64,000 nt of DNA from Eledone cirrhosa (taxonomy: Eukaryota), in NCBI GenBank assembly GCA_964016885.1, contig OZ024741.1:229834001-229898000 (forward strand). Reading direction: 5' to 3'. Each line of letters starts with the position of its first letter. Positions within the stretch are counted from its first letter, which is position 1. This document shows positions 1 through 64,000 of this stretch, in pieces. The notes under the pieces were generated by a model, which was given only the letters and a program-made list of their open reading frames with translations, searched no databases and had not been told where the DNA came from. The position numbers and the translations under genes are program-made.

Positions 1-140
1 GTATTATTTTATCACATACCCGTATATATGTGTATATGTATGTATGAGTCTGTGTACGTGTGCGTCTGTGTATGTCTGTGTGTATATATATACGTAGGTG
101 CGTGTGTGTGTGTGTGTGTGTATGTGTGTATAATAGAGGG

Positions 141-3010
141 ATCATCATCATCATCATCATCACCGTTTTACGTCCGTTCTTCCACGCTAGCATGGGTTAG
201 ACGGGTTGTCCTGTTGTGGGCAGTGTCTGGTCGGCTGACCATGCCTTGCTCATACAGGAACTGATTTGGCTTGATTTCTACAGCTGGATGCCCTTCCTAA
301 CACCAACCTCATTTACAGTGAGTGCTGGGTGCTTTTTTTCCGTGGCGCCTACACGTCCACTTTACAGTGTGGGCTGGGTGCTTTTTTGCCGTGGCACCTC
401 CACGACCACCTTGCGGTGGGGGGTGTGGGGGCATATTGTCTATATGCTTCAGCTTGTACCCATGGGAGGTCCGGTACTCTGTATTACTGCGTGACGCCAG
501 AAGTCACGGTCGTGTGTCATTGTCTTTGAGAGGTGTAATTGGGTAAGGTCGGCTTTTATCACCTCATCCCAGGTCATCTTGGGTCTCCCCACTCCGCGGT
601 TTCCATCAACTTCTAGTGCTCTGCACCTTTTTATGCAGCTGTCATCCTTCATACGCATCACATGTCCATACCAGCGCAACCGCCTCACCTGCACACAGCA
701 TTTGATTCCTCTTATGCTCAGTCTCTCTCTCAATTCATTTATGCTTTGTCGTTCACGTATATTATTGTTACACATCCATCGGAGCATGCAGGCTTCGTTT
801 CTCACTAATCTACATAAGTCTTCCACCTTCAGCGCCCAGGTCTCGCTACCATGCAACATCGCTGTTCGGATACACGCATCATACAGTCTGCCTTTCATTC
901 TGAGGGAGAAGCCTTTTGCAGCTAGCAGTGGTAGTAGTTCCCTAAACTTCTTCCATCCCGTTCTTACCCTAGTTATTGCACTTTCTGAACACCCACCTCG
1001 TTGCTAATTCGGTCACCTAGGTAGCAGAAGCTGTCTACTGTTTCTACAGGGCCCTCCCAGAGATTGGTGGTACTTGTTTCCTGTGGCTGTTTGCTGTTTG
1101 CTGTCTCAGCACAGCTGCTGCATGTGAATCTTACATTCTTAATTAAGCTTCCTGAGATCCCGCTACATCTCTTGTGTACCCATTGTTTGCATTTGGGGCA
1201 GAGAATGGAGTTCCTACCTACACCTTTCCTACATACTGAGCAAGGCCATTTCCCTGAGGGGATCTGGGTTCTGTTTTCTCGTCTACTTACAAGGACCTTA
1301 GTCTTTGTCATGTTGACTTTGAGACCCTTTCTTTCTAGTCCCTGCTTCCAGGTTTGGAATTTATTCTCTAGTTCTATCATAGATTCAGCTATGAGTGCGA
1401 GGTCATCAGCATACAGGAGTTCCCATGGGCATCCGGTCTTAAACTCCTCCGTTATTGCCTGCAGGACTATGATGAACAGGAGAGGGCTAAGAACAGAGCC
1501 CTGGTGGACCCCAACCTGTACGCTAAATTCCTCGCTATACTCATTGCTAATCCTAACTTTGCTGACTGCTCCCCTATACATGGTTTGTACCGCTTTCACA
1601 AGCCATTCATCTACTCCTAGTTTTCTAAGAGCCCACCAGATTACAGCACGTGGAACTCTGTCAAAGGCTTTCTCAAGGTCGACAAATGCCAAATAGAGTG
1701 GCTTACTTTTAGCTAGGTACTTTTCCTGTAATTGCCTCACAAGGAAGAGGGCATCAGTGGTGCCTCTTCCTGGTACAAACCCAAATTGCATCTCGTCTAT
1801 TTTCACCCGGTCCCTAATCAGCTGTGCTATAACTCTTTCTGTTACTTTCATGACCTGGTCCATCAACTTTATACCTCTATAGTTTCCTCTATCTAGTGCA
1901 TCGCCTTTACCTTTGTAGCAGTTGACAATGATGCTACTGCACCAATCTTTTGGTATGGCCCCTTCTAGTATTACCTGGTTAACGATACGTGTGGTTATAG
2001 TGTGACCTACAGACCCAGATGCCTTCAGCATCTCGGCAGCTATACCCGATGGACCGGTTGCCTTCCCCATCTTCATATCTTTGATTGCCTTACTTACTAC
2101 GCTGCCGCTGACTTGTACTGCTGGTCCCTCTATAGGGTCTACTTGGGGTAGGGTCTCTTCTTCCCATGCATTCTCCTCATTTAGTAATCTATCATAATGA
2201 CTCTTCCATGCATCTTTCTTCTCAGCACTTGTGAGGGCAAGCTCACCTTTATCATTCCGGATACACTTCTCTCCAATGACATCACAACTATCTCTGACAC
2301 ACTGTCTCGCAATCTTGAATACCTCCTGTTTCTGGTCCTCACGTTGTAAAACATGCTTGAATTTTCTATCCTCTGCTTCCCTCCTAGCTAAGTATACTTG
2401 TCGTCTAGCTTCCCCCCCGTTCTTCCATTCTTTCCATGCCTGTCTCTTGGCCTTGACTGCTTCATCTACCTTATTGTTCCACCACCAAGTCACTCTCCTC
2501 CTGCTTGAGGTCTTACTCCAGCCACAGACCTCATCCGTCGCCTCTAGTAAATTATTTTTTTAGGAACTCCCAGTTCTCTTCTACATTAAATGTCTTTATC
2601 TGTTCTTCTTTACTGTCGTAGGCGTTGAGTAAAATATCTTTAAATCTGTTACTGGTTGAGGGGACTTTCAGCTTCCAGATCTTTCTTCTCCAGGTTGGCT
2701 TCTGTTTCCGGGTTCGTCTAGTTCTGACCGTGAGGTCGCTGACAACTAAGCTATGTTGGGATGTACATTCCTCACTAGGGAAGGCTTTTGTGTTTACGAC
2801 CGTCCATCTGTCACGTCCTCTGGTGAGGTTAAAATCTAACTGACTAGAGTGCTCCCCTGATCTATAGGTGATCAGGCGGTTGTCGGGTTTTTTAAAGTTT
2901 GTGTTACATATCGACATGTCATTGGCGTCGCAGAATTCTAGAAGTCTGAATCCTTCCTCATTCCTTGTGCCAACCCCATGGCCTCCATGTACTCTATTGA
3001 AGCCGTCGCA

Positions 3011-3011
<1 letters not shown>
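141..3011 (-). mobile_element. RTE-clade LINE, subfamily A, 5'-truncated and frameshifted
   Basis: ORFs 2552-2917, 973-2493 and 449-898 give the APE C-terminus, RT (YLAFVDLEKAFDRV, GVHQGSVLSPLLF, LLYADDLAL), a PHD-like finger and the RTE C-terminus (RRLRWYGHVMRM, GRPKMTW). Has a 3' UTR with a (GAT)n tail at ~141-162; the 5' end abuts (TA)n. Near-identical to 47165-51360. Confidence 0.95.
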
Positions 3012-3058
<47 letters not shown>

Positions 3059-3699
3059 ATGTAAATATATACCACATTGTATATAATATATTTCATTGCA
3101 TATTTTTCTTATGTTATTATACTGCTTTATGTTATTATACTGTTTTATGTTATTATACTGTTTTTTATTGCATAATGTATTTTCAACTGTTCACTTACAG
3201 GTGTGTTTATATATGTACATGTATATGCGGTGGCACTTCTGTGTGTGTAGGCAGATGTGCATGCATGCATGTGTATACATGCGGCAGCATGTATGCGTAT
3301 GCATGTGTAGATGTATGTATATCGACCTTGTGTGTGTATGTATGTGTATATATATATATATATATGTGTGTGTGTAGGTACATGTGTAGGCAATGTTTAT
3401 GTATGTATGTGTTTGTATGTGTGTGCGGATATGTGTTAGTTTATGTTTGTGTATGTATGTGTGTGTATATATATATGTATATATATATACATATAGTTAT
3501 CTAATGAACAACATAAGATAATTATTTCGTTTACCAGTGGTTTCAAGTGTGTATATATGTATGTATGTGAATGTATGTGTATATGTATATATGCGTATGT
3601 ATGAGCGCGTGTGTATATATATATATATATCTCTCTTGCTCGCTCACTCCCTACTCGCACCAAATATAAATAAACCTGTTACGAGGTACGAATCTCAGA

Positions 3700-6600
3700 A
3701 TTTGTAAATGTAAAATTGTAAAAATAACATTTTCTTCTTGTCTCCCCACCCTTCGGTTCATTCATCCATATATCTATAATCGCCCAGAATTCAAATCCTA
3801 CTTCTTAATTGCTATTCTATAATTCTGTCTGACTGTTCTAAATAATCTTCTCCTCGCTAACTACCCCATACCCCTCTCGCCCCCACTCTCCACCTTTATT
3901 ATTTGGACCAATCACAAGTCAACGGCCTATGCTATCACTTCTCCTGGTTGCTTTTCGATATGATGGATGGACTAAGGAATTTCTGGAGAGTCTGAAGAAT
4001 CTGGACACTCGAAGGCAATGCCAAAGATAACGACAAATTCACCTCATGCTGCCTGACGAAAGGGCAAGGACTCCTCCTCTTTGTTTCGGCCGCGGATGGC
4101 CAACATAACCCCAACCCCATCCCCCTCACCCCTCCCTGCGCCCCACCCCAAAACTTCAGAGTTGGTACCATGAATGTAGGCACCTTAAAAGGCCGCTCTA
4201 ACGAGGTTGTAGAAATGCTTGAACGTAAGCAGGTTGATGTTTGCTGTATCCAAGAGACGACCAGGTGGAGGGGCGGGTCTGCTAGATTCATTGTGGGTAA
4301 AAAACGATGCTATAAGCTTTTCTGGGTGGGAAATGACAATGGGCTGGGTGGGGTAGAAATCATGTTAGCAGAAAAATGGGTGGATAAGCCAGGTAGATTA
4401 TATCCTTACCAGAAGACGTGACAGAGTGTCTGTTGTAAACACTAAATCCCTCCCCCATGAAGAATGCACCTCCCAACATAGACTGATAATTAGCGACCTC
4501 ATAGTCAAAATGAGACGTACTCGACAACAGAAGAGGACTATCCTCAGGAGAAACATATGGAAGCTAAAGGACCCCACAGCCAGAAATAAATTTAAAAGCA
4601 TATTACTTGATGCTTTCGACAGTAAGGAAGAGCATTTAGAGTCGTACAATATAGAGGAACAGTGGGAATTCCTGAAAGCAAACCTGCTGATGGCGGCAGA
4701 CGAAGTCTGTGGCTGGAGCAGGCCTATAGGCAGGAGGAGAGTAACATGGTGGTGGAACAGTAAGGTGGAGGAGTCAATTAAGGCCAAAAAGCAGGCTTGA
4801 AAAGTATGGCGGGATGGGGGAAGTAGAGAAGACTATCAAGTGGCCAGGAGGGAAGCTAGGAGACAAGTGTACTTCGCAAGAAGGGAAGCAGAGGAAAGAA
4901 AATTCAAGCATGTTCTACAACGCGAGGACCAAAAACGTGAGGTGTTCAGGATTGCTAGGCAATGTGTCAAGGAAAACCGTGATATTGTCGGGGAGAAGTG
5001 TGTCCTTAATGATGATGGTGTACTTGCCATCACTGACGCTGATAAGAAGGTAGCTTGGAAGTGTCACTACGAAAGGCTACTAAATGAGGAGAATAAATGG
5101 GAGAAAGACAGTCTCCCCAATAGAGGGACCAGCAGTGTTAGTCGAAGGTAGTATAATAAGTAAGGCAATCAAAGATATGAAGACGGGTAAGGCGGCTGGG
5201 CCTTCAAAAATAGTTGCTGAAATGCTGAAAGCTTCTGGAACGGTGGGACACACCATGGTCACCCGGATAGTAAACCAAGTCATATAGAATGGGGTTGTTC
5301 CGAAGGACTGGCGTAGCAGCATCATCATTAACTGCTACAAGGGTAAAGGAGATGCCCTAGATAGGAGTAACTATAGAGGCATTAAATTAATCGACCAGGT
5401 CATGAAGGTCACAGAAAAAGTAATAGCGCAACTAATCAGAGAGAGAATTGATCTAGATGAAATACAGTTCGGGTTTGTGTCAGGTAAAAGTACCACAGAC
5501 GCTCTTTTCATTGTACGACAACTACAGGAGAAGTACCTAGCTAAAAGTAAACCCCTATACTTAGCTTTTGTCGACTTGGAGAAAGCCTTTGACAGAGTCC
5601 CCCGTTCCATTATCTGGTGGGCTCTTAGAAAACTAGGTGTTGATGAATGGCTTGTGAGAGCTATACAAGCCATGTATAAAGAAACAGTCAGCAAGGTTAG
5701 AATTAACAACGAATATAATGAAGAGTTTAGCGTAAAAGTTGGGCGTTCATCAGGGCTCCGTTCTTAGCCCACTACTATTTATTATTGCCCTTCAGGCTAT
5801 AACAGTGGAGTTCAAGACCGGCTGCCCATGGGAACTCCTATACGCAGATGATCTAACGCTCATAGCTGAATCAATGGCCGAACTAGAGAAGAAATTCCAA
5901 ACATGGAAGCATGGCCTAGAATCAAAATGCCTTAAAATTAACCTGTCTAAGACTAAAGTTCTAGTTTGTAGGAAGGAAAATAGGGCACCGGTCCCAACCG
6001 GGAAATGGCCATGCTCAGTGTGTAGGAAAGGAGTAGGTAGAAACTCCATTTTATGTCTCAAATGCAAAGTATGGCTGCATAAAAGATGTAGTGGGATCAC
6101 AGGTAAGCTAACTAAGAACATAGATTTTATATGTGGCCGGTGCTCTGGTGCAATAAGTAGCAGCAAGTGCCCACAGAATACAAACTCATTCCCATTGCAC
6201 AGATGGTTCTATAGAAATAGTGGACAGCTTCCGTTACCTGGGTGACAAAATCAGCAGTGGGGAGGGTGCTCTGAAAGTACAGTAGCTAGAGTCAGAACTG
6301 GATGAAAAAAGTTCAGAGAGCTTATACCACTATTAGCCGCTAAAGGGTTCTCCCTAAAAATGAAAGGCAGGCTGTATGATGCCTGCATACAAACAGCAAT
6401 GTTACATGGCAGTGAGACCCGGGCATTGTGTGCAGAGGATATACGCAGACTGGAGAGGAACAAAGCTTGCATGCTCTGCTGGATGTGTAATAGTAATATA
6501 CGTGAATGGCAAAGCATAAACGAACTAAGGGAAAAGTTAGAAATAAGAGGGATCAGATGTTGTTTACTCGAGAGAAGGCTACGTTGGTATGGTCACGTGA

Positions 6601-7140
6601 TGTGCATGAAAGACGACAGCTGTATAAAAAAGTGCAGGACAATAAAAATAGACGGTAGCCATGGAGTAGGCAGACCCAGAAAAACCTGGGACGACTTGAT
6701 AAATTCCGACCTCACACACTTACACCTCTCCAAGACAATGTCACTGGACCGAGATCTTTGGCGCTACACAGTAATAGAGAAGATCCGCCTTACCTAAGTA
6801 CAAAGTGAAACCTACTACAGTCAGTAGGCACCTCTAACAAAATACACCCTCATCCCACTACCGCCACCCCATCCACACCACCCCTTTCAATGTAAAGTTA
6901 TGTTGGTACTACAACATCCAGCCCGAAACAAATGAGGTCGTGTAGGTGTCACGACAAAAAAACACACAGTCCACGCTGTAATGTGGCCGTGTAGGTAACA
7001 CAGTAAAAACCTCCCAGTTCTACACTGTAAATGTGGCAGACAGTCCTATGCGAGCAAGACAACCACTCTTGCCTCAAGTGGGAAAACTCCCGTCCAAACC
7101 CATGCAAGCGTGGAAGATGGACGTTAAACAATGATGATGA

Positions 7141-7143
<3 letters not shown>
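3700..7143 (+). mobile_element. RTE-clade LINE, subfamily B, with internal endonuclease deletion and frameshifts
   Basis: APE N-terminus (VGTMNVGTLKGR..VCCIQET) at 4160-4390 is joined directly to the late APE region. RT, PHD-like and C-terminal motifs are split across ORFs 4426-6797. (GAT)n tail at ~7131-7143. The 5' boundary is approximate. Confidence 0.93.
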
Positions 7144-7196
<53 letters not shown>

Positions 7197-7875
7197 TCTG
7201 AAGACGGCATATATATGTGTTTGGTATGTATATTTAATTTTGATAGTTTGTATAATTTTGTATAATTTTGTACATAGATCTGTTGAATATGCATGCCACT
7301 TCTAACACATATATATCCTAGAAACGATCGTTAAATAATGAACTTTTTTTGTTTAATATAAGGAACTGTTTCATTGTTTTATTCATTATTTTTTTAATAT
7401 TTTATCTTGACTCTGTATTCCGTTTATCTTTCACCGAAAGTGATTTTTCATTGCATCTCTTCTTTCCATGATATCCAGATTACATTGAGTTCTTCATACG
7501 GATTGGACACTACCGTAAACTCTTGGTAGATTTATCTACATATATATATATATATATATTTAAATGTATAGAAGGTTGGCCGTATATGTGTGTGTGCGCA
7601 CATGTGTATGTGTATATATGGGTACGTTTGAATAGGACATGCTTACCCAATTGATACAGAACAGTCAGAAGGCTCGTCGTGGCATGTATCAACAAGTGTG
7701 TGTGACTGGGTCTATGGGAGTGAGGGAGAGAGGGTGTGTGAGTATATATACTGAGATGTATGTATGTGGCCGTGTGGGTGTCTGCGCATGTAGACGTATG
7801 AGTGTGAATGCATAGATATGTGTCTGAATATGTACGTGTTATTATGTGTTTATTCTAGTATGTATGGGTACTTAC

Positions 7876-8096
7876 CCTGAAGTGTTAGCAGACGTGTGAA
7901 GTACTGAACCCAGCATGACTCCATTGAAATGTGTCAGACGGAAAATGGTTGATGAACCGCGTGGCAGCAGATACTGACCAGAACTTGTGATGACGTGGAG
8001 TAAAAACAGCCAATGGCATGACAAGAGTAGATAGAGGGTTTTTTGAGGGTGTTGTTTTGATGACAACACCCTAGTGATAAAATTTGCTCCAGACAT
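7876..8096 (-). CDS. Probable first coding exon of an unidentified secreted or membrane protein
   Basis: Non-repetitive 73-codon frame MSGANFITRVLSSKQHPQKTLYLLLSCHWLFLLHVITSSGQYLLPRG...HTSANTSG, with a hydrophobic signal-like stretch. Upstream acceptor ttctttcag (exon from 8107) and strong donor GG|GTAAGT at 7875. No downstream exon recognised in the window. Confidence 0.5.
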
Positions 8097-8311
8097 AACA
8101 CCCGTGTCTGAAAGAACCTGCAGAAGTAGAATCAGCCAGATCCATGACTCGAGCTACATGCCGGCGAAACATTTGTAATACAAAATAAACTAAGTGCAGA
8201 TGCATCACTGATTTTTCGTTTTCTTGATAATATCTACACTCTACTCTGATGAATATCGAGTGCTAATTTTGGCATACCGCCTACAGAAGCACCATAGCTA
8301 CCACTATACAG

Positions 8312-8346
<35 letters not shown>

Positions 8347-8628
8347 TGCATGTTTGACCGAATGACCAGGTTTCTTGTCTGTTTTTTCTTTATTTGTTTA
8401 TTCCTTACACTTAAGCCAGTTTTGATGGAAAAGGAGTGCAAATCTTTATTTGCTTATTTTGATCTCATTTTTATATTTACATTTATTTGTGTATGTGTTT
8501 AATTTTATATTGTTTGGATATTGTATTCATGTAATATTCATCCTTTTAATAATTTTGTTTATTTTCATAATACTTTGGCATTTTTCATGTTCTGATACAA
8601 GCTCCCTAATGCTGCTAGACTAAATGTT

Positions 8629-8800
8629 TTAACCCTTTAGCATTTATATTACTCTATATTTACTATTATATTTTCATGGTAAAGGCGTTATCTCACAAAA
8701 TATCTCACATAATATCGAATCTATCAGATTTTGATATTATTTATTTTGAGAACAATACCTTAACATCAGTATGAGCACCCAGTCACAGCCGGTTTGAACA
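8629..8800 (+). mobile_element. piggyBac-type MITE, partial
   Basis: Begins TTAA-CCCTTTAGCATTT; same family as 42082-42272 and 42725-42933. Confidence 0.6.
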
Positions 8801-9114
8801 GAAAGAGATGTTTTGTCTTGGTGGTTAGTTTGGGGGAGTTTTATAGTTGAGGGACATAAGGAGAAGGTGGAGCAGAGTCTATTACATAACGAGTTTGCAG
8901 TCGCTGCAGATAATAGTTTTATTATACAGAAACTACATAATATGACAGCTGCAGCTTGATAACATCTGTCTTCCCCATTTGGTGTAGTTGGTGCAGTCAA
9001 TGATTGGTTTGCAAAATTGGAGATGCATGTCAACAGTTGGTTTACAGTGTTTTCTGAGTGTTTTGTTTACAGATTAAAGCAATCAATGCTGTTATGTATG
9101 TATATGAGAAATAG

Positions 9115-9186
<72 letters not shown>

Positions 9187-9469
9187 CATACACACCCCAA
9201 AAAAAATCAAGAGATAGGAATGAAGTTACATGCATACACATGCACATACATATATACAATATTAGTCTACATAAATATTATGTCTGGCAGATTCTACATT
9301 CTCATCTTAGAACTAATTCCTCATGTCTATTACCACATCCTTATTCAATTTCTAGTCTCTCACCTATCTACTCTCCAGTTCACCCACCACTAATTTGTCA
9401 ACACTACTACTATGATGAGTAGTGGCAATGGAAAGTAAATCCAGCTTTAAAATACATATACTTAGAAAA

Positions 9470-9920
9470 ATCAACAATATTTGATGACTTGTCCAATCCT
9501 TTGATGAAATCAGATATTTAATTTGGGCATGTGTGTATGTATATGTGCATGTCTGTAACACACATAACATATGTTTATTAATAATGTAAATAGTGGAATA
9601 CACAGCCACTTATGATATAGTTCCATGAAAAGATAGCTCTGTTGATCGCCTATCCTATCTTGATGAGAAGCATTGATATGAAGGAAATCCGGCATTAAAG
9701 ACCGTTTGTTAGATTATGGAAGAAGCACAAGATTTTGATGACGTCCAATCCTGTGATTAAAACAGATGTTCAATTTAAGTATAGGTGTGTGTGTGTGTGT
9801 GTGTACATGTAACACACACACACACAAACATATATAACAAATATTTCTTAACGATGTAAAGTGGCATAAACAGCCACTTGCTTATAATTTAATGAATAGA
9901 TAGTTCTGTTGATTGCTCAA
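9470..9920. repeat. Diverged ~255-bp tandem duplication
   Basis: The block ttgatgac..gtccaatcct..cagat..catgt..aacacac..cagccactt..gatag.tctgttgat occurs twice in the same order (~9480-9650 and ~9733-9918). Confidence 0.6.
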
Positions 9921-10599
9921 TAGAAACACTTGTTCATAGATGGAAAGAGAGATATATTAAGGGATTGCTCACTTTTAGTTCCATCTGTTTCCTACAATTT
10001 GGTGGTGCTAGGATTTCACTACCCTATTTCACCCTTCGCCTCCCCATGTTTATCTGAACTAAATTGATATGTAGGTGGTAGTGGTGATGTTTCTGGATTT
10101 AGTGGTCATTTAAATTCTTGTTGACCATTTCTGATACAACAGGTCTATGATCAGAGGTATTCTGAGTTCAAATCCTGTAGAGGTCCACTTTGTCTTTCAT
10201 CCTTTCAGCGTTGATAAAGAAAGTACCAGTCCTCTCTCCTTCCTGCTATGACACCCAATGAACCAAAGGAGTATCTCTATCTGCTCGCTATATATGCATA
10301 TATAGCGAGCAGATAGAAATACTCTATATATATGCATACATACGTCAGAACAATCTACATTGACACCTGTACTGTGTGGATCTGATGCTGATGGTCTTGG
10401 GTCAAAGGAGGATTTCTGTGTGTGGGAGCAATCCTATTTTATCATTAACTAAAAAGATCTTCTGGAGGCCCTGGATATTAAAGGCCTTCAATGTCTTCAT
10501 ATTTCTCACATATACAGGAGAGTGCAAACACAGACTGTTATGTACAGAGCTAAAATATTATTATTAATGTTATTCAACACAGTTGCTTGTGATATGTGA

Positions 10600-10860
10600 C
10601 TATGACACAAGACTGTCATTCAGAGACCTGCAAATGAAGACGACCACAGGACTGGGAAACCGAGTATGGGAACTGAAAGATAAAGGGTTACCATATGCAA
10701 TTAAATGAAATATCCTAGACAAGTCAGGCCCTTATATTAAGAGGTGTTCACTTTGCCTAAATGAAAAATTCAGGATATTATGGATTTTTGCCCATTTCTC
10801 AGACATAAAATAGTGAGGTCGACTTACATTTGAGTATATATGGTACTTTTCACTAACAAC
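10600..10860 (+). mobile_element. Penelope-like element GIY-YIG C-terminal remnant
   Basis: Translates as TGLGNRVWELKDKGLPYAIK*NILDKSGPYIKRCSLCLNEKFRIL, resembling the PLE endonuclease tail (WELK..I.W.IL...PY..C.LCL.EK). Confidence 0.55.
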
Positions 10861-11213
10861 ATCCTAATTTAAACAAACTCATTGTTTCACAATCTGGAAA
10901 TTTCACCTGTGTGATACCTTTGTTGCTGATCATTGACAAATCTTTTACTGTCTTCTTGCTAAATGTACCTGATATCTCTCTTCTCATCTAGCTACCAGAT
11001 ATTGTTACTTTCTCCCCACACTTTTTTATTGTCACCAGGTCTGCTTTTGGTTTTTATGGTTCCATCTACTGTATCACACAAGTTACTTCCCCTGGATAAC
11101 AAAAACACCTACTGTATTACCTCCCGTTCACATTATATAAAGCAATGTTGACTATCTTGTTTGTTTTTATGCTTTTTTGCCTGAACGATAAGCAACAACT
11201 AGCACAGATCGTT

Positions 11214-11248
<35 letters not shown>

Positions 11249-11852
11249 GTAAATGTGGTTGGTGTTAGGAAGGGCATCCAGCTGTAGAAAACCCGCCAGA
11301 CAGTCCACGCCGTAATGTGGCCGTGTAGGCAACACGGTAAAAACCTCCCAGCTCCACACTGTAAATGTGGTTGGTGTTAGGAAGGGCATCCAGCTGTAAA
11401 AACCCACCAGACAGTCCACGCTGTAATGTGGCCGTGTAGGCAACACGGTAAAAACCTCCCAGCCCCACACTGTAAATGTGGTTGGTGTTAGGAAAGGCAT
11501 CCAGCTGTAGAAAACCCGCCAGACAGTCCACGCCGTAATGTGGCCGTGTAGGCAACACGGTAAAAACCTCCCAGCTCCACACTGTAAATGTGGTTGGTGT
11601 TAGGAAGGGCATCCAGCTGTAGAAAACCCACCAGACAGTCCACGCTGTAATGTGGCCGTGTAGGCAACACGGTAAAAACCTCCCAGCCCCACACTGTAAA
11701 TGTGGTTGGTGTTAGGAAGGGCATCCAACTGTAGAAAACCCGCCAGACAGTCCTATGCGAGCAAGACAACCAGTCTTGCCTCAAGTGGGAAAACTCCCGT
11801 CCAAACCCATGCAAGCGTGGAACATGGACGTTAAACGATGATGATGATGATG
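11249..11852 (+). repeat. Tandem array of ~112-bp units derived from the RTE-B 3' UTR, ending in the LINE terminus and (GAT)n tail
   Basis: Units start at 11249, 11361, 11472, 11584 and 11696. The sequence matches the 3' UTR of subfamily B (6960-7143; reverse complement of 54450-54660). Confidence 0.9.
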
Positions 11853-12026
11853 ATATACGTTATTCCGGGTTGAATCAGAGGTAACCACAGTAAGTAAAGT
11901 ACTCAATACATAGCAGAGTATAAAAGTTTTAATATAGATGAGATTCTACAGGACTAGAACTGTTTCATATTCCTGATGATTTCTAAAGATTGAAACAGTT
12001 CTAGTCTATAGAATCTCATCTATATT

Positions 12027-12366
12027 CATCATCATCATCATCATTTTATGTCCGCTTTTCCCTGCTTGCAAGGGTGGGACGGGAACTGATTGTGGCTTGA
12101 TTTCTACAGCTGGATGCCCTTCCTAACACCAACCTCATTTACAGTGAGTGCTGGGTGCTTTTTTGCCGTGGCACCTCCACGACCACTTTGCAGTGGAATG
12201 ATAGGGATCCCAGTCCCTATCATCTCATTTCTACAGCTGAGTAAACTGGAGCAATGTGAAATAAAGTGTCTTGCTCAAGGAAACAACACATCACCCAGTC
12301 TGAGAATTGAACTCACAACCTTTCGATTGCAAGACCAATGCTCTAACCACTAAGCCATGTGCCTCC
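12027..12366 (-). mobile_element. tRNA-derived SINE with CORE-like body and RTE-A-derived 3' tail (copy 1)
   Basis: On the minus strand: A box TGGCTTAGTGG, B box GAGTTCAATTC, body CCTTGAGCAAGACACTT, and a tail matching the RTE-A 3' UTR (51100-51250) plus (ATG)n. Near-identical copy at 29540-29882. Confidence 0.85.
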
Positions 12367-13331
<965 letters not shown>

Positions 13332-13369
13332 ACAAGTAAAGAGGCAGGCTGTGTGGTTACTGTAAACAA

Positions 13370-14329
13370 AGTGTAAGATGGTAATAGGGACGTAAACAAA
13401 AGAAAAGTAGCCCTTCATCAGTTGTTTACTGCAGATCATAGATGTTTTAGCATTTAAAACAGGACATCAATTGGTAGCACGCCTGAGGCCTTTTATCCAT
13501 CAAAAGGCCATGAAGGAAAGAAATAATAGTGAAGAGAGAGGAAGAAAGAAACAAAGGAAAAAACGAAGTAAACAAACCGAATAGAAGAGGGAACACAGGA
13601 GAATGGCACATGCAAGTGAGTAACCGAGGAGAAAATAGAATAAGTTAAAACGAACTGATGGATTTAAACCCGGTGGCCATATAACTGCGGAGCAAGGTTT
13701 TTCCGTGCGATCTCAGTAAAGTGAGTGTAAAGAGAGAGAGAAAGACGGAGAAACCAGAAGTGAGAAGGATAGAGAGAGAAGGGAAAGGGAGATAATCCAA
13801 AAGGGGTTTACATCTTGATTTGTTGTCCCACCACGCTTTCATATCTACTCTCTCCTCTCCCCCTCTTTATCCATCTGCTCGTTTCCAGCTTGGTTACACG
13901 CGTCATAAACCCCTTTTGGATTATTTCCCTTTCTCTTCCCTCTCACTTCTGGTTTTTTCTCTCTCTTTACACTCACTTTACCGAGATCGCACGGAAAAAC
14001 CTTGCTCTGCAGTTATATGGCCACCAGGTTTAAATCCATCGGTACATTTTAACTTATTCTATTTTCTCCTCGGTTACTCACTTGCATGTGCCATTGTCCT
14101 GTGTTCCCTCTTCTATTCGGTTTGTTTACTTCGTTTTTTCCTTTTTTCTTTCTTCCTCTCTCTTCACTATCATTTCTTTCCCTCATGGCCTTTTGATGGA
14201 TAAAAGGCCTCGGGCGTGCTGCCAATCGATGTCCTGTTTTAAGCGCTGAAACATTTATGATATGTAGTAAACAGCTGATGAAGGGCTACTTTTCTTCTCT
14301 TGTTTACGTCCCTATTACCATCTTACACT
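13370..14329. repeat. Long inverted repeat (arms ~440/425 bp, ~95-bp spacer), probably a PLE 3' end duplicated in inverted orientation
   Basis: 13370-13810 is the reverse complement of 13906-14329 with scattered mismatches. Flanked by (TA)n. The arm encodes VIWPPGLNPS, like the P.GLN end of PLE ORFs. Confidence 0.85.
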
Positions 14330-14569
14330 ATATATATATAATATATATAACAAAGGAAGTGTGGTAAGGAACCAGATGGACCATAACGCACCAGAGTACT
14401 CAATACTTAGGGTAGTAGATTGGATAATAGGAAAATGTTTAACGTCCAGAAATAGCCATTGAAACTGCTTGAGCTCTGCCGTCAGGGTTAAACATTTTCC
14501 TAATTTATATATATATTTCTCCTAATTTTAAATAATTAATATATTTATGAAAACTAATTCAAAATTCTC

Positions 14570-15110
14570 CTTAGCATATATATATCACAAAAGTAGAAAC
14601 GCAGTTAAAACATTCTATTCCACATATCCCAAACTCGCACACATCACTGCATCTGACTTAGTTAAATTACCTAGCCATAGTTACATAAACAATCCCGAAC
14701 TTCTAGCTGCATTGTATCAATAGGGACTACAACCCTCAAGCAATATAGTTTACAAATGTAAGGTTGACACACCCACTACTACTAAGGCTTGCATAGGGTT
14801 AACAACAGCGTTTATACATTCATTCTCATTCATTTCAAAATCCTTTAAGAAGGAATATGACTTCACTTTCAGCCTTTATCTGCAGTTTCAAAGACAACAA
14901 TATCCAATATACGTTACACTGGGAGATCTTTGCTGAAGCTAGATCCTATCACGGAAATATAAGACCTTGTGGTCTTTAAGCTGCTGAAGCCCTGGACTTC
15001 CTTTACACCAACTAATGTATTTAAACAAAAGATCTGAGGCAATTTCGGCTTGTAAACATAAACTGTATAAAACATTTTCATATCACAACCCAACATTATA
15101 TCTTAACAGA
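14570..15110 (+). mobile_element. Degenerate Penelope-like GIY-YIG remnant
   Basis: Fragments such as SNIVYKCKV...ACIGLT and YPIYVTLGDL; heavily mutated. Confidence 0.35.
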
Positions 15111-15369
15111 TAGTACGGACAGACATTATGCACATGATATATATATATATTTATATATGTGTGTGTGTGTGTGTGTTGGATGTTAAACGATGATGATATG
15201 AATATACGTGTATATGTACATACATGTGCCTATGTATATGTGTGTGTGCGTATAATTTTCATACTCTATATTTTTGCTAACGCAATCATCCACACAGGTC
15301 AGCACATTATGTATGGCATCAATTAGTCCACCTTTAGTCCTTACTCCCAAAATATTTACCTTCCTTATT

Positions 15370-15800
15370 ATTAGCGGATTGGCAGTATCGGTAGGGCTTC
15401 GGACATGCTTTGCAGCATAGAGTTACGGCCCTTTATGATCTGAGTTCAAATCCCACCGAGGTTAACTTTGCCTTTCATCCTTACATGATCAATAAAATAA
15501 AGTACTACTCACACACTGGGGTCAATTTAATCGACTTTCCCCTCCCCCCAAATAGTTGGCCTTGTGCCAATCTAAGAAACCATTTTTATTATAATTACAA
15601 TTATTATTATTTTTATTACCATTATTTTTATCATAATTATTATGGTGGATTGACGTCAGACATGCTTTGCAGCATGTAATTACAGCTTGAGTCATGCCAG
15701 GGTTGGCTTTGCCGTTCACCCATACAGGGTTGATGAAATAGAGTGCTAGTAATGCACTGGGATTGATATGGTTGACTTTCTTCTTCCCTCAAAGGGAGAC
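15370..15800 (+). mobile_element. tRNA-derived SINE pair with Meta-like central domain
   Basis: GAGTTCAAATCCC..GAGGTTAACTTTGCCTTTCATCCTT..GATAAAATAAAGTAC motif. The same family occurs at ~10160-10230, 19650-19740, 22420-22520(-), 24265-26593, 40715-40925, 45060-45200(-) and 60310-60750. Confidence 0.8.
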
Positions 15801-16296
15801 CATTATTATTAGTTTACATTTTTTTTTTTTTTTTTACTTATCTTTGTTTCATCATATTACTACTACTACCAATATCATTTTCCATATATGAAAGCTGGAA
15901 AATATTCAGCTATTCTAAAAAGAAATTTGTTCTTCCCAGTTTACCTAATAATGTAATTTTCCTTGCATGCATTTTGCTCATTTTTAGAGAACGTCTTCAT
16001 GTGTTACCATTATGTCTTTCTATTTTCTAAAGGTCGTAATGTTTTTCAAATATTTACTTCTGCGTTCACAGATGTATATTTCTCACTTTCAAATGACCCT
16101 GCTTTAGAGTGAAAGCAGAACTAATTAGCTAAAACTTTTAATCTGTGCTAACAATAAATATTTGCTCTATGGGTTTATATATACTTATATATATATACAA
16201 CCCTTATCGAGTCCTCTCTGGATTTTGGTCTTTGTATTTGTTATTATTACTACTATATATATATATATATATATATACGTATATATATATCATCAG

Positions 16297-16330
<34 letters not shown>

Positions 16331-18289
16331 GTTTAACGTCCATCTTCCACGCTTGCATGGATATATATATATAGCCTATGTATTATTTTGTATTTCAAAA
16401 CAAGTAGTTGTCGCCCTTCCATCTAATGACCTACCTGCTACCACAGATATGTTAACATCTCCATGACCATATTTTAATTAATGAAACTTTTAGAGTGATT
16501 TATTAAATTTATTAATTATTAAGATAGTATTTCTATCAAAAGGTTCATATATCAAATTATGTTGGAAGTTTTAATTTAAACAGGAACCCTTTAAAATGAG
16601 TGGTTTTGTTTCTTAGAAACCAGGTGCAGTTTTGGGCACATTGGTATCAAGAATTAACTGTTCCCATTCTTATCAGTTACATCCCTCCACACACCATTAA
16701 CTATGTCCTCCTTCAACCACCATACAATATGTATCAGTCAAATAACTAAAACCCCTGAAGACGAGTAAAATAACGAAAAAAATACATATGTACACACATC
16801 GATACAAAATAATCTAAATGTTCGCACAACATATATACGAGACATACAGCGTAATTATTTGAAATTATACTCAAGTTACCTCCCTTGATATTAACTTTAT
16901 ATCTGAGTGTGTATGTAAGTATATATATATCTGATGATGCCTGTAGTTTATGTTAACTAATAGCAAATTGTTGAATAAAATATCTTGCTGTCGGTGGTAT
17001 ACTCCTATGGGAAGAAACAATTGTCAGATTAAATATCTTGAACTTTTAATTTTGGTTTATAAGCACATTGTAATTATATGCTGGCTCTGCTTGATCCTAT
17101 CATAACATTGAGCTAAAATACAACTAGTAAATGTTGTTTGACGCTATATCAATACTGCCAATGTACCACGTTAGAAAATAGTCTAATAATAACAAGGCTT
17201 ATATTATAAGCCCCCAGAAGAGAAAAAATTTAGCATCAGCATGTATGGGAATTTGTTCTGATGGTTTATAAGCCATGATAATATTAGACTATTTTCTGTA
17301 GTCAAAAATACAGCGAAAGCTAATTCAATTTAAAACATGGCATCATTTATATATATGTATACTTATAAATATATATATATGTATGTATATAAACAGTAGA
17401 AAACCAGCCAGAAATTCTTCTACATGAGCATGACACAGTCACCCAACTCAACCTGCCTCTAAATGGGACAAAACCCGTCTAACCCATGTTAGCGTGGAAG
17501 ATAGATGTTAATTGATGATGATGATGATGATGATGATGATATATTATCACTATTAAATTATAGCTTCTAAATTTAATGAAACAAATGTACAGGCAGGTTG
17601 GTGTAATCAGCTACCATACTTATGAAAATAACAAGTATGGATTTGATTCCCATGCATGCTGATGTTGCTTACTTTTTAACATTCTGGGGGCTTATATACC
17701 CTGTTATCATTAAACTATTTTCTGTAGACAAAATACAGTGAAATCTAATTCAATTCATATATATACACATACTTAACTAATTATATGTTTGTGTGTGTGC
17801 ATATATATATTCTTTAATTCTTTTTCAAGTTTCAGTCATTAGACAGCAGTTATATTAGGGCACTGCCTTGATTTAATCAATATCATCCCTAGTAGGCAGT
17901 GAAATGACAGAGTTATTAGTGATGTATGTGTATAATTGCTGTGTTTGTGGTATCTGTGTATATTTGTTTTGTGTGTAGTGTATGTAGATATGTGCATGGT
18001 GTATATTATATTTGTTGTGTGTGATATATGTGTATATTTGTATATGTGTGTGGTGTATCTGATTCCACTTATGCTCAGCTTTTATCACAACACATTGATT
18101 GCCCAAGGTGCCACAGAGTGGAATTAGACCCAAAATCATGTAATTGCAAAACGAACCTCTTTACCACACTGCCATCATCTTTTAATGTCCTCTCTTCCAC
18201 ACTGGTATGGGTTAAACAGATACATACTTAATTGGAGCTGAGCTACTGTCATCCAAGATAGACTAGGGTGACACCTATCACCTACATAC

Positions 18290-18830
18290 ATTCCAATTTT
18301 GGCATAGTTTCTACAGCTCTGATACCGTTCCTAATACTAACCATGGTATAGAGTGTACTGATTGAATTTTATCATAACACCAATACTAGGGAAAATGCTA
18401 TTCCTAGTACCAACCACTTTACAGAGTGTACTGGGTACATTTTATCATGGCACCAGCAATAGGATGCTCTTCTTAATACCAACCACTTTTCAGAGTGTAC
18501 TAGATATATTATATCATGGCACCAACACTAAGGAGGTCGTCATGTACTTGACACAAAATAAGTGTCCTATCGTGGTTTCTAAGGCTAGATATCCTTCCTA
18601 AAACCACTTTATAGAATGTACTAAGTATGTTTTATTATGACACCCGCACTAGAGAGGTTGTCATGTCAGTGGTGTGACTGAAGAGTCCTCTTAACCCTTT
18701 TTGGTATGGTTTCTACAGCTGGATGTCTTTACAGAATGTCCTGGGTACATGTTATCATGGCACCAGTACTAGGGAGGTTGTCAGATCAATGACTTAACTG
18801 AAGGGCCCTCTTTACCCAATGTTGCTGTTA
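18290..18830 (-). repeat. Old degenerate array of RTE 3'-UTR subrepeats
   Basis: Repeated ccaaccactttacagagtgtactggg..ttatcatggcacc units; a similar array lies at 28150-28545. Confidence 0.6.
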
Positions 18831-19829
18831 CTGGTCAAGTATCAATTGCTTTAGCATTAAATGGCTGTCATGACACTACCTTGATGTATTTGTTATATAT
18901 ATTGTTATATAACTGTTTAAGAAGTTGGCTTCAAGCAATGTGATTCGAGGGCTAGCTCCCACTGAACAGCACCTTGGACAAATATATTTTACTGTAACTT
19001 CAGGTTGACCAATGCTTTGTGAATGCAATTTGATAGGCAGAAACTATGTGAAAGTCTAACTTCTTAACCTCACGGCCATGTCACACCTTGAAACCAGGTG
19101 ATCACATGTCTCACATGAGCTAAACAAAAATAAAGGCATGAATATATTATATCTTGCTGGTAATTGTGTTCCATATTTGTTTTATTGAATATTGAACTAC
19201 CTAGGAAGATGGGACCATCGATTAAGCCCTTAGTGACTTTAAAATAAAACAAATAACAGCTGTGAGAAGGCTGGTAAAGCAGAAGTTATAATATTGGTGT
19301 TATGAAAGATCATTTAGTTGTGTAAGATAATCTACGTAGTGCTACAGCGATAGCTGAGCCGTTATTTCTGTGAGTCATCCTATGTATTTCTGGTGATTTG
19401 AAGGAGCCCTTTGTTATATAGAAACACCTCTGTAGTGTTGGTGCTAGGAAAGAGCTCTTCATTATATATGACAAACTCTAGTGCTGAGGCTACAAGAGAA
19501 CCCTTAATCGATATAAGAAAAACATTCTACATGTACAAGAGGAATAGCTGTGATAAAATAGGAGGAAAATAAAATTAGATAATAGAAATACTTAATGTAT
19601 TTAAAGTTTGTGGTTTAATGGATATGTCTATATTACATTATATATATAGTTAACTTTGCTTTTCATCCTTATGGGGTTGATAAAATAAAGTACCACTCAT
19701 GCACTGGGATAATTACTGGCCTTGTGCCAAATGTAGAAACAATTATATATATATATATATATATATATTCTATACATGTCTCAGGTTGAGGAATTGTGTG
19801 TGTATACATATATGTATATACCTATACAC

Positions 19830-19884
<55 letters not shown>

Positions 19885-20009
19885 TACACATGTGCAATGA
19901 AAGCAACAGAAAAAAGATAAATACAAATCAGAAAGCAAGGAGATAAAAAAAAATGAAGAAATAAGGTCACTAATAAAGTTAAATTGCCTACAATTGGACG
20001 GACAGAGGG

Positions 20010-20206
20010 TCATTTCAGGCCAGTTTCTGTGACAAGGGCTTCGAGTAAAAGCTGCGTCTCTCCACTGACATATGGCTCATGTAGCCAGCCTGCTGTGCAG
20101 AACATTAGCAGATTACGGTCAGGAACATGTGCAATGGCCTCAACCAAACGTTGTTTCAGTTCAAATTCTCTTTGGTAAGCTTCAACAATTTTTGTGGAAG
20201 TCACTT
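20010..20206 (-). CDS. CINP: CDK2-interacting protein, coding exon 5 (terminal)
   Basis: Acceptor tatttgcag; (E)VTSTKIVEAYQREFELKQRLVEAIAH...WLHEPYVSGETQLLLEALVTETGLK* resembles the CINP C-terminus (Y.KEL.LK..V...AH; WLHQPYV; ETG). Joined CDS 26751-26658, 23582-23420, 23155-23050, 22054-21922, 20206-20010 = 693 nt, in frame. Confidence 0.9.
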
Positions 20207-20529
20207 CTGCAAATAGAGATTGGTTAGCTACCAGATTTGTAGACAAACTACAATAAGACACAAAATTCTACAAATATTTCTCTCCTCTTCTTATCATCTA
20301 TTTATTCATACTTGCCTTCTATTTCACTTTGAAAATTCATTGGAACCACATATCTAAGTAGTTGGATGCGAATTAATTTTGGTTAAAATAATGAAATAAT
20401 CAAAAATTAGTGGTCCAAGACATATATAATACATATGATGAAACGCGTGTTAGTTTTACGCAATAAAAGCTATTCCCACTCATCTGTTTAGTCATGTTTT
20501 TAATAACATTTTTTAATTTTCTACATATA

Positions 20530-21531
20530 CAGGGTACGGACAATATTTGTTCGCAATTTTCAACTGCTAATTTTATGCAAATTTTTTTTACTTCCGTTGT
20601 CACTCTTGTCTTCATAAAAACAGTGACTATATTTCCATTATTTATTTTCAGAATAATTGATTATGAATAATTTTGAACCTCCAAATTTGTGGAAGAGACA
20701 CGGAGTTCTTCTTGGAATCCGCACCAGGAGGACAAATAAGGAAATTTCAGACTTTCTCAGCGTCAGCAGGAGAATGGTGGCAAAGGTCAGAAAGGAATTG
20801 GAAGATTCAGGATTCGACTACGAAGCAACATCAGAGAGGAAAACACATGATCAACGATCTGATGCCTTCAGAACGCCTGAGTTCGTCGCTGAAGTTCAGG
20901 ATATCATCAACAATGAACCTAGCAAGTCGATGCGTGCCATTGCAAGGGAGAAAGGCGTGGATGAAAAGCTCATTAGGCTGGTGGTACATGAAGACATTCG
21001 CTACGTTTCATACAAGATGAGGAAAGGACAATTTCTGTCAAAGGCGATGCAAGAAAAGCGACTGAAGCACGCAAAGAAGCTGATCAACAAGTTAAAACAC
21101 CCACTGGAGCCAGACATGCTGTGGTTTTTCTCCGACGAGAAAAACTTCTGCCAAGACCAGAAGATCAACTCCCAGAACAACAGGTGGCTCACTGTCTCAT
21201 CCAAAGACGTGCCCAGAGTCATGCAGACAAAGTTTCCAGCGACAACATCGGTCTTAGGTGTCGTCAGCAGTCAAGGTGATGTCATGCCACCTCGCTTCTT
21301 CCCTGAGGGCCTCAAGCTGAACACCGATGGCTACATCTGAGCGAAGTAGTAAAGCCCTGGAATCGACCAGGTAGCTGCAGGTAGGCTGTACGTGTGGCAG
21401 CAAGACTCAGCGAAAGAACAAGTCATGAAGACAAACTGACCCAAGTTTGATAAATAAATCTTAAAAAATAAAACTACTGTGTTATTTTTTCCTAGACAGT
21501 AATCTTGCGAACAAATATCGTTCGCACCCTG
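20530..21531 (+). mobile_element. Tc1/mariner transposon of maT/DD37D type, with C-terminal deletion, in CINP intron 4
   Basis: 27-bp TIRs (CAGGGTACGGACAATATTTGTTCGCAA and TTGCGAACAAATATCGTTCGCACCCTG, 3 mismatches), TA on both sides. Transposase ORF 20657-21340 has WFFSDEKNF..NSQNNRW, then a frameshift to YVWQQDSA; the third catalytic D region is missing. Confidence 0.92.
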
Positions 21532-21921
21532 TATATAGACACACACACACACCAAACATACATGTATATTTACAACAGTATAACATCTAACTGGGATGAA
21601 GGACAGAAAATTGGAGAAGGTGGTTCTAGGAACACATATGACTGGCTACTTTAACATCTTACTAAGAGGAAAGGATAGGAAAGATGACAACCATCAGATT
21701 GGACCAATGAATAATGTTTCCATTAGTATTTTCATTGCTGATACTACCTGCCAGTCACAACTCCTGGTAGAAGGAGCAACATGAAATGAAGTATTTTTCA
21801 CAAGAACGCAGCAATGATGATGATAGTTGATATAGCTGATCAATACCAAGATTTGGCAGTGACGAAAAAAAACTTTCTAAGTCTAGATATCACAACTCAA
21901 GTGCAAGAGAGTTTTACTCAC

Positions 21922-22054
21922 CAAAATCCTTGTAAGTCCAAGACTGGAATGGCACAGTTTCAGTAGCATCACCAGTTTGGTGCCGATGTTCCTCCAGATT
22001 AAATAAACCTCGATACACATCACACTTGGCTTCCAGTTTATGGATGACCTTTTC
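21922..22054 (-). CDS. CINP: CDK2-interacting protein, coding exon 4
   Basis: AG acceptor at 22055-22056, donor G|GTGAGT; EKVIHKLEAKCDVYRGLFNLEEHRHQTGDATETVPFQSWTYKDF (cf. CINP ..GI.ELE....PLF.TW...F). Confidence 0.88.
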
Positions 22055-22114
22055 CTGTTATGTACGAATATTACATTCAGCAATTTACATAATAATAATA
22101 ATTATTATTAAGAT

Positions 22115-22342
22115 TTCAAAGTTTGAAATGTGGGTTTGGATGGAAAATAATTAAATTGTAAGAAACGGGTTGTTTTTTTACCTTAATTTATTCATGTCCT
22201 GATATTTTGAGATTAATATCTCTTCTTCCAAGGAAAATAAAGGAACTATTCCAGTGTCTGATGTGGCTTAAATTAAACTAAGGTAAAAAAACAACCCGTT
22301 TCTTATGATTTAATTATTGTCGTGGCTTTCAAACTTCAAATT
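22115..22342. mobile_element. MITE-like element with ~70-bp imperfect terminal inverted repeats
   Basis: aattaaattgtaagaaacgggttgttttttacctta at ~22150-22185 is mirrored by taaggtaaaaaaacaacccgtttcttatgatttaatt at ~22279-22315. Confidence 0.65.
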
Positions 22343-23049
22343 CTTTACACCATATACAATGTTTCAAGTAAACTACAAATTCTTTCTAATAATTATCATT
22401 ATTTCTTTATTGGTCATAATAATGTTTCTAACATAGGCACCAGGCCACAAATCAAATTGACTCCGATGTGACTGGTACTGCATTTTATCAACCTTGGAAG
22501 GATGAAAGGCAAAGTTGACCTGCTTTAGTCTTTCCTCATCTGGCATACAAGGCAACAAGAAATACAGTCTTTGTTATTATGCTGTATGCCCTTCCTAACA
22601 TCAACCACTACACAATATAAACTGGGTGTATTTTATCATACCACTAACATTAGTAGCAAGGGTTGTCTGCTGGAACTAAAGAGTCCCCTCTATCTTGTAC
22701 TTCTCTACACATACAAACTTATTTACAAATATAGAAATGCACAGGCATACAACACACACAAACAGATACACATACATACACATACTCCAGTAAGGGAACC
22801 TTGTGTGGTTGCTTGACTCACTAGAAATATTGCTAAAAAAAATCTAAAAGCAGCATCAATCATCCTCTTTTCTCTCTTTGAATTAAGTTTTCTGTCTTGT
22901 CCCTTTCCTTTCTCAGTAACCACTTGAGAAAGTACACTCTAACAAACACATACACATATAGACACACACACCAACACAAATAATACAGGCTAACAATTCA
23001 TATACACATATAAAGTGATGTTCTCTGAGGTCTGAGGATTACTACTCAC

Positions 23050-23155
23050 CATGGCTTCAACTGTTTTGAGAAGTTTCTCACAGAGAGGTTCCATTTCAAG
23101 AGGCATTGCTGTAGATGGTGAAACATCACTGGACACTGGAGTATTGGGTTCAAAT
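23050..23155 (-). CDS. CINP: CDK2-interacting protein, coding exon 3
   Basis: Acceptor cctacctag, donor ATG|GTGAGT; FEPNTPVSSDVSPSTAMPLEMEPLCEKLLKTVEAM (cf. ELE.LC.EL..T). Confidence 0.85.
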
Positions 23156-23419
23156 CTAGGTAGGAACATTTGGAAAAATAGAAACATACACTTTACTGAT
23201 TTTGTCTTCTTTATCAAGCTTTATTGGCTTCTTACCTCTTCCTTCTACTTCTTAACATCCTCACTGCCATCATCACTATCATCACTAGATGTGTCGTCAT
23301 CATAGTTATCCCCCTTGTTTATCATCACAATCACTAGCAACAACAACAACAACAACAACAAGAAAAAAAAAAGAAAAAGGAGGAGGAGGAGGAGGAGGAA
23401 TGGTAAATGTAGTAGTTAC

Positions 23420-23582
23420 AAGGCCTGCAGTTTACAGTTGGCAATCTTGCTCATGATGGCTGCTCCACTGAGGTTCAGGTTGTTCCACTTGAGTATAGCA
23501 TTGTAGATATCAGCAGCACTGTCTTTAGTCACTCTTTCACTACCTGTGAGGTTTCCCTGGCTGGGTTTCACTGCCACAGGAC
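23420..23582 (-). CDS. CINP: CDK2-interacting protein, coding exon 2
   Basis: PVAVKPSQGNLTGSERVTKDSAADIYNAILKWNNLNLSGAAIMSKIANCKLQAL matches the conserved CINP motif (R.IKDNAADWHNLILKW..LN..G.....IAN.K); AG/GT boundaries, phases 1 and 2. Confidence 0.9.
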
Positions 23583-23656
23583 CTGATAATCAACACAAAC
23601 ACACTCTGTAAAATACACTGGCAAAAATGTTATAATTATTATCATTTTTATGATTG

Positions 23657-24262
23657 TCAAACGACTTGCTTCCCTGGGCATGGATTCATTGAAGCTCCGA
23701 CGTCTGGCAATGGACTTGGTGAATACCCACAAAGTTTTTAACCATCTCGCCAACTGCAACCCTGAGCGCCTCTTTGATCTCCATGTGTCTAACACACGTG
23801 GACATGCCTACAAGATAAGAAAACAGCACAGCTCCCATGACTTTCGCAGACATTTTTTCACGCTCAGAGTTGCTGAAGCATGGAACAAACTGCCTGCGTC
23901 AATTGTTAGCTGCCGAGACACTGCATCCTTTAAGACACTCATGCTTCTCGAAATACGCCAAAACTACACCTGATGTGCCCCTTCCATACACATGCACACG
24001 TGTGTATCATGACTCGTGCACTGTTCATTTTACTGATGTTTGTGCATTGCCCTATGTACTGTACATGCACTTTTTTGATGGGTTGTGGTGCACCTGGGCA
24101 CTGTGCACAATATTTCATTATTGTTATTGTTATTATATCATGACTCATACACTGTTTATTTTCCTGACATTTGTACATTATTCTATGTACTATACATGCA
24201 CCTTTGATGAGTTGTAGTGCACCTGAGCACTGTACACAATAATTTCATTATTATTATTATTA
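23657..24262 (+). mobile_element. CR1/L2-group LINE 3' fragment with tandemly duplicated 3' tail
   Basis: RRLAMDL..HKV...NTRGHAYKI....FFTLRVAEAWNKLP motif; the tail block occurs twice (~24005-24130 and ~24137-24262); (ATT)n end. Confidence 0.85.
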
Positions 24263-24264
24263 TT

Positions 24265-25842
24265 AAATGCTTTGCAGTAAATCGTTCAAATCCTGCCGAG
24301 GTTAGCTTTGCCTTTCATCCTTACAGGGTCGATAAATAAAGCACCAGTAACACACTGGGATTGATTTAATCGACTTTCCCTTCCCACCAAATTGCTGGTT
24401 TGGTCCCTATAGTAGAAATCATTATCATGATTGTCGAACGAAATGTTTTGCAGTAAATCATTACGACCCTCTACGTTATGAGTTCAAATCCCGCCAATGT
24501 CAGCTTTGCCTTTCATCCTTCCGGGGTCGATAAAATAAAGTACCAGTAAAGAATTGATGGCGATTTAATTGACTTTCCCCTTCCCAGAAAATTATTGGCC
24601 TATTGTTGTTGGATATTATTATGAAAATAGCATTTATATAACTCATTGAACAATAATGGTAAAGGAAAACAGTGGAGGGGTAATTCACCATCAAGTGCGA
24701 CAATCAACCGCAATTCACATCCCAGGGATCAACAAAACACTTTGAGGCAAGCCAACACACTCGCAGCATTCCCACAGGTGATGGCAAGGCTGAAATAACC
24801 AGGCACCTTCACGGGCATCACCTGACATCTCAGTAAGGTAAGCCGCCAGTAATGACAAGAACTTCGGCTGTCCGTGGCCCAACTCCACCAAACGTCTCGA
24901 ACGCCACAGACTGGAGAAGATAATTATTAGATAAATCCAGGTATTTCGGAATTTTATTTTGTTCGGCAACGGGAGCAGTGACTCCCACATTTACTTCACT
25001 TGTTAAGTACAAGTAAGAGGATATTAGATTAGCAGTATCGGTAGAGAATCAGACAAAATACATTGTGGTATTTAGTCGATAAAATAAAGTACCAGTTAAA
25101 TACTGGCTCGATGCCATCGACTTTCCCCTTCTCCAAAATCGCTGGCCTTGTGCCAATGTTAGAAAGAATTAACTATCAAGTATATCTTCGTACTTGTTTC
25201 TAACATACGTACAAAGCTACAAAATTACTAAGGGACGGTTAGTCGATATAAATCCACCCCAATGCGTGACTGATACTTTATATTAATGACTTGGGAAAGA
25301 TAAAATAAAAAGTTACCTCAGCGAGATTTGAACTCTGAATGTAAAGAAACTAAACAAATACTGCAAGTCATTTTGTCGGACGCTCTAACGTTTCTGCCAA
25401 TTTACTGCCTTCAATTAGTATATAATTGTTTCTTATATAGGCACAAGGCCAGCAATTTTGGAAGAGGGGAAAGTCGATTAAATCGACACCAGTGCATTAC
25501 AGGTACTTTATTTTATCGACCCCGTAAGGATGAAAGGCAAAGTTAACCTCGGCGGGATTTGAACTCAGACCGTAACCCTATGCTGGAAACATGGTGTCCG
25601 ACTCTACCGATACTACCAATCCACCGCCCTAACAACATCATTAATAATAATATATGGCAAATTAGCAAACTAAGGTACGAAAATAGATCGCGTTTGTATA
25701 TGTTACTTGTGTATAGACAAATAAACAGAATACATTAATACAGAGGTGCATATATAAATTCCTTTCTAGCTGTGATGAAATGCATATTTATATATAGATG
25801 TATAAACACTATATATATTTATGTGTGTGTAGAGAGAGACAG

Positions 25843-25900
<58 letters not shown>

Positions 25901-26239
25901 CTACATGATGTGATACAGAGCAGGTATATTGATGATATAGATTCGACTGCGATTTCAGCTGATCTCGCAAGCTTCTTCAAAGGCTCACGGTCGAACCTTT
26001 ACCTCTTCAATAATATATTATATATATAATTGTTTCTACTTTAGGCACAAGGCCAGCAGTTACCCAGTGCATTACTGGTACTTTATTTTATCGACCCTGT
26101 AAGGATGAAAGGCAAAGTCAACCTCGGCGGGATTATAATATATATATATAATATATATATAGATATATATAATATATATATAGATATATAGATAGATAGA
26201 TAGATAGATATATATAGATAGATATATAGATAGATATAT

Positions 26240-26320
<81 letters not shown>

Positions 26321-26593
26321 TTTGTTCAATGAAAAAAAGTTAGTTGATTTAGAATCAGCTGACTTAAATATAACAGATTACAAGCTCTCAACAGTGTGTT
26401 TAACCGGAGATTTATCATAATAATAATATACGAAAGACAAAATTGGGATGGTCTAAAGTAACTGTCTTTCGTTTATTATTATTATAGCAAATCCCGCCGA
26501 GGTTAACTTTGCCTTTCATCCTTACGGAGTCGATAAAATAATGTACCAATAATGCACTGGGTAATTGCTGGCCTTGTGCCAAAAGTAGAAACA
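24265..26593. mobile_element. Cluster of Meta-like tRNA SINEs in both orientations in CINP intron 1
   Basis: Plus copies at ~24265-24425, 24435-24610, 25005-25170 and 26488-26593; minus copies at ~25200-25400, 25430-25630 and 26030-26133. Confidence 0.8.
24720..24990 (-). mobile_element. CRE-clade (restriction-like endonuclease) non-LTR 3' fragment
   Basis: KYLDLSNNYLLQSVAFETFGGVGPRTAEVL...EMSGDAREGAWLFQ resembles the C-terminal motif of CRE-type elements; frameshifted. Confidence 0.6.
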
Positions 26594-26624
<31 letters not shown>

Positions 26625-26657
26625 GAGTAGATAGACAGATAGATATAAGTTTCTTAC

Positions 26658-26751
26658 TGGCTACAGGTGAATATAAGTTCTGGAAAGAAGTTTGATCGAA
26701 AGAAATATTCCGGCTAGGCTCTTCGTTATCTTTCTTCTTCTTTTTGGGCAT
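26658..26751 (-). CDS. CINP: CDK2-interacting protein, probable coding exon 1
   Basis: ATG 26751: MPKKKKKDNEEPSRNISFDQTSFQNLYSPVA; donor A|GTAAGA in phase 1, which matches the phase-1 acceptor of exon 2. Basic NLS-like N-terminus. Confidence 0.7.
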
Positions 26752-27476
26752 CTTCCTTTAAATGGTAGAAATGGATGGTTAAACAAGACAGGTACCACCA
26801 AATAGATAGGCACACGAGAAAGTTGTTCTTAGACACAGACAGGGATGAAGTCTCTCTAAAACAAATAGGAAATGTAACCTCTCTAGGATTGACTGAGCAA
26901 AGAAACAAGTAAGCCTGTCAAAGACACAAGTCAAAGGAAATCCTTCTAAATACAGAAAAGAAAGTTTCGATCTCTTAAATTTAATTAACAACAGTAAACA
27001 AGTCTTCACATATTACAGGTTGATGTCGATTACCTCCCCTTGTTTCATAGTTCCTATTCTCTACCTCTCGTAATTGTTACTTTACTTATATATATATATC
27101 TGTTTATTATACACATACCTACACGCGCACGCATGTTTATCATTCGAAGTTTGAAAATCGGAGTAAACGATTTGTGAAATTTCTGTCAATATATGTTTAA
27201 ATGCGTATATGCCTGCATACATAAGTACGTACGTGAGAGGTAGAGAATATATATATACATTGCTATTCTCTACCTCTCACGTATGTATCTTACATACTTT
27301 CTATTCCCTACATCGCTGTCTATTATTTATTAGTTTTGATAATCCTTCTACATGATTAAACACAAATGTCAAGTCGATATTTGATTTAGATATTATTATA
27401 GAAAAATACTCCCACCGATTTCAGTGGAAAATAATTTTTCTTATTTTTTTTTTCTTGCGCTATCAATGAAACTTAC

Positions 27477-27790
27477 CTCCTTATATGCTGTAAAGGACTT
27501 TTTTTCCGAGAAAAAGAGTAAAGGCACTCGAACTTGGAGTTTTTTCTTTACCATTTTCCACCTTGGTTCTTCCTGTGCTACAAACTAGGTTGGTATTGGA
27601 GTTAGGGAGTAAAGAAAACTCCGGTAACGGGGAAGATCCGAGGGTACCCCTTCCGCCTCGGTTTTCCGGGAAAGGGGGCCTTTGCAGCATATTCGGAGGT
27701 TGATTGCACACGAAAAAAATGGTAAAGAAAACTGGGGCTGGAAAATTAGATGGTTCCCCACTTCTGCCCACTCCTTTGCAGGATGTAAGT
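27477..27790. promoter_or_regulatory. GC/CpG-richer island, candidate CINP promoter and 5'-UTR exon
   Basis: Local CpG enrichment ~0.7 kb upstream of the CINP ATG; consensus minus-strand donor GAG|GTAAGT at 27476; contains upstream ATGs. Confidence 0.45.
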
Positions 27791-29539
27791 TTAATTTAGC
27801 ATACGAAATGGCTGGTGGTGTCTTTCTATAAATTTATTGGACTTTATAACATTCAAGCATTTTCAAAAGATTAAATAACGTAAACTATTTATTTTTATAT
27901 TTAATAATTGATGCTAAAAGCGATCATCTAACGGTGTACTACTTATGCAGTTTCATAAACCGGTGTCTCATATATACATGCAACAGAGATTAAATGTTCC
28001 ACCTCTTATATAATGTGCTAATGTGCATATGAATAAAATGTATGTGTGTGCACGTATGGAGCATCATCATCAAGTAACGTCTGTTTTCCTTGCTAGCAAT
28101 GTTTTACTAAATCGTAGCACCTGTCAGGCCGGGCACCACATTTAGATTACATCCATTCCCACACTTTACTGGATGTACTATGGAGACTGTCATGTCTTAG
28201 ACACAAACTGGAAAGTTTCTTTGATTGGATACCCTTCCTGTCACCAGCCACTTTACAGAGAGTACTAGCACCGACATTAAGAGGCCGTCATGTCTTAGAC
28301 ACAACTGAAGAATCCTCTCGACAAGTTTTCTACTACTTGGTGTCCTTCCTGTCAGCAACCACTTTACAGAGTGTACTGGGTATGTTTTATCGTCGCACTA
28401 ACATTAGGAAGGTTCTCATGCACTTGACACAACTGAAGAGTCCTCTCATTCCTTTGTTCGGTAATTTCCCATGGCTGGATACTGTTCCTAACACCAATCA
28501 CTTTACAGAATGTACTGGGCTCATTATATCATGGCAATAGCACTGATCCTGACATAGAATAGTTACTAACCACCCCACCCTATTTTTCCATTTTTCAATA
28601 TACTACTGATTTTGATAGTCAATTACTGGGCTAAATCAAGTTATGTTAAAATCTTTAAAAAATACTTGTACGAATTAAATACAAAAAAGTTTCAGTCCAA
28701 AACAAAAGCAAACTATAAAAAAAAAGATTTGATCTCAGTCGAAAAAGATTTGATCTCAGTCGAAAAAGCTTCTTTTTTTTTAAATTCTATATTTCACTGT
28801 TAGCTGTTGTAATATTTTGAGTAGATAGACAATTCTACAATTCAAACTGTAAGGTCAAAATACAAAAGATGCAAAATATGAAGAATTTCTTACCATTCTC
28901 TGAAATCACAAACTCAGGGGAAAAATAGTACCTTGCAAAATAAAATACCTCGTAGCAAAATAAAATATTTAGTAGCAACGAATGAATTGAGAAGCTCTTG
29001 TCTCTGATTTTCAGCCCCATGGATTTGATCTGTTATATTTTGAATACCTGATGATGTCACCGGATTCATACTGAACCCGGTCATTGAAATGATCATAGTA
29101 TAATAAACTTTTCAAGGATTTACACCAGTCCAGCCTCCTGTTATTTTATAATAATTAACTCCGTACTCGCACCACCAACTACACAAATGAAGACGGGTGA
29201 GTTGCATTACGTTGAGTGCTCTTCATAATATTACATCGAGGTTGACCATACGGAATGACCAGTTCTATCTAGTAGTGAACCAACAAACCTAAATAAATAT
29301 ATATATATATATATAATTGGAAATTTAATAAAATCGAATCTGGCGGTTTGCAAGAAAATTCGGCCTACTTATATGAAATGATGAGTTAGCAAAGCACTCG
29401 ATAAGGTAGGTCCTTAGAGTAATAACATACGTTTAAAAGCTTGACAAATCGAACATTGTGGTAGGCAAAATCTAACACACAATAATATACCAAAGTAACG
29501 ATAGAACTAACAGGTTGAGAAAAATATATATATATATCA

Positions 29540-29882
29540 TTTCATCATCATCATTTCATTTTATGTCCGCTTTTTCCCTGCTTGCAAGGGTGGGACGGGA
29601 ACTGATTCTGGCTTGATTTCTACAGCTGGATGCCCTTCCTAACACCAACCTCATTTACAGTGAGTGCTGGGTGCTTTTTTGCCGTGGCACCTGCACGACC
29701 ACTTTGCAGTAGAATGATATGGACCGCAGTCCCTATCATCTCATTTCTACAGCTGAGTAAACTGGAGCAATGTGAAATAAAGTGTCTTGCTCAAGGAAAC
29801 AACACATCACCCGGTCTGAGAATTGAACTCACAACCTTTCGATTGCAAGGCCAATGCTCTAACCACTAAGCCATGTGCCTCC
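29540..29882 (-). mobile_element. tRNA-derived SINE with RTE-A-derived tail (copy 2)
   Basis: Near-identical to 12027-12366; flanked by (TA)n. Confidence 0.85.
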
Positions 29883-30152
29883 ATGTATATATATATATAT
29901 AAATGAAGAGAGAAAGAGGGAGGGACAAAGAGAGTAAGAAATGTGTGTGTGTGTTTGGTACACGTCTATCTATCTATCTACAACAGGGGGCTCAAACATG
30001 GTAGACCAGACTGAAAAAAAAATATATATATATATGTGTGTGCGTGTGTATAATATATATATATATATATATATATTATACACCCACACACATATATATA
30101 TTTATCCTCACACAGTTAAATATAAATGCATAGCTAGATACATACGTAAATG

Positions 30153-30835
30153 TATAATAATAATAATAATGAAATTATTGTGTAAAGTGCTCAGGTGCAC
30201 TAGAACTCGTCAAAGGTGCATGTATAGTACATAGAATAATACACAAATGTCAGGGAAGTGAATAGTGTATGAGTCATGATATACATGTGTGTATGTGTAT
30301 GGAGGGGAAACATTAGGTGTAGTGTTGGCGAATCTCGGGAAGCATGAGGCCTTAAAGGATGCAGTGTCTCGACAACTAACAACCGATGCAGGTAGTTTGT
30401 TCCATGCTTCAGTAACTCTGAGCATGAAAAAATGTTTCCGAAAGTCATGGGAACTGTACTGTTTTCTAACTTTGTGGGCATGCCCACGTGTGTTAGACAC
30501 ATGGTAATCAAAAAGTTACTCAGGGTTGTTGTTGGCAAGATGGTTAACAATTTTGTGGGTGTTTACCAAGTCAGTTGCCAGGCGTCGGAGCTTTAATGTA
30601 TCCATGCCCAGGGAAGCAAGGCGCTCAGAGTATGGTAGATGCTTGATGGAGGGTATTTGCTTGGTTGCACGTCTCTGAACAGTTTCCAGGCGGTCAATGT
30701 TCTGAGCAAGATATGGGTTCCAGACTGGTGATGCAAATTCTAAGTGTGGCCATGTACAGCCTTAAATAGATAGCTGGAGAGTGACTGACAAAGGTCTTGC
30801 TGAGTGATGCTAAGACACCCTCGGCCCTCTTGACA
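30153..30835 (-). mobile_element. CR1/L2-group LINE 3' fragment
   Basis: LEFASPVWNPYLAQNIDRLETVQRRATK..PYSERLASLG..NTRGHAHKV..WNKLP; same family as 23657-24262, opposite orientation. Confidence 0.88.
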
Positions 30836-31049
30836 TGTATATATGTATGTAGATTTATATATATATATAAGTATTGAAGTTTCCGTTGAAAATTGAAAAA
30901 GTCATAGGAGTGAAGAGTGCTCTAAGTAAGTTACAGAGCTAAATTTAATGTATAATAAACAATACAATATAATTACCTCATCATATTCTGTGGTGACAGT
31001 CAAGTTTGCAATTTTTGAAAATTGCAAACTTGACTGTCACCACAGAATA

Positions 31050-31088
31050 TGAACCTGAAGATTGCGAAAGCATGAAAGTACTTGTTCA
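31050..31088 (+). ncRNA. Minimal type-I hammerhead ribozyme motif (PLE pseudo-LTR type)
   Basis: TGAAC-CTGAAGA-TTGC GAAA GCAT-GAAA-GTAC-TT-GTTCA: stem I TGAAC/GTTCA, core CUGANGA/GAAA, GNRA-capped stem II, palindromic GTAC stem III, UH site. The 10.1-11.1 pair is a T-T mismatch. Confidence 0.7.
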
Positions 31089-32105
31089 ATTAACACTTCT
31101 CATACTATTTCATTATAATATCATTATAATTTTAAAGGATTGTAAATAAAACGAGTAAATCAGACAAAGTTGGAATTCCTTTTATTAATATATATATAAA
31201 TATACATACATACATACATTTACGTATGTATATAGCTATGCATTTATATTTAAGTGTGTAAGGATGTTGACATGATTATTTATGTTGTTTTTTTTGGTAT
31301 GGAGAAAATTCTGTCTCCGAATTTTATTACCTAGGGAGATTAAATACCACAGCTCTGGCTGAAAGCTGACCAGGTTCTCAACCTCATCAAACACTAACGC
31401 AGGCCTCTGTGTGTATATGTGTGTGTGTGTGTATGTATGTACGTATGCATGTGTGTGTATGTTCCTATGTATGTATATGTATACACCCACACCTTTCATC
31501 ACCATTGCTTCTTTTTGTCATTTCTGTTGAAGTTGTTCTTGTAACTGTTGTCAAAGTTGACGTCCTTATGTTCATTTTCTTTTATCTCCCTAGGGAATTC
31601 ATTGACAGGCTTCTTTTATTTATTTTCTTCATTTTCTTCATTCAAATGCATTCACACTGGGTGTCTAAGAGACGTACAAATATAACTTATAAAACTTACC
31701 AAACTAAAGAGACTTCCGGCGCCCCCCTAACGCCTCCTTGCTCCCAAACGCTCCCCTGGAGCTCCGAAACGCCCCCCGGGAGGAGGTGGCATATGTACCC
31801 CGTTGAGAACCTTTGTTCTAGAATATAAAGTACTATTGCTATAGAATATATAGAACCACTGTTATGGAATATATACAATATGTATATTTGTTCTCCTTAG
31901 GACAGAGCTCTTTGGTGAAAGTATTACAATTACTATGCTATAGGTCTCACAAACTAATTAGTAACAGATGACACCATATACACATAAATATATATATTCA
32001 GCTTCATTTTTCCTTATATTTTTTTTAATAAGTAAAAATATGAATAATGACAACAATAACAGAAATTAATAGTTTTATTTATACATGTGTATATACATAT
32101 ATATA

Positions 32106-32180
<75 letters not shown>

Positions 32181-32234
32181 CGTTTCTGAATTTATTTAGC
32201 AAGATTCTTTATCTGAAAACGTGTGTTGAAACCG

Positions 32235-33421
32235 ATATTGTTATACTTTGGGAGGGTCATGTTGCCAATAAGAAACACACGCACCAGTTGCTTTCACTTC
32301 AATTTATTATAATAAATTTATAAATTTAGGAATTTATAAATTTCCTGTTGGTTGGTTGGTTCCACAACCAGATGGTTGTTTATATATTGTCAAAGTTCTT
32401 TCGTCACACATTCTGTGACCTCTTCAGTGACTGGGGATTCTTTTCTTTGTTTTTTGTGCCTCTCCTTTGTTCTGTCCTATGCCATCTTGTTTTTGTGTGT
32501 GTGTTGTGTGCTTAGTTTACGCATGTGTTACATCCGGGTGTCTGTGTGTGTTTATATTCGTTTATTTATTTGTTTATTATAATGTTACTGGTTGGTTGTT
32601 TGTTCTATGTGCGTGTGTGTTTTCATTTTGTCCTTAATTGTAAATGTCCTTAATTGTGATGTTGCTGTTCCCTAATTTACCCTTATGTTCTATTTTAGCA
32701 TGTTGATAGAGTACAAATGATTCTTTACTATCTTGAAGGTCTCGCCAGTGTTCATTTATCCGTTCCCCTATACTACAAGCTGTCTCACCTATGTACACTA
32801 TATTTTTATCTCTACATTGTCCTTCAGTACATCTTATGCTATATACTACATTTCTAGTTTTACAGTTAATATGGAGACTTAATTTACAGATTATACATTT
32901 CTTATCTATACAGGGAGGTCTTTGAAAAGGGTATGTCTTGCTAATAAGTGTTTTTATGGAGGTACCTGGTCTTTCTACTATCTTAATATTGAGTTTATGT
33001 TTATCTAGGGCCCTTCTAAATTTGTAAGCTAATTCACCTCTAGGGGTTGTATTGATGAACATTACACTCTGGTATTTATTGCTATCATACCATGAGTTTA
33101 TTCTATTAGCCTTATTCCTAGTTCTTTCTATTCTATTCCAAAATTTGCTCCTATACAAGGGGCAGGTCCCATTTGTGTCATTATTTACCATTTTTTCCCA
33201 TTTGGTTCTGGCTCCTCTATACACTCTGATTTTATCTCTCTGATTGTAACCAGAGAACTGCATACGGTGGAACTTTGACAATATATAAACAACCATCTGG
33301 TTGTGGAACCAACCAACCGGAAATTTATAAATTCCTAAATTTATAAATTTATTATAATAAATTGAAGTGAAAGCAACTGGTGTGTGTGTTTCTTATTGGC
33401 AACATGACCCTCCCAAAGTAT

Positions 33422-33428
<7 letters not shown>
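32235..33428 (-). mobile_element. Penelope-like element, 5'-truncated, with inverted pseudo-LTR copy
   Basis: ORF 32634-33296 has a Cys linker and GIY-YIG motif (RNVVYSIRC...VYIGETACSIGERINEH). 32235-32398 is repeated in inverted orientation at 33270-33428. Flanked by (TA)n-rich DNA. Confidence 0.9.
32389..32431 (-). ncRNA. Minimal type-I hammerhead ribozyme motif in the PLE pseudo-LTR
   Basis: Minus strand GTCA-CTGAAGA-GGTCACA GAATG TGTGAC-GAAA-GAAC-TT-TGAC: stem I GTCA/TGAC, 6-bp stem II with one extra G, same GAAA-GNAC-TT layout as 31050-31088. Confidence 0.65.
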
Positions 33429-33478
<50 letters not shown>

Positions 33479-33669
33479 TGGTGTCTGTAGCATTTCATTA
33501 TCATCCTCATCATCAACGTTTTTATGTCCGTTTTTCCATGCTTCCATGGGTTAAACAAGGCTTTTTAAACGCAGTATTCAACAGTTGAATGCCTTGCCTG
33601 ATACCATTCTTTATAAGTAGGGTACAGATCGCAATCAAATAAACCTTCTATGTGATGGAAAGCTTCTTT

Positions 33670-33846
33670 TCATGCAAAGAGGTCACATGGCAACTGTTCC
33701 TTGCTTGGGAAACTAGTCTGAGTTCCAGCTTTCTGGACACTGAAAGAGGCTATTTTATTGGATCTTCGAATCATCTCAGTGGGGTTGAGGTGAGGATGGC
33801 AGGAGAGGTAATAGGCCAGGCTACCAATGAAAACATCGCCAGCACC
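33670..33846 (-). CDS. RBKS: Ribokinase, exon 8 (terminal)
   Basis: GAGDVFIGSLAYYLS...IRRSNKIASFSVQKAGTQTSFPSKEQLPCDLFA*. PfkB signature 2 (DST|GAGD) is completed across exons 7/8. Acceptor atttttag. Confidence 0.95.
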   Translation of the reverse strand, partial: GAGDVFIGSLAYYLSCHPHLNPTEMIRRSNKIASFSVQKAGTQTSFPSKEQLPCDLFA

Positions 33847-33911
33847 CTAAAAAATAGAGCAAAAAGAATCTGAAAGATCAAAGGTTAAAATCTATTGAAG
33901 AGAGAAGGGGG

Positions 33912-34327
33912 TGTAGTGACTAGCGCCATCTCTGTCCGGAACCAAACTATTTGGCCAGTATATAAGGGAGCGTTCCGACACCTCTCTCTCTCTTTTCACC
34001 TTTTGGCCGCCTGCTTAGTAGGCCAGGAACAGCTACTCTAAAGGTAGCTCTTAGCATCTTATTTCTCTTTTGGTCAAGCTTTTCCGACCTGCAACACATC
34101 TGCTGAGGACCTGTACCATAAGGCTCAGCTCAGATGTATTCCAATCCTCTTACAAGGATTAACAAAGCAAGTCACAGGTATGTCATTTAACCATTGTAAT
34201 ACACACACGCACAAGCACACGAATAAAGAAAAACTACCTTCACATACTGTTGAGAAGACTTATCGTTGTTATCATATATATTATTTCCTGTCTGCATCTC
34301 ATCATCTTGCTTCCTGCTTTCCTTACA
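33912..34327 (+). mobile_element. Possible solo LTR
   Basis: Starts TGTAGTG, has TATATAAG at ~33959 and AATAAA at ~34222, ends ..TTACA; no matching TSD seen. Confidence 0.35.
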
Positions 34328-35647
34328 TATTCTTGTGTTCCTTCACTTATTGAATTATTAAATTAGTAATAGTATCTACTAGAGTAAATAACCTTATGAC
34401 CAGTTCATTAAAGGGGTAAAACTCAAAGAAATATTTTTATATTTAGCCATTTTGATACCAACCCGCTCATAACTGCTTCTGTTTCTATGAGACAAAATTA
34501 TCTATTTTAAAAGGTTACTCTCTAAATTAAAATCTTCCACCATAATTTGATATAAAAACCTGTTGTTAAGTCACAAATATCAACTTAATAATGAAATAAA
34601 TAATAATTTTAGTAAATCTCATCAAATTCTATATACATTAATGAAATTCAATCTATTTTATTAGAAAGATGGTAATGAAAGAGTTAATACAATCAATAAT
34701 TTAGAATCCAAAGGATTAGTTAGGGATATATATAAATATAGTAACTGCTAGATGGCAGCTACAACTTCAATTCATATCCAATATTATATATATTAGAAGT
34801 GTGGTAAGGAACCAGGTGGACCCACCAGAGTACTCGATACTTAGGGTAGTAGAGTAGGTAATAGGAAAAGTGCCAGGACCCCGACAGCTGAACTCTGGCC
34901 ATTTCGACAGCTAGATACGAACTAGCTGTTCTTTTTCCTTTAAACAACTGAAACACTATGCCAGCATAGAGAGTGGGTATAAAATGATGCTGATGGTGAT
35001 GATATATATATATATAGATACTATAAATTATGTCCATAGAATCATTTGATAAGATATATACACTATTTCCTCTCCCAATTAGCATAATCAACCACACAAC
35101 AAACCAATTAAACCAGGCTATAAGATTAAAAGGCACCTATGAAGAAATAATAGATAAATAAACGACAGCCATCTATTTGCAATCAACAGCTATAGAATAT
35201 TTACCCAGCATTTCAATAGAACTGTGGAAATCGATTAAATATATAGTCAACCACACACAATTAAGTATAAAATTAAAGTTAGAAGAAAAAATGCATATAA
35301 ACATGTGTGTATATATATATCATCACCATGGGCATCATTTTATGTCCACTCTCTATGCTGGTATAGTGTTTCAGTTGTTTAAAGGAAAAGAACAGCTAGC
35401 TCATGAAATTTACATACAGACATGTGAACCCTTAAATTGTTCTCAGGGAGATTCAATATGACAGAGTGTGTGGCAAAGCTGGCTCTTTGAATTACAGGTA
35501 CAACTCATTTTGCAAGCTGAGTAGACTGAAACAGCATGAAATAATGTGTCACACACACACAAACAAATAGTACTGACCAGCTTATATCCACACACATACA
35601 ATGAACCAGACCAAAGTGAAGCAGACACTTGAACAATTTATACTTAC

Positions 35648-35836
35648 TGTACTGTCCACAGCAGTTACCACACAGGCAGGTATATGGGTCACTTCTTGCG
35701 TGCTTTTGCAACCATATACAGCACCTAGAGAACCAAGGGTGATTATAACATTGGAACAGCCTCGTTCAAAGAATAATGGTACAGCTGACTTGGCATCATC
35801 CACAGACTTCACGGATCTGCCAATGAGGAGTTCACT
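35648..35836 (-). CDS. RBKS: Ribokinase, exon 7
   Basis: SELLIGRSVKSVDDAKSAVPLFFERGCSNVIITLGSLGAV...HIPACVVTAVDST; 189 nt, phase 0/0, tttcacag and GTAAGT boundaries. Confidence 0.95.
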
Positions 35837-36284
35837 CTGTGAAATGAAAGAGTGAGAACATATAAGAAAGAGAGAAGGGGATTGAGAGAGATATAGAGAG
35901 GAAGAAAGTATGGAAAAGGAAGATATAAGAGTAGTGACTAATTCCGCACTACCTCTCCTTACTTATTCTTGATTCTGCTCTGGTGGGAAGATGACAAAAA
36001 TATTGAAACGTTGGACAAGATCTACATACACACACACACAAACATATATATATACAAATGTGAGAAATCAAAACATATCAAATATGTTAGAATGCTGTGC
36101 TTCTCAATAGACTTTATCTAGAGTAATAATAAATCAAATGTAAAAGAGATATGTATATATATAGAGAGAAAGAACCATATATTGTAGAGGATACACAGTA
36201 TATTGTATATATACAATATATTATGCATTCTCTATGATATATGATTCTTTCTTTCTCTATGTATACATATATCTTTTACATTTG

Positions 36285-38280
36285 ATACCAATCATGCCCT
36301 CAGACTCTTCAACTCCTTCTCCTTCCCTCCTGGTCCCTCTTGCCTTCTCTTTACCCTGGACATCACCTCTCTCTATACCGTCATCCCTCATGATGACGGC
36401 CTCCGTGCTCCCAACATGTTTTACACTTACGCCCTACCCCTTACTCCAGCACTACCACTCTTCTCCATCAGGCTGAGCTTGTTCTCACCCTCAATGGCTT
36501 TTCCTTTTCAGGTGAATTCTATCAGCAAGTCTCTGGGGTAGTGATGGGAACCAGAATCCAAACCATGCCAACTTGTTTGTTGGCTATGTCGAAGCCCAGA
36601 TCTTCTCCCAGTACACTGGACCAACTTATGAGCTATACGGTCGTTATATCGACGACTGTATCGGCGCCACCTCTCTATCATGAGAACAGCTCAACTGCTT
36701 TCTTTCTTTTGTCTTATCTTTCCATCCTGCTCTCACTTTCACCACCTCCATCTCAGATTCTTCTGTTGCTTTTCTAGATATCTCTCTCTCTATCACACCC
36801 TCTCTACTTCCATCTTCATTAAACCAACAGACTCTCACTCTTACCTCGACTTCACCTCCTCCCATCCAACCCACACCAAACACTCTATACCCTATTTCCA
36901 ATTCCTCCGTCTTTGTCAGCTCTGTAGCCAGGACGACGATTTCAAACCCTATTCCCTTCACATGGCTTCCTGCTTCATCCAGCGTAGATATCCCCCCTCC
37001 CTGATCCAAGCTGCCCACACCCATGAAACAGACCGCACCACAGCCCTCTCACCTCACCCCGGCCCTCCCAACACTCGCATTCCTTTCCCTCTCACCTACC
37101 ACCCCATCACCCTACCACTCCGGCGACATATCCTCCGTTCCATCCGTATCCTCTCTTCTCGCTTTTTTCCAAACCCACCCATTACTGCTTTTAAGCGCGC
37201 CCACAACCTCCTGGTTCGCAGTTCCTTCTCATCCTCTCCCACAACTCCACCTGGCTCTCATCCTTGTTCTCGTTCCCGCTGCAACACTTGTCCCTTCACT
37301 TCCACCCTCACCACTCTTACAGGCCCTAACAGGTCTTTCCATATCCACCATTCCTTCACCTGCACATCCACCCACGTTGTCTATGCCCTCCAGTGTCCCC
37401 TTTGCAGGTCTTTATATATCGGACAAACGGGACGCCGTATGGTGGACCGTTTTGCTGAACATTTGAGCAACATACGACTCAGTTTGGATACTCCTGTCGC
37501 CCATCATTTCTGTTCTGGTCATTCTTCCCTACATGTCCTGGGTGTCCTTTTAAATCATGGATCACAGGCCTCGCACACCAGGACTGAACAAAGTCTGGTT
37601 CACCGACTTGGGTCCTATTCCCCTCTTGGACTCAACTCACCTCCCCACTTTCTTTAATACCCCGTTCATTATCACACATGCTTGTACATTCACCTCTAAA
37701 TTCCTATCACTCTCTCTTGATCATTAACATCTTCTCTTACAACTAATACAGGCCGACTATATATGCTCACTCCACTTTTCCCTTCACTGCTCTCTATACA
37801 CACATACACACCCTTATATTAACATACTTTTGCTCATAGCTTCGTACTTACATGCACACACACTCTTTTACTTACATATACACACACATTTCTTCTTAGC
37901 TTTGTACGAACGTATAACAACACACACACGCACAAGCTTACGTACGTGCACAAGTATAGCTCTTTTTACAAAACGTTTTTTTTTTCATTTTCTAAAAAGT
38001 AAATCATACACAAAATGCCAGCACCAATAGTTTTGCAACATGAATGGATCTGTTTGCAATAGATGTCAACGTGAATGGATCTGTTATTTTTATCTAAAGA
38101 CATTTTTTCCAATTCCAACCCGCCCGTCCCCTCAATCTATCTTATTTCTCATTCTTTCTTCTGGTGAAGGACTAGCGTCAAAAGCGTTAAGACCCTCTTC
38201 CTGCTATATCAAGCATTAACCTAATAAACCCCTTCCATATACTGTACCGATTATGTTGTTATTTCTGTTTACCTTTTACA
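36285..38280 (+). mobile_element. Penelope-like element (RT + GIY-YIG), frameshifted, antisense in RBKS intron 6
   Basis: SLDITSLYTVIPH, YQQVSGVVMGT, YGRYIDDCIG, KPTDSHSYLDFTSSHP, THVVYALQCPLCRSLYIGQTGR...RFAEH, ending PLGLN; 3' pseudo-LTR runs to (TA)n at ~38280. Confidence 0.92.
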
Positions 38281-38439
38281 TATATATATATATATATATA
38301 AAGAGAGAGAGAGTTAGTTCCACAACAAATTAGTAAAACATACTCGAGGCCACGCATTTCACCAAACGGATTTTAAACCTGTGTATGGTTGTGGTGAGAA
38401 TATCTAAATAACTGACTGAATACACGTCTTTTTCTCAAA

Positions 38440-40150
38440 ATAAATTTTTCCATTCCGTCCTCTTTTCACTCTCTAACTTTTTCTTTCATTTCTGCATGTA
38501 AAATGCCATCCAGTTTTAAAATCCCCAAATACTTATATCCATTATCTTCTTGTTCCCCTATGGTTTCTCTCAATGGCAGTCTTGATCCACTACAGGCTGC
38601 TCTTTTCATATTGAGCACAGAGCATTTAGAGATCCCAAATTCCATACCAATGCTACTGCTATATATCTGGACTGCTTTAACCAAATAATTTATCTTGTTT
38701 TCAGATATTCCCAAATAATTTCATGTCATCCATTAACAGAATATGGTTTATGAATTGTCCTTTCTTTCCATAATGGTAATCCGTTTTAACTTTCCTTAGT
38801 GTCAGTGTTATAGGTGTAAGGGCAATGACAAATAGTAATGGTGAAAATGTGTCACCTTGGAAGATACTCTTTTTAATTTCTACTTCTCCAAGGAATACAT
38901 TGCTCGAGTATAACATGGTATTCCACTCTACCATATTTCTCTCTTTTCTAGGGCGGGTAAAATTCCCGAGATCCATGGACGAGTTCTCTCCAGCGGTCTC
39001 TGTCCCTCATTATTGTCTCCAACAGACCAGTGTCTGTCCTTAGGGCATCAACATACGTTAACCTTGGTCTTCCTCTTCCAGTGTGTCCATGTAGGGGCTC
39101 CGAACATTAATCAGTATACATTGAGGATGAAAAACTCAGAGCGGTATGGGAGCCTCCCAAAAGTCAGCTCAAAATGACACTGAGGTTAGCTGGACATGCT
39201 CACCGACATCCAGAGTTGACTCTACCATATTATTCAGAAAAAAATTTGTGATGTCAGCAATACTAAACATTTGCAGGCATTCAACAATCCAAGAATGAAG
39301 AATCATATCATATGCTTTTCTAAAGTCAATCCAGGCCAAGGGATGATGTTTTTTACAATGCCTCTAAACTGTTTTATCGATCACCAGATGATCTTTGATA
39401 CTCTGCAATCTTTTCCTACATCCTTTCCGTCCCCTTGGTAATCTTCTTTCTGCAAATATTCCAGTAAGAATCTTCCATATTATTATGTTCAGTCATGCTA
39501 TAGAGCAGTAGTTTCCCACAGCAATCCCCTTACTTCTATCTTTTATCATAAGTGTTGTTCTTTCTATTACCATCCAAGAGGCAACTGCACCTTCTGGATA
39601 CATTCATTCAATTGATTTACCGGCTGTTCATAAACTGCATTGCATCCCTTCAACCAAAAGCCATGGATCCCATCTGTACTGGGAGCATTCCAGTTTGGTA
39701 CCTTAACCACTTGATCCTTCACATCAACTGTGCTTATAGTAATGCCTCTCTGTCTATTTCCTCCTCATAACTAAGTGTATATGGTTTCTATCCACTCAGC
39801 ATCTCTTCTTTGCATCACGGTATTTCCCCATAACCCATTCCAGAACTCCTTGACCTGGTTAGCATTAGAAACAGCATCATTCCCATTGTCTCCTTTCAAA
39901 GTGCAGAAGAATTTTAGATTATTTTAGAACAATCTATTCTCCTCAAACTTATTTCTGTTCACATATTTTCTTATCTTCTGGCTTTTCAACAAAATCCTGT
40001 TTTAATTGTTCCATTATTGGATAAAATTTCTTCTGTATTTTATGCTTCTTGTCTAATGACTCTCAATCGGCCTTTTTTCTGTTTTTTCACTTTCCTCTAA
40101 ACCATTGCTAAATTTTACTTAGATCTTGCCTTAACTGCATTATGTCATTT
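38440..40150 (-). mobile_element. Degenerate R4/Dong-like non-LTR retrotransposon RT region
   Basis: WIDFRKAYDMILHSWI, IFQGDTFSPLLFVIALTP, INHILLMDDMKLF, IGMEFGISKC, YKYLGIL; many stops and frameshifts; interrupted by another LINE fragment at ~38950-39220. Confidence 0.8.
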
Positions 40151-40943
40151 TCAAAGCAGCAATAATGTTTCCTGTTCCTATGAAGTTGCTAGGGCTGCTA
40201 TCAAAGTGGTGGGATGATACTATTTATGGTAGAGTTAATTTGTTCTTTCTCTTCGCCATTTTTTGAAAACATGCAGCTTATGAAAAATTATTACTTTGAA
40301 AATTTGAAAAAGTCCTTTGCCCCAATTCATCTGTGAAAGAAATTCTATCTAATCATCTCGGCAATTACCTTATCCAAATGATGGAATATGATGAAACATG
40401 TTTTGTTTAGTGATGTCAAGGAAGCTCAGAGTGAAAGAGAGGAAGGAGAAATTTTCGACGTCATGTTATTTTTTTCTTTGAATTTATCACAAATGTTTTT
40501 GTAATTTCTACCCCTAAAGACAAAAATGAATAAGGTGAACTGGCCTCCTATAAGGGGGTGGTTTCCTTAAGTCACAAAAAAAAATAAAATTGAGTCTTTT
40601 TAGAACCCCAAAACAGGTTTAAAATCTGTAAATGGTAATCTACCTTCAGAGCAAGATTTAAGGACCCAAGCAACATGCATGTTGTTATTATTATTGTGGA
40701 CGTAAATGTGGTGATGGCGGCAGTATCGGTAGTGGGTCAGACGCCATGCTTTGTAGCATAGAATTATGGCCCTTTATGATCTGAGTTCAAATCCTGCTGA
40801 GGTTAACTTTGCCTTTCATCCTTATGGGGTTGATAAAATAAAGTACCAGTCATGCACTGGTGTCAATTTAATCGACTTTCCCCTCCCCCCAAATTGCTGG
40901 CCTTGTGCCTATATAAGAAACCATTATTACCAATACAGTTTAC

Positions 40944-41035
40944 CTCAGTTTCATTTGGACAAAAGTAATCAGCCAACTTGTAGAAGTCTGGGTCCAGTTG
41001 AGGATGGGCAGGAGCAGGATTAAGTATTGTTTTCA
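40944..41035 (-). CDS. RBKS: Ribokinase, exon 6
   Basis: (V)KTILNPAPAHPQLDPDFYKLADYFCPNETE (NPAPA and NxxE motifs); 92 nt, AG/GT boundaries. Confidence 0.95.
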
Positions 41036-41069
41036 CTGAAATATTGGTTAAAAAGGTTCTTAGTTAATA

Positions 41070-41412
41070 AATGATGATGGTGGTGGTGGTGGCAATGATC
41101 TTCATGTAGATGATGTTCATGGTGATAGTGGTGGTGGTGGTGGTGGTGGTGGCAATCGTTTTCATGTGGATGATGTGTGTGGTGGTGGCAATGGTTTTCA
41201 TGTGAATGATGTTCATGGTGATGGTGGTGGTGGTGGTGGTGGTGGTGATGGCAATGGTTTTCATGTAGATGATGTTCATGGTAATAGTGGTGGTAGTGGT
41301 GGTTGTGGCGGCAGTGGCAGTTGTTGTGGTGGTGGTGGTGGCAATGGTTTTCGTGTGAATGATGTTCATGGTGATGGTGTTTGTGGTGGTGGTGAAAACC
41401 ACAACAACAACA
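41070..41412. repeat. Compound (GGT/GAT)n repeat filling RBKS intron 5
   Basis: Recurrent ggcaatggttttcatgtagatgatgttcatggtga units separated by (GGT)n. Confidence 0.9.
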
Positions 41413-41430
41413 GCAATGTAAGTAACTCAC

Positions 41431-41595
41431 CTCCATGTGCTTTAGCCAGTCTGAGGGCCGTCAAGGCTGTTGATGTTGGGATCTCTAGCTGGGCAAGAAG
41501 GATCTTACTGGTGCTGATAACACTGACGCTTGCCTCCACATCTTCCTCAGTTAACTTCATGTTAGCCCCAGGGATAATGACAATATTGTTCTGAC
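41431..41595 (-). CDS. RBKS: Ribokinase, exon 5
   Basis: (G)QNNIVIIPGANMKLTEEDVEASVSVISTSKILLAQLEIPTSTALTALRLAKAHG; 165 nt, phase 1/1. Confidence 0.95.
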
Positions 41596-42081
41596 CTGAT
41601 CAGCAAAGAGCAATAACAACTATAACAAAATTTGAAGGTGCGCTATTAAAAAGTAGGGAGGCAGTGCTTTCCAGTTCTCCTTTCTTCTTGGTGATGGGCC
41701 CACTAACGGGGACTATTGGTTGAGAGAGCCTGTATGCAATCACTCACCCTGCAAGATATAGCAACCAAATATCCCTCAAATCGTACCCTACCATCTTAAA
41801 TGAGGAAATGACACATTAGATAACATACTTGTAGACATACTCCAAGAAATACAAACTACAGTTGTCAATCAGAACCCAAAATATTGCAGGCCAGTATGAT
41901 GGTAGAGGGAGCACATTTTGAACACTTGATTTGAATAAAACAAACAGGCTCAAAATATTATGATTATGGAAAACCTAGGTGCTACATGGAATTTTACAAG
42001 CTAAGGAGAGAGAGACACTATCTAGTCACAAAACTTGCTAGAAAAATATCAGCTAAATCTCACTCAAGTCCCTCTCTAATA

Positions 42082-42272
42082 TCTTAAGCATTTAAACCAG
42101 CCATATCTGGTCAGAATTCTCTCACTTCTTTCTGTTCAAACCAGCCATAACTGACCACTCATATTGATGTTAAGGTATTGTTCTCAAAATAAATAATATC
42201 AAAATCTCATAGATTCGATATTTTGTGAAAATATAATAGTAAATATAGAGTAATGTAAATGCTAAAGGGTTA
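42082..42272 (-). mobile_element. piggyBac-type MITE
   Basis: Ends TAAATGCTAAAGGG-TTAA; reverse complement of the 42725-42933 copy. Confidence 0.65.
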
Positions 42273-42724
42273 AAAAAGGAAAGTCAGATTAGATAGTGAA
42301 GCCCTAGATAACATTGTGTCAGAATAAAAGATGAGATGGTGACAAGTGAAACTGTTTTGATCATAAGTTTGCCAGATGAAAGTTGAACCAGATTTAAAAT
42401 GACAACAACAATATCACAGTTAATTTATGTTACATTTCAATTAACAATTTTAAAATTCATATATTTGTACATGTGTATTAGTTACCAGTTATGTGTATTA
42501 GATACTTGGTAACGGGAAGTTAGAGTCTTATCTTTATCATTGGCTATGAACAAAAATATATCCTTAAGATACAGTTATTAACCTGTTTACCAAATATTTT
42601 ACCACTAAGACACATCTAAATCATTTTCTTAATTAACTAATTTTTACCTTTGTCAATCACTATGATTGGAGCTATATGACAAACATACAACCTGCCTGTA
42701 ACTGAAACCATACCACTATGACAT

Positions 42725-42933
42725 TAACTCTTTAGTATTCATATTACTCTATATTTACATAATTTACCTCACATAATTATCTCACATAATACCGAACCTA
42801 TGAGACGTTGATGTTACTTATTTTGAGAACAATACCTTAACATTAGTATGAGCAGCCAGTTACGGCTGGTTTGAGCAGAAAGAGGTGAGAGAATTCTAGT
42901 CAAATGCAGCCAGTTTAAATGCTAAAAGGTTAA
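42725..42933 (+). mobile_element. piggyBac-type MITE
   Basis: TTAA-CTCTTTAGTATT...AAATGCTAAAAGG-TTAA: short TIRs with TTAA target sites. Confidence 0.7.
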
Positions 42934-43569
42934 GTCAATCATTAACTGTAATCAAAACTATGACCCTATGATATATTCTTACCATCATGATTGACTGTGA
43001 TCAAAGTTTTAGTGAGTTGGTCCCAGGGTTACTTACTCCAGTAAGTACCACCGGATCCCAACTACGAAATTTAATAGAAAGAAGATATAGGAGAATTTTC
43101 ATACAATTTCTTTTTGTGAGAATTATCTCTCTCTACATTTGAAGTAATAACTGAGGCATGAAGAGTTTCTCAAAACGAGTATCAAAATAACTTGCATTTA
43201 TTGTAGTCCGTGTATTACAAATGTACCTTGTGGCATGACAAGGTATAATCCTGAATTATAAGATATGGTTGGAAAAAGGTTAGCATGCTTGCGCTCGATG
43301 TGATCAATTCAAGGGTTAACCGGCAAAAAGAGGAAGATGAATTTTAGCTCAATCTTTTATAATCCCTTGAACGAAAGTTTAAAGAATGTTCTAGAATTTC
43401 AACGGGAAGTAACTCTAGCTACTTCCCTTGTCTAGAGACCGCTACAAAGTTATTTCACTGTGACACATCTTAAACTTCATTTACTAGGATCAGTGCTATG
43501 CTATTCAACCATATCCTAAACTATATTTAGTATGATGATCAAAACTATGTTACTAAGACACAACCTTAC

Positions 43570-43632
43570 CTTTATCATTGACGGTGATTGAAGCTATACC
43601 AGTGTTTGATTGGTCAGTCACTTTGACATGAT
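43570..43632 (-). CDS. RBKS: Ribokinase, exon 4
   Basis: (D)HVKVTDQSNTGIASITVNDK(G); 63 nt, phase 1/1, cattacag and G|GTAAGG boundaries. Confidence 0.9.
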
Positions 43633-43734
43633 CTGTAATGAGAAACATATTATCATTGTAACACTACACATATATAGATATACTATATTTACGCACTCAC
43701 ATACACACAGACACGCACATACTATATTTATATG

Positions 43735-44375
43735 TGTGGACTGGGTGCTTTTTGCGTGACACCTACACAACCACTTTACAGTGTGGACTGGGTTCCTTTT
43801 GTCATGACACCTATACGACCACTTTACAGTGTGAATTGAGTGTTTTTTATCGTGTCACCATCATGACCACTTTATAGTGTTTCAGCCTGTCCTCATAAAA
43901 GATGTATGGGAGGGTAGGATGAGATGTTGCATACTGTATATATGCTTCAGCTTCGGCCTGTGCCCATAGGAAGTCATCCCAAGTCTTCTTGGGTCTCCCC
44001 ACTCTAAGGCTTCCATTAACTTTGAGTGCTCTGCACCTTTTTATGCTGCTGTCATCCTTCATACGCATCACATGTCCACACCAACGTAATCTCCTCTCTT
44101 GCACACAGCATTTGCTTCCTCTTATGCCTAGTTTCTTTCTCAGTTCATTTATGCTTTGCCGTTCACATATATTACTATTACACATCCATCGGAGCATGCA
44201 AGCTTCATTTCTTTCCAATATACACAAGTCTTCTGCACACAGCACCCAGGTGTCACTACCATGCAACATTGCTGTTCATATGCACGCATCATACAGTCTG
44301 CCTTTCATTTTCAGGGAAAAGCCAGCAGTTGTAGTAGCTCCCTAAACTTCTTCCATTCCGTTCTTACGCTGGCTA
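43735..44375 (-). mobile_element. RTE LINE 3' fragment related to subfamilies A/B
   Basis: MLHGSDTW..ERNEACMLRWMC..RRLRWCGHVMRM..GRPKKTW plus 3'-UTR subrepeats. Confidence 0.88.
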
Positions 44376-44614
44376 CTATATATATATAATAAATTGAGAG
44401 TGAATAATATTTATATATCAGGATGAATTCAGTAAGAAACTGTTTAAACCATTACTCACCAGAGTACTCGACTCTAGGGGTAGTAGAGTATGGTTATATG
44501 AATGAGTCAAGACCACGATGGCTGAGCTCTTGCTGTTTCAACAGCTAGTTTCAGAGTCTGGAACTAGCTGTTGAAACGGCAAGAGCTCAGCCATCGGGGT
44601 CCTGACTAATTTAC

Positions 44615-44650
<36 letters not shown>

Positions 44651-45357
44651 GTGTGTATATATATATTAAAAAAAAAAAAATATATATATATATATATCAC
44701 TCTGTAGTTTATTGGAATACTCAACAAAGTCTAATATGGTGCTATTCTTCCAAAAAAACAAAAACATTTCACCATATTTCGTTGGGATATTCATATCCAT
44801 GCTACATGGAGTTTTAACAGTATTATTGGTACTACGGTTGACAGGTAAATGCCCGTATATATATATATGTGTGTGTTAGCAATAGCACTAACATAACATG
44901 GTCCATAATGGAGGTGTGTATTTAAATTATGTTTACATATGATATAAATGATCAAAGATTAAAATATTCAGAGCGAGACTCTTGTATGTTTATTATACAG
45001 AAACATATCATATATACCATCATATACACCTCTATTATATATATATATATTTAAAAGAAAAAGATCCCATAACTCCTTGTGGACTCTTTATTGACAAGGA
45101 TGAAAGGCAAAGTTGGTCACAGCAGGATTTGATCTCAATGAGCTGAGACGAATACTGTAAAGCATTCTAGCTGACATTTTAATGACTCTGCCAATTCGCC
45201 TTATATATATATATAACAGACATTAAATGGTGATAACGTCTATTTTCCAAATATATATATATATATATATAAATGTAAGTATGTATACGTACATACATAT
45301 ATGTATACAGACGTACAGTAGTATGTATATATATACATACATGCACACATATACATG

Positions 45358-46371
45358 ATGATGGCTGCCCCCTCGTTATCGAGTATGGCCATTGCATGAT
45401 ATACCATTATTAATAATTATTAATTAATTCTATCGTGCAATGCCTGTGCATGAAGATATTTTTTAAAGTGAGGTAAGACTGTGCACTGAGCCTATCCCAC
45501 TCTCTGAGCGACAGTAGCTATAACCCAAAAAGATTAACTACTGAGTCGCAGTTTCCTGAGTTGCCTTCTCCTAGAAGAATGCCCTGACAAAGGCTAGGAG
45601 TCCTTCACTCCCAGTGGTTTAACCGTGCGGTACATGTGTATATACATATTTACACACTTTTCGATGGCCGTTGACTCTTATGAGTTCTTCCACCCTTTGT
45701 CAGGTTTTGTTTTTTGTCCTGCAGGCTGTCCAAAATTACAACATGCATACATACATACATGCATACATGGTGGCTGCCAACTTGTTTTCGAGTACGGCCA
45801 CTACTTTATATCCATGTAGGAGAACCCCTAGCGATGCGCTGAACGAGTGTGACTTTTTAGTCCAGCCAGCGACTTGAAAACTCTGGTACAAACACTACAC
45901 TTGTGACAATTATTGACACATAGTGCTGGGCCCATGGTACCATGTGACGACAAGTGCAGAGATCTCCAGATATAAAGCAATGCCTGTGCCGTGAAGCTTT
46001 TACAGTGAGCAAAGGCACTGCACAAAGCCAGTCCCACTCTCTTAACCAAGATGATATTTACCAAAAAGAAGAACAAGTCAACATCATTGGATACCATCAG
46101 GGTTGCAGGTGTTATATCAGAGTTTTCCTTCTCCAAGAATTCTGCCTTAACAAAGGCTAAGGGGTCATCTCTCCCGGTGATTTTGGATGGCCATTGACTC
46201 TTAACAGCTCCTTTGCCCTTTGACAGGTTTTGTTTTTAGTCCTGCAGGATGTCCTAAGTCACCCTCCTCACCAAGAAACCTTGGTGGGGTTGCCAGTTTA
46301 GTTGCCAACGACTCGACCATGCGACAGGTAGTACTGGGATACATTTTACCAGCAGCACCAACTGGTGACCT

Positions 46372-46440
<69 letters not shown>

Positions 46441-46733
46441 TGGGAGTTACCAGTTTGGACTAGTAAAACTGTGTTTAGCTAAATACTTGATACTTGCTCG
46501 ACGGTTGAGCTCACACCGTCTTGACCGCAATTATATATATATATATGGCTATTGACTCTTAAGAGCCCCTTTGCCTTTTGACAGGTTTTGTTTTTAGTCC
46601 TGCAGGATGTCCAAAGCCACTCTACTCACCAAGAAACCTTGGTGGGGTTGCCAGTTTAGTCGCCAACGACCCGACCAGGAGACAGGTTGTACTGGGATAC
46701 ATGTTACCAGTAGCACCAACTGGTGACCTGACA
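45358..46733 (-). mobile_element. Cluster of internally deleted (5' end + 3' end) derivatives of a C2H2-finger RTE family
   Basis: 3' tails (..CTCGATAACGAGGGGGCAGCCATCA) at 45358-45397 and ~45765-45800; C2H2 finger HKCSVCTRVFKSLAGLKSHTRSAH at ~45835-45905; shared putative 5' module at ~45660-45730, 46185-46375 and 46548-46733 (also 63092-63210 on +). Confidence 0.65.
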
Positions 46734-46920
46734 CATATACACATATTTACATACATACATATACACATATATATATATATACACATATACACATATCTAC
46801 ATACATACATATACACATATATATATATACACATACCTACATACATATACACATATACACATACATATATGTATACATACATACATACATATACATACAT
46901 ACATATATATATACATACAT

Positions 46921-46953
<33 letters not shown>

Positions 46954-46958
46954 CATAC

Positions 46959-46991
<33 letters not shown>

Positions 46992-47011
46992 CATATATAT
47001 ACATACATATA

Positions 47012-47051
<40 letters not shown>

Positions 47052-47052
47052 C

Positions 47053-47088
<36 letters not shown>

Positions 47089-47164
47089 ATACATACACAC
47101 ATACATACATACATACATACATACACACACATACATATATACATATACATACATATATACACAC

Positions 47165-50100
47165 ACGATAAATAGCGATAAATTTTCGAGGGTTTCTCTT
47201 AGTAGTTTTTTCATGACGTTATTATTGTTAATTTTACTGATGTAGTATTAACTTATTAACTTGGATATTTACCATGCGGTATTCTAATCCTATTGTATCT
47301 CTCTCAGTTATTTACCATGCGACCCTCAGTTCCTACCCCCCCCCCTCTCTATGCACTTCTTTAAGGCTTACTACCCTGTCTTTAACCTAATTCATTCAAT
47401 CTGAAAATATTGAAGAGATAAGACACTTTCCCATTCTTCTCTGCTAAAATGTATCACTAGAGCTGATTCCAATTTTTCCAGCCATCCATCTAATCTACGA
47501 AGGTATTTTAGCCTACATATTGTCGTTAATATTATGATGTTCCCTGCTGTATTAGCGTTAAATTTTCCCTGCTGTATTAGCGATAAATTTTCGAGGGTTT
47601 CTCTTAGTAGTTTTTTCATGATGTTATTATTGTTAATTTTACTGATGTAGTATTAACTTGGATATTTACCATGCGACCCTCAGTTCCTACCTCACAATTT
47701 CCCCCCCCCCCCACCCCCACACACCACCATAGTCTATTCGACCAATCAAACCTAGCATGCCATTTCCACTGCTGCTGCTACTACCTGCCTAACTAACTCT
47801 CTCCTCCTCTGGCGCATCCCAACACACCCTGCCATTACCCCACCACCACTGTTCTTCTAGCCCTCAATTTTCCCACCGTTATGGATGGATGAGCTGGGAA
47901 TACACGAGCAACTCTGAATCAATAGATGAAATATGAATCTGCGAGCTACCAAGCACCCACGTGAAGCGCCAACCCAGAGACCCTCCCCTACGAGTGTCGA
48001 CAAATGCCCAAAACTCCGAGTTGGTACCATCAATGTAGGCTCAATGAAAGGAAGAGCAGGAGAAATCGTAGAAATGCTAGAGCGAAAGGAAGTTGATGTA
48101 TGCTGTGTGCAAGAGACTAGATGGAGAGGAGGGTCTGCTAGAGTCCTTGTAGGAAAAAGCCAGTGCTACAAATTTTTCTGGGTGGGAAATGACGATGGGA
48201 TGGGTGGTGTAGGTATACTATTAGCTGACAAGTGGGTAGATAAAGTAATCTCAGTGTACAGGGTAAATGCAAGAATCATTAAACTCAGACTAGTCCTGAA
48301 TAAGACAATTACCACAATAATATCAGCTTACGCACCCCAATCGGGGCTGCCAGACGAACTTAAGGATAGGTTTTACGAGTCCCTAATACACACTACTGCT
48401 CTAACAGACGACAAGGACTTCCTAATCATTGCAGGAGATTTTAACGGACACGTAGGTAAACACTGCGACGGCTTCAATAGAGTACATGGAGGCCATGGAG
48501 TTGGCACAAGGAATGAGGAAGGATTCAGACTTCTAGAATTCTGCGACGCCAATGACATGTCGATATGTAACACAAACTTTAAAAAACCCGACAACCACCT
48601 GATCACCTATAGATCAGGGGAGCACTCTAGTCAGTTAGATTTTATCCTCATCAGAGGACGTGACAGATGGACGGTCGTAAACACAAAAGCCTTCCCTAGT
48701 GAGGAATGTACATCCCAACATAGCTTAGTTGTCAGCGACCTCACGGTCAGAACTAGACGAGCCCTGAAACAGAGGCCAACCTGGAGAAGAAAGATCTGGA
48801 AGCTGAAAGTCCCCTCAACCAGTAACAGATTTAAAGATATTTTACTCAACGCCTACGACAGTAAAGAAGAACAGATAGAGACATTTAACGTAGAAGAGAA
48901 CTGGGAGTTCCTAAAAAATAACTTACTAGAGGCGACGGATGAGGTTTGTGGCTGGAGTAAGACCTCAAGCAGGAGGAGAGTGACTTGGTGGTGGAACAAT
49001 AAGGTAGATGAAGCAGTCAAGGCCAAGAGACAGGCATGGAAAGAATGGAAGAACGGGGGAGCAGGGTACATTACATAGAGACCAAGAGGGAAGCTAGGCG
49101 ACAAGTATACTTAGCTAGGAGGGAAGCAGAGGATAGAAAATTCAAGCATGTTTTACAACGTGAGGACCAGAAACAGGAGGTATTCAAGATTGCGAGGCAG
49201 TGTGTCAGAGATAGTTGTGATGTCATTGGAGAGAAGTGTATCCGGAATGATAAAGGTGAGCTTGCCCTCACAAGTGCTGAGAAGAAAGATGCATGGAAGA
49301 GTCATTATGATAGATTACTAAATGAGGAGAATGCATGGGAAGAAGAGACCCTACCCCACGTAGACCCTATAGAGGGACCAGCAGTACAAGTCAGCGGCAG
49401 CGTAGTAAGTAAGGCAATCAGAGATATGAAGATAGGGAAGGCAACCGGTCCATCGGGTATAGCTGCCGAGATGCTGAAGGCATCTGGGTCTGTAGGTCAC
49501 ACTATAACCACACGTATCGTTAACCAGGTAATACTAGAGGGGGCCATACCAAAAGATTGGTGCAGTAGCATCATTGTCAACTGCTACAAAGGTAAAGGCG
49601 ATGCACTAGATAGAGGAAACTATAGAGGTATAAAGTTGATGGACCAGGTCATGAAAGTAACAGAAAGAGTTATAGCACAGCTGATTAGGGACCGGGTGAA
49701 TATAGACGAGATGCAATTTGGGTTTGTACCAGGGAAAGGCACCACTGATGCCCTCTTCCTTGTGAGGCAATTACAGGAAAAGTACCTAGCTAAAAGTAAG
49801 CCACTCTACTTGGCATTTGTCGACCTTGAGAAAGCCTTTGACAGAGTTCCACGTGCAGTAATCTGGTGGGCTCTTAGAAAACTAGGAGTAGATGAATGGC
49901 TTGTGAAAGCGGTACAAGCCATGTATAGGGGAGCAGTCAGCAAAGTTAGGATTGGCAATGAGTATAGCGAGGAATTTAGCGTACAGGTTGGGGTCCACCA
50001 GGGCTCTGTTCTTAGCCCTCTCCTGTTCATCATAGTCCTGCAGGCAATAACGGAGGAGTTTAAGACCGGATGCCCATGGGAACTCCTGTATGCTGATGAC

Positions 50101-51360
50101 CTCGCACTCATAGCTGAATCTATGGTAGAACTAGAGAATAAATTCCAAACCTGGAAGCAGGGACTAGAGAGAAAGGGCCTCAAAGTCAACATGACAAAGA
50201 CTAAGGTCCTTATAAGTAGACGAGAAAACAGAACCCAGATCCCCTCAGGGAAATGGCCTTGCTCAGTATGTAGGAAAGTATGTTGCTCAGTAGGTAGGAA
50301 CTCCATTCTCTGCCCCAAATGCAAACAATGGGTACACAAGAGATGTAGCGGGATCTCAGGAAGCTTAATTAAGAATGTAGGATTCACATGCAGCAGCTGT
50401 GCTGAAACAGCAAGCAAACAGCCACAGGAAACAAGTACCACCAATCTCTGGGAGGGCCCTGTAGAAACAGTAGACAGCTTCTGCTACCTAGGTGACCGAA
50501 TTAGCAACGGAGGTGGGTGCTCAGAAAGTACAATAACTAGGGTAAGAACGGGATGGAAGAAGTTTAGGGAACTACTACCACTGCTAGCTGCAAAAGGCTT
50601 CTCCCTCAGAATGAAAGGCAGACTGTATGATGCGTGTATCCGAACAGCGATGTTGCATGGTAGTGAGACCTGGGCGCTGAAGGTGGAAGACTTACGTAGA
50701 TTAGAGAGAAACGAAGCCTGCATGCTCCGATGGATGTGTAACAGTAATATACGTGAACGACAAAGCATAAAGGAATTGAGAGAGAGACTGAGCATAAGAG
50801 GAATCAAATGCTGCGTGCAGGAGAGGCGGTTACGCTGGTATGGACATGTGATGCGTATGAAGGATGACAGCTGCATAAAAAGGTGCAGAGCACTAGAAGT
50901 TGATGGAAACCGCGGAGTGGGGAGACCCAAGATGACTTGGGATGAGGTGATAAAAGCTGACCTTACCCAACTACACCTCTCAAAGTCAATGACACACGAC
51001 CGTGACTTCTGGCGTCACGCAGTAATACAGGGTACCCGACCTCCCATGGGTACATGCTGAAGCATATAAACAATATGCCCCCACTCCCCCCACCGCAAGG
51101 TGGTCGTGGAGGTGCCATGGCAAAAAAGCACCCAGCCCACACTGTAAAGTGGACGTGTAGGCGCCACGAAAAAGCACCCAGCACTCACTGTAAATGAGGT
51201 TGGTGTTAGGAAGGGCATCCAGCTGTAGAAATCAAGCCAGATCAGTTCCTGTATGAGCAAGGCATGGTCAGCCGACCAGACACTGCCCACAACAGGACAA
51301 CCCGTCTAACCCATGCTAGCGTGGAAGAACGGACGTAAAACGGTGATGATGATGATGATG
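47165..51360 (+). mobile_element. Near-intact full-length RTE-clade LINE, subfamily A, antisense in RBKS intron 3
   Basis: APE ORF 47933-49078 (VGTINVG, CVQETRW, SAYAPQ, AGDFNGHVG, SQHSLV) overlaps the RT/PHD-like/C-terminal ORF 49036-51060 with a single frameshift at a G run near 49055. 3' UTR with (GAT)n tail at ~51343-51360. The 5' boundary is approximate. Confidence 0.96.
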
Positions 51361-51498
51361 ACACACATACATACATATATATACATACATACATACACAT
51401 ACATATATATACATATATATATACATATACAGACACACATACATACATACATATACACACATATACATACATATATATATACATACATATATATACAT

Positions 51499-51618
51499 AT
51501 GATGGCTGCCCCCTCGTTATCGAGTATGGCCATTGCACGAGGAGAAAGAAAAAAAAAAAAATTAATAATGATAATAAATAAATAAATATAAAGAAAATAA
51601 AAATTTAAGGAAAAGAAG

Positions 51619-51650
<32 letters not shown>

Positions 51651-53650
51651 CTCATACACACACACACACTCACACACACATATACACACACACATACATT
51701 AATAACAATAATAATAATAATAATAATAACAACAACAATAATAATAACGACAACAACAATAATAATATACATATACATACATATATACACACACACGCAC
51801 ACACATAAGCATATCTACACACACACACACACACGATAGCAACTAACAGCGCTGCGATCGAATGTGGCTTTTTAGCTCAGCCAATGATCTAAAATGTCTT
51901 GCACAGAGTCGGCAACCAAAACATTCACTGGGAATAGTCGGCTGTGGTTGGAGTTTGTGTACTTTTGCATGTCGCTTGAGCCCTCCTGCTGATTTACATT
52001 CTCTACCACATGTTTGGCAAGCATGATGAGTAGCATCTCCAACAGCAGCCTGGTAGTCAACCACTGGTCTTACTTTATGACTGCGAAGATGACTTTCGAG
52101 TCCAGCTTTGCTTAGGCAGAGTCTCGCACATACGCTGCATGTCAGCACCATAGGAGGACCCTCGCCGTCTGGAAGTGCAACAGCAATACCCTTCCTCACA
52201 TCCCACTTTACTTTCTCGTATGCGTTTGAGATGCCTCAAAGGCAACTTTTCCCTCATATACAGTCTTTCTCCATTTATTACGATCAGCAGCAATATTCTC
52301 CCATGTATCAGCAGAGATGTTAGCGTCTTTCAGAGAGGCTTTCAAGGAATCCTTATACCTCTTTTTTGGTTTATGTGGCGGTCGTTTTCCTTTAACCAAC
52401 TCTCCATAAAAGAGTTGTTTTGGTATTCTAGAATCCTTCATCCTGGCAAGGTGACCACTCCAACGGAGTCGTTGCTTAAGCACAAGAGCTTCTATACTGT
52501 CACACATAGAGCTTTCCAAAATCTCGACATCACTGATGTGGTCCCTCCAGTGAACGCCATGGATCCGTCTGAGACACATCTGATGGAAACGCTCCAATTG
52601 CTTAAGGTGGTGTCGATATGTGACCCAGGTCTCGCAGGCATAAAGAAGACAAGAGAGCACACATGCCCTGTACACCTTTACCTTTGTCCTCCTGCATATG
52701 TCTCGCCGACCCCAGAGTCGCCTTTCTAGCTTTCCGAAAGCATTACTTACTTTCCTAATCCTAAGTGAGATTTCACTGTCAAGGTTGCTGTATCGATTGA
52801 CAGTGCTTCCCAGGTAGACAAACTGATCAACCACTCCAAGTCGTTTGCCATACACATAGATGTTTGGTTCAGTGTACTGCTTACCAGGGGCAGGTTGGTA
52901 CATGACGACGGTTTTCTTGAGACTGACAGTCAGACCTAGGGCAGTGCAAGTGTCAGAAAATGCATTCAAAATGTGCTGCATATCACTCTCTGTGTGCGCT
53001 ACAAGATCGCAATCATCTTCATACAAGAGGTCTCTTATGATTGATGTAAATACTTCTGTCTTCGCAGCAAAGCGCCTGATGTTAAATATGCTGCCTGAGG
53101 TTCGATATCGGATGTAAACACCATGCTTGCAATTCCTGAATGCAATACAGAAAACCATTGCTACTCATCATGCTTGCCAAACATGTGGTAGAGAATGTAA
53201 ATCAGCAGGAGAGCTCAAGCGACATGCAACACAAACTCCAACCACAGCCGGCTATTCCCAGTGAATGTTTTGGTTGCCGACTCTGTGCAAGACATTTTAG
53301 ATCATTGGCTGGGCTAAAAAGCCACATTCTATCGCAGCGCTGTTAGTTGCTATCGTGTGTGTGTGTGTGTGTAGATATGCTTATGTGTGTGCGTGTGTGT
53401 GTATATATATATGTATATGTATATTATTATTGTTGTTGTCGTTATTATTATTGTTGTTATTATTATTATTATTATTATTGTTATTAATGTATGTGTGTGA
53501 GTGTGTGTATATGTGTATGTATATTTATATATATATATATATATTTCTTTTTTTTTTTTTTTTATTTTTATTTATTTATTATTATTATTTTTTTTTTTTA
53601 TTTCTCCTCGTGCAATGGCCATACTCGATAACGAGGGGGCAGCCATCATG
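51499..53650 (-). mobile_element. RTE (BovB-like) LINE fragment with three C-terminal C2H2 fingers and an inverted duplicate of its 3' end
   Basis: ORF 52208-53158 (DLLYEDDCDL, FVYLGS, LLYACETW, QRLRWSGHLARM) and ZnF ORF 51843-52199; 51499-52032 is mirrored at 53162-53650. Confidence 0.9.
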
Positions 53651-53837
53651 TATGTATATATATATATATATATATGTATGTATATATATATATATGTATG
53701 TATATATATATATATGTATATATATATGTATGTATATATATATGTATGTATATGTATGTATGTATGTATATGTATATATACGTACTTACATTTAAGTATT
53801 AGCTGTACTAAGAGTGAGAAATTAAATTTTGTTTCAT

Positions 53838-54326
<489 letters not shown>

Positions 54327-54413
54327 TTATACTCCAGAAAATCTGTTGAGTGTTTTGAATCAGGTATAAACATTTATATTTGTTGAATTACCAACAAATT
54401 AAATATCCCTTTT

Positions 54414-57400
54414 CATCATCATCATCATCACCATCACCATCATCATGATCATCGTTTAACGTCCATCTTCCACGCTAGCTTGTGTTTGGACGGGAATTTT
54501 CCCACTTGAGGCAAGATTGGTTGTCTTGCTCGTATAGGACTGTCTGGCGGGTTTTCTCCGGCTGGATGCCCTTCCTAACACCAACCACATTTACAGTGTG
54601 GACTGGGTGGTTTTTACCGTGTTACCTACACGGCCACATTACAGCGTGGACTGTGTGTTTTTTTGTCGTAACACCTACACAACCTCATTTATTTAGGACT
54701 GGATGTTGTGGTACCTACATAACTTTACATCGAATGGGGTGGTGTGGATGGGGTGGGGGTATTGGGACAAGGGTGTATTTTTGTTAAGATGTGCCTACTG
54801 ACTGTAGGTTTCGCTTTGTACTTAGGCAAGGCGGGTCTTCTGTATTACTGCGTAGCGCCAAAGATCTTGGTCCAGTGACATTGTCTTGGAGAGGTGTAAG
54901 TGTGTGAGGTCGGAATTTATCAAGTCGTCCCAGGTTTTTCTGGGTCTGCCTACTCCGTGGCTACCGTCTATTTTTATCGCCCTGCACTTTTTTATACAGC
55001 TGTCGTCTTTCATGCGCATCACGTGACCATACCAACGTAGTCTTCTCTCGAGTAAACAGCATCTGATCCCTCTTATTCCTAATTTCTCACTTAGTTCATT
55101 TATGCTTTGCCGTTCACGTATATTACTATTACACATCCAACAGAGCATGCAAGCTTCGTTCCTCTCCAATCTGCGTATATCCTCTGCATACAATGCCCAA
55201 GTATGCTGGCATCATACAGCCTGCCTTTCATTTTTAGAGAGAAACCTTTAGCGGCCAATAGTGGTATAAGCTCTCTGAACTTTTTCCATCCCATTCTAAC
55301 TCTAGCTACTGTACTTTCAGAGCACCCTCCCCCACTGCTGATTTTGTCACCCAGGTAACGGAAGGTGTCCACTATTTCTATAGAACCATCTGTGCAATGG
55401 AATGAGATAGTATTCTGTGGGCATTTGCTGCTACTTAGTGCACCTGAGCACCGGCCACATATAAAATTTATATTCTTAGTTAGCTTACCTGTGATCCCAC
55501 TACATCTTTTATGTACCCATACTTTGCATTTGGGACATAAAATGGAGTTTCTGCCTACTCCTTTCCTACACACTGAGCATGGCCATTTCCCAGATGGGAC
55601 CAGTGTCCTATTTTCCTTCCTACATACTAGAACTTTAGTCTTAGACAGGTTAATTTTAAGGCCTTGTGATTCTAGGCCATGCTGCCATGTTTGGAATTTC
55701 TTCTCTAGTTCAGCCATTGATTCAGCTATGAGCGTTAGATCATCTGCATATAGGAGTTCCATGGGCAGCCGGTCTTGAACTCCTCTGTTATAGCCTGAAG
55801 GGCAATAATAAATAGTAGGGGGCTAAAGACGGAGCCCTGATGAACACCAACTTTTACGCTAAATTCTTCACTATATTCATTGTTAATTCTAACCTTGCTG
55901 GCTGTTTCTTTATACATGGCTTGTATAGCTCTCACAAGCCATTCATCTACACCTAGTTTTCTAAGAGCCCACCAGATAATGGGGCATGGGACTCTGTCAA
56001 AGGCTTTCTCCAAGTCAACAAAAGCTAAGTATAGGGGTTTACTTTTAGCTAGGTACTTCTCCTGTAGTTGTCGTACAGTGGAAAGAGTGTCTGTGGTACT
56101 TTTACCCGACACAAACCCGAACTGCATTTCGTCTAGATCAATTCGCTCTCTGATTAGTTGCGCTATTACTTTTTCTATGACCTTCATGACCTGGTCAATT
56201 AATTTAATGCCTCTATAGTTTCCCCTATCTAGGGCATCTCCTTTACCCTTGTAGCAGTTAATGATGATGCTGCTATGCCAGTCCTTCAGTACGACCCCAT
56301 TCTGTATGACTTGGTTTACTATCCGGGTGACCATAGTGTGTCCCACTGTTCCAGATGCTTTCAGCATTTCAGCAACTATTTCCGAAGGCCCAGCCTGTCT
56401 TCATATCTTTGATCGCCTTACTTATTATACTACCTTCAACTTGCACTGCTGGTCCCTCTATTGGATCGATGTGAGGTAGGCTGTCTTTCTCCCATTTATT
56501 CTCCTCATTTAGTAGCCTTTCGTAGTGACACGTCCAAGCTGCCTTCTTATCAGCGTCAGTGATGGCAAGTACACCATCATCATTAAAGACACACTTCTCC
56601 CCCACAATATCACGGTTTTCCTTGACACATTGCCTAGCAATCCTGAACACCTCACGTTTTTGGTCCTCGCGTTGTAGAACATGCTTGAACTTTCTTTCCT
56701 CTGCTTCCCTTCTTGCGAAGTACACTTGTCTCCTAGCTTCCCTCCTGGCTACTTGATAGTCTTCTCTACTTCCCCCATCCCGCCATACTTTCCAAGCCTA
56801 CTTTTTGGCCTTGATTGACTCCTCGACCTTACTGTTCCACCACCAAGTTACTCTCCTCCTGCCTATAGGTCTGCTCCAGCCACAGATTTCATCTGTCGCC
56901 TTCAGCAGGTTAGCTTTCAGGAATTCCCACTGTTGCTGTATATTGTACGACTCTAATTGCTCTTCCTTACTGTCAAAAGCATCAAGTAATATGCTTTTAA
57001 ATTTATTACTGGTTGTGGGGTCCTTTAGCTTCCATATTTTTCTCCTGAGGATAGTCCTCCCCTGTTGTCGAGTACATCTCGTCCTGACTATGAGGTCGCT
57101 AACTATGAGTCTATGTTGAGAGGTGCATTCTTCATGGGGGAGGGATTTAGTGTTTACAACAGACACTCTGTCACGTCTTCTGGTAAGGATATAATCTATC
57201 TGAATGGTGTGTTCCCCTGATCAATAGGTGATCAAGTGATTGTCTCGTTTTTTGAAGTTTGTGTTACAGATAGTTAGGTTATTTGCATCACAGAATTCCA
57301 GGTTCTGGAGCCTTCCTCATTTCTAGTACCACACCCATAGCCTCCATGGATTCCGTCATAGCCGTCACAATGTTGTCCAACGTGACCATTTAGGTCGCCA

Positions 57401-57529
57401 GCGATAATTATGTAGTCACTGTCGGTTATTTGGGAGATAGTGAGCATTAACGACTCATAGAATCTGTCTTTTATAACGCCTGGCAGTCCGGATTGGGGTG
57501 CATACGCAGATATTATTGTCACAGTAGTT
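54414..57529 (-). mobile_element. RTE-clade LINE, subfamily B, 5'-truncated and frameshifted
   Basis: ORFs 57274-57522 (SAYAPQ, AGDLNGHVG) through 54822-55193; (GAT)n tail at ~54414-54453; highly similar to 3700-7143. Confidence 0.95.
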
Positions 57530-58434
57530 CTATATATATATCATCATTATCACCATTTAATGTCTATTTTCCATGCATGCATAGGTTAGACAGTTGTCAT
57601 ATGCTGAGGCCAGACCAGTCAGGTGACTAGGTCTTGGTTATATGCTTCATTTTGGCTGGTTTCTACAGCTGGATGCCCATCCTAACACCAACCACTTTAC
57701 AGAATAGAATATAATGCATGTCATTATATTGTATGACAGCTTACTTCCAAGTTTTGCTGAAATTATTTGCTTCTCAGAGGAGACCAAGCCTTTTTGAAAA
57801 GCTGGCATCAGTGTTCTTCATTTTCAACAAAGAGGGGAAAAAAAAGACTGAATACATTAAGCAGAGTTTATCTATAATTTTCCTTTTAATTTCAAGCTAA
57901 GGCTTCTAAATGCTGCTACTCAAAGTTTTGCTCTTTTCCACTTATCAAATGTGTTAGTAGCAACAAACAACTGTATCATATAGACATATTTTAAAAAATT
58001 ACATAATTATTCAGTATAGATTACGCATGTGTGTGAAGGTGTGTGTCATGCCATCACCCGTGGCAATGCTATGAGCATATTGGCTTGCCTCAAAGTGTTT
58101 AGTTAACCCTTATGATGTGATGTGCAGCCAATTATCGCACTTGGTGGTGAATTGATGGTTGTTTTTGTTTTTGCCCCCACCCTTTTTTTTCTTCTTCTTT
58201 TTCTCTCTTTTATGCGTTTTATGCGTATATTTGCGTTTATCAACAACATTATATTTGTAATGTTCTTCTGAACGAATCGTGAGCAATTTATAATGTTATT
58301 TACGCATTTATATATATACCTGAGTCTTCTTAAATTCATAATGTTATTTACGCATTTGCAATGTTATTTATACAACTATGAATAAAAAATTATCAAAAAT
58401 GATGCATGTTAATAAATAAAGGTGATTACCATAC

Positions 58435-58498
58435 CTGTATTAATTGAGCATTTCTGGAAATGGTTTAGGTAGTTGGTTCCAAACTGGTCAGTGCCAAC
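58435..58498 (-). CDS. RBKS: Ribokinase, exon 3
   Basis: VGTDQFGTNYLNHFQKCSINT (VGxDxFG motif); 64 nt, phase 0/1, ttcag and G|GTATGG boundaries. Confidence 0.93.
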
Positions 58499-58837
58499 CT
58501 GAATGGAGTTTCATAGAACATAGTGAGACAGCATGTAGTGGGGAGTATGAGGGGGAATTATGGGAGATAGTGCTGGGCCAGATAAAGTCCTTTTGAAGAT
58601 CTAAGCACTTAAAAGACTATGGTGCCCCTATATATACAGTCTGCAAGGAAAAAAGGGTTGGGGATGACAAATACATTTAATCTGAATAAAATGGTGGCCC
58701 TCTTCTCTTGATACTCTAAACTTGTGCTTATTTTGCTTAATTTGGTTGATCAAGCCCTCATGATGGTGGATATATTATAGACATGTGAGAGTGAGAGGAA
58801 ATGTATGTTGATAGTAACAAGTTAATATAGTTTAGAT

Positions 58838-59155
58838 CAGGGGTGTGCAACATATTCCGTTGATGGGCCACTTTTGAACATTGGAACAACTATTAGGACC
58901 ATCAATATTTATTAAGCACTGTTCCAAAGTTTCACCACAACCTCTTTCCATAACATGGACTGGGAAATTATAACACACATAACCCTATCAGTGAAGCCCT
59001 TTAGTGTAGGTCAACTAATAGAAAATTGTATTACAGTAACAAAAAAAATGTCTAAATAAGCCTACAGGGTAAAAATTTTAAATGGTCATTACAGGCCACT
59101 CTGACTGGTCTGGCAGCCGGATTGTGGCCTGCGGACTGCCTGTTGCACGCACCTA
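58838..59155. mobile_element. hAT/Charlie-type MITE
   Basis: TIRs CAGGGGTGTGCAAC and GTTGCACGCACCTA; perfect 8-bp TSD GTTTAGAT (58830-58837, 59156-59163). Confidence 0.85.
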
Positions 59156-60929
59156 GTTTAGATAATCTAGAAAGATAGTGATGTACTGAATAATTTAAAA
59201 AAAAAAAAAAAAATCTCACTGATTTGAAATTTTCTTAGATGGAGAAAGAAAGCAAAGACCTCGCAGCAATTGTTAGCTACTCACAAAGACAAGGAGAGAT
59301 AATTTCAGGAAATTAGCCCTTTCATTACTGTATTTCTAATGAAATAATTTAATAAAATAACTAAATTTTTCATCAATAAGCTGATATTTAGAACATTTCT
59401 TAATAAAAAGTTTTTAATAAAATTATAATAAAGTTTTAATGTAAGGATAAATAATTTAGAATTAACAGTTTTTTTTATCTTAAATCTAGAGTGGTTTCTG
59501 GTGGTTTATTATTAAAAGGATTAACTATAGGAGTCATAGGAAAATTTTTTTTGAAGCTTAGAAGGAAATATCTGATATTTTAGCAAGCAAGATGGCAGCT
59601 GTAGACATGTTTTGGTATTGTTAAAGCTCATCATTTAAACATTGACTTCCCAAGCCTGCTTTAATCAATTTACAGAAGTGTTTACAAATAGAAAAAAGGG
59701 TTAGAAATATGTTGGGTTTACATAATATTTATATATTCTTGGGTTTCAAATAATTGTTGTCAAACCACTGCTTAGTAAATTTTGTTAATCTATCTCTGGT
59801 GAAATTATGTTTTAAGGGGAAGCATTCCTGCGACAATTCATTTTCTTTAGACCCAAAAACATTATACATGACATAAAAAGTACATTTCTAGAAATCCCAT
59901 ACGTTATAAAACGAATAGGATAGGTTGGGGTCTCAATATGTAAACTAAACCACTAATTCTGCTTTTAAAAAAAAACCAACAGAGACAACCTAGAAAAATT
60001 ACCGAATGGGGAGAAATGAGGCAAAATGGGGAGATTTTACATAATGAAATCAATAACCATTTTCACAAAAGAAGACATTTCTCACCCACCCCAAAGTGGG
60101 TGGGAGATCTCCCCGTCGGACGGGGAGTATTGACATGTCTGCATAGCATATATTCCACAACACTCACACAATGGTACACACCATAATAACACACGCTCAT
60201 GCACATAGACAGTAACATACACAACATAAACACTAACCTACTGTCCTTGTGTCATTCCAACTATAACAATTACAGTCTTCTTGTCTGGCATATATTAAGT
60301 ATTATTACAGGGTGGTAGATTGGCAGTATGGCTAGAAAGTCGGACACCATGTTTTGAGGCATAGAGTTACAACATTTTAAGTTCTGAGTTCAAATCCCGC
60401 TGATGTTAGCTTTGCTTTTCATCCTTGCAGGGTTGATAAATAAAGCACTTGTAATGCACTGGGGTCAATTTAATTGACTTTCCCCGCCCCTTCAAATTGC
60501 TGGCCTTGTGCCTAAAGTAGAAATCATCATTTTAAGAGCAGTGAATTAGCAGAACAATTACAGCATCAGACAAAATGTTTTACAGAGTCTCTTCTGGCTC
60601 TTTATATTCTGCGTTCAAATCCTATCAAAGCAAACTTTGCCTTCCATCCTTCCAGGGTTGATAAAATAAAGTACCAGTCAAGTTTATATAATCGACTTAT
60701 CCTTCCCTTCAAAATTATTGGCATTGTGCTTAAAGTAGAAACCATTATTTATGGAAGCAAAGTATAATTCCATTTACAGGAAACAGCTTTTAGACTCATT
60801 TTCTCATATATACACATATATATACACCAGGTCTGAACACATGAGGACCAAACTCCCACTGTCACTGCTTCTGTCTCTCCCGCTCTCTCCATCTCTCACT
60901 ATTGTGAGCAAATGGGTTGGCTGTCCCGC

Positions 60930-61140
60930 AGTCTCGGCAGACAGAATAGAGAAGGTGTTTCCCCAGAGGATGGTGAGGGTGACACACTGGAAGAGCCATT
61001 CCAGCTTGCGAGACTCACACCTGCGAGTAGCCAACTCAGTGCCGATAGTGGTGAGCAGGGAGGTGGCCTTAGAGCCAAAGGCACCTGAGGTCTCCACTTC
61101 CACGGGCTCGACTTCAAACCTTTTGGAGAGCGACTGATAT
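60930..61140 (-). mobile_element. CRE-clade non-LTR 3' fragment
   Basis: KYQSLSKRFEVEPVEVETSGAFGSKATSLLTTIG..WLFQCVTLTILWGNTFSIL resembles the P.AVET.G..G ... Q.LS.A..RGNA C-terminal motif. Confidence 0.7.
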
Positions 61141-61804
61141 TTTATCTGATATATTAGAAATTGAAGTAGACCTGGATGCAATGTTGGCAGCGTGACTGAA
61201 AATGACAAGTGCAAAGGAAGAATAATTGTTATTATCTGACTGAGTTCATCTTGACTTCTTTCCCTATAGTCACCACCAAAATCTAAAAACATACAGGACT
61301 AGACCAAATAGGGGATGGAGTATAACATGTCCGGAGTGTCATACTACACATTGAATGATTCATCACTGCATGTTGAAGTGTGCAGTATTTGTAGGAGTCC
61401 AGAAACAGACTGGAGAGTGGAGAAAGTGAGAGATGTCCAGATTGTTACCCTACATACCATATAATTCATTGCTACATGGTGAAATGTGCAATATCTGCAA
61501 GTTTAGAGAAATAGATTAATGAATGCAGAGAATACAGTATGTTTAACTTGTCACACTGCATCCATATGATTCATTGGAAGGGTGCTGTATCTGCAGGAGA
61601 AATACATGTTCAGTTTGTCGCATTGCACCATATGATTTACTGCATGCCAAATTGTGCAGCATGGTTGTCAGTTAGGTGAGGACATGGTATAATTAGAAAA
61701 ATACTTTCTATATGTACACTGTTTACTATGGTATGGATATTTTATTAGGGCTGACCTGTGGATAAATAACAACATATACACTAGCACAAACGATACCTTT
61801 TTTT

Positions 61805-62125
61805 AAAGGCACTCTGTCGGTTATAACAAGTGTTCCAGTTGATGCGATCAATGGAATAACCAGTTCATGAAATTAATGTGCAAGTGGCTGGGCATTCCAC
61901 AGACATGCGCACCCCTAACGTGAGATCAGGGAGATTCAGTATGACACAAAATGTGACAAGGCCGGCCCTTCAAATTACAGGCACAACTCATTTTTGCCAG
62001 CTGAGTGAACTGGAGCAATGCGAAATAAAGTGTCTTGCACAAGTACACAATGTGCTACCAGGAATTGAACTCATGGCATTACGGTTGTAAGCCAAATATC
62101 ATAACCACAAAGCCATGTGCCTTCA
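61805..62125 (-). mobile_element. tRNA-derived SINE (CORE/Deu-like body)
   Basis: Minus strand A box TGGCTTTGTGG, B box GAGTTCAATTCC, body shared with the 12027/29540 SINEs but a different tail; partial copy at ~35400-35540. Confidence 0.7.
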
Positions 62126-62134
62126 CTACAAACA

Positions 62135-62836
<702 letters not shown>

Positions 62837-62837
62837 T

Positions 62838-62875
<38 letters not shown>

Positions 62876-63434
62876 CAAAATATTAATAAATGAAAAATAT
62901 TCTCATAACAAAAAATATATATTTTATTATACATATTTCAAAGGTACAATGGTGTTTCAGTACGTTTTCATCAGATAAAATATGAGAGATTGGATATGCG
63001 ACACACCGCTAAGGTTTTGATTATTCATATATATATATATATATATTTCTATGTGTGTATGTGTGTATGTATGTATGTATGTATGTATGTGTGTCAGGTC
63101 GCTCTTGAGTGCTACCGGTAACATGTAACCTAGTACAACCTGTCTCATAGTCGGGTTGTTGGTGACTAAACCTGCAACCCACCAATCTTGCTTGGTGAGG
63201 AGGGTGATATTTGGAGGGCGAAATACAAGATATTTGAAAGGCGGAGGAACTCATACCTTTGGTATGTGTGAAGTAACGTGCTGTTGTTTAGGAGCTGAAG
63301 GAGACAGATGCGACATCGATGACCATAAACGGTGCACATATTTTGTTGGATTTGGAAGTTCCTGTGGCGAAACAGGAGCGATCATTTGCCCGGGTAGAGC
63401 GAGTACCATGCCATAAACTTTGAATTTTTTTTTT

Positions 63435-63890
63435 TTCATGCGTTTTTTTTTTTTTTTTTTTTTTTTTATTAAAGCATATAGATGTAAGTGCAGTTACTTA
63501 AATGAAATTACTTTTTTTTTTTTTTATTAAAGCATATAGATGTAAGTGGAGTTACTTAAATGGAAATATCACGCGTTTTTTTTAAAAAAATGTTTATTAA
63601 AGCATATCGATGTAAGTGGATTTACTTAAATGAAAATATAGGTGGCCCTTAAAAGGGCCAAATTAGAAAACAAATTTAAGTTAATTAGAAAACAAGTCAT
63701 GGTTATCAAATAAATTGGATTTAATCATTTATATTTTCATAGTCATGGTTATCAATGTAGAAAATAATTTCATTTAAGTAACTCCACTTACATCTATATG
63801 CTTTAATAAAAAAAAAAAAAATTTTTTTTAAATTAAAAAAACGCGTGAAAAAAATTAAAAAAATTTCATTTAAGTAACTCCACTTACGCG
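63435..63890. repeat. Foldback-like element: three direct ~45-bp units plus two inverted copies
   Basis: ttattaaagcatatagatgtaagtggagttacttaaatg at ~63466, 63525 and 63594; reverse-complement copies at ~63768-63808 and ~63863-63887. Confidence 0.75.
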
Positions 63891-64000
63891 TGGTAGTAAT
63901 ACGGAAATAAACGATGTTTTGCTTTAATCGGCTGCTTCGACTGACAGCTAATAGCGTTGTAATGCCGTTTTTTTTTTGTGTGTGTGTGTTATCAACTAAT

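What the first reader, a model, noticed from the sequence alone, without database searches (positions are those of the whole stretch)
30981..31195. Stand-alone minimal hammerhead ribozyme fused to a perfect 35-bp DNA hairpin
Seen: 30981-31015 and 31018-31052 are perfect reverse complements with a 2-nt loop. The hairpin runs directly into TGAAC-CTGAAGA-TTGC(GAAA)GCAT-GAAA-GTAC-TT-GTTCA (31050-31088), then an AT-rich stretch with AATAAA and (TA)n. Established: minimal type-I hammerheads with a 4-nt palindromic stem III typify Penelope-like pseudo-LTRs and non-LTR retrozymes, and are thought to cleave as dimers. Inference: this is a short, ORF-less retrozyme-like or solo-pLTR insertion between RBKS and CINP, with predicted cleavage after CUU at 31083. 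The T10.1-T11.1 mismatch may have weakened it.
Basis: partly seen in the sequence, partly recalled or inferred. Interest (0 to 1): 0.8.

Follow-up and report, generated by a model that had tools for sequence, protein, structure and literature searches.

The report
Two jumping genes joined at ribozyme cut
This is the end piece of a very common Penelope-type jumping gene, with its small hammerhead RNA motif, joined head-to-head to the end piece of a second, distantly related Penelope-type element exactly where that second element's own hammerhead is predicted to cut; this suggests that these ribozymes likely do cut in the animal and that two different RNAs were likely stitched into one insertion.

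Summary
The hairpin and the hammerhead core are there as described, but they are not a stand-alone retrozyme. Bases 31015-31191 are the terminal repeat (pLTR) of an abundant autonomous Penelope-like retroelement (family A, Neptune/Nematis-type; 4,843 exact copies of the hammerhead 40-mer; ~4.2-kb parents with RT and GIY-YIG found). The 35-bp hairpin is a short inverted second arm, a known PLE trait. The U10.1-U11.1 mismatch is family-wide (T in 80 of 80), not decay. New: the left flank (30871-30981, minus strand) is the tail-bearing end of a Hydra-clade PLE (family B), and it starts at the first or second base after B's own predicted hammerhead cut. Genome-wide, most A copies start 60-75 nt upstream of the cut (likely transcription start), but head-to-head junctions also pile up at the cut (108 matches versus 20 in a control window). 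That is indirect DNA evidence of in-vivo cleavage. Best reading: a two-family composite joined at the cDNA stage; sequential insertion with deletion is a close rival. The scan earlier noted upstream-starting PLE copies in another genome (e1-7858714).

The parts
30836..30870 (.). (TA)-rich microsatellite, left target flank
   Evidence: sequence, TRF-type low complexity
30871..30981 (-). Family B (Hydra-type PLE) pLTR 3' end with its ~75-nt tail; its 5' end is base +1 or +2 after B's predicted hammerhead cut (1-nt overlap with the A arm)
   Evidence: 110 of 111 nt identical to copy L217 from the cut onward; 1,831 exact copies of a 33-mer; parent ORF in L252/L253; hammerhead fold of L217
30981..31015 (-). 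Short inverted arm of family A (element positions -65 to -31 relative to A's cut): the left stem of the 35-bp hairpin
31015..31191 (+). Family A (Neptune/Nematis-type PLE) pLTR from position -68 to the tail-less end; carries a private ~15-nt deletion near 31098-31101
   Evidence: matches the 3' end of full-length element L070; deletion seen as loose ends and against copies
31050..31088 (+). Minimal type-I hammerhead of family A; predicted cut between 31083 and 31084 (CUU triplet); stem III only as an intermolecular palindrome
31190..31250 (.). (TA)/(TACA) microsatellite, right target flank

Best explanation
The locus is a head-to-head composite of the 3' ends of two Penelope-like retroelements from different clades, which were likely joined as cDNAs during one integration into a (TA)n site. 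Shown: family A supplies a tail-less pLTR (31015-31191) plus a 35-nt inverted arm. Family B supplies a tail-bearing pLTR end that begins at +1/+2 of B's predicted hammerhead cut. Inferred steps: (1) A is transcribed from a TATA promoter in its pLTR, with the start ~72 nt upstream of the ribozyme cut, so most templates are uncut. (2) Both ends of the broken target prime reverse transcription, one at the tail site and one at the tail-less site. (3) The cDNA 3' ends are joined by short microhomology at the RNA 5' end, which gives the palindromes; a short second arm gives a hairpin like this one. (4) A few percent of templates are ribozyme-cut and leave junctions at the cut. (5) Here the tail-primed cDNA came from a ribozyme-cut B RNA and was joined to the A product. 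The copy itself is promoterless debris with no function shown.
For: Parents: ~4.2-kb A elements with ORF1 and a 775-aa RT/GIY-YIG frame ending in this pLTR. B parents have RWK, DKT, CxCx5C and CxxC..CxH (against PMC8557442 section 11). A and B RTs are 24% identical over 218 aa. Start site: 60 of 100 A anchor copies begin at -75..-60; TATAAAA lies 31 nt upstream of -72 in all 12 matches from 6 long loci. One tail plus one tail-less arm: 33 of 35, 19 of 19 pairs with both arms complete among 30 loci, and 9 of 9 B pairs. The window (B tail + A tail-less) and L027 (family C tail + A tail-less) obey the same rule across families. The centre's orientation relative to the tail is random, 27:30, and in B the tail-less arm reaches further 5' in 7 of 9 pairs; simple fold-back of a tail-primed cDNA cannot give either. 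Cut-site signal in A: 108 head-to-head junction matches around the cut versus 20 in an equal window downstream. In the first 48 loci, 43 lie at or within 5 nt 3' of the cut, 3 of them ending exactly at +1 without microhomology; only 5 reach upstream, although a perfect 8-bp palindrome lies there. Two full-length copies are joined at the cut in L070. In B, 7 of 17 junctions are at the cut. No subfamily-variable column lies in the 38-nt ribozyme, against 12 in 111 flanking columns. Two RT start sites and extension of both strands were shown in vitro for a Poseidon PLE (PMC11167929).
Against: Arms of A-A pairs agree at 91 of 98 subfamily-site comparisons (18 pairs), so two-template events are rare: 2 cross-family joins among 144 A 5' regions (a partly selected set), none among 99 B copies. 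The B-A junction is unique in G000. Different families also sit side by side at (TA)n (L229/L230), which allows sequential insertion plus deletion. In long-spacer A pairs the tail arm is the longer one in 9 of 10, as fold-back predicts. In B, 9 of 17 junctions reach upstream of the cut, so there is a peak but no step. The cut and control patterns differ in sequence, so 108 versus 20 is only roughly comparable, and the junctions were classed by eye. In vitro, PAc ribozyme cleavage was dispensable and no RNA reads ended at its cut. CUU is a poor triplet (recalled). No cleavage assay or RNA data.
Confidence: 0.6

Rival explanations
1. Same two PLE ends, joined in two steps: B (from a cut RNA) inserted next to an existing A palindrome and deleted most of its tail arm, or two neighbouring palindromic insertions later collapsed by microhomology-mediated deletion.
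For: Cross-family neighbours at (TA)n exist (L229/L230; L029). The junction has an ATGA-like microhomology with a 3-nt slip. Arm concordance shows that trans events are rare.
Against: A plain deletion would have to land on B's +1/+2 by chance. Short A arms of 24-34 nt are a recurring class (10 of the 16 short inverted matches). Both cross-family loci keep the one-tail/one-tail-less rule.
Confidence: 0.33
2. The hairpins and palindromes arise by fold-back self-priming of a single cDNA; small spacers are inverted later, which hides the polarity.
For: Arms are near-identical (1.8% versus 4.5% between pairs); the tail arm is longer in 9 of 10 long-spacer A pairs; short hairpins occur with either arm type.
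Against: The commonest centre (546 exact copies) would need a 1-nt loop; orientation is 27:30; in B the tail-less arm is often longer; at this locus the tail-less A arm has no template but RNA.
Confidence: 0.3
3. Junctions near the hammerhead reflect reverse-transcriptase stalling at stem I or local microhomology, not cleavage; the ribozyme is inert in vivo.
For: 21 of the 48 classed A junctions lie at +2 to +5 with microhomology; GTT/AAC and AATT favour joining there; B shows no step; one search found cleavage dispensable.
Against: A's stem I is only 5 bp. Blunt junctions end exactly at +1. The better palindrome upstream is used in only 5 of 48. A peak at the cut appears in two unrelated families.
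Confidence: 0.2
4. A stand-alone non-LTR retrozyme whose unit includes the hairpin and which replicates through a circular RNA.
For: Minimal type-I hammerhead, ~200-nt ORF-less copies, high copy number.
Against: No short tandem arrays among 100 listed places; autonomous parents share the sequence; hairpin length varies by copy.
Confidence: 0.03

Closest known systems
EN+ Penelope-like elements, Neptune/Nematis type (PMC8557442; PMC4209133)
   Same: C-terminal GIY-YIG, Cx4CxxC linker, CCHH, DKG, pLTR with minimal hammerhead, adjacent inverted 5'-truncated copy, tail on one end only, (TA)n targets
   Different: A separate ~448-codon ORF1 overlaps the RT frame in -1 at a T TTT TTA heptamer; stem II closes with U-U rather than G-C; Neptune versus Nematis was not resolved by a tree
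Hydra-clade PLEs (PMC8557442 section 11)
   Same: Family B has RWK, DKT, CxCx5C, CxxC and CxH around E/N, no CCHH, a type-I hammerhead and (TA)n targets
   Different: A ~1.3-kb low-complexity 3' region makes the unit ~3.7 kb; here its end is fused to a PLE of another clade
PAc Poseidon element in vitro (PMC11167929)
   Same: Two RT start sites that bound the tail; AT-rich targets; mostly uncut template
   Different: That study saw no RNA ends at the ribozyme cut; here DNA junctions pile up there in a minority of copies
Non-LTR retrozymes (PMC7229834; bioRxiv 10.64898/2026.07.22.740005)
   Same: Type-I hammerhead, short ORF-less dispersed copies, PLE relationship
   Different: No head-to-tail arrays; copies are truncations of an autonomous family
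LINE-1 twin priming (recalled, no call)
   Same: Both target ends prime on RNA and the cDNAs join by microhomology
   Different: In PLEs both arms repeat the 3' end, which gives a palindrome rather than an inversion-deletion

Membership tests
EN+ PLE (family A) | RT followed by C-terminal GIY-YIG endonuclease | tested here: met
   775-aa frame: RVT_1 E 2.9e-6 (27.6 bits, below the 29.6 cut-off) and GIY-YIG E 3.3e-6 (above cut-off)
EN+ PLE (family A) | pLTR at both ends, direct or inverted, with hammerhead | tested here: met
   L061, L062, L069/L070
EN+ PLE (family A) | 30-40-nt tail on one end only | tested here: met
Neptune/Nematis | CX2-5CxxC linker and CCHH in the endonuclease | tested here: met
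   translation read against the criteria
Neptune versus Nematis | RT phylogeny | not tested
   no named reference sequences were on hand
Hydra PLE (family B) | RWK, DKT, CxCx5C, CxxC/CxH, no CCHH | tested here: met
   the ORFs read are frameshifted copies; Pfam gives no RT or GIY-YIG hit
Minimal type-I hammerhead | CUGANGA, GAAA, UH core; stems I and II; palindromic stem III | tested here: met
Minimal type-I hammerhead | G10.1-C11.1 pair | tested here: not met
   U-U in the family; precedent for an active U-U variant
Minimal type-I hammerhead | stem covariation | tested here: inconclusive
   the ribozyme columns barely vary within the family
Minimal type-I hammerhead | self-cleavage | not testable with these tools
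   only indirect junction evidence
Non-LTR retrozyme | head-to-tail tandem units of 150-450 nt, each with a hammerhead | tested here: not met
   0 of the first 100 of 4,843 places
Non-LTR retrozyme | circular RNA | not testable with these tools
   needs RNA data that the session did not have

The most novel reading that the evidence does not exclude
PLE integration uses two separately primed cDNAs, one from the tail site and one from the tail-less site, joined at their 3' ends. It can draw them from elements of different clades, and hammerhead-cut RNA is a real in-vivo template. This locus is a Neptune-Hydra hybrid frozen at the ribozyme cut, and such joins offer a route for module exchange between PLE clades.
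Probability: 0.4. Interest if true: 0.72.

Novelty: new variant of a known kind. Interest (0 to 1): 0.5.

Why it matters
The papers read call two things open: what the hammerhead does in endonuclease-positive PLEs, and how the inverted, tailed insertions form (PMC8557442; PMC11167929). This genome holds thousands of young copies whose junctions can be counted, so both questions become testable from DNA alone. If the reading holds, it gives genomic evidence that minimal hammerheads cut in vivo, supports twin priming, and shows that distant PLE clades can recombine during insertion. The single copy in the window has no demonstrated function.

Tried and rejected
Rfam: only sub-threshold miRNA-hairpin matches, no hammerhead family; rejected as hairpin artefacts. 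RNA: no RNA holder listed. Contigs of 4 runs (at most 2 samples, 1 study) cover both families, but no listed piece spans the stretch or the B-A joint, so the joint rests on the assembly alone. A genome-wide count of centre orientation against tail could not be obtained; the test rests on 65 fetched loci. (TA)n-joined 5' ends near A's cut (31 loci in the first 100 of 309 overlapping matches; 3 clearly upstream, 28 at -1 or downstream) point the same way, but the pattern favours downstream joins, so I give it little weight. The idea that cut-site junctions mark full-length copies was rejected: 1 of 35 leads into ORF1. The binomial and Poisson values use ad hoc nulls and are not relied on, apart from 27:30. 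The two flanks resemble an inverted pair over ~30 nt but are low-complexity, so no target duplication is called. Literature: searches showed no report of cross-clade PLE joins or of insertion ends at the hammerhead cut; most subscription papers are not held, and Lünse 2017 was not held (recalled only). Supplements of PMC8557442 and Repbase were not read and may already list families A and B.

Full report
Observation. The 35-bp arms are exact reverse complements around TG, and the hammerhead core reads as reported. The hairpin dominates the fold (z -10.6). The ribozyme alone folds no better than shuffles and Rfam does not list it. Its reality rests on copy number: the 40-mer has 4,843 exact copies in the 3.0-Gb genome G000 and a 3' 27-mer has 7,406. 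The repeat landscape looks cephalopod-like (recalled, untested). The site is about 2.5 kb beyond the last exon of a ribokinase-like gene on the minus strand; CINP was not verified.

Family A. I fetched 10 stretches around widely spaced copies. Three loci (L061, L062, L069/L070) hold ~4.2-kb elements: pLTR with tail, a ~448-codon ORF1, an RT/GIY-YIG frame (open for 775 codons in L069/L070), a 3' UTR and a pLTR. The linker Cx4CxxC, CCHH and DKG fit Neptune/Nematis as defined in PMC8557442 (section 3 and passages seen). ORF2 overlaps ORF1 in -1 at a T TTT TTA heptamer in all 5 element copies checked; frameshifting is inferred. The window arm 31015-31191 is the last ~190 nt of this element without the tail. 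U10.1 is T in 80 of 80 spanning copies, and no subfamily-variable column falls in the ribozyme, against 12 around it. An active hammerhead with a U-U stem II base is described in PMC7229834 (section 15 read).

Where copies start. Of the first 100 anchor copies on contig C1, 60 begin at -75..-60 relative to the cut, 20 further upstream, 5 at -47..-10, 7 rows (6 loci) at -4..+7 and 8 further downstream. TATAAAA lies 31 nt before -72, so I infer a transcription start there; a start inside the pLTR is known for Penelope and Chlamys-3 (section 10). Most templates are therefore uncut, as in vitro for PAc (PMC11167929, parts 1-2 of 4 read).

The hairpin. Head-to-head pairs are the norm: 21 pairs within 2 kb and no short tandem among 100 listed places. 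PMC8557442 and PMC4209133 (parts 1-2 of 4) already describe inverted 5'-truncated copies. One arm has the tail and the other does not: 33 of 35, 19 of 19 complete pairs among 30 loci. Short arms of 24-34 nt form a recurring class (10 of 16 short inverted matches among 144 A 5' regions, a partly selected set); the window's arm is one of them. The asymmetric centre points either way relative to the tail (15:18 and 12:12), and the commonest centre (546 copies) would need a 1-nt loop. Both favour annealing of two cDNA ends. Against this, arms agree at 91 of 98 subfamily comparisons and long spacers favour the tail arm 9:1. Both arms therefore normally come from one RNA or locus, and fold-back with later spacer inversion remains possible.

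Family B. 30871-30981 is another young repeat (39 other places at 98-99%, among 40 scored of 1,387 candidates; 1,831 exact 33-mers). Its parents encode a frameshifted RT/EN with every Hydra-clade motif, only 24% identical to A. B pairs also show one tail and one tail-less arm (9 of 9). B's hammerhead folds with an 11-bp stem I, and the window's piece matches B at 110 of 111 nt from the first base after the predicted cut through the tail. So the locus reads: (TA)n, B tail arm, 35-nt A arm, A tail-less arm, (TA)n. The join is unique. L027 is the mirror case: a family C tail arm, a truncated C arm, then a tail-less A arm from its start site.

Does the ribozyme cut? A head-to-head junctions around the cut give 108 matches against 20 in an equal window ~25 nt downstream. 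I classed by eye the first 50 matches (48 loci): 5 include sequence upstream of the cut, 20 lie at it (3 end bluntly at +1, 17 within microhomology) and 23 lie 1-5 nt downstream, although the best palindrome lies upstream. Two full-length elements meet at the cut in L070. For B, 7 of 17 are at the cut, 9 upstream and 1 downstream; among 99 B anchor copies only 3 start within -3..+1, and 22 start at -75..-51. This fits cleavage in a few percent of templates; RT stalling is not excluded.

Verdict. The identity of both pieces is firm (about 0.95). Cleavage in vivo for a minority of templates is about 0.7. Joining in one event is about 0.5, against 0.33 for sequential insertion or deletion. Known: PLE pLTR hammerheads, inverted copies, tails. 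Not found in my searches: cross-clade joins, or insertion ends at the cut. Of bioRxiv 10.64898/2026.07.22.740005 I read part 1 of 5. Unread supplements may list these families. Interest 0.5; new variant of a known kind.

Noticed in passing
window 32235-33429: A third PLE insertion: 123-bp inverted arms at 98% around a GIY-YIG-type ORF fragment (32637-33392, minus strand, Pfam E 0.0026), ~250 nt beyond the ribokinase-like stop codon.
   Followed up: partly
window 54065 and 62974, minus strand: Two more minimal type-I hammerheads with palindromic stem III, of another family.
   Followed up: no
window 11860-11958: A copy of family C, the PLE-like end that is joined to family A in L027.
   Followed up: partly
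window 36397-37654: Degenerate PLE-like RT/thumb fragment, recognised by eye; no Pfam hit.
   Followed up: partly
window 20657-21337: Tc1/mariner-like transposase ORF (HTH_Tnp_Tc3_2, E 0.0011).
   Followed up: no
L069/L070 (G000:C1:21.872-21.881 Mb): An ~8.5-kb palindrome of two full-length family A elements, both with open 775-codon RT frames, joined at the hammerhead cut.
   Followed up: yes
L070 1837-1927: ORF1/ORF2 overlap with a conserved T TTT TTA heptamer, a candidate -1 frameshift site.
   Followed up: partly
L127, L062: Flanking host DNA copied in inverted orientation around a (TA)n tract next to the insertion, which suggests self-priming of target ends.
   Followed up: no
fetched loci: At least eight further hammerhead families turn up in flanks; two of them also close stem II with U-U.
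   Followed up: no
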